Positions 1 through 36,768 of a stretch of 36,768 nucleotides of DNA are shown here, one piece after another. Made by a program: the position numbers and the translations under genes. Position 1 is the first letter of the stretch. The number at the start of each line of letters is the position of its first letter. The DNA is from Promethearchaeota archaeon (GTDB taxonomy: Archaea; Asgardarchaeota; Lokiarchaeia; Sigyniarchaeales; SOKP01). The stretch is from assembly GCA_048938445.1 (NCBI GenBank), contig JBHLME010000035.1, positions 1 to 36,768 on the forward strand, given 5' to 3'. The notes under the pieces are model-generated. The model was not told the origin of the DNA, did no database searches, and saw nothing but the letters and a program-made list of their open reading frames with translations.

Positions 1-2
1 TC

Positions 3-605
3 GATTGATTCATTTTTCCAATGGGCAATACTCTTGATTGGAGGGAGCCCATTCAACTCCAGCTGCAAGCTAAAGTCCGTCCAACCTATTGTAGGGCCTA
101 AGAAAAGGGTGTAATAATCAAAAAACAGATTTAACAGGCATCCACCACCCAAACCGGGAGTACCACTCTCTGCTATATCATGCGCATTATATAATACTTG
201 AGTTAAAAAGGAAGCGTTGACAATTTCCTCGACATATGGAATTGATTGGTCAAGAATTAGTGAGAGAGCAATGGCAGGACCTATTTGCCTGATTATGTCT
301 TCCACTGCGGGACCTCCCACTTCGCGAATGATTGAAAGAGTCATCGCGGGGCCTATTTCTTTTATCATATTATCAACGGCGGGAACTCCAATATCTAAAA
401 TTTGTCTGAGCGCCTCTGCAACGCCTAATTCCTTGACCATCGGTTCAATTATAGGAATTGCTTGGTCTTTGATTCCTAAAAGACCCTGATCTATCGAGTT
501 ATATGTCATGTCTGTAATAATATTATTGACAACCATACCACCAGGTAAAGAGATTCCTCCGAGAATTAGGCATAGTACCGAAGCAAACGCAACTTTTTTT
601 GACAT
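3..605 (-). CDS. Secreted/membrane-anchored hypothetical protein with ~24-aa tandem repeats (3'-partial, runs off the window)
   Basis: Not in the ORF track because it has no stop within the window. Translated by hand from ATG 605: MSKKVAFASVLCLILGGISLPGGMVVNN..., open to base 3. N-terminal signal/anchor helix followed by 4 repeats of ~24 aa. Confidence 0.8.
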   Translation of the reverse strand, partial: MSKKVAFASVLCLILGGISLPGGMVVNNIITDMTYNSIDQGLLGIKDQAIPIIEPMVKELGVAEALRQILDIGVPAVDNMIKEIGPAMTLSIIREVGGPAVEDIIRQIGPAIALSLILDQSIPYVEEIVNASFLTQVLYNAHDIAESGTPGLGGGCLLNLFFDYYTLFLGPTIGWTDFSLQLELNGLPPIKSIAHWKNESI

Positions 606-998
606 TTTTCATATAAACCTTTTATTCGTCTTTTTTGATATATTATTAATTTATAATATCCATCCAAAATTCAAAATCGAAGAAATTTATGAAATTTTTT
701 TCTGTTTCATTTGAATTTATAATATTACCTCTCTAAATCTTTTTTTTTCTGTTTTTATCAAGAATTGATAATTCGGATATTATAATCTAATTATATATTT
801 TGCTCTGAGCATTTATAAAGGTTTAAAAAAAAGTCATCACGATTAATTAAAATTTAAATAATTAAACAAACTCATCATCAGTATCCATGAAAATGGAACA
901 ATAAACTCGTTTTATATACTCAAAATGTTAAGTCATTATAATCAATTTTTAAAAACATGAGAAAAAATTAAGTTTTATATTCTTTTTTTCCAAATCCC

Positions 999-1634
999 TC
1001 ATAATTTAACTTCACCATCAATTCTTACAATGCGACCATCAATCTTTAGACGATTTTCGCAGAATAGTTCTATTGCCTTGGGGAATGCTTTATGTTCCCA
1101 TTCTAAGATTCTTGGTCCAAGAGTATCTTTCGTATCAGTATCATAAACAGGGACGGCATGTTGAATGATAATAGGACCATGATCTTCATTAGGATCAACA
1201 AAGTGAACGGTAACTCCAGAAACCTTTACACCATATTCTATAGCATCATCATGCGCATGCATCCCTTTAAAAGATGGTAAAAGTGCTGGATGGATATTCA
1301 TTACTTTCCCATCGAAGTGTTCAATGAACATTTTACTTACCAGACGCATGTATCCAACAAGAACTATGAGCTCACATTCATATTTGTCTAATACTTCTAT
1401 CATTTTTTGGTCAAATTCCTCTCTTGTTCCCTCATGCTTGTCTGATTCAATTAAAACCGCAGGTATCCCATGATTTTTTGCTCTTTCCATGCAATATTTT
1501 CCAGGTTTATTGCATACTAATACTTCGACTTTTGCTTTTCCTTTCAATATCCCTGTTTCAGTAGCTTGGACAATTGCCTCAAAATTAGATCCACTTCCGC
1601 TGGCAATAGCTCCTATTTTTAGAATTTTTTTCAT
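999..1634 (-). CDS. purN: Phosphoribosylglycinamide formyltransferase
   Basis: Motifs ASGSGSNF, GYMRL, NIHPALLPSFKG, GVTVHFVD..DHGPII.Q; 211 aa. Confidence 0.96.
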   Translation of the reverse strand: MKKILKIGAIASGSGSNFEAIVQATETGILKGKAKVEVLVCNKPGKYCMERAKNHGIPAVLIESDKHEGTREEFDQKMIEVLDKYECELIVLVGYMRLVSKMFIEHFDGKVMNIHPALLPSFKGMHAHDDAIEYGVKVSGVTVHFVDPNEDHGPIIIQHAVPVYDTDTKDTLGPRILEWEHKAFPKAIELFCENRLKIDGRIVRIDGEVKL

Positions 1635-2061
1635 AATAATATAAAAGAAGTTTATAAAGAAAAAAACTTATCACTTATCACATGAATTATATTATATTTT
1701 TTACTTTTTTGCTTTTCAATATAACATCTTTGTTGTTAATTATATATTTTTATTTATGTAAGTAAAAAAAATAATCAAAAGATTTTTATTTGAACACAAT
1801 ATATTCTACATAGTACTTTTAGACATTTTTCGTTCTAAAAATAATCCTCTTAAAATAAGGGTATTATACTAAGAGATTGAGATACTATTTCGTTTAAAGA
1901 ATTAATATCCATGAAATAACAACAACATTAAACAAGTATTTAAAACAAACCAATAATTATTAGATTAGTGTTAATTAATGATTTGTAATGATATGTGGGG
2001 TTAATTGCGTTTTTTAGCACTTATATTAATCTACAAAATATAATTTTAAACATGAGGATAA

Positions 2062-3972
2062 ATGTCGTTCGAAATTGAATTACAGAAAATTAAGGAAGAA
2101 ATCACTAAAAATTTACCACCAGAAATAAATGTTAAAAAAATAGAATTTGAAGGACCAGAAATTGCAGTATATTCTGAAAATTCTGACTTAGATACCATTG
2201 AAGGTAGTAATTTATTAAAAGATCTTGCAAAAACGATGAGAAAACGTATTGTTTTTCGTTGGAATGTCGAAAAAAGAAAGGATCCTGCTGAAACTGAAGC
2301 ATACATCAAGAATTTAGTAGGTGAAGAGGCAGAAATTTCTGACATTGAATTTGATCATACGAGAGGAGAAGTCATCATCTCGAGTGGGAAACCAGGGTTA
2401 GTTATCGGAAAAAAAGGAATTAATTTAAAAGAAATTAGAACTAACACTTTTTGGCAACCAAAGACAATTAGAGCACCACCATTAGAATCTAAAACGATAA
2501 ATCTAATCCGTCAAATGTTAACAAAAGAAAGACAGACTCAAAAAGACATTTTAATTAGAATCGGCAGGAGGATACATAGACCCGTTCTTTTTAATGATTT
2601 AGATATAAGAATGACTGCTCTTGGAGGTTTTCGAGAAGTAGGAAGGTCATGTATTTTAATGCAAACTAGAGATAGCAGTGTTCTTATTGATTGTGGGCTT
2701 AATGTTGGAAATCCAAATGATAGATTCCCATATTTTGATGTTCCAGAATTTTCAATAAGAGACCTTGATGCCATTATAATTTCTCATGCTCATTTAGATC
2801 ATTGTGGGTTAGTCCCTTTTCTTTATAAATATGGTTATAGAGGGCCAACTTACACCACATTACCAACAAGGAACTTGATGACAATGCAGCAATTAGAATT
2901 TGTTCAAATTTGCGAGAAAGAAGGACGTTATCCCCCATATTCCAGAAGAGATGTAAAAACTACAGTCCTCCATACAATTCCTCTTTCTTGGGGGAAAGTT
3001 ACTGATATTGCTCCTGATATAAAATTAACCTTACATAATAGCGGTCATATTTTAGGTTCTTCCATCGTTCACTTGCATTTTGGTAAAGGAGGTTATAATT
3101 TCGTATATACTGGTGATTTTAAATTTCAAAAAACACGATTATTAGAAAAAGCAACTGTTAAATTTCCGAGAGTTGAAAGTTTACTGATTGAATCAACCTA
3201 TGGTGGTTCTCAAGATAGGATACCTAGTAGGCAAGAATCCGAAAGGGAATTAAGGCAAATATTAAACACGACGATCAATAGGGGTGGTAAGATCTTAATC
3301 CCCGTGCTAGCAGTGGGAAGAGCTCAAGAATTAATAATTGTATTGGAAGAATTAATTTCAAAAGGAATTATACCTAAAGTTCCTGTATTTATTGATGGAA
3401 TAATAAGTGAAGCCACCGCAATCCATACGGCAAATCCTGATTTTCTAAGTAGTGATTTGAGAGAAAAAATATTACACCAAGGAAAAAATCCTTTTTTAAG
3501 TGATTTTTTTACGACAGTAAGTGCTCAAGAAGAAAGAATGGATATAATAAAAGGGGGGTCATGTATCATTATTGCAACAAGTGGGATGTTAATTGGAGGG
3601 CCTTCTGTCCAATATTTAAAAGCAATTGCAGGAGACAATAATAGCGCCTTAGTTTTTGTTTCATATCAAGTAGCTGGAACACTTGGACATAGAATCCAGA
3701 GAGGCTTTAAGGAATTTCAATATGTTGATGCTAAAGGAAGGACTCAATTGGTTAAACTGAATCTTAACGTGTTTACACTCGAAGGATTTAGTGGACATTC
3801 TTCAAGAAGCCAAATTTCACAATTTTTAAGGAGAATTCAACCCCGCCCTAAAGTTGTTCTAACTTGCCACGGGGAAGAGTCTAAAACAATCAGTTTATCA
3901 ACAATGATTCACAAGAAACTTAAAAAAGCAACAAAGTCACCAAAAAATCGTGAAACAGTTTTATTGAAATAA
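2062..3972 (+). CDS. fttA: KH-domain beta-CASP ribonuclease aCPSF1 / transcription termination factor FttA
   Basis: N-terminal KH domains (EFEGPEI, KPGLVIGK), LGGFREVGRS, HAHLDH metallo-beta-lactamase motif, GHILGS, ESTYG, GFSGHS; 636 aa, typical length. Confidence 0.96.
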   Translation: MSFEIELQKIKEEITKNLPPEINVKKIEFEGPEIAVYSENSDLDTIEGSNLLKDLAKTMRKRIVFRWNVEKRKDPAETEAYIKNLVGEEAEISDIEFDHTRGEVIISSGKPGLVIGKKGINLKEIRTNTFWQPKTIRAPPLESKTINLIRQMLTKERQTQKDILIRIGRRIHRPVLFNDLDIRMTALGGFREVGRSCILMQTRDSSVLIDCGLNVGNPNDRFPYFDVPEFSIRDLDAIIISHAHLDHCGLVPFLYKYGYRGPTYTTLPTRNLMTMQQLEFVQICEKEGRYPPYSRRDVKTTVLHTIPLSWGKVTDIAPDIKLTLHNSGHILGSSIVHLHFGKGGYNFVYTGDFKFQKTRLLEKATVKFPRVESLLIESTYGGSQDRIPSRQESERELRQILNTTINRGGKILIPVLAVGRAQELIIVLEELISKGIIPKVPVFIDGIISEATAIHTANPDFLSSDLREKILHQGKNPFLSDFFTTVSAQEERMDIIKGGSCIIIATSGMLIGGPSVQYLKAIAGDNNSALVFVSYQVAGTLGHRIQRGFKEFQYVDAKGRTQLVKLNLNVFTLEGFSGHSSRSQISQFLRRIQPRPKVVLTCHGEESKTISLSTMIHKKLKKATKSPKNRETVLLK

Positions 3973-4187
3973 GATAGTTGTTTATAATTATCCTCTTTTT
4001 ATCAAATTTTGTTTTTAAAAAAATAATGTTCAATGAAGCATGAAATCAAGAAATTCCTTTAAAAACTTTATTTCATTTAACAATTAAAGAATTTTTTATA
4101 GTACAATTAATTTATTCCTATAATAATAATTTCATGTAAATAAGGTTTAAATTTCTAAACATAAAATAAATAATTGGCTTAAATCTC

Positions 4188-5159
4188 ATGGTTCTCCGTT
4201 CATCATTAATAAAATTCAAAAATGAAGTTGGTTTACGAGAGCATTCTATTACCATAACAAGGAGAATTGTTCAGATCGTTGCTTTTTTCATGATTAATTA
4301 TGTTATTTTAGAAGTCCTTTTTTCAATTAATTTTATAGCTATTGAAGGAGTTTTTAAAGTCTTACCTTTTCTTCATTCCCCTAGAAATCCTCTCTCAGAA
4401 GGAGCAGGATTTCTTGAATACATATTTTTTTCATTAGCAGAAGGCGTTTTTCCATTTTTTTTAGTTGGAATTTTAATTTTAATCATTCTGCTAACAAACA
4501 GGTTTTTTTGTGGATGGATTTGTCCAATTGGAACCATTCAAGATGGTTGTGCTGCAATTGGTAAAAAAAGAAGAAGAACGCTAAAAAAAGGAACTCATGA
4601 GAAATTGTTAAAAATAAAATTTCTCCCATTATTCCTCTTAGGTTTTCTAATGGTTACTTTAGCGCTTACCAAATTATTTGATCCTTATGTTTATGAGAGT
4701 TATAAAAATGGTATTTTTGGAACAGCTATACCACAACCCCTCCAATTTTTTTCCCTCTCCGAATTTTTATTTTATTCCTTACCAAACGCGATAAAAACCT
4801 CATGGGAAACAGGCTCAATATTACCATTTTTTACTAACTTCTTGTTATTATTGGTTTATCTTTTTTATTTTATAGTATTAATTGGTTCGATATGGTATCC
4901 ACGATTATATTGTAAATATTTCTGTCCATTTGGAGCTGCAGCCACCTTAATTAATAAATATACTCTTTTAAAGTTATCAAGAAGTCCAGTTAAATGTGTT
5001 GGAAAGGCAGAGTGCGGGAAATGTGAACTTGTATGCCCAAAACAAATTCGAATATTAGATGAACCCTTTGAATTTTTTACAGGTAAAGGAGAGTGTAATT
5101 ATTGTTTAATGTGTAAAGAAGCTTGTCCTTATGATGCAATAAATATTAAGTTTGGGTAA
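4188..5159 (+). CDS. Membrane 4Fe-4S-binding polyferredoxin (NapH/YccM-like)
   Basis: TM helices, RFFCGWICP and YCKYFCP motifs, and two C-terminal ferredoxin Cys clusters (CGKCELVCP, CNYCLMCKEACP). Confidence 0.85.
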   Translation: MVLRSSLIKFKNEVGLREHSITITRRIVQIVAFFMINYVILEVLFSINFIAIEGVFKVLPFLHSPRNPLSEGAGFLEYIFFSLAEGVFPFFLVGILILIILLTNRFFCGWICPIGTIQDGCAAIGKKRRRTLKKGTHEKLLKIKFLPLFLLGFLMVTLALTKLFDPYVYESYKNGIFGTAIPQPLQFFSLSEFLFYSLPNAIKTSWETGSILPFFTNFLLLLVYLFYFIVLIGSIWYPRLYCKYFCPFGAAATLINKYTLLKLSRSPVKCVGKAECGKCELVCPKQIRILDEPFEFFTGKGECNYCLMCKEACPYDAINIKFG

Positions 5160-5165
5160 ATTACT

Positions 5166-6374
5166 TTAGGTTTGGGATTTAATATTTTCATATACTTCGC
5201 TAAAATATTTATCTGACATGCCTGCAATATAGTCTTTTACAATTAACTGAATTATATTTGCTTTTTTGTGTGGTTCAAAATACGTTGTATATTCAGAATT
5301 GTCTATATATTCAATATGATCCTTAAAAATTGATGAATGAAAATTTTCTTCCTTTAAATCTCGCAAGCAAGTTTCATAAATTAGTTCAAATTTTCCCTCT
5401 ATTAAGTGATCCATGTTTTCATCTCTTCTAAGATAAATATTTTTATAATTAAAAGCCTTCAATTCCTTTAAAGCATTAAATATAGGCTTGCTATATCCAA
5501 TGGCATCGTGTTCTAAGCTATAATCTATTAAATCCATAATCAATGTATTCATGATTTTCCTATTTGTATCCCCTAATAGTCTTACACAATTCTCGGGGAT
5601 ATCATCCCTTGATATAAATTTTAATAATATGGCATCTTCAATATCCCTACCAATATAAGCCAAAGTATCAGCAAATCGCACTGCAATTCCCTCATAGGTC
5701 ATTGGGATCCTTTTAATCTTGTTTTCATTGAAACAATCATCATATTCCCTAAAATGATCTTCCCAGGTCTTCCCATTCAATTTTGTTGGTTTCAATTCCT
5801 GCTCATTCGTTTCACCATCATGACATAATACTCCATCTAATACTTGAAGTGTTAAGTTTAAACCATTAGCAGGTTGTTTTGGAAATCTCTTTTCTAAATG
5901 TGAAAGCCACCTCACACCTTGTGCATTATGCATGAACTTTCCTGCTCCGTATTTTTGACTTATATTATTAAGTATGTCCTCACCAAGATGACCATAGGGA
6001 GGGTGTCCAATGTCATGGGCAAGAGCTATTGCTTCACATAAATCCGTATTGAGTTTGAGTATTCTAGATATTTGCCGACTAATTCTTGAAACTAAAAGTA
6101 CATGGAGAGATCTATGGGTAATATTTGCATTGTTCACGTCAAAAAATACTTGAGTCTTATCTATGTAGCGCGCATATGCTTTTGAGTGAACTACACGATC
6201 GACGTCCCTAAAAAAAGGAGGTCTAATATCTTTATAACCATTTGACTCTTCAGTCTCCTCATAAAATCTTATAGCATCAGAGTCCTTGATACCTCGGGAT
6301 CCAACATCTTTATCATTTCTTAAGTTTGAACGCATTTTCGCGATCTTCTTTAAATCCATGAACCTTCTAAGCAC
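5166..6374 (-). CDS. HD-domain dGTP triphosphohydrolase-like protein
   Basis: FFRDVDRVVHS, KTQVF, HRSLH, ALAHDIGHPPYGH.GE, ADTLAY..RDIEDA, DYIAGMSD. Start is GTG 6374 or ATG 6359. Confidence 0.9.
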   Translation of the reverse strand: MLRRFMDLKKIAKMRSNLRNDKDVGSRGIKDSDAIRFYEETEESNGYKDIRPPFFRDVDRVVHSKAYARYIDKTQVFFDVNNANITHRSLHVLLVSRISRQISRILKLNTDLCEAIALAHDIGHPPYGHLGEDILNNISQKYGAGKFMHNAQGVRWLSHLEKRFPKQPANGLNLTLQVLDGVLCHDGETNEQELKPTKLNGKTWEDHFREYDDCFNENKIKRIPMTYEGIAVRFADTLAYIGRDIEDAILLKFISRDDIPENCVRLLGDTNRKIMNTLIMDLIDYSLEHDAIGYSKPIFNALKELKAFNYKNIYLRRDENMDHLIEGKFELIYETCLRDLKEENFHSSIFKDHIEYIDNSEYTTYFEPHKKANIIQLIVKDYIAGMSDKYFSEVYENIKSQT

Positions 6375-6718
6375 CTCGTCACCATTAATTCAAATGCTAT
6401 AATTACAATTTTATATATTCATATATTGTTTTTTAACCTTTTTTAAACATTCAAAAACATTGGTATTAATGAATAGTAATATACACATCTTACTTTAGTT
6501 TTTTAAAATTAAGATGGACTATACATTTGAAGGAAGGATATAATAAAGTTTTTTAGTTTTCGCTTTTTTTTAGCGAAAAATCTTCACGGGGTTTGTGTTT
6601 TCAGTCTTTTTCACGGGGTTTTAGAAATTAGGTTCTTATGAACTGAAAATTTTTTTTTTTTATTCCTTCATTATCAATGTATAATCCAATTTAATATATT
6701 ACATTACTTCTATAAAAA

Positions 6719-6913
6719 TCTTATCTATCATTTTAATAAGATATAAATACTTACCTTTTGTTTTTTTAGCTTTTGGCATGGTTTATCCACAAATTTGTCA
6801 ATTTTCATTTTTTAGTTATCATCGATTTTATAAGAAGAAATAGAAAGTATGAATAATTAAGGTCTTAGGAAGTAAAATGGCATTCCTTCAGTTGAAAATG
6901 ATTATAAGGTTAT
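6719..6913. repeat. ~195-bp degenerate direct repeat, copy 1
   Basis: Collinear with 8592-8791. Identical blocks TCTTATCTATCATTTTAATAAGATATAAATA, ATGGTTTATCCACAAATTTGTCAATTTT and GAAAATGATTATAA. Confidence 0.9.
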
Positions 6914-7086
6914 GAATGATATTAACAATGGTAGGATTTCTTAAAATATTCATAAATTACTTTTTTTATTTTATCTTAACTATTCAAATAATATTTACAT
7001 TAATGTCATAATTTATTTAAATGAAAAAAATAATAATATAAATAATTCAAGAAAACCATCCAAATTATAAGAATTAATCGTTAAAA

Positions 7087-8565
7087 ATGATTTCAGTTGC
7101 TGAAGGTGTAAGTATAACAAAAGAAATAATAAATGCCTTTAAAGCCTATAGAAAAAGAAAAAATGAAGCAGAGTTTAATAAAATTGCCATCGAGCTGATT
7201 CAAAAAGAACCATATAATTTTGCATTAACATTCTATACAGGTCTATTATGTTCTTATAAAAAAGAGTTAGAGAAAATACTCATAAAACAGATAAAAAATA
7301 AAAAGTATCAGAACGACATTAACAAAATTGTTGATGATATTGCGGATACAAATCTAAAATTCAGTAATTTCCTAAAAGAAAATTATGAAGAATTAATTGA
7401 TTTAGTAAATATCTCTAAATGGTTATTATTTTTTTCAAATAAATTCATGTCTATAAAAAATCCTATAGAATTAGTTAAAATCTTCAAGAAATTTTATGAA
7501 AAAGCCTTTATACATAGTTCTTCAAATAACCAAGGATCACTTATGACCGCACTTGAGATTATATTAAAAATCCCAAAGATCGGAGATAATTTGAATGAAC
7601 CAATGATTACTCCAGTTAAAGACGATAGCAATAAAGAATTTGATGAAAACGATATTATAATTCAGAGAGGTGGCGATTGGAAAATAGAGAATGATGAAAG
7701 TGTTTATTATTATAAAGTGAAAATTACAAATAATTCTCACTTTGTAATAAGTTCAATTACTATAATATTAACTTCTATTCCACCTGGTTTAGAAAGAAGT
7801 AATGATAGAATTAAGGTAGGCATTGTGAAGTTTAAGAGTTTTATAAGTCACACTTTTAAATTGATATGTAAAGAATCTTGTGTAGGAAATGAAATCGAAG
7901 GAGTTGTCACATTTAGAGATATTCAAGGAGAACCGCACACCATGTCAATACCACCATTAGAATTAAAATATGAATGTAATTTATTAGTTCCAAAACAAAT
8001 TTCAGTGGAAGAATATGGAGAAAATATCGCTTCTATGGGTGAGAAAGAGGTTGTAATAGAAAGCGATTTAAATAAAGTTCACTTAGAATCAGAGATAGAG
8101 AATCTCTTAAAAGGATGCAATTTTGCAATACTCTCGCAGGAGCAAGGATCAATGGGCTCTAAGATTAATGCTTATGCTCAAGGAATGTATGATCATGAAG
8201 ACGTTGCTTTATCCGTTAACTTGCAAGATATATCCAATGAGACTACAAAACTAATCATCAAAGCAATGAGTGATCGTGAGGAGAAACTAATGGATCTTTT
8301 AAAGGATATTAACGAAAAATGCGATGATCTTAAGAGTACAAATGAATTAATTCTTGAGTATTCGGGAAAAATAGAGAATGTATTAGATTCAATAGAAGAT
8401 CCAAGTTTATTTTTAACTCATCGTCTTGGAGAGAATGAATCTAATAAAATTATAGCTGCTTGGGAAGATTATAAAAAGGGTAAAATTAATAAAAAAGAAT
8501 TTATAATGGAAGGAGTAAAAACATCAGGGAAGAAATTTTTAAAAGCATTTATTGGAAAAATTTAG
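7087..8565 (+). CDS. Hypothetical protein with coatomer-beta/adaptin appendage-like (Ig sandwich + platform) domain
   Basis: 492-aa ORF. aa ~189-411 align by eye with the C-terminal part of 15257..17629 and with the beta-COP appendage pattern. The ORF is secure; the domain call is inference. Confidence 0.6.
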   Translation: MISVAEGVSITKEIINAFKAYRKRKNEAEFNKIAIELIQKEPYNFALTFYTGLLCSYKKELEKILIKQIKNKKYQNDINKIVDDIADTNLKFSNFLKENYEELIDLVNISKWLLFFSNKFMSIKNPIELVKIFKKFYEKAFIHSSSNNQGSLMTALEIILKIPKIGDNLNEPMITPVKDDSNKEFDENDIIIQRGGDWKIENDESVYYYKVKITNNSHFVISSITIILTSIPPGLERSNDRIKVGIVKFKSFISHTFKLICKESCVGNEIEGVVTFRDIQGEPHTMSIPPLELKYECNLLVPKQISVEEYGENIASMGEKEVVIESDLNKVHLESEIENLLKGCNFAILSQEQGSMGSKINAYAQGMYDHEDVALSVNLQDISNETTKLIIKAMSDREEKLMDLLKDINEKCDDLKSTNELILEYSGKIENVLDSIEDPSLFLTHRLGENESNKIIAAWEDYKKGKINKKEFIMEGVKTSGKKFLKAFIGKI

Positions 8566-8591
8566 TCTTTATTTAATGTTAATCTTATAAT

Positions 8592-8791
8592 TCTTATCTA
8601 TCATTTTAATAAGATATAAATATTTACATTACGTTTTTTAAGCTTTTAGTATGGTTTATCCACAAATTTGTCAATTTTTATTTTTTAATAATTAAATATT
8701 TGTTATTAAGAAAAAACAGAAAAATGAGAAAAATTCAAGATCTTAAAAATTATAAAGGTATTCCTTTAGTCGAAAATGATTATAAAGTTAT
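8592..8791. repeat. ~200-bp degenerate direct repeat, copy 2
   Basis: Collinear with 6719-6913; lies between two convergent stop codons. Confidence 0.9.
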
Positions 8792-8831
8792 ACTGAAATA
8801 TCCCTCCAGCTTAAAAAAAAAAAGATTTAGT

Positions 8832-9881
8832 TTATTTAATCAATTTAAAACAAGTTAAAGGAGTAACAAAATCCATTTTTTTAAATCGGGCTTCTTTTAT
8901 CCATCGTTTAAAATCATCTTTAGTAAAGAATCCATGTGCACCTTCAACAGTCTTCATCTGAACATGGAGGAATTCATTTGCTCTTGGTTTCAATATATTT
9001 GTTCCAAAAACCATTCCACCGGGTTTAGTTATACGATACATTTCTTTTAAAGCTTTTTTTGGATCTGTCCAATGGAGAACCTGTGATATATAAACCATGT
9101 CAAAGTAATTATCTTCAAAAGGAATATCTGTAGCAGTTCCTACATCAAATTTTGGAAAAAATTTATCATATTTTTTCAACTGCTCCTTGGAAAGAGGAGA
9201 CATGTTGCTAACATTTAAAAGAAATTCTTCTTCTGCAATTGAAAGTAAACCTTTATCAATATCTATACCATATATTTCAACCGTTCTTCCATTTTTAAAA
9301 AAATTATTTTCCAAATACATGTTCCAAATATCAGCAGTTCCTATACCATTTCCACAACCAATATCAATGAACCTACCTTCCTTTTCAAGAACATTAGCAA
9401 ATGCAATCGCAACCCTTCTAACAGTTTCATATAATCTCAATGATAATGCATCATCCATCATAAAAAGATTATACCCTGTAGTTGAGCTAAAATACTTGCC
9501 TTTTAAACGTGCAGGAATGGCTTCTGCAAAACTTTTTGAATATGCAGTTAGAGTGTCATTAAATCTATGTGGTTGTACAATATTAACTATGACAGGTGTA
9601 TTTGTTCTATATGTTTTTCCATCATATGATATAACCTTATCTGATAATAGAGCTATTAAGACTTCATTCAAGTAAGGTTTATCTACAACCTCAAATTTTT
9701 CAGCGATCTCATTGAAATCTCGTTCCTCTTCAAGAAAGGAAAGCAAACCTTCCTTTTGTAGGACATCTACAACAATATTCCGATAGAATAAATCAACTTC
9801 CTGACTTATGTTTCGTGCGAATGTCAGATTTGATACTTCTTTCCAGGCAGCTAGTCTTCTCATCATCTTTAATATCACCAA
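8832..9881 (-). CDS. Class I SAM-dependent methyltransferase with N-terminal wHTH/dimerisation region
   Basis: FIDIGCGNG, YGIDID, IPFEDNYFDMV, VLHW, RITKPGG motifs. Confidence 0.88.
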   Translation of the reverse strand: MVILKMMRRLAAWKEVSNLTFARNISQEVDLFYRNIVVDVLQKEGLLSFLEEERDFNEIAEKFEVVDKPYLNEVLIALLSDKVISYDGKTYRTNTPVIVNIVQPHRFNDTLTAYSKSFAEAIPARLKGKYFSSTTGYNLFMMDDALSLRLYETVRRVAIAFANVLEKEGRFIDIGCGNGIGTADIWNMYLENNFFKNGRTVEIYGIDIDKGLLSIAEEEFLLNVSNMSPLSKEQLKKYDKFFPKFDVGTATDIPFEDNYFDMVYISQVLHWTDPKKALKEMYRITKPGGMVFGTNILKPRANEFLHVQMKTVEGAHGFFTKDDFKRWIKEARFKKMDFVTPLTCFKLIK

Positions 9882-9897
9882 TATTTTATTTTATTTT

Positions 9898-11076
9898 TTA
9901 TTCTAATAATTTTCTTCGGTTAATGAAGTCGATCATTTCAAGAAATACTTCAATATCTTCAAATTTCTCTGATTTTCTTAAATATTCCATTATACTTTTA
10001 TTTTGATAAAAAAAAAATCCAAGCACGAAATTTCTATCTAAATTAAATTTTGAAAGTGCTTTGTTTAATATTTGGGTAATATGATCTGTATATTTAATTT
10101 CGATTTTTGAATATAATAGATCATCGAAAATTAATCTCCGAATTAAGGGAAGTTTTTCTTCCGTGATTTTCGATGTTTTGAACACTTCATTAATTATTAG
10201 CAGACGCGGGCAGTTTGAAATTAAATTTCCTTCAAAAATTGTTTTTTCCATGAATTCTGATATGAGAGGTTTTAGCCATTGAATATTGCTGTCATCCTTG
10301 AGGTTAATACATATAACGATGGATTCTAAGATCCACAAATAAAAATTTTTATCAGCTATTTGAATGTTCATGTTTTTTGGAATCTTAGAATAGATTGTCA
10401 TGGCTTCTTTCATTTTTTTCTGAGCTAAAGCTGTTAAATCAATAGAATTAAACATGGGAGAGCACACTAAGTCATATTTCCAATGTTCAAATGTATTGAA
10501 AATGATTAAAAAATCATATATTGGATGACTTTCAAGTACTGATTCATGTTCTTCTTTATATTCAAAATATTTAAGATCTAAATCTGCTGTATTATCATGC
10601 TTTTTTAATTGAATGATATGTGAATTTAGTATACCGTTATATCCTCCATGTTCTTCAAGGAGGACAGTGTTCACGTGAAGTTCATTTTTATAATAATGGG
10701 CTATTTTATATGCACACAACTCCTTACCTAAAAACTTTTTAAAAGGTTCCATGGAAATATAAGATGTATCATCACTTGGCTTGAATTTAATTTCAGCAGA
10801 GCATAATTGGCAATTAAATTTAATAGTTCCTAAATCGTTCCCTAACTCAAGATCAACTTTTTGATATCCCCGAATTTTGAAATTTTTATCAATGAATATT
10901 TGAAAATGATGATTACAAACAACTTCTCTTGGAATTGATATTGTAGTTAGGCCATCTTTCTTTAACATATTCTGAGGTACATGGATTAATTTTTTTTGTT
11001 GACAAATTGGACAGACAACATTTACTCCTTGAGCATCATATCCTTTTTCATCAAGTAAGAATGTGTTATAACTCAT
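9898..11076 (-). CDS. Hypothetical protein with N-terminal Cys/His Zn-binding domain (Loki-type)
   Basis: CPIC...CNHHFQIFIDKNFKIRGYQKVD, then a second degenerate CQLC...H...H unit; ends 16 bp upstream of the methyltransferase (operon-like). Confidence 0.7.
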   Translation of the reverse strand: MSYNTFLLDEKGYDAQGVNVVCPICQQKKLIHVPQNMLKKDGLTTISIPREVVCNHHFQIFIDKNFKIRGYQKVDLELGNDLGTIKFNCQLCSAEIKFKPSDDTSYISMEPFKKFLGKELCAYKIAHYYKNELHVNTVLLEEHGGYNGILNSHIIQLKKHDNTADLDLKYFEYKEEHESVLESHPIYDFLIIFNTFEHWKYDLVCSPMFNSIDLTALAQKKMKEAMTIYSKIPKNMNIQIADKNFYLWILESIVICINLKDDSNIQWLKPLISEFMEKTIFEGNLISNCPRLLIINEVFKTSKITEEKLPLIRRLIFDDLLYSKIEIKYTDHITQILNKALSKFNLDRNFVLGFFFYQNKSIMEYLRKSEKFEDIEVFLEMIDFINRRKLLE

Positions 11077-11371
11077 TTTATTATCACATATTCATTTTTA
11101 AATTTGATATACCATGTGATTGTGCCTTTCTAATCCAAATAATTTAACCCCATGAAATAAATTATTTGCTAATGTTCTAAAGCAAATATAATATATTTAA
11201 ATATATTCTTTTTCTACCAGGATTAGCAGGATTTTTTGAGATTTTACTTAATTGTCAAAATCAATGATCTAACAACCGAATACTTAATAATTATTCCATA
11301 TTGAAGTAAATTTTAAATTTATAATAAGCTTAGAAGAATATAATATCAATTACATTTAACTAAGGAAAAAA

Positions 11372-11758
11372 ATGTCAATATTAGGTATAGTGGGTTTACC
11401 ACATTTTTGGATGATGATAACTGGGATAATTTTATTAGCTATTTCCATCGTATCAGTAACCTTACATAAACCAAAAAAATGGTTCGAGATTCATAGAATA
11501 TTTGCTATGGTAGGGATCGTACTAACAATTATCGGAATTTTTGTCTTGACAAGGCTTATTATTGCGTTAGTTCATCAAATTATAGGTATTGTTGTATTAA
11601 TTTGGTTAATTGGTGAAATTATCGGCGGATTCGTTGCATATAAGAAGAAAGATCCAAAAATGCGTAAATTACATGTATTAACTGGTAGATTAGCATTTAT
11701 AACGGTTATTGTTGTTATTATCTTGGGTATTATAGGGATTTTAGCGATACCGATTTAA
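11372..11758 (+). CDS. Cytochrome b561-like 4-TM di-heme membrane protein
   Basis: Four TM helices, each with a His in b561 spacing: PHFWMM, WFEIHR, VHQIIG, LHVLTGR. Confidence 0.7.
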   Translation: MSILGIVGLPHFWMMITGIILLAISIVSVTLHKPKKWFEIHRIFAMVGIVLTIIGIFVLTRLIIALVHQIIGIVVLIWLIGEIIGGFVAYKKKDPKMRKLHVLTGRLAFITVIVVIILGIIGILAIPI

Positions 11759-11843
11759 TTTTTCTATTTTTATAGGATTCTTCAGTTAATACTCTATACA
11801 ATCCAAAGAAGGAGATGGATTCTAATAAACTAACTTAATATTT

Positions 11844-13871
11844 TTATTTAACTAACCTTTTAAACTCATCTAATTTTCGAATGTTCTTAAAATCTGGATC
11901 GTCTCTAGCCATTTCTTTGAGGGCAGGATCGAGTTCAAATGCTCTTTTTAAGGACTGAATCGCTGAAACACTGTCATTAATGAGCGATTCGTAGCTTGCT
12001 TTATTATACCATCCAATACCGAGATTAGGATCTATCTGAATTACCTGTTCAAAGCATTGCATTGCCCTGCTGTAATTTTTTATCTTAATATAAGAAAGGC
12101 CCATGTTGTTCCAGGCTCTAATATATAAGGGATCGATTTTAAGTGCTTGAATGTAATGTTGAATAGCTTTTTGGTCATCTTCCATTTTATTGCATGAAAT
12201 TGCGATGCTATAATGGATATCAACGTTATTAGGTTCAAGTTTAAGTGCCTTTTCATAACACTCGCTAGCTTTATCATTTTTATTCATTGACTTGTAGTTA
12301 TTGCCCATATTGATCCACGTGGATACATTGTTAGGATCGATATCGACAGCAATCTTATAACATCGAATGGATTCCTCGTAATCCTGCATCATGTTGTATA
12401 CTTTTCCCATTTTAATCCAAGTAGATACATTCCCAGGATCAAGCTCCAAGAACATTTGATAACATTCGATCGCATTTTCGTATTGTTCTAACCTTTCATA
12501 AACAACTCCTCGATTGTACCATGCGGCTATTTTATTAGGATCTTTTTCCAGTACGATATCATAGCATAAGATCGCTTCATCAAGGTCTCCTATCTTCTGG
12601 TGAGCAAGTCCTTTATTAAACCATGCATCTACATCATCAGGATTCCTGTCATGCACGTGTTCATAGCAACGAATAGCTTTCTCGAAATCCTCCCTCTCTT
12701 GGTGAGCAAGACCTTTATTAAACCATACATCATTATCATTCGGATCCAGCTCAAGTACTCTTTCATAGCAACGGATTGCCTTTTTAAGTTGTTTTATTTT
12801 CTGATGAGAAAGACCCTTATTATACCATGCAGAGACTTTTCTTGGATCGATAGTAATCACTTGTTCATAACAATGAATTGCTCCTTCTGCATCATTTAGT
12901 TTTTGACACATGAGACCTCTATTAAACCATGCAGAAACGTGTTTAGGATTTAATTGGAGCGTTCTGTCGTAGCATTGGATAGCATGTTGATAACTCTCTT
13001 GTAAGTGAAATGTTAAACCTTTATTATACCAAGCATCAACATTATTCGGGTATTCTATTAAAACTTTATCAAAATATTCGATTGCCTTTGTATAATCCTT
13101 CATGTCTTTGCAAACAGTTCCTAAGTTTGTCCATACAGCCACGTTATCGGGATTTATTTTAAGCACGTTCTCATAGCACTGAATTGCTTTATCAAAAATC
13201 TTCATTTTTTGAAAAGCTAATCCTTGACTAAACCAAGCATCAATATCATGTGGCTCCATTTTTAGTACTTTTTTATAAAATCGGAGGGCATTCTTCATAT
13301 CATCTAATTCTTGATATGCGACGCCTTTATAAAACAAGGCAGAAATTTTTTTAGGATCTAATTCAAGTGCCCTGTTAAAACTCCTGATAGCACTTTTATA
13401 TTCTTGAAGATCTTTATGAGCTAAACCTTTATTATACCATGCAGATACTTTATCAGGATCCATTCTAAGTGCTTTTTCATAACAATCGATAGCCTTATCA
13501 AAGACTCTTAACTTTTGAAGCGCAAGACCCTTATTATACCATGCGGAAGGTATTTTTGATTCGATTTCAAGTAATCTATCAAAACAATAAATGGCATTAT
13601 TAAGGTCGTTCAAGTCAAGATATGTTTGACCCATGTTATACCATGCTTGTTCAAATCTAGGATTAATTTCAAGTGCTTTTTTATAAAACATGATTGCTCT
13701 TTCATAGTTTTTCATTTCATTATACGCGTTTCCAATGTTATTCCACGCTTCAACCTCGTTCGGATTGATTTCAAGTGCTTTTTTATAGCATTCAATAGCT
13801 TTTTCGTAATTTTCATTACTTGCGTGGGTATTTCCCTCAATACACCATTCTTGATCGGTTTTTGCGCGCAT
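11844..13871 (-). CDS. Tetratricopeptide repeat protein (~19 TPRs)
   Basis: Continuous 34-aa repeats (AWYNKG...A..CY..AL..DP) with a C-terminal ARDDPDFKNIR cap. Confidence 0.95.
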   Translation of the reverse strand: MRAKTDQEWCIEGNTHASNENYEKAIECYKKALEINPNEVEAWNNIGNAYNEMKNYERAIMFYKKALEINPRFEQAWYNMGQTYLDLNDLNNAIYCFDRLLEIESKIPSAWYNKGLALQKLRVFDKAIDCYEKALRMDPDKVSAWYNKGLAHKDLQEYKSAIRSFNRALELDPKKISALFYKGVAYQELDDMKNALRFYKKVLKMEPHDIDAWFSQGLAFQKMKIFDKAIQCYENVLKINPDNVAVWTNLGTVCKDMKDYTKAIEYFDKVLIEYPNNVDAWYNKGLTFHLQESYQHAIQCYDRTLQLNPKHVSAWFNRGLMCQKLNDAEGAIHCYEQVITIDPRKVSAWYNKGLSHQKIKQLKKAIRCYERVLELDPNDNDVWFNKGLAHQEREDFEKAIRCYEHVHDRNPDDVDAWFNKGLAHQKIGDLDEAILCYDIVLEKDPNKIAAWYNRGVVYERLEQYENAIECYQMFLELDPGNVSTWIKMGKVYNMMQDYEESIRCYKIAVDIDPNNVSTWINMGNNYKSMNKNDKASECYEKALKLEPNNVDIHYSIAISCNKMEDDQKAIQHYIQALKIDPLYIRAWNNMGLSYIKIKNYSRAMQCFEQVIQIDPNLGIGWYNKASYESLINDSVSAIQSLKRAFELDPALKEMARDDPDFKNIRKLDEFKRLVK

Positions 13872-14175
13872 GGTTTTGATTCATAAAGATAATATAATTC
13901 ATGTGAAATGAAATTTATAATCGCTATTAAAATATTAAATGTTATTATAAATAAATCTAAAATTTTTGGTTAATAGTTAAATTGATTGAAAAAGTAAGCA
14001 ATTAAAATAAATTTGCTTAAGTTAATTATAAGTTAAAATCCTCTTTTTTTAAAACTTGTATCTTTTTATGCATTCAATGTCATTGACCATATAAATATTT
14101 TTTTAAATAAATCTTTCAATCTATTTAAAATTCTTTTAACTTTTTAATACTTACAGAAAGATTTTTTTTTTTAGA

Positions 14176-14184
14176 ATTATTATA
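14176..14184 (+). promoter_or_regulatory. Putative TATA box of the tRNA-Gln gene
   Basis: ATTATTATA about 16-24 nt upstream of the mature tRNA 5' end. The AT-rich background makes this weak. Confidence 0.3.
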
Positions 14185-14199
14185 CTAATTTAATGAAAA

Positions 14200-14331
14200 A
14201 GCCCGGTAGTGTAGTGGCCAAGCATTTGGGACTCTGAATCCCGAGATCATACATTGCTTCTATGAATGACAGGAAACCGCGGTTCGAATTTTAGCGAGAA
14301 ATCTCGTTAATCGAATATCCGCGCCGGGCTA
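14200..14331 (+). tRNA. tRNA-Gln(CUG) with two introns (14246-14275 at 45/46; 14289-14317 at 59/60)
   Basis: Acceptor AGCCCGG/CCGGGCT with A1-U72 and discriminator A; anticodon arm TGGGA-CT CTG AA-TCCCG (CTG 14234-14236); T-stem CGCGG/CCGCG. Removing both inserts gives a canonical cloverleaf with variable loop AGAC and T-loop TTCGAAT. CCA is not encoded. Confidence 0.93.
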
Positions 14332-14337
14332 TTTTTT
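14332..14337 (+). terminator. U-tract terminator of tRNA-Gln
   Basis: TTTTTT immediately after the discriminator base; overlaps the stop codon of the convergent parvulin gene. Confidence 0.5.
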
Positions 14338-14689
14338 ATCCCGTGCGCTTAATAATATGATAACCAAATTTAGTTTTAATTGGTTGAGAAACTTCTCCTA
14401 TTTTTAATTTTGTGCAAGCATTCCAAAATTCTGGCACCATTTTTCCTTTCGGGAATTCTCCAAGATTTCCTCCCTTGTTCTTGCTCGAACATTCTGAATG
14501 TTGTCGAGCTAGATTCTGAAAATTTCCTCCTGATTGAATATCTTCATAAATTTCTTGAGCTTTACTTAATTTACTTACTAAGATATGACTCGCTTTTATC
14601 TTGCCTCCTTTAATCGGATCTCCACCTGATATATCAGATCCCTTAGTTGCTTTTGCTTTAGCGCCCTTTCCATATTTTGGTTTTCCCAT
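14336..14689 (-). CDS. Parvulin-type peptidyl-prolyl cis-trans isomerase
   Basis: ASHILV, F.NLARQHSEC.S..KGGNLG.F.KG.MVPEF, PIKTKFGYHII. Confidence 0.95.
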   Translation of the reverse strand: MGKPKYGKGAKAKATKGSDISGGDPIKGGKIKASHILVSKLSKAQEIYEDIQSGGNFQNLARQHSECSSKNKGGNLGEFPKGKMVPEFWNACTKLKIGEVSQPIKTKFGYHIIKRTG

Positions 14690-14761
14690 TTTAATTCACT
14701 AAATAATTGATCCTTATATAAATAGAATAAATATAAATGAGAATAGTTGAAATAATTGAGT

Positions 14762-15190
14762 TTAATTTAATATTAGGTATCTAAAATTCTTTACTTCTTT
14801 TATAGAATTTATTTCAACAACAATTTTTTGAAAATCTTCGAGTAAACCTTCAAAAATGAATGATATTATATTTCCTTCTTTACAGAAATATTGATGTTTG
14901 TTGACAATTTGACTTACATAATCATTTTCAATTCGATTGACTTTTTTTAAAATAGTTGTGTCATTTGGAATTACAACAACCATGCTTCCTGTAACATTCT
15001 TAGTAATTGGAAATGCCATAGTAGAGGAAGCTGAACTGACTTCAGAAGCGTCCATCGTAGACATCAGTCGAATTAATGCGTCTCTTATCAATTTTGACTT
15101 ATTTTCATATTGATTTTTTGAAACGAGTTTATTAATGAACGTTTTGAGACTCTCGTTAATCGAAATACTTATTATCGGAATTTTTACCAC
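14762..15190 (-). CDS. Ribbon-helix-helix regulator, NikR-like fold (RHH + ACT-like domain)
   Basis: IISISIN...YENKSKLIRDALI RHH signature followed by a beta-alpha C-terminal domain of NikR length; GTG start. Confidence 0.75.
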   Translation of the reverse strand: MVKIPIISISINESLKTFINKLVSKNQYENKSKLIRDALIRLMSTMDASEVSSASSTMAFPITKNVTGSMVVVIPNDTTILKKVNRIENDYVSQIVNKHQYFCKEGNIISFIFEGLLEDFQKIVVEINSIKEVKNFRYLILN

Positions 15191-15222
15191 CTAATTTTCC
15201 AAAATTATTTATTAATATAATG

Positions 15223-15233
15223 TGTGTAACACA
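15223..15233. promoter_or_regulatory. Palindrome TGTGT-A-ACACA adjacent to the minus-strand TATA box of the RHH gene (candidate operator)
   Basis: Perfect 5-bp inverted repeat immediately downstream of TTTATATT (15241-15234, minus strand). Confidence 0.4.
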
Positions 15234-15256
15234 AATATAAATAGTTAATGATTAAT

Positions 15257-17629
15257 TTATATTTTCAGAGAACGTGCTAAAACGTTTTTAAAATGCTCTA
15301 CATCATTAATGAGTTTATCTGCTTCTTCTTCACTGATATTCTCATCTTTTCCGTATTTATTTAAAGCAGTAAGCCAAAACTCAAGCCGACCTAAGACAGG
15401 ATCCTTATTTCCAAGCATTTTATTTAATCTTATATGGGTGTCATGAAGTTTATTTCGTATATTTTGAGCTTTCCACTTTAAAGCAGCATAATCTGAGACT
15501 TCTGCGAGATTCTGAGTTATTGCCATTACATCTATCGTCTTTTCTCTTTCATCTGATCGAATTTTTCTAATAATATTTATTTGTTCAAAAAGTAGTTCAA
15601 TTGCTTTAGCTAAAAATCCTGTTAATTGTCCAGGATTAGCACACCAAACCCTTACCTCTAAAGATTGGTTCTTTTCCGATACATAAATCCTTGTAATTAT
15701 TCTCCCGCCTGTTACTTTTGCTTCACTACAAAACCAAGCTTCTGCTTCATATGAATCGGTTGTATCGGTAGTTTCATGGCTTGTCACCATGCTCGTTTCG
15801 AAATTTTTAATAGAACGAATACCCGCTCTAAAAGCAAGACGAGGATCTAAATCTGCAATTAAAAATGCTCGTGCATCATTTGGAAGGGTTTGAATGGATA
15901 ATTGGCAATCTTCAATCGTGCTCAATGAAGTACATACTAAAGGACACTTGATTTGTACCTCTTTTTTTCGTATATTGATTGTACTCGATTCACCTCTTGC
16001 ATTTTTATATATAACAGTTCCTCCAAGATTAGATATACCACACTCATTTGGTTCTAGATAAAAATCAACTCCTCTCGAGTTTCCTTGTTCTATGACTGGG
16101 ATATTAATTAATGGGTCTTTAATTTTATAACTTGAAGGTACATCCAATATTACTTTAACACTATGAATTGCCATGTTCGTTTGATTACGGACTACAACTT
16201 TAAAATGAAGCTGACCTCCAATGAAATCATACTCTCTTACAACTTCTACTTTCCCTTTATCTTCTGATGCTGGAACTTTTTGGATTGCATCCTCTGGTAT
16301 CGGAGTTTCTGATGAGATAGAGTATGCAACAAAAAGTCTTTTATGCATGTCGATATATCCATCTATTTCCCCTTTTCCAATCAATTTCGCTAATAACTCT
16401 TCTATACTTGATTCTGTAACACCTAATCTATTAGAGAGATCTCTTAAAGGCATTGTTCTATAAGCTTTTGCAATCTCTTTAATTTTAATTTGGAGATATT
16501 TTTGAGTTGCAAATTCTCGTCTCTGTGTAAATATTCCCTTGATTGAACCTTTTTTAATTAGATTATGGAGACTCTTCCTTGCGAGTTCGACAGCGATTTT
16601 CAATGCAGTAGCTAATTTTGAGAGTTCAAACAATCCGCTTTGTTTTGCATACTCCTTTATTTCTTTATTAATTTGCGTCGAGGTGATTACTTGGTTTCCT
16701 TTATCGGCAAAGAATGCGCTTATTTCATTCATTCTCATAAGGTTTACACAAAATGATTTTACTTGTGCTACAGGTAAATTAAGATTTTTAGAGAGATCTG
16801 TTAATGAAATCCTTCCACTTTTATTTATGTCTGATTTAATAGTAGAAGTAATGTAACTTTGTGTATAATAAAAAGATTTATCTTGAGAAAATGAACCCTT
16901 TATTTGCATCTTACTTATGAGATTATAAATAACTTTAAGAGTTGTTTCTGTACTCATGTCTAACATTACTCCCAAATCCTGTACTTTTATATTCCCTTCA
17001 TTTTGAAACTTATCAAGGATTTGAGTTCTAATTTCATCTGAAATGTAATGAAACATCCCATTTTTCTGATCTATAATACCATAAATACGTTCTTCTTCAA
17101 TAAAATCATTTATTAATTTTATAAAATCCCGGGGAGAAATATTAAATGAGCTCTGAATGGTATCAAAACTCGTTACAGTACTTCTTTTAAGTAAATCTAA
17201 AAAGCATTTAGGGCAGATATCTTTACCTATTTTTTCCTTTAACCTCCTACTACATAATTTGAATCCCTTAATTAAATTATATCTCTGCCCTTCACGTACT
17301 AGTTTTTCTTTTGTTGGGAGAAATAAACCGGGTGTTTTCTCATATGAATTCCATCCACATTGAGGGTTTATACATTCAAAATAATATTGACCTGATGACA
17401 ATCGTTCTAATTTTAATAAAGATTTGCATTCTGGACAAGTACTATACTCAACAACCGTACATTTAAAATATTGCTCACTAGCTTTAGCTTTACTTACTTT
17501 AATTTCATGTTTTGGGCATGTCCATTCAGAAGTTGTTGTCATATGATTAATGCAAAAACTAGATTTACATCTTTCACAAGTAAATTCTATTTTTTCGGAC
17601 TCACAAAAAAGACATTTCATGTTATTCAC
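15257..17629 (-). CDS. Multidomain protein: Zn fingers + tandem PCI/winged-helix repeats + appendage-like domain
   Basis: N-terminal CxxC clusters (AN1-like CxxC-CxxC-CxxH and Zn ribbons); ~5 WH units, the last a clear PCI (LSNRLGV...IEELLAKLIGKGEIDGYID); Ig sandwich + platform from aa ~460; helical tail. Confidence 0.75.
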   Translation of the reverse strand: MNNMKCLFCESEKIEFTCERCKSSFCINHMTTTSEWTCPKHEIKVSKAKASEQYFKCTVVEYSTCPECKSLLKLERLSSGQYYFECINPQCGWNSYEKTPGLFLPTKEKLVREGQRYNLIKGFKLCSRRLKEKIGKDICPKCFLDLLKRSTVTSFDTIQSSFNISPRDFIKLINDFIEEERIYGIIDQKNGMFHYISDEIRTQILDKFQNEGNIKVQDLGVMLDMSTETTLKVIYNLISKMQIKGSFSQDKSFYYTQSYITSTIKSDINKSGRISLTDLSKNLNLPVAQVKSFCVNLMRMNEISAFFADKGNQVITSTQINKEIKEYAKQSGLFELSKLATALKIAVELARKSLHNLIKKGSIKGIFTQRREFATQKYLQIKIKEIAKAYRTMPLRDLSNRLGVTESSIEELLAKLIGKGEIDGYIDMHKRLFVAYSISSETPIPEDAIQKVPASEDKGKVEVVREYDFIGGQLHFKVVVRNQTNMAIHSVKVILDVPSSYKIKDPLINIPVIEQGNSRGVDFYLEPNECGISNLGGTVIYKNARGESSTINIRKKEVQIKCPLVCTSLSTIEDCQLSIQTLPNDARAFLIADLDPRLAFRAGIRSIKNFETSMVTSHETTDTTDSYEAEAWFCSEAKVTGGRIITRIYVSEKNQSLEVRVWCANPGQLTGFLAKAIELLFEQINIIRKIRSDEREKTIDVMAITQNLAEVSDYAALKWKAQNIRNKLHDTHIRLNKMLGNKDPVLGRLEFWLTALNKYGKDENISEEEADKLINDVEHFKNVLARSLKI

Positions 17630-17760
17630 AAAACTAAAAATTGAATATTTTTTTTTAAATTTGATTGAATTTAATATTAATAATAAAAATTCAAATTATA
17701 ATATTTTTGTAGTCCAAAATATAATGATTTTATTAAAATGACTTTTAAGTCATTAGCATG

Positions 17761-18486
17761 TCAAAAAAGGGATTCGGGAAAAATATTCACTCGAAAAATG
17801 CTTGCATACATGATAACGATATTAGAAATAATAATTATTAATAACATTAAAATAAAAAGTGTATTTTTTCTTTCATCTGTAGGCCTAATAAACCTCGAAG
17901 TGCCTTGTTTGATCAATGAGATCATGATTAATCCTACAAAAGTTCCAACTCCAAAATAAAATACATATAATGGACCCATTAATGGACCCTTGGTTGTTGC
18001 CAAAATGATAGCTTGGGAATAAATAATGAACTCAAAAATACAAGGAGCGAATCCTACAATTGTACCAAATAGAAACGGTGTCCTATTTTTTTCCCAATCA
18101 AGATGGGTAATGGAATCTTTATATCTTGCATGTATTTTTTGAGTATAATTACTTTTAGTTATAAAGAAAAATAGAACAATTGCAGCAATAGTATATGATA
18201 AGGCTCCAAAAAAGCTTATAAGGTAAGGGTCTAACCTAAAACCAGGTATAAAAAAATTTGGAGTAAAAATTATTAAAGTTGCGATCACAGCTATTAATAA
18301 ATTAGTAAACATTAAACCCAATCCATAAAGAACTAAGATTAATGCACTTCTTTTTGGACTCTTTGCAATTCCTAATGACCAGAAAAAGAATATTGCTTTA
18401 TCTTCACAAGGTATTATTGTATGAAATATTCCTATTATAAATGCAGGACCAAAATGGATTACTAAATCATAAAGCGCTTGTAGCAT
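17761..18486 (-). CDS. UreH/RcnA/DsbD_2-like six-TM membrane protein (possible Ni/Co transporter)
   Basis: GIFHTIIPCEDK (compare GxxHxxxP of the RcnA/UreH family), GFAPC, YFGVGT; 6 TM. Confidence 0.6.
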   Translation of the reverse strand: MLQALYDLVIHFGPAFIIGIFHTIIPCEDKAIFFFWSLGIAKSPKRSALILVLYGLGLMFTNLLIAVIATLIIFTPNFFIPGFRLDPYLISFFGALSYTIAAIVLFFFITKSNYTQKIHARYKDSITHLDWEKNRTPFLFGTIVGFAPCIFEFIIYSQAIILATTKGPLMGPLYVFYFGVGTFVGLIMISLIKQGTSRFIRPTDERKNTLFILMLLIIIISNIVIMYASIFRVNIFPESLF

Positions 18487-18546
18487 TTTATCTCAAAATA
18501 ATGTCTTTTTAATTTCAAGATTATTATAATATTAAGTCTTTTTTAA

Positions 18547-19269
18547 TTATATTTCTTTTGAATTTTTGATTATAGATAATGGTAATTTATTTTCATAAAA
18601 AGCTTTTCCTACAATAACTCCACGAGCTCCCGTCTTTTCAAGGTTCTTTATATCATCCTCATTTCTGACACCACCAGCAGCATAAACAGGTATATCTATA
18701 GAATCAACCATTTTTTTGATATTTATAAGATCTGGACCAACAAATGCACCATCAGCTTCAACTGAAGAAAATAAAATATATCCCGCACCTAACTTTTCAA
18801 TTTTTTTTCCAAATATAAAAGGATTTATATCTGTTTGTTTTGTCCACCCATGCGTAGAAATTTTTCCTTCTTTATAATCTAACGCGACGATAATTCTTTT
18901 AGATCCAATAGTTTCTGATAACTTTTTAATAACTTCTGGTTGTTTAATGGCTAATGTTCCTATTATGATGCGATCTGCACCTAGATTTATGAGTTCTAAC
19001 GCAGTTTCTAAATTTCTTATACCCCCACCAATCTGAATCTTAACTTCATTTGAAGCGGTTTCTATCATCTTTTTAAGCATTGATTTGTTTTCATTAGAAC
19101 CCCAAGCACCATCTAAGTCGACAAAATGTAGTCGCTGAGCGCCGTTTTTAATCCAAAATGCTAATGCATCAAGTGGATTTTCATAATATACTGTTTCTGT
19201 ACCTTTTTTACCCTTAAATAATCTAACACATTTCCCCCCACTTATATCTATTGCTGGAATGATCTCCAC
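18547..19269 (-). CDS. hisA: ProFAR isomerase HisA
   Basis: IIPAIDI.GGKCVRL..G, LHFVDLDGA, QIGGGIR, AAGGVR, IVGKAFY. Confidence 0.95.
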   Translation of the reverse strand: MEIIPAIDISGGKCVRLFKGKKGTETVYYENPLDALAFWIKNGAQRLHFVDLDGAWGSNENKSMLKKMIETASNEVKIQIGGGIRNLETALELINLGADRIIIGTLAIKQPEVIKKLSETIGSKRIIVALDYKEGKISTHGWTKQTDINPFIFGKKIEKLGAGYILFSSVEADGAFVGPDLINIKKMVDSIDIPVYAAGGVRNEDDIKNLEKTGARGVIVGKAFYENKLPLSIIKNSKEI

Positions 19270-19270
19270 T

Positions 19271-20545
19271 TCATCTCTCCTCTTTACTTTTTAAACTAAA
19301 TTTACTTATTGCATAAAAAATTAAAATAAGGGATATAGTGAATGCAAAGTTAAACGGAAAGACATCCTGCATTAAATACCATAATAACATGAAAGGTAAA
19401 TCAAGAAAACTTAAGAATAAAAAATTGTATCTCACATATTTTTTGGCAGGTTCAATCCCTTTATTTAATTCAAACATGATCATAATGAGTATTGGTGTTA
19501 AAATTAGTAGATGATGGTTCCATGAATCAAAATATACGAGCAACATTATCAATATACCAAATAGATATCCATAAATTATTCGATTATTATTAAAATTTCC
19601 AATTATAAAAATAATCAAACCTAAACCACCAACAATAGCCGTAAGAATTATTAAAACTAATACCTGAACCTGTTCAAATGGAACATTTATTAAATTATAA
19701 AAATTTCTAATAAGTTTGGAAATACTGAATGAAAAATTAGGTATGATAGGTGTATCACCTGAAAAATTTGCTTCTAAAAAACCATTTAATAAAACGGGAT
19801 ACCTAAAAAAGATAATTAAATTTAAAGACACGGGAATTAGGGCACCTATCAACCTTATACTGCTTTTTTTTAAATCAAATGTAAAAGTCTTAAGTTTAAA
19901 ATTATATTGTAAAACTAATAGAAAAGGAATAATGCAAATTGTAATGGGTTTGATTAATATACTAATACCGAGTATAACACTCCCGATTAATTGCCATTTT
20001 ATGTCATTGTATTTAAGAAAAATAAAAAGTGATATTAAGATTAATAACGTAATATAGAGATTAATCTGCCCTAGTATATAATTATAAATATGAAGAGTGC
20101 TCATTAAAAAGATGCTTATATATTTAATAACTTTCCTATCATCTTTTTCTTCATTTATTAAAGCAATAATTTTGTAAATTAGTATACAAATTAATAAATT
20201 TAACATTAGATTAGAAAGAGTGAAAATTATATAAGCACTATTAAAATCTATAAGTGAAAATGGAACAAATAATAAGGCGGATAACGGAAAATATCTAAAA
20301 TTCCATGCTTGATCTAGAATGATATAATTCTCTGGATTATACAGACCAGTAATATCTGTTCTAAATAGATTTCCTGCTTTATAAAAAATTAAGAAATCAT
20401 TTTGTTCTCTAAAAAAAACTAAACATAGAATAATTGAAAGAAAAAAATAGAATAAATGAATGATTATAGCATATCGGATTAATTCATGAGTCAAGAGCCC
20501 CTTTATTCTGTTTTTAAAATTTTTTATTGTTTCACTAAACTTCAT
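19271..20545 (-). CDS. Glycosyltransferase family 87-like (GT-C, DUF2029) membrane protein, paralog A
   Basis: DF.IFY.AG, FRYFP, GQIN, IKP and SW.HH motifs; multiple TM. Confidence 0.85.
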   Translation of the reverse strand: MKFSETIKNFKNRIKGLLTHELIRYAIIIHLFYFFLSIILCLVFFREQNDFLIFYKAGNLFRTDITGLYNPENYIILDQAWNFRYFPLSALLFVPFSLIDFNSAYIIFTLSNLMLNLLICILIYKIIALINEEKDDRKVIKYISIFLMSTLHIYNYILGQINLYITLLILISLFIFLKYNDIKWQLIGSVILGISILIKPITICIIPFLLVLQYNFKLKTFTFDLKKSSIRLIGALIPVSLNLIIFFRYPVLLNGFLEANFSGDTPIIPNFSFSISKLIRNFYNLINVPFEQVQVLVLIILTAIVGGLGLIIFIIGNFNNNRIIYGYLFGILIMLLVYFDSWNHHLLILTPILIMIMFELNKGIEPAKKYVRYNFLFLSFLDLPFMLLWYLMQDVFPFNFAFTISLILIFYAISKFSLKSKEER

Positions 20546-20551
20546 ATATCA

Positions 20552-21256
20552 TCATTTTTTTCTTAAAATTATCACTTTATGCATTGCGAGTTTTTTTAAA
20601 AAAGTTTTTTCAATTATTCTCTCTAATTTCAAAAAGTACCTTAAAATTGATTTTGGTAAAACGTCAGGAACAAATGAATAAAATTCTATTCCAATTAATT
20701 CAGTACTAAATTTTGAAAATTTTAATATTTTTTTTTCACTAAAAAATAATTCATCTCCTTCATCAATAGTTCTTATTCTTGGAAATATTTGTTTTATATA
20801 AAAACTGAAAAGAGGATTTTTTAGTGATAAATCAAATATAAAAATTATTCCATTTTTCTTTACTACACGAATCATTTCATATAAAAAATTTCTTTGTATT
20901 TCATCCAAAGGTAGATGATGTAAGACATTAATACATAAACAGAAATCAAAATAATTTGATTTAAAAGGAAGATTTCCCCCATCAGAGTTCAATGCATGTT
21001 CATTAAACTCATTAAGTAATAATGTATTTTTCACATTATTGAAGGAAAAATCAATTCCGACCATGTTTTTAGCATATTTATTTAAAAAATTCAAGTGCTT
21101 ACCTTGACCACATCCAACGTCTAATCCAATTTTATTATCTAAATTTTTACAATACTTAAATATAAAGTCCATTTTTCTTTTAAGCAAATATTCTTGAAAA
21201 TAAATGGGAAGTTCTTCAGAATAATGAGATGCGATTGAATCAAAATGTTCTTGCAC
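20552..21256 (-). CDS. Class I SAM-dependent methyltransferase (type 11)
   Basis: LDVGCGQG, GIDFS, LPFKSNYFD, VLHHL, RVVKKNG. Confidence 0.88.
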   Translation of the reverse strand: MQEHFDSIASHYSEELPIYFQEYLLKRKMDFIFKYCKNLDNKIGLDVGCGQGKHLNFLNKYAKNMVGIDFSFNNVKNTLLLNEFNEHALNSDGGNLPFKSNYFDFCLCINVLHHLPLDEIQRNFLYEMIRVVKKNGIIFIFDLSLKNPLFSFYIKQIFPRIRTIDEGDELFFSEKKILKFSKFSTELIGIEFYSFVPDVLPKSILRYFLKLERIIEKTFLKKLAMHKVIILRKK

Positions 21257-21292
21257 CTTCTTCCTTTTATTTTCTGACTTCTCTATTATATA

Positions 21293-22573
21293 TCAACTCT
21301 CTTTAGTACTTTTTTTTGTATTCAACGAATACATCCCTATTCCCAATAATATTAATAAAAGAAATATTGTACTTACAAAATTATATGGAAAAAATGATTC
21401 AGTAAAACCATAAATTAAAATAAATATCAGATTGAGAAAATTTAAAACAAAAAATCCAGGAATGATATATCTTTTTGCTATATTAGAATTGTTTGGTAAA
21501 TTAAATATAGTAACGATTAATAAAGGAATAATAATCAATAAATGATGATCCCAAGAATCAAAATAGACTAATAGCATTATTGTAATCCCCAATAAATATG
21601 CATAAATAATAGAGTATTGTGTCACTTTTCGAAAAAAATAAATTAAAAATCCTATTCCTCCTATAACACATGCGACACTTGTGAATATTATCAATTGATT
21701 GAACGGAATTTGATAAAAAGAGAAAAAATTCGTTAAGAGTTTAGTAATGCTAAAAGAAAAATTCAATATAGTAGGATCTGATCCAGTCAAATTTGCATCA
21801 ATAAATCCTTCTAATAATGGAGGATATATTAAAAACAGGATTAAATTCAAAGATATAGGTAATATTATACCAATAATTCTTATCAAACTCTTCTTGATAT
21901 CATAAGTTAATTTTCTTTCTTTTAAATTATAATTTATAACAATCAAAAAAGGAATTAAAAAAATCGTTATAGGCTTTATTATTATACTTATACCCAAAAG
22001 AACACTTCCAATTAATTGCCATTTCAAGTCTTCGTATCTAAGAAATATATACAAAGAAATTAGAACTAAAATGACGACATAAATATTAATTTGGCCTAAT
22101 ACATAATTCGATCCTTGGGGAAGTCCTATTAAAAATAAACTAATATAAGTAATGATTTTAGCATCATTAATTTCATCATCTTTACTTCTTACAATAATGA
22201 TTATTTTATAAAGAATCACGCAGGTTATAATATTGAGAAACAAATTAAAAAGGTTAAATAAAACAAATGCAAATTCATAGTTTAAGAGTGAAAATGGAAT
22301 GAAGAATACTGCACATAAAGGAAAATACCTGAAGGGAAAATTATAATTTGCTTGATTATAAAGATCTGATGGATTGGTAATAAAGATTTCACCTACTTTA
22401 TAATAGACTTCAAAATCTACTTCAAATTTTAAAGCAAATAATATTATTGAACCAATAAAGTAAAAAACATGTATTATTACTGCAATTTGAAATATTCGAA
22501 ACTTCCCCAGTTCAAAAAACCTTGATACAATATTTTGAAGTCTCAGTTTAAGGTTCATTTGAAATAAAACCAA
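21293..22573 (-). CDS. Glycosyltransferase family 87-like membrane protein, paralog B
   Basis: DFEVYY, FRYFP, GQIN, IKP and SWDHH; collinear with 19271..20545. Confidence 0.85.
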   Translation of the reverse strand: MVLFQMNLKLRLQNIVSRFFELGKFRIFQIAVIIHVFYFIGSIILFALKFEVDFEVYYKVGEIFITNPSDLYNQANYNFPFRYFPLCAVFFIPFSLLNYEFAFVLFNLFNLFLNIITCVILYKIIIIVRSKDDEINDAKIITYISLFLIGLPQGSNYVLGQINIYVVILVLISLYIFLRYEDLKWQLIGSVLLGISIIIKPITIFLIPFLIVINYNLKERKLTYDIKKSLIRIIGIILPISLNLILFLIYPPLLEGFIDANLTGSDPTILNFSFSITKLLTNFFSFYQIPFNQLIIFTSVACVIGGIGFLIYFFRKVTQYSIIYAYLLGITIMLLVYFDSWDHHLLIIIPLLIVTIFNLPNNSNIAKRYIIPGFFVLNFLNLIFILIYGFTESFFPYNFVSTIFLLLILLGIGMYSLNTKKSTKES

Positions 22574-22697
22574 TTATGAAATTAATTTATATTGTTTAAT
22601 TAACTTTCAAAAAAATACTTTTTTGAATACATGGAACATGATTCGCATTCCATCTTTTCATTAATGTATTTTAAAGAATATAGCATAATATTTCTAT

Positions 22698-23795
22698 TCA
22701 TTTCTTCCTTCGAATTTTTATATCTTTTTCGAAAAATCCAGATTTTATTATATCTTTTTTTTCTTCAGTTAAATCAGTATAAAAATCTATTGAATTCAAA
22801 TTCTCTTCTTTATTATTATTAAACTTTCTAATGCGATTTAAAGTAAGATGAATAGAATATTTAGAGATATCACATCCTATCCATTTTCTTTTCAATCTTT
22901 CAGCAGTTAATAAAGTTGTCCCCGAGCCACAAAAGAAATCTGCGATTAAATCACCTTCATTACTTCCCAACTCGATAATTCTTTCAATTAATTCATGATG
23001 TTTTTGAGTAGGAAAGCCTGTCCATTCTTTTGAAGCAGGTTGCAAACATGGTATTCGCCAAACGTCATCTAATTTTTTATCATTTACGATACGATACATG
23101 ACATTTCCATTTTCATCTTTAGCATTCTTTAGAATACCATTTACATTTTCTCGTTTTAATTGTTTTCTTGGTTTTTCACGCGGAATTCTTAATTCATTAA
23201 ACGTATAATTATTTGTTTTCGAATATATTAAAATATCATCATGTGCTCTCGGGAGATTTTTTTTTCCTGCTGAATATTTATTATAATAATACCACACGAT
23301 ATTATTGATGAAATGGTTTTCACCGAAAACGTTGTCTAAAATCATTTTTACAGGATGACAAGCATGCCAATCTAAATGGACAAATAATAACCCTGTTTTT
23401 GTTAACAATTTCTTGAATAATATAAACCGTTCATATAACATCTGTAAATAAGTATCAAGATCTTTATCCCAATTATCTTCATATGCAACTGTTTCATAAT
23501 CTAAGTTTTCACCCTTAACTTGAATTTGATAATTAGTTCCAGAAAAGAATGGAGGATCAATATATATTAAATTTATTTTATCTTCAAAAGTATTTAATAA
23601 ATAATAGAGTACTTCTGCATTATCTCCCCAAAATAGTTTATTAGTCCAATTTTTAACACTTTTATTACCCTGACATTTACTAGGACTTGAATTAGAATAA
23701 AAATTTATTTGTTTGAATCGAGTTTCATGTTGTTTTTTTAATTCTTTAATATTGGGAGTAATATCATTTTTATTTCTCCATGCAATATCAACCAT
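22698..23795 (-). CDS. Beta-class amino (m6A/m4C) DNA methyltransferase, orphan
   Basis: Motif IV IYIDPPF precedes FPTQK and motif I DFFCGSGTT; resembles type III Mod-like enzymes. Confidence 0.9.
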   Translation of the reverse strand: MVDIAWRNKNDITPNIKELKKQHETRFKQINFYSNSSPSKCQGNKSVKNWTNKLFWGDNAEVLYYLLNTFEDKINLIYIDPPFFSGTNYQIQVKGENLDYETVAYEDNWDKDLDTYLQMLYERFILFKKLLTKTGLLFVHLDWHACHPVKMILDNVFGENHFINNIVWYYYNKYSAGKKNLPRAHDDILIYSKTNNYTFNELRIPREKPRKQLKRENVNGILKNAKDENGNVMYRIVNDKKLDDVWRIPCLQPASKEWTGFPTQKHHELIERIIELGSNEGDLIADFFCGSGTTLLTAERLKRKWIGCDISKYSIHLTLNRIRKFNNNKEENLNSIDFYTDLTEEKKDIIKSGFFEKDIKIRRKK

Positions 23796-23867
23796 TATTC
23801 TTAATAAATTAGTATAGATTCTTAATAGTTATTATTAAAAGTAAAATAGTGATATAAAAGAGTAGAT

Positions 23868-24593
23868 TTAAGAAGAAATCAATTTTTCTAATTCTTTGTC
23901 GGTAATAAATCCTTTCGTGAGCATTAATTCATTAATTTGATCTAATACCTCAATTATTTTTTTAGAATCAGACATCTTCATTTCATTTTCAATATTTTTC
24001 TTTTTTAACTCATCAATATCATAAATTTGCGCTTTTAAATCCATTTTGAGATTCTCTATTTCTTTGTCTTTTTCCGCAAGCATTTGTTCCATCTCTATCT
24101 TCATTTTTTCCAATTCATTCTCCTTCTCACTGAGTTTTTGTGGAATATCCTCTTTTAAAGCATTATTCTCCATTTTCACATCATTTAGTTCTTTATCCTT
24201 CTGAGAGATTTTTTCTGCCAATTCTTTTATTTTATCGTTTAGATCGTTTACATTGTTTTCTAATTCCCCTTTTTTGACTTCTAAGTCCGATTTATTTGAA
24301 TTAATATCATTGAACTCCTTTTGTAAATTTTCAAATTGTACCTTAAGTTCGTCCAATTCCTTTGTAGTTGAGGAAAATTTTGTTTTAAATTTTTCAATTT
24401 CAATCTGCTTATTTAATTGCTCTTCTTTTGCAATTTTAAGATTTTTGTTAATATTCACGATCTCAGTCATTGTATTTTCTAATTCCCTTTTTTTTTGAGT
24501 CAATTCCCGTTCTAAATCATTAACTTTTGTTCTTAAGTCTAATAAAAACTTTCCTTCTACTTTTTGTTTTGAGTCAGGTTTCTCCTCTGCCAA
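23868..24593 (-). CDS. Long coiled-coil hypothetical protein
   Basis: E/K/L-rich heptads over ~200 aa; TTG start. Confidence 0.75.
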   Translation of the reverse strand: MAEEKPDSKQKVEGKFLLDLRTKVNDLERELTQKKRELENTMTEIVNINKNLKIAKEEQLNKQIEIEKFKTKFSSTTKELDELKVQFENLQKEFNDINSNKSDLEVKKGELENNVNDLNDKIKELAEKISQKDKELNDVKMENNALKEDIPQKLSEKENELEKMKIEMEQMLAEKDKEIENLKMDLKAQIYDIDELKKKNIENEMKMSDSKKIIEVLDQINELMLTKGFITDKELEKLISS

Positions 24594-24857
24594 ACGCCAA
24601 TCTATATAAATTGTTCTTCACCCTATATTACAATTTTTAAATATAAATATAATTATTTTTTAAAGTATAAAAAAATACCATGATTTAAAGTAATTGTGAC
24701 TCTTAATTTAAAGAAATAAAGCTACATTGTTCATATTTATGGAATTAAAAAAAATGAATAAAAATTACCATATAAATTTTTCTTCTTCTATTTTAAAAAA
24801 TTTTAAATAGAATTTATTTTATTATTAGAGAAAATGCACTTATGAAGGTAACTTTAA

Positions 24858-26108
24858 ATGTTAATTATTGATAATTTAAAACTGCTTTTTAAAAAAGAAA
24901 ATAGATTGTATTTAATCATTGTAATATGGTTACTCGTTGGTATTATCATAATAGACTTTTTTCCAATCATAGGGATTTTTATTTTTATACCCTATTTAGC
25001 ATTTTTAATGTTTCTCTATTTATTATCATTAGTCTCTAAGAAAGATATTCGCAAATTCTCACCTTTAACACTCATTGGCTTATTGTTGATATCGATTCCA
25101 TTAATGATCATTATAATTATTGTCTTATTTGTCTTGTTTGCCATTTCATTAATATCTTATGTCTTAATGACATCATGGTTCATTCTTTATGGTCTCATTC
25201 TTACATCTAAAAGAGTAGATAAGACCCTTTATAGGAATAAACTCAAACCATTGACAAGAAATATTGAATTTTTTGGAGGAGTGATATTATCAATTGCTTT
25301 ATTATTTTTATTTTTTATTGCACCTTCCCTAGATACTAGTAATTTAATCTTTGAAAGTGGAACTTCGCAAAATTTGATTTTATATTTAAATTATGCATAT
25401 ATAATAGTTGGAATATCAATATTCATATTATTTTTTATATGCTTCATCTATATTTTTAAAAAGTCGTTTAATGCATGGTATGGGATATTCAGTATTTTAA
25501 TTGCAGGATATACATTCTTTTTAGTCTTAAAAATTTTTTTAGGAATTACAGGATTAGGTTCTGATTCAAATATTTCTACTTCAAATACAGATATTCTTAC
25601 TGAGATTGGTTTACTCATTACTGATGTATTGATTATTGTTTATGCTATTAGTACACTTTTAGGAACGAAAGCAGAATTATTAGCAAAACAATTAAAATAT
25701 TTTGGAATTGATACTATTTTTATTTGGTTGTTATTTTCAAAAGCATCATATGAATTTATAAAAAATTTCCCCTATACCCAGTTATTAAAACTCTCAATAA
25801 ATGTGTCAGGTACCACATATTCTATTATTCCATTTTATGATCTAATAAATGTGTTAAATAGTGAAATAATTAATATTGTAAAAAATGTGGCTGTTTTAGT
25901 CTTCTTCATTATTTTAATAGTAATTATTGGCTTATGGGAAATAAGAAAATATAATAGAACAATATTTAAACAAAGAAAAGGAGAAGAAATAGAATTACCA
26001 GATTTAATTTCTCCAAAGCAAGACATTCTTGAAGAAAAAGTAGAAAAAATTGATGAACCAACTGATGATAATACTGAAATGGATGAAAATAATCAAAATT
26101 TAATTTAA
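24858..26108 (+). CDS. Polytopic membrane protein of unknown function with acidic C-terminal tail
   Basis: About 10-11 hydrophobic segments; AAGGT upstream of the ATG. Confidence 0.75.
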   Translation: MLIIDNLKLLFKKENRLYLIIVIWLLVGIIIIDFFPIIGIFIFIPYLAFLMFLYLLSLVSKKDIRKFSPLTLIGLLLISIPLMIIIIIVLFVLFAISLISYVLMTSWFILYGLILTSKRVDKTLYRNKLKPLTRNIEFFGGVILSIALLFLFFIAPSLDTSNLIFESGTSQNLILYLNYAYIIVGISIFILFFICFIYIFKKSFNAWYGIFSILIAGYTFFLVLKIFLGITGLGSDSNISTSNTDILTEIGLLITDVLIIVYAISTLLGTKAELLAKQLKYFGIDTIFIWLLFSKASYEFIKNFPYTQLLKLSINVSGTTYSIIPFYDLINVLNSEIINIVKNVAVLVFFIILIVIIGLWEIRKYNRTIFKQRKGEEIELPDLISPKQDILEEKVEKIDEPTDDNTEMDENNQNLI

Positions 26109-26279
26109 AATAAGAGTAATGGAGATAACCTATAATTTATAATTAAAATTTTTTAACCTCCTTTCATTTTAGTTTCGCGAAAAAATTGAATATGGCTTAT
26201 ATTTATATTCTTGGATCAACATTTGTAAATATATAGGATTTGGGGTTTATTAAGAACTTTTTACTCTTAATTTAGTGGA

Positions 26280-27401
26280 TTGAATTTGAAAGGAATGAAA
26301 AAAATTCTCTTGGGTGGTGCTGGAGGCGTTGGTAAGACAACACTACTAAATCGTTTTCTTTCAAATAGATGGATACCCTCACCCATGACTATCGGGATTC
26401 AATTTTCTTCAAAAGTAGTAGAAGTAGAAGGCATGACCGAAAGGTTAATATTTTTTGATTTTGCGGGGCAGCGTAGATGGAGATTTTTTCAAGAATCTTT
26501 TTTTTCAGGAGCAGATGGTGCAATTTTATCTTTTGATTTTCAAAGATATATATCATTTGAAAACTTAGAGGAATGGGTACAACTTTTCAGGATAAATAAT
26601 CCAAATCTACCTATTTTATTAATTGGAACAAAAGCCGATTATGAAGATAGAGTTGTATCCAAGAATAACATAAAGGAATTCATGGAAAAATATGATATCT
26701 TTAATTTTATAGAAGTTTCATCATTAACAGGTGAAAATGTAAAAATAATATTTGAAAATTTAATTCGAAAAATTCTTGGTTTGGAGCTATTATCTGTTCC
26801 AGAAATTCCTGGTAGGATGACCTCGGGAAGACCACGCAGGAATAATAAAAATTCGATTTCAAATTACGCAATAAAGAAATATCAAATTAATGAATATATT
26901 TCATTACAATTGGACTGGAACATGACAAATATCTACATTAATGGGATTCATTTTAACCAATGCAAGTATCTTTTATTAGATATTCCATTAAGTGAAATTG
27001 AAAAATATGATGAGATTGATTCAATTGATAAAGCGGTAGAACTTTTGGACCATTCTCTTGAAACCCATTCTATAGAACGTTTTAAAATTGATCCTGAAAC
27101 GGAATTCTGGGGGCATTGCTCAAATCTTCAAGCATGGGTAGAAAATGACTATGATACAAGAATCATACACAGAAACTTAGCTTTTCCCTTATTAAAGAAA
27201 CTTTCTGAAATAGGAGATCTAATTGCTAAGAAAGTATTTAAAAATGAGATTGCTTTGAGGTTAGAGGAGAATTTTTCCTCAGTTACTCATTATCTCGTGG
27301 AAGAAGGATATTTAAAATTTTTTAATAAAGAAGAACTTGACCTATTATGTAAGAAAAACGATTTATTGAAAAAGCTGATAAAAAATAGGGTTTTACATTA
27401 A
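26280..27401 (+). CDS. Rab-like small GTPase fused to a Loki-type C-terminal domain
   Basis: G1 GAGGVGKTT, G2 MTIG, G3 DFAGQ, G4 TKAD, G5 VSSL; then a ~170-aa domain with FWGHCSNLQAW. Confidence 0.88.
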   Translation: MNLKGMKKILLGGAGGVGKTTLLNRFLSNRWIPSPMTIGIQFSSKVVEVEGMTERLIFFDFAGQRRWRFFQESFFSGADGAILSFDFQRYISFENLEEWVQLFRINNPNLPILLIGTKADYEDRVVSKNNIKEFMEKYDIFNFIEVSSLTGENVKIIFENLIRKILGLELLSVPEIPGRMTSGRPRRNNKNSISNYAIKKYQINEYISLQLDWNMTNIYINGIHFNQCKYLLLDIPLSEIEKYDEIDSIDKAVELLDHSLETHSIERFKIDPETEFWGHCSNLQAWVENDYDTRIIHRNLAFPLLKKLSEIGDLIAKKVFKNEIALRLEENFSSVTHYLVEEGYLKFFNKEELDLLCKKNDLLKKLIKNRVLH

Positions 27402-27544
27402 AACGTTCTCATTTTTGTGTTTAATCATTCTTATTATCACTTAATATCATTAGGATCGAAAAAATCTTTAGAATAACCTTTTAATAATATGCTTATTAAA
27501 CTCAGTTATAAAGCATATATTGATTAAATACTAAAGGTGTTAAT

Positions 27545-28066
27545 ATGAACCAAAGCAATGCCATTGTTGATAAAGAATTGTTTTTAAAAAATATGGAACA
27601 ACTTTCGCTGAAAATTGAACAATTAACCGATGAATTTTCGAATATAAAGAATAAATTGAATAAGTCTAATTTAATCAATCGCTCCTTTGGCCTTAAAGCA
27701 TTACATAATTCTCATACCCTTGATTTTGCAAAAGATGTTCCGGGTATTGGAAGCCCTACTAAAGATTATAAACTTTCTATCAGAGCAATTTCAGAAGAAT
27801 GGAAAGGAAGAAAAAACGATATATTGATTGCCATTAGACAACAAGAAAAGGAAACTCATGCTGATGTGAAGTCTTTAGGTATACGAATTCCGATTAGTGA
27901 TGTTAAAACTCTACGTGTTCTCACTCAAGAAATATTATCAATATTATATGTTGCTTGTGAATTAAAAGCAATTGATATTAATCAACTTTTAAGGGATATT
28001 TTAATAGAAATCAATCAAAATGGGAAGAAAATTTTAAATGAAATAAAAGAAAAGATGAAAGTATGA
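27545..28066 (+). CDS. Hypothetical protein, possible PC4-like ssDNA-binding domain after an N-terminal coiled coil
   Basis: Strong RBS AAAGGTG; EWKG...IAIR...LGIRIP pattern resembles PC4/YdbC (weak). Confidence 0.5.
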   Translation: MNQSNAIVDKELFLKNMEQLSLKIEQLTDEFSNIKNKLNKSNLINRSFGLKALHNSHTLDFAKDVPGIGSPTKDYKLSIRAISEEWKGRKNDILIAIRQQEKETHADVKSLGIRIPISDVKTLRVLTQEILSILYVACELKAIDINQLLRDILIEINQNGKKILNEIKEKMKV

Positions 28067-28122
28067 TATTATATTAACCTTTTTATAATAGAGAAAATAA
28101 AAATGATTTCTAGGTTTTTCTA

Positions 28123-28503
28123 ATTACAGGGACATATTTATTAGTTATAAACTTGAAAATTGAAACCAATATTGTAATAGGAGCATTGGGGAATATTTTT
28201 TTTAAGAAAGGAGAATATTTTTATATTGGTTCTGCAATGGGACGTTCGGGTTCATCTTCTTTAATTAATAGAGTTAAAAGGCACGTTTCTAATTCAAGCA
28301 TCAAAAAAATGCGCTGGCATATTGATTATTTCCTTCAAAATAAAAATACAAAAATAACAAGAATATATTTAATTCCGTGTAAACAAAAAATTGAATGCCT
28401 AGTCGCTCAAGAAATTAAAAATATTTCTAAAGATTATATAAAAGATTTCGGAAGTTCTGATTGTAATTGTTGTAGTCATCTATATCTTGTTAATGAGAGT
28501 TAG
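28123..28503 (+). CDS. DUF123 / GIY-YIG-family nuclease-like protein
   Basis: G.YFYIGSAMG, RVKRH, WHIDY, FGSSDCNC.SHL. The conserved N-terminal GTYLL lies upstream of the TTG at 28153, so the start is placed at ATT 28123. Confidence 0.85.
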   Translation: MTGTYLLVINLKIETNIVIGALGNIFFKKGEYFYIGSAMGRSGSSSLINRVKRHVSNSSIKKMRWHIDYFLQNKNTKITRIYLIPCKQKIECLVAQEIKNISKDYIKDFGSSDCNCCSHLYLVNES

Positions 28504-28549
28504 AACTAATAACATTTGAGAATTTAGCTAAAATATAAAAAAGATAAGA

Positions 28550-29218
28550 TTATTTTTGTTCATGAATAAAATATAGAATATAATTTGAGATTTTCTCCTT
28601 ATAGATAAACCCATGTTCTTCAAGAATATCTAAATAATTACTTAAAGTATTTGAATGGATCTTTAGTGTACTTGATATTTTAGTTTTAGTATGCCCAATA
28701 TTATTCTCTTTGAGGAAATTGAGTATGAGTCTACTTTTTTTCTTTGATTTATAATAGAAAGGGATGATATCATCGAATGATAAAGATGAATCAAAAAAAA
28801 TCTCATGGTTCTCAATTATTTCTGATTTTATCAACCCAAATTTTAGAAGAACTTGTAAGTGAAAATAAATTACATATTTACTTATTTCCACGTTATCCAC
28901 AATATTATTAAGGTAATATCCGGGATTATTTTTAATGAATTCATATAACTCTTTTCTATTTGGAGTATCTAAAACAGTTTGTTTTGTTAGTTTTGATCCT
29001 TCAACTATAAATCTCTTTTTTAATAGCGAATTCAAGTTTCTTTTTATTCCATCAGTATTCATATTCGTTGATGTCTTTGCTAATCTCGCGCTAATATAGG
29101 GGATTATCTCATTTATTCGAAATGTTCTATTTTCATTTAAATATTCAATAATAATATTTAATACTACTTCTTCTTGAGTAATAACCGGTGCTTGTCTTGT
29201 TTTCATCATTTTTAACAT
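28550..29218 (-). CDS. Tandem winged-helix (ArsR-like) transcriptional regulator
   Basis: RKELYEFIKNNPG...FHLQVLLKFGLI and a second HTH (ISSTLKIHSNTLSNYLDILEEHGFI); starts 15 bp after the upstream gene. Confidence 0.8.
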   Translation of the reverse strand: MLKMMKTRQAPVITQEEVVLNIIIEYLNENRTFRINEIIPYISARLAKTSTNMNTDGIKRNLNSLLKKRFIVEGSKLTKQTVLDTPNRKELYEFIKNNPGYYLNNIVDNVEISKYVIYFHLQVLLKFGLIKSEIIENHEIFFDSSLSFDDIIPFYYKSKKKSRLILNFLKENNIGHTKTKISSTLKIHSNTLSNYLDILEEHGFIYKEKISNYILYFIHEQK

Positions 29219-29233
29219 TCCCTCGTCTCTGTT

Positions 29234-32200
29234 TTAACTCTGTTTATCTATTTTTTTCGAATTCTTCATTTCTAACATTCCTTCGATTATTTTCAGCTGC
29301 TCTTGGGTGTTAAATACAACAAGATCTTTTAGTATCTCATCTAATTCGTTTTTATCTAAATTCAGTTTATCTAATTTTCTTTTAATTTCATTTGGAATCG
29401 CGGTCATTTCTATATCGCCATGTTTCAATAATTCTTCTATTGGATTGCTTGAATTAATTAAATTATTAAAATTAATTTTCTCGTCTTCAATTTTTACCTT
29501 GTTTGACGACTCAATATCCATCGTGATATTGGAGTCACATATCCAACAGCTTTCTCCCCTCCTCATTAATGTAGATGCGCATTTCAAGCAATATTTTGCT
29601 TTACATTTAGGACATACATAATTAATTCCTTTTATTTCTCCTTTATGAATTACGCATTTATCCTCTTGCTTTATAATATCTATTTCCTTTTCCGTTTTTT
29701 CTAATTCCTTCTTTTTAAGGGCTTTTTCTTGGATTGTAACCTTCTCTTCTACTTTTTGCTTTTTCTTTTTTGAAAGGCTCTTAGGTGGCTTCGCCTTTTG
29801 AATGACCTTTGATTCCAATGGTTTGATGGGAGTGAGCATATCTGGAGTAATTTGTGGTTTTACCCTTTTTTCTTGTCGAGATTCTTCATCCTGCAAGGTT
29901 GACAACTCGCTTGTGAGAGGTACTTTCTGTTCCAATGGTTTAAAAGCACCTTCTTTTTTTTTTTTTTTACGTGAGATGGTCACGTAGCCTGTAGTGAGTG
30001 TAATACCAATCGTGCTTAAAATGATGATAATGATTATGATGTACCATGGAAATGGAGTGATTGGATTGACAGTTTCACTCATCAAAAAAGTCGATAATTC
30101 AGTGGTTGTGAATTCCACGTAATGATGTGTCGAATTTAACGAGAAATCTACATCCCGCCATAGGCCCAAATCGGAAACTCGATGAGAAACCCATAGATTC
30201 AAGGGATTGTGGATTTTCAAGGGATCGTAATAGAATCGAATGGTAACGCTCGAGAGGATTGAACTATCTTTAACCAAATTAGCACTATACAAGTCAATGA
30301 TATACGTGTACAAAGTGGACGTATCATATCCAGGATCGCTAATGATCGGAATCTCAGAAGAAGCGTTGCTAACGCGCAAGTATCCAATGGAATTCAGTTC
30401 AATTTCAATGTACATGCCATGCTCATCGATCATGTCCAAGATATTGAGGTTTGGTCTCAGACAAATGTATTCCCAATCGAGAGAGAAATACCGCTTGTCA
30501 GATTGAAAGATGAATCTGTTGGTCGTAGTTCCAAACACTTGAATCGAGTGCAAACCATTTCCCGTGGGCATCGGAATGGTCGTGTTGCCTTGAATCGTGA
30601 TGTTAGCAGCTCCATCCAAGGAATAACCCATCCAATCCAAGACCGTGCTATTTTCATAACTGAGCAACAAACCCTCGTTCATGTTATCTCCGATATTATA
30701 ATTTGGATCCCATGAATAGCTGATGGCATCAAAATACCCTTCCCCTGTTTCTGCACTTACAGGATTTAGTAATCTCAATCTATTAAAATTTGTCGCAGTT
30801 CTCCAGAAAGGTTCACCTGATAAGTATTGAACTCCGTTGACGTATACATTAAACGTGTCTGCGGCAAGCCCCATATAATTTCCGGAGCCGCATTCAAAAT
30901 CCACTCTCATGTGAAACCACGTTCCATCCGAATATAACCCTGGTGCGAATTCAATGTGAGAATTGTGTTCCAATTCAAATTTTCCATTATCATACCAATC
31001 AATTAAAATATAAATTGATTCTTGCCCCAAATCATTGAAGAGTTGAAATCCCAAACAGGCACCCGTGCCTCCAGGTTCGTAACGCCACCACCATTCTACA
31101 GTCCCACTTGTTTGACTGACTTCAAAATAATTTGAGATCATGCACCTCTGTCCCACTACGGCACCGGCATCAATAAACTGGATGACTTGTTCATGTCCTC
31201 CATGACTTGCTTTTACCGTGGTTGCACAATTTGTGCCATCTTGATCTATCCACCCGATTGGAAAACTCCCGTCTAGGTCATTTTCAAATCCATAGGTAGC
31301 AGGATAATACCCGCTCATTGGTGCCGTGTAAGTTCTATTTTCGGGTGTAATAATTCTAATTGGACTACCAGTCCAATTAGAATCAATAAAACGCATGATG
31401 AAAGCGTCAAAATTGCTTGAACTGGACTTACGGATATATCCCGTAATATAGATATTTTCTGATGCATCTACCGCAATATCCCTTGGCATATCAGATCCTC
31501 CATTATCCCAGGTATTATTCCACAGTAAGTTTCCAGAATTATTATATTTCAAAATGAAATTATCAAAATCTTCCCCTCCTGGAATGAATCGCTCCCCTGT
31601 AACATATATATTTCTAAAATTGTCTAATGATAAACCAAGACCCCTATCACTATCAGTATCACCCCACGTATCATCCCATTGTACAATACCAGAACTATTA
31701 TATTTAACAATAAAAACATCTTGATTTCCTGCACCATAACTAGAAGTAATTCCCACAATATAGAGATTTCCTAATTCATCTAATGCAATATCATAACCAC
31801 TATCACTATTACTTCCACCCCAGGTGAGATCCCATTGAAAAATTCCCAAATTATTATATTTTACAATAAAAGCGTCCCAATCACCCGCACCAAAGCTTCT
31901 GGTATCTCCCGTAATATATATATTTCCAAAGTCATCCGAATCAATACGTTTTCCAATTTCACTATTAATACCACCCCATGTTTTATTCCATAGAAAATTA
32001 CTCGAATTGTCAAATTTCACAATAAAAACATCATTTTCTCCTGCACCAAAGCTTTGAGTACGGCCAGTAATAAATACATTTCCCAAATTATCTGAAATAA
32101 TATCATAAGCTTCGTCTTGACTAACACCTCCCCAAGTGATTTCCCATTGAAAATTACCAGAATTGTCATATTTTACAATAAAAGCATCCCAACTGCCTGC

Positions 32201-32620
32201 ACCAAAGCTAGATGTTTCTCCTGTAATATAGACGTTTCCTAATTGATCTAGTGCAATACCTCTTCCAGTTTCAACACTACTCCCTCCCCAAGTGGTATTC
32301 CATAGCAAATTTCCGGAATTATCATATTTTGCAGTGAAAACATCATAATTTCCAGCTCCAAAACTTGTAGTATCTCCAGTGATGTAAATATTTCCGGAAT
32401 TATCCAATGTAATAGCTCGGGAATAATCTTCATTGTCACCACCCCAAGTGATATTTAAATCTGAAACATACTGATTTATCTGCGCTGTACTTACATCAAT
32501 AAATCGATTTGAAGAATTTAAAGCAGCAGAAGATATATTCAAATTTAATGAACCAAGGATAACACAGCAGAAAATCCCTACTAATAAAAGAGATTTTATT
32601 TTTACTCGGGTACTTTTCAC
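29234..32620 (-). CDS. Single-pass surface protein: signal peptide, 7 SBBP-like propeller blades, Ig/ConA-like domains, TM, cytoplasmic RING-like Zn finger
   Basis: Seven 52-aa repeats (TWGG...D..GNIYITG.T.SFGAG..D.FI.KY); TM PWYIIIIIIILSTIGITL followed by RKKKKK; CVIH-CPKC-CLKC-CWIC. Confidence 0.85.
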   Translation of the reverse strand: MKSTRVKIKSLLLVGIFCCVILGSLNLNISSAALNSSNRFIDVSTAQINQYVSDLNITWGGDNEDYSRAITLDNSGNIYITGDTTSFGAGNYDVFTAKYDNSGNLLWNTTWGGSSVETGRGIALDQLGNVYITGETSSFGAGSWDAFIVKYDNSGNFQWEITWGGVSQDEAYDIISDNLGNVFITGRTQSFGAGENDVFIVKFDNSSNFLWNKTWGGINSEIGKRIDSDDFGNIYITGDTRSFGAGDWDAFIVKYNNLGIFQWDLTWGGSNSDSGYDIALDELGNLYIVGITSSYGAGNQDVFIVKYNSSGIVQWDDTWGDTDSDRGLGLSLDNFRNIYVTGERFIPGGEDFDNFILKYNNSGNLLWNNTWDNGGSDMPRDIAVDASENIYITGYIRKSSSSNFDAFIMRFIDSNWTGSPIRIITPENRTYTAPMSGYYPATYGFENDLDGSFPIGWIDQDGTNCATTVKASHGGHEQVIQFIDAGAVVGQRCMISNYFEVSQTSGTVEWWWRYEPGGTGACLGFQLFNDLGQESIYILIDWYDNGKFELEHNSHIEFAPGLYSDGTWFHMRVDFECGSGNYMGLAADTFNVYVNGVQYLSGEPFWRTATNFNRLRLLNPVSAETGEGYFDAISYSWDPNYNIGDNMNEGLLLSYENSTVLDWMGYSLDGAANITIQGNTTIPMPTGNGLHSIQVFGTTTNRFIFQSDKRYFSLDWEYICLRPNLNILDMIDEHGMYIEIELNSIGYLRVSNASSEIPIISDPGYDTSTLYTYIIDLYSANLVKDSSILSSVTIRFYYDPLKIHNPLNLWVSHRVSDLGLWRDVDFSLNSTHHYVEFTTTELSTFLMSETVNPITPFPWYIIIIIIILSTIGITLTTGYVTISRKKKKKEGAFKPLEQKVPLTSELSTLQDEESRQEKRVKPQITPDMLTPIKPLESKVIQKAKPPKSLSKKKKQKVEEKVTIQEKALKKKELEKTEKEIDIIKQEDKCVIHKGEIKGINYVCPKCKAKYCLKCASTLMRRGESCWICDSNITMDIESSNKVKIEDEKINFNNLINSSNPIEELLKHGDIEMTAIPNEIKRKLDKLNLDKNELDEILKDLVVFNTQEQLKIIEGMLEMKNSKKIDKQS
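29954..29968 (-). repeat. A15 homopolymer inside the CDS (encodes KKKKK)
   Basis: 15 consecutive T on the + strand. Confidence 0.9.
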
Positions 32621-33178
32621 TCCTTTATCGCCCTTTTGATTATATTATTAATTGATACAATAATAAATTGATTAAGATTTATATAAAAGCTGGTCTTTTT
32701 TTATTGGTTTTTATCATTTTGGGATTAATGACCATAATTTTAACAGTATCATTACTGTAAAAAATTTTTTTGATTTTATATCATAAGATTTTTTTTTAAA
32801 AATTAATCAATTCGAATTAACGATAATAATATTTATTTCGTCATTCTATATAAATAAGCATAAAACAAAATTGAAATACTAAACTTTCCATTATATATTT
32901 TAACTAAATATTTTTACAAAAAATAAAAATTCAAGAAATTCTTCTATATTTTTTTTAAACACGTGTCATTATTTCTTTCAATCATGTTGATAATAAATTA
33001 AAACTTCATTTATTCCTCTTTGTTTGGGAAGTGCATTTTTACCATGCTTTTTCAAGGTCAATTGATATGAGGATTATAATTTTTATCAAAATAATGATTA
33101 ACAATAATTATTAACTAGCAAGATTTAATATTGCTTATTAAAAACGATATAATGAAATTAATTTAGATGTGATTATAA

Positions 33179-34120
33179 ATGGGAATGTTAGATGGAAAAG
33201 TTGCGATTATTACAGGTGCAGGGAGGGGATTGGGACGTGAAGAAGCAATAGCAATGGCGAACGAAGGATGTAACCTAGTTATAAATGATTTAGGAGGTTC
33301 TTTTGATGGTTCTGGGGGTGAAACTAAAATAGCTGATGAAGTTGCAGAAGAATGCAGGAAATTAGGTGTCAAGGCAGTCGGAAATTACGATTCTGTTTCA
33401 GACTTTAATAAAGCTAAGGGGATGGTCGATCAAGCGGTGTCTGAATTTGGAAGGCTGGATATTGTAGTGAATAACGCGGGGATTTTACGTGATAGAATGA
33501 TTTATAATATGGCAGAAGAGGAATGGGATGCTGTGATCGCTGTGCATATGAAAGGAACTTTTAATTTATGCCGGCATTCTTCGGCCTATTTCCGGATTGA
33601 AGCTAAGAAGAATCCTAAAGCTAAAAATTTCGGAAGGATTATCAATACAGCTTCCGATGCAGGGCTTTTAGGTAATACGGGTCAAACAAATTATGGTGGT
33701 GCAAAAGCAGGTATAGCTGCAATGACCTTAATTTTATCTCAAGAATTAAAAAAATATGCAACCGTTAATTGTATTGTTCCACAGGCAAGAACTCGGTTAA
33801 CAACTGATGCAACACCTAAATTTGCTGAAATTATGTCAAAAAAAGATGATTCTGGATTTGATATTTTTCACCCTGCAAATGTTGCACCAATGGTTGTCTA
33901 TTTAGCGTCAGATAACGCAAAAAGAATAAATGGTGAAGTTTTCCGGATTATTGGAGATAAAATATGGTTATTACGTGGGTGGCACTCAGTAAGTAGGATT
34001 GATAATGAGGGTAAAGCATTTACAGCTGATCTTATTGCTGAGAGAATCAAAGAATTAACAAAAGGTGCACCCAAAAAAGAAACAATCATGGATGTTTCTG
34101 GGCAATTAATTACAATGTAG
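33179..34120 (+). CDS. Short-chain dehydrogenase/reductase (3-hydroxyacyl-CoA dehydrogenase-like)
   Basis: TGAGRGLG, VINDLG, NNAGILRD, YGGAK. Confidence 0.92.
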   Translation: MGMLDGKVAIITGAGRGLGREEAIAMANEGCNLVINDLGGSFDGSGGETKIADEVAEECRKLGVKAVGNYDSVSDFNKAKGMVDQAVSEFGRLDIVVNNAGILRDRMIYNMAEEEWDAVIAVHMKGTFNLCRHSSAYFRIEAKKNPKAKNFGRIINTASDAGLLGNTGQTNYGGAKAGIAAMTLILSQELKKYATVNCIVPQARTRLTTDATPKFAEIMSKKDDSGFDIFHPANVAPMVVYLASDNAKRINGEVFRIIGDKIWLLRGWHSVSRIDNEGKAFTADLIAERIKELTKGAPKKETIMDVSGQLITM

Positions 34121-34180
34121 TTAAATTAATTCTTTAATTTTTTTGTTTTTTTAAAACCGAATCTTATTAGTGAGGGGTGT

Positions 34181-34948
34181 TTAATCTCCACCTAAATCTG
34201 CTCCTTTTGTAACCGTCTTCTGAACGGCTTTTTTAGCTAACTTAACTGGATCAACTATACTTCTAGCTCCTTCTAATGCGGCTTGACCTGCTTGATTTAA
34301 TACTCCTCCGGTAATCTGTCCTCCAGTAGCTATTTCTTGTGCAACAACACTGACTGCAGGAGTAAGTACTGCGGAAGCAATAGTGGTAACTGCTGTGACA
34401 GCTATGATTTTAGCGATTTTCTTTGATCGAGGACTCATTCCTCCACTCTTTTCATTTTCATCAGATTCAACGGCCTCCAAGGCTCTTTTTAATCCTTTAA
34501 TTAATATATTCAAGGCATCTTCTTTCTTTTTCTTTTTTTCATCGACATATACACCTTCCTTATAAACATATTCTAGGAATTTGTCTAGATCTTTGAATTT
34601 TTTTGATTTTTTATATCCACTCCAGTCATCATCTTTAAAATTTGATAAAATATTTTTCACTGATCTTCCTTCTTCCACCTTATTTATAAAGATTTTAGGA
34701 GACTTTGTATCGCTTAAATAGACTGCTTCATATATAACATCTCCAAATTCTTTTTTTTGACCGATTAATATCCTAAAATTTATTTTATCTGTGTTCCCAA
34801 TCAAACTTTTTGAAAATTTAGCTAATGCTACTTTAGAATCATTAATTTTTTCTTCAATTGTATCTGATCTTTTCTCTTCAAAAAAATCACTTAGTGCTTC
34901 AAAAGCGTCCTTAAAAATTTTAGCGGTTTTCTTTATTTGATCACTCAT
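34181..34948 (-). CDS. Hypothetical protein with Ala/Thr/Val-rich hydrophobic C-terminal segment
   Basis: 255-aa ORF with AAGGA upstream; no recognised family. Confidence 0.65.
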   Translation of the reverse strand: MSDQIKKTAKIFKDAFEALSDFFEEKRSDTIEEKINDSKVALAKFSKSLIGNTDKINFRILIGQKKEFGDVIYEAVYLSDTKSPKIFINKVEEGRSVKNILSNFKDDDWSGYKKSKKFKDLDKFLEYVYKEGVYVDEKKKKKEDALNILIKGLKRALEAVESDENEKSGGMSPRSKKIAKIIAVTAVTTIASAVLTPAVSVVAQEIATGGQITGGVLNQAGQAALEGARSIVDPVKLAKKAVQKTVTKGADLGGD

Positions 34949-35169
34949 TAGTATTTCCTTGTTTTATGTTTTTTTAACAAACATTCTTATAGAAGAAAAG
35001 TAATAATTTAGTTATTTATATCTTACCAATAAAATTATGATTAAGGTCTTGAAATTATCCAAAAGGTTAAAATTACGTGATAAATTTTACTTATATGAAG
35101 ATATTAACATGATTTTTACCCATGTAATTTAAATATATTTTAAAAAAAATAAAAAAGATTTAAATAACC

Positions 35170-35177
35170 TTTATAAA
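35170..35177 (+). promoter_or_regulatory. Putative TATA box upstream of tbp
   Basis: TTTATAAA ~70 nt upstream of the ATG; AT-rich background. Confidence 0.3.
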
Positions 35178-35247
35178 TTCTATTATGTAAAACGAAAAAA
35201 AGAATTTAAAAAATTCATAATTACATTAATTTCATAATTAGTTAATC

Positions 35248-35883
35248 ATGTCAGCTAAAAATAATGAAATGGAAGAATACGATTTTGAGAAGAATTTAGA
35301 TTACAAAATCGAGAATGTTGTTGCTACAGTTAATGTAGAAATTGAGGAAAAAATGGATTTAAATATCATCGCTCGAAAACATAGTGATGCAGAATATAAT
35401 CCAGAACGATTTCCTGGTTTAGTAATGAGAATTAATGATCCAAAAGCCACCTTTCTCATATTTTCAACAGGGAAGATGGTTGTCACTGGACTTCGTAAAG
35501 CTGAAGAAGCGGCACGTGGAGTAGACAAAGCGATAAAAAATATTAAAAAGGCAGGAATAAAAGTTGCAAACCCAGATATTACGATTCAAAATATTGTCGC
35601 TAGTGGAGATTTACATACCAATATTGATCTAAACATGGCTGCTATAGTGATGGAAAATGTCATGTACGAACCTGAAGTATTCCCTGGTTTGATATACCGA
35701 ATGATTGAACCTAAAACAGTCTTCTTAATTTTTTCCACGGGAAAAATTGTTTGTACAGGTGCTAAAAACAGTGAAATTGTTCGAGAAGCGGTATTACAAT
35801 TAAATCGTGTTGTACGAGATATTGGAATAGCTAAAGATTCAGGAGATTTGGATTCTGAATTTGATGATATAAGCTTTATTTAA
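35248..35883 (+). CDS. tbp: TATA-box-binding protein
   Basis: Two repeats (IENVVAT / IQNIVAS; YNPERFPGLV / YEPEVFPGLIYR; LIFSTGK.V.TG) and an acidic tail. Confidence 0.97.
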   Translation: MSAKNNEMEEYDFEKNLDYKIENVVATVNVEIEEKMDLNIIARKHSDAEYNPERFPGLVMRINDPKATFLIFSTGKMVVTGLRKAEEAARGVDKAIKNIKKAGIKVANPDITIQNIVASGDLHTNIDLNMAAIVMENVMYEPEVFPGLIYRMIEPKTVFLIFSTGKIVCTGAKNSEIVREAVLQLNRVVRDIGIAKDSGDLDSEFDDISFI

Positions 35884-36053
35884 AATTTATTAAATTTTTT
35901 AATCTACACTTACATTTTTTTTTCATTTTTAAATGATTTTGAAATTTAAACTTGAATATTAAATTAAAATTTGGAGATCTTCAGGTGCGATTCATAATAA
36001 TTTTTAAATTATTCACCAATAGTTTTTAAAAATTCTTATCTTATCTAAGATTT

Positions 36054-36767
36054 ATGGGTCTTTTTACTGTAAAAAATATACTAAGCCTTACATCTATGGG
36101 ACCTTCATTTTTAAAATCAATAATAAGGGGGATTCCATTTTATGTAAATTATGATTTAACCTGGCAATGTAATTTAAAATGCAAGCATTGTTATTTTTTT
36201 TCATCAGCAACTGAATTAAAAAATAAAAGAAAGGAATTATCGAATGAAGAATGGATTAAGGTTTTTAAATATCAAAGAAAACTAGGAACAAAAATTGCTA
36301 TTTTAACTGGTGGAGAACCTACTCTAAGAATGGATGTAATAAAAGAAGCAATTAAAATTTTTCCTTCAGTTCAAGTCGTATCAAATGGAGTTATAAAATT
36401 ACCTCGACTTATGGGATATGATCCATCAAAATATTGGGTAAGTTTAGATGGTACTAAGGAAACCCATAATGAAATAAGAGGAGTAAGAGTTTATGATAAA
36501 GTCATAACATGTATTCAAGAAAGTAATCCTATTGTTAATACAACGATTATGACCTTAAATTATAAGGAAATTGAAAATGTTGTTAAGATTGCTGCTGATA
36601 ATGGTGCTTCTGGATTTGTTTTTCAATTTTATACAGGATATCCTAACGATCCTCTATTATTAAAAGGAGGTATATTAAAAAGAGTAATTAAAGACATAAT
36701 AAAAATTATGCGTGAATATGGAAGTTTTGTTTTTTATTCTAAAAAAATGTTAGAAATATATATGTCA
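36054..36767 (+). CDS. Radical SAM protein (3'-partial)
   Basis: Translated by hand from ATG 36054: ...TWQCNLKCKHCYF...LTGGEP...SNG...VSLDG..ETHNEIRG; open to the window end. Confidence 0.92.
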   Translation, partial: MGLFTVKNILSLTSMGPSFLKSIIRGIPFYVNYDLTWQCNLKCKHCYFFSSATELKNKRKELSNEEWIKVFKYQRKLGTKIAILTGGEPTLRMDVIKEAIKIFPSVQVVSNGVIKLPRLMGYDPSKYWVSLDGTKETHNEIRGVRVYDKVITCIQESNPIVNTTIMTLNYKEIENVVKIAADNGASGFVFQFYTGYPNDPLLLKGGILKRVIKDIIKIMREYGSFVFYSKKMLEIYMS

Positions 36768-36768
36768 A

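Follow-up and report, generated by a model that had tools for sequence, protein, structure and literature searches.

The reverse-strand gene described here lies in a 36,768-nucleotide stretch of DNA from a Promethearchaeota archaeon, analysed whole and referred to below as the window, and it raises the question of whether an archaeal protein that resembles the scaffold of the human UFM1 ligase is itself a ligase or serves another purpose. The open reading frame at 15257..17629, which comprises 790 codons counted from a GTG at 17629, encodes a single chain in four parts: a Cys/His-rich module, five winged helices (WH), an appendage of the adaptin/COPI type and a Vps28 C-terminal bundle (Table 1). 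An initial annotation, made from the sequence alone, had seen proteostasis-type and coat-type modules united in a single polypeptide, which is a fair description. Since the orthologues and an identical database protein of 787 residues begin at MKC, which corresponds to the fourth codon of the listed frame, the real start is probably the ATG at 17620, three codons inside the GTG-initiated frame. Residue numbers nevertheless refer to the 790-codon frame throughout.

Table 1. Features of the gene and its predicted product, with positions in the window.
Feature	Residues	Position	Strand	Basis and remarks
Whole gene		15257..17620	(-)	787 codons from the ATG, plus stop
First Zn unit	6-41	17507..17614	(-)	Eight ligands, C-x2-C-x8-C-x2-C-x4-C-x2-H-x8-C-x2-H; cross-brace pattern, weakly AN1-like
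Second Zn region	57-142	17204..17461	(-)	Ligand spacing; weak Zn-ribbon Pfam matches at residues 61-92
WH1	140-197	17039..17212	(-)	Model; DDRGK1-type, PCI-like; carries DQKNG, counterpart of the DDRGK motif; aligns to human DDRGK1 in 8b9x
WH2	198-256	16862..17038	(-)	One continuous winged helix; aligns colinearly through the fusion joint of 8b9x
WH3	257-316	16682..16861	(-)	Model; UFL1-type
WH4	317-375	16505..16681	(-)	Model; UFL1-type; net charge +7
WH5	376-437	16319..16504	(-)	PCI-type winged helix; best conserved among the WH units
Variable linker/hinge	438-460	16250..16318	(-)	pLDDT <50 in both models; 0 of 23 columns invariant
Appendage beta-sandwich (GAE/Ig-like)	461-562	15944..16249	(-)	34% of columns invariant
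Appendage platform (TBP-like) subdomain	563-665	15635..15943	(-)	
Helical tail	666-790	15260..15634	(-)	51-residue helix, then four-helix bundle

The structure model of the N-terminal half (pLDDT 92.0) contains exactly five H-E-H-H-E-E units, where about five tandem winged helices had been counted from the sequence alone. Pfam assigns PCI to this region as the top family (4.6e-30, above cut-off), together with E3_UFM1_ligase (PF09743; 1.9e-21, 77.4 bits vs. a cut-off of 23.2) and, over residues 139-219, DDRGK (PF09756; 3.1e-14, 53.5 bits vs. 27.8). The best sequence match in the PDB was the human DDRGK1-UFL1 chimera 8b9x, at an E-value of 2.9e-9 for the single sequence and 2.5e-15 for a 13-sequence profile, and it ran colinearly across the fusion joint of the chimera; the DDRGK1 chain 8c0d_B was aligned at 4.2e-7. 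As shown by the phmmer alignment to 8b9x, GIIDQKNGMFHYIS lies opposite the DDRGK1 segment GVIDDR-GKFIYIT and the stretch YYTQSYI...GRISLTDL lies opposite UFL1, so that the DDRGK1-like motif proposed for the first unit and the UFL1 character proposed for the middle ones were both borne out. Moreover, when the model of the array was submitted to Foldseek, ranks 1-5 were all occupied by DDRGK1-UFL1 or UFL1 (8b9x and ribosome-bound UFL1, E 2.7e-14 to 3e-11), and the next array, SelB, followed at 2.3e-6 with an rmsd of 14.6, a gap of more than five orders of magnitude. The array is thus far closer to DDRGK1/UFL1 than to generic winged helix-turn-helix arrays. A search of the ESM Atlas with residues 134-440 returned no usable match.

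Taken singly, the units match PCI best, and the DDRGK1/UFL1 assignment rests on the whole array. Alone, WH1 matched PCI at 3e-8 and DDRGK at 3.6e-6 (profile positions 102-157), WH3 matched E3_UFM1_ligase at 0.0019 (positions 56-97), and WH4 matched the same profile at 0.0026 (positions 115-164) and DDRGK at 1.9e-4, while the UFL1 match of WH2 itself was off register. When WH5 was laid over the winged helices of the PCI domains in CSN4 and in proteasome-lid subunits, the rmsd was 0.8-1.2 A, in agreement with its earlier designation as a PCI domain. As a whole, the rod shares homology and domain order with DDRGK1(207-305) joined to UFL1(27-249), which is the inactive "deltaN" fusion, except that here the chain is unsplit.

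Preceding the rod, the model shows residues 1-139 as a Cys-rich module that is mostly beta or coil. Sixteen Cys/His residues (C6, C9, C18, C21, C26, H29, C38 and H41, followed by C57, C65, C68, C86, C91, C126, C139 and C142) are each invariant or at least 90% conserved among 13 orthologues with identities down to 38%. Judging from ligand spacing, from which the pairing is deduced, the first unit appears to be cross-braced and a ribbon (C65/C68/C86/C91) appears to be nested within an outer site (C57/C126/C139/C142) that abuts the first helix of WH1; the module may accommodate up to four zinc sites. The nesting of zinc fingers read from the sequence at the outset is compatible with this spacing and conservation, whereas the AN1 likeness of the first unit is faint. 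The zf-AN1 family (PF01428) matched 7 of 10 N-terminal orthologue fragments at E-values of 0.0064-3.4, the best score of 17.0 bits included being below the cut-off of 27.9 bits, and the AN1-like PDB candidates 1x4v and 1wfe reached only 0.5-0.6. The first six ligands agree with the AN1 pattern, and the last two deviate from it. The associations drawn initially to AN1 proteins and to the proteasome remain unsupported.

C-terminal to the hinge, the structure model confirmed the sandwich-plus-platform fold predicted for the appendage. The same succession of beta-sandwich and platform is found in the appendages of adaptins and COPI (AP-2 alpha and beta2, gamma-COP, beta-COP) and in the GAE-platform-helical modules of the BBSome (BBS9), and a flexible hinge precedes the adaptin ear just as the 23-residue linker precedes the Lokiarchaeial one. 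Sequence identity to these proteins is only 8-12%, however, and here the appendage sits on a Zn/WH arm instead of a HEAT/ARM trunk or a beta-propeller. The appendage module reappears in many other architectures. The last ~95 residues (696-788) constitute a Vps28 C-terminal domain, with the Pfam VPS28 family matched above cut-off (4.1e-6) at profile positions 87-186 of 188 only; the four-helix bundle is shared with ESCRT-I Vps28, but the Vps23-binding N-terminal core is missing. This bundle, the link of the protein to ESCRT, had been overlooked in the initial annotation.

A possible connection of the C-terminal region with the selenocysteine system was dropped. NCBIfam Sel_Asgard scored 42.8 bits on residues 593-782 against a cut-off of 132, and BLASTP against the true Sel_Asgard member of the genome found nothing (E 3.8). 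The available portion of PMC11227280 speaks of no more than a hypothetical protein in the vicinity of the Sec genes. The match was put down to remote helical similarity.

No full-length orthologue turned up outside the order to which the window belongs. In comparison with the three most divergent of them, identity amounts to 50-70% in the appendage and long helix and to 19-40% in WH1-WH3; by this measure conservation is highest in the appendage, and the WH/Zn arm evolves faster. The gene neighbours are not kept beyond the family, as those in the window recur in 0 of 2 order-level loci. A 142-residue RHH-like gene adjoins the gene in 75 of 80 family-level loci, and was rejected as a functional partner on account of its opposite orientation in one locus (L088) and its absence from both order-level loci.

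We propose that two rigid modules on a flexible 23-residue hinge act together as an adaptor linked to ESCRT, analogous to ESCRT-0/I, rather than as a UFM1 ligase, and we put the probability of this inferred role at roughly one half. By homology, the Vps28-C bundle would dock on ESCRT-II, which is encoded elsewhere in the genome, where another contig clusters Snf7, Vps4, Vps25-like and Vps22-like genes. The accessible text of PMC9192718 reports a yeast two-hybrid interaction between Vps22 and Loki Vps28 and/or Vps23. The appendage would act as a hub for partners bearing short motifs, while the faster-evolving WH/Zn arm would select the target, perhaps, as with UFL1/DDRGK1, the ribosome or another large assembly. 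Two observations run against the adaptor reading: the protein is encoded outside the ESCRT cluster (on contig C127, the cluster being on C109), and the conservation of its neighbours, as noted, ends with the family.

The same arm could instead make the protein a ribosome-associated factor: the rod and the Zn module, the latter basic, would sit on the large subunit, as UFL1/DDRGK1 do on the 60S, and the C-terminal module would recruit ESCRT or further partners to ribosomes that are stalled or bound to membranes, all without UFM1. Such a role, which we regard as unlikely, would be consistent with Foldseek ranks 3-5, which are UFL1 chains from 60S-bound complexes, with the positive charge of WH4 and of the Zn module (net +8), and with a conservation resembling that of housekeeping proteins (64-72% identity across the family, comparable to 66-72% for Vps22). 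The most extensive ribosome contacts in the 2024 cryo-EM papers are reportedly made by the C-terminal domain of UFL1 and the long helix of DDRGK1, however, and the Lokiarchaeial chain has neither; nor is any ribosomal or translation gene linked to it in the gene neighbourhood.

The resemblance to human UFL1-DDRGK1 (8b9x; 8qfc and 8ohd on the 60S subunit), in which the position of the DDRGK motif and the UFL1 repeats align, raises the further possibility of a working UFM1-type E3, that is, a single-chain UFL1/DDRGK1 that would bring a charged E2, along with a Ufm1-like modifier of Asgard origin, to a substrate, its appendage and Vps28 tail being only targeting devices. Besides the specific homology to the DDRGK1-UFL1 array, this would be in keeping with two reports, each available in part: a 2026 paper (PMC12962969) describes homologues of Ufm1 from nine clades of Asgard archaea, and PMC10183829 states that UFL1 and DDRGK1 originated in Asgard archaea. 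The latter, however, as far as its available text goes, places UFC1 and UFM1 in eukaryotes only and suggests a UFM1-independent role. There are also differences in construction. The human scaffold consists of two chains, DDRGK1 and UFL1 each supplying half of the equivalent of WH2, and without its N-terminal helix UFL1 can neither bind UFC1 nor support ligation; the crystallised chimera, devoid of UFL1 residues 1-26, showed neither (PMC10702826, part of the text). In the Lokiarchaeial chain WH2 is continuous, and the alignment to 8b9x reveals a six-residue deletion and no insertion at the WH1/WH2 joint, hence no counterpart of the UFC1-binding helix there; the model has no extra helix. The UFL1 C-terminal domain is likewise absent, as are the membrane anchor and the long helix before the WH of DDRGK1 (the sequence shows no hydrophobic segment) and the CDK5RAP3 context; Zn fingers, appendage and Vps28-C stand in their place. 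Finally, the organism's own genome, which is 96.5% complete, contains no Pfam match to Ufm1 or UFC1. This last point is weak evidence, because the Pfam Ufm1 model matched 0 of 201 Asgard genomes although homologues have been reported, and the UFC1 model, run as a control, matched in no genome, so that these models may be blind to Asgard forms. Keeping in mind that the matched construct is inactive, that the joint carries a deletion and that other modules replace the UFL1 C-terminal domain, and giving less weight to the missing Ufm1 and UFC1 matches, we consider ligase activity quite improbable.

Two other readings of the winged helices deserve very little credence. A DNA-binding transcription regulator made of zinc fingers and five wHTH units would agree with weak HTH matches (FeoC 5e-9; HTH_AsnC, DeoR and IclR 1e-3 to 1e-4) and with labels given by JGI, for instance 'DNA-binding Lrp family transcriptional regulator' (Lrp/ArsR family in some databases), but the matches to the scaffold winged helices of PCI, DDRGK and UFL1 are stronger by many orders of magnitude, a slight negative charge is found on WH1 and WH2, and half of the protein consists of the appendage and Vps28-C. 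A subunit joining a PCI-type assembly (proteasome lid, CSN or eIF3) through WH5 is similarly improbable: PCI is the top Pfam family and WH5 fits the winged helices of CSN4, Rpn and eIF3c at 0.8-1.9 A, but the helical-repeat solenoid that precedes the C-terminal winged helix of PCI proteins is missing, each WH following instead another WH or the Zn module, and since the WH of human DDRGK1 likewise carries a PCI annotation (PMC10702826, available text), the PCI match does not separate the readings.

The architecture itself is already known, and the suggestion that it was the best candidate here for an undescribed system has to be withdrawn. A drawing of the fusion was given by Liu et al. (2020 preprint/2021), and Makarova et al. 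2024 (mBio), in the portion available, discuss it as a class and propose the same function for that class. Supplementary file 9 of the latter lists the fusion gene by gene, with the full-length genes under asCOG cog.003836; cog.003822 in the same table comprises two rows only, one for a fragment of 318 nt described as the fusion and one for an 'Uncharacterized protein'. The entries of cog.003836 share the four-part architecture (Zn, UFL1-like, Adaptin-C and Vps28-C), the length (~2370 nt) and the lineage (Lokiarchaeota, with two Helarchaeota entries), and differ in nothing of substance, the gene in the window being an orthologue. Indeed, the listed Loki_b31 gene 21262..23631 is the orthologue that we found in locus L011 (contig positions 21262-23628), 70% identical over residues 4-790. 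The sole functional hint in the published entries is the flag 'ESCRT/ubiquitin system component'. The window thus adds an orthologue and not a discovery; the new details are the restriction of full-length orthologues to one order, the unconserved neighbours, the appendage as the best-conserved part, and the colinearity of the rod with the deltaN fusion, including the lack of a UFC1-binding helix at the joint.

The last of these invites a tentative evolutionary reading, to which we attach a rather low probability: the Lokiarchaeial chain may keep a pre-fission state, DDRGK1 and UFL1 being the halves of one scaffold cut inside WH2, after which UFL1 would have gained its UFC1-binding helix and DDRGK1 its membrane anchor, and the ancestor would have been the UFM1-free, target-selecting arm of an ESCRT- and coat-linked adaptor. 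A literature search found no paper stating the single-chain point. Four other Asgard UFL1-related proteins are of no help for rooting the family; they match PF09743 more weakly (4.6e-12 to 2e-8), lack a DDRGK match and have different architectures, and the one that was queried against the PDB gave no match. The protein brings parts of three eukaryotic systems, the UFM1-ligase scaffold, the ear of coat adaptors and ESCRT-I, into one conserved chain, and this offers a clue to the assembly of eukaryotic machinery from Asgard parts, a point in print since 2020-2024. If the fission reading is true, the UFM1 ligase would have been recruited from the membrane-trafficking machinery.

The target gene is a single ORF counted from a GTG, in an AT-rich window (about 30% G+C) with archaeal and Asgard-type genes, among them FttA, TBP and a Ras-family GTPase. 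Because 13 aligned orthologues and an identical 787-aa database protein begin at the ORF's fourth codon, sequence comparison places the true start most likely at the ATG at 17620. The initial annotation was right on the domains of this feature, which is confirmed to be real, and wrong in regarding it as the best candidate for an undescribed system. Passages of the Liu et al. 2020 preprint describe many Asgard proteins in which Vps28/Vps23 is fused with adaptin/COPI C-terminal domains and E3 UFM1-protein ligase 1, with a predicted role in ubiquitin-dependent membrane remodelling, and passages of Makarova et al. 2024 describe Vps28-C plus adaptin-appendage proteins carrying PCI/HTH domains. Supplementary file 9 of the latter names this gene family, mostly as cog.003836, its Loki_b31 entry 21262..23631 being the orthologue that we found at locus L011; the table also holds two shorter Helarchaeota entries and uses cog.003822 on only two rows.

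Coordinates of the target gene, its modelled C-terminal parts and further ORFs in the window and in its own genome
Feature	Location	Strand	Length	Details
Target gene	window 15257–17629	−	790 codons	
Beta-sandwich	target residues 461–562			model of 441–790
Alpha/beta platform	target residues 563–665			model of 441–790
RHH-like ORF	window 14762–15190	−	142 aa	directly downstream of target; N-terminus RHH-like (RHH_1 E 0.013, below cut-off)
Cytochrome b561 ORF	window 11372–11758	+	128 aa	'eukaryotic cytochrome b561' family match, E 2.2e-6, 28.4 bits vs cut-off 23
Ras-family small GTPase	window 26280–27401	+	373 aa	C-terminal extension of ~200 residues without Pfam match
SBBP beta-propeller repeat ORF	window 29234–32620	−	1128 aa	weak ARF7EP_C match, E 2.3e-4; within the window's highest-G+C stretch (0.39)
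Sel_Asgard gene (L003)	contig C157, 1420–2103	+		true NCBIfam member, 'putative selenocysteine system protein', 219 bits
Small ORF near ESCRT cluster	contig C109, L094 2148–2627		159 aa	no Pfam match
Small ORF near ESCRT cluster	contig C109, L094 4501–4770		89 aa	no Pfam match
Small ORF near ESCRT cluster	contig C109, L094 5304–5669		121 aa	no Pfam match
Second Ras-family small GTPase	contig C109, L094 3015–3554	+		near ESCRT cluster

An AlphaFold2 model of residues 4–450 (33-row alignment, pLDDT 92.0) contains exactly five winged helices (WH1–WH5) of 58–62 residues each, about the number initially counted; they share only 10–18 identical residues pairwise and are therefore old repeats. The best match among all PDB sequences was 8b9x, an engineered human DDRGK1–UFL1 chimera (E 2.9e-9 for the single sequence and 2.5e-15 for a profile), colinear across the fusion joint, and the DDRGK1/UFL1 motifs named in the initial annotation do align to human residues in it. 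With the rod of five winged helices as Foldseek query, ranks 1–5 went to 8b9x (2.7e-14, rmsd 3.9, TM 0.70 on target) and to UFL1 chains of three complexes bound to the 60S, after which the scores dropped to SelB (2.3e-6, rmsd 14.6). Pfam matches were to E3_UFM1_ligase (1.9e-21, residues 217–435 vs profile positions 13–234), DDRGK (3.1e-14, residues 139–219) and PCI (4.6e-30, spread over five stretches), FeoC being the top generic HTH family (5e-9). The array is thus far nearer to DDRGK1/UFL1 than to generic winged-helix arrays, as the claimed kinship implied. Scored singly, every unit had PCI as its best match, and four of the five matched UFL1/DDRGK in the colinear place, the WH2 match being off register; the specific kinship rests on the array as a whole and its geometry. 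Taken by itself, WH5, a canonical PCI in the initial annotation, superposes at rmsd 0.8–1.9 A on winged helices of PCI proteins (CSN4, lid subunits and eIF3c).

Residues 6–142 carry 16 Cys/His, each invariant or at least 90% conserved among orthologues down to 38% identity. Judging from spacing, ligands 1–8 (C-x2-C-x8-C-x2-C-x4-C-x2-H-x8-C-x2-H) look like a cross-braced two-zinc unit, and ligands 9–16 like a zinc ribbon (C65/68/86/91) inside an outer site (C57/126/139/142). The nested fingers of the initial annotation are hence a fair reading, while its AN1 label is weak: zf-AN1 (PF01428) matched seven of ten orthologue N-terminal fragments at E 0.0064–3.4, never near the 27.9-bit cut-off. Two PDB sequences matched the region at E 0.5–0.6.

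The model of residues 441–790 (66-row alignment, pLDDT 92.5) shows a beta-sandwich and an alpha/beta platform, then a long helix leading into a four-helix bundle. Its top Foldseek matches were appendages (COPI 9qpq_H 3e-10, beta2-adaptin 1e42 8.2e-10, alpha-adaptin 1w80 4.5e-9, gamma-COP 1r4x 1e-8), with BBS9 at 9.4e-9; each top match spans ~240 columns, covering both sandwich and platform and bearing out the proposed coat appendage. This module is also found in other proteins, combined there with Zn ribbons, TPR, Ig, FG-GAP or WD40 parts. The tail, absent from the earlier description, is assigned as a Vps28 C-terminal bundle, a call that draws also on its Pfam score (27.1–28.5 bits vs cut-off 24.5) and a profile match to 2j9w (E 9.9e-4); in its own genome, the target is the sole match to PF03997 and to PF09743. 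Sel_Asgard kinship of residues 593–782 was rejected, the model match being weak and BLASTP against the L003 member showing no similarity. The ORF just before that member may be SepSecS-like.

Among 201 genomes sampled from the phylum (E ≤ 1e-10), the target matched in 36 of the 40 that belong to the window's family and in all three from its order; the other 157 gave matches in only three, all partial, and PF09743 matches outside the group were much weaker and in other architectures. Flanking genes were kept within the family (of 80 loci, 75 for the 142-aa RHH-like gene, 75 DsbD_2, 69 parvulin, 68 GT87) and at neither of the two order-level loci, so that this synteny is explained by relatedness rather than by an operon. 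The 142-aa gene was rejected as a sign of a functional link, being absent from both order-level loci and in the opposite orientation at one locus (L088). Against the three most divergent orthologues, identity was 50–70% in the appendage and long helix, 37–50% in WH4–WH5 and 19–40% in WH1–WH3. Since the 23-residue linker showed no conservation in this comparison and is disordered in both models, and the ear is conserved, we regard the protein as two rigid modules joined by a hinge, and the ear as its constrained hub. The contig DATKTW010000042.1 (L023), titled 'Candidatus Nanopelagicaceae bacterium' and probably mis-binned or mislabelled, encodes an orthologue of 68% identity between the flanking genes known from Lokiarchaeia (142-aa gene, parvulin, DsbD_2, GT87); several more ~68%-identity loci bear Hod-, Hermod-, Thor- or Odinarchaeota titles. 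In another Asgard family (L089; genome G039, contig C90), a 1266-aa ORF of larger, different overall architecture matches residues 144–678, the WH array plus appendage, at 28% identity.

From this established architecture, we infer the function, and favour an ESCRT-linked adaptor at about even odds (roughly 0.5). In this reading, ESCRT-II would be the docking site of the tail, the ear would gather motif-bearing partners, and the arm of Zn module and rod would select the target of the adaptor. Passages of Makarova et al. 2024 propose that such Vps28-C/appendage proteins bind ESCRT-II directly and serve as ESCRT-0 analogues, and passages of PMC9192718 report two-hybrid interaction of Lokiarchaeial Vps28 and/or Vps23 with Vps22. 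Snf7, Vps4, Vps25-like and Vps22-like genes cluster on contig C109 of the same genome, not on the target's contig. Because Pfam found no canonical Vps28 or Vps23 in this genome, the missing parts of ESCRT-I may be encoded by the three small ORFs near the cluster.

A ribosome-bound factor, partly compatible with the adaptor and recalling the 60S-bound UFL1 matches, is improbable, and a true UFM1-type ligase scaffold slightly more so. The rod matches the crystallised chimera (DDRGK1 207–305 plus UFL1 27–200), which, according to passages of PMC10702826, is inactive, does not bind UFC1 and has no UFL1 N-terminal helix; the alignment to 8b9x shows a short stretch deleted from the target at the joint, and no additional helix there. 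The Ufm1 and UFC1 Pfam models had no match in the target's genome (96.5% complete). These models may be blind to Asgard forms, as none of 201 Asgard genomes gave a Ufm1 match and the UFC1 control was likewise silent; passages of a 2026 paper (PMC12962969) place Ufm1 homologues in nine Asgard clades. A DNA-binding regulator, given the distance from generic HTH families, and a PCI-complex subunit, for all the fit of WH5, are both very unlikely.

Beside the favoured adaptor role, the rod may bear on the origin of DDRGK1 and UFL1. In human DDRGK1/UFL1, the domain equivalent to WH2 is split between two proteins, whereas WH2 of the target is continuous, a point that we did not find in the literature searched. 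This suggests an ancient fission behind DDRGK1 and UFL1, and the continuous WH2 is the sole mildly new angle of the analysis.
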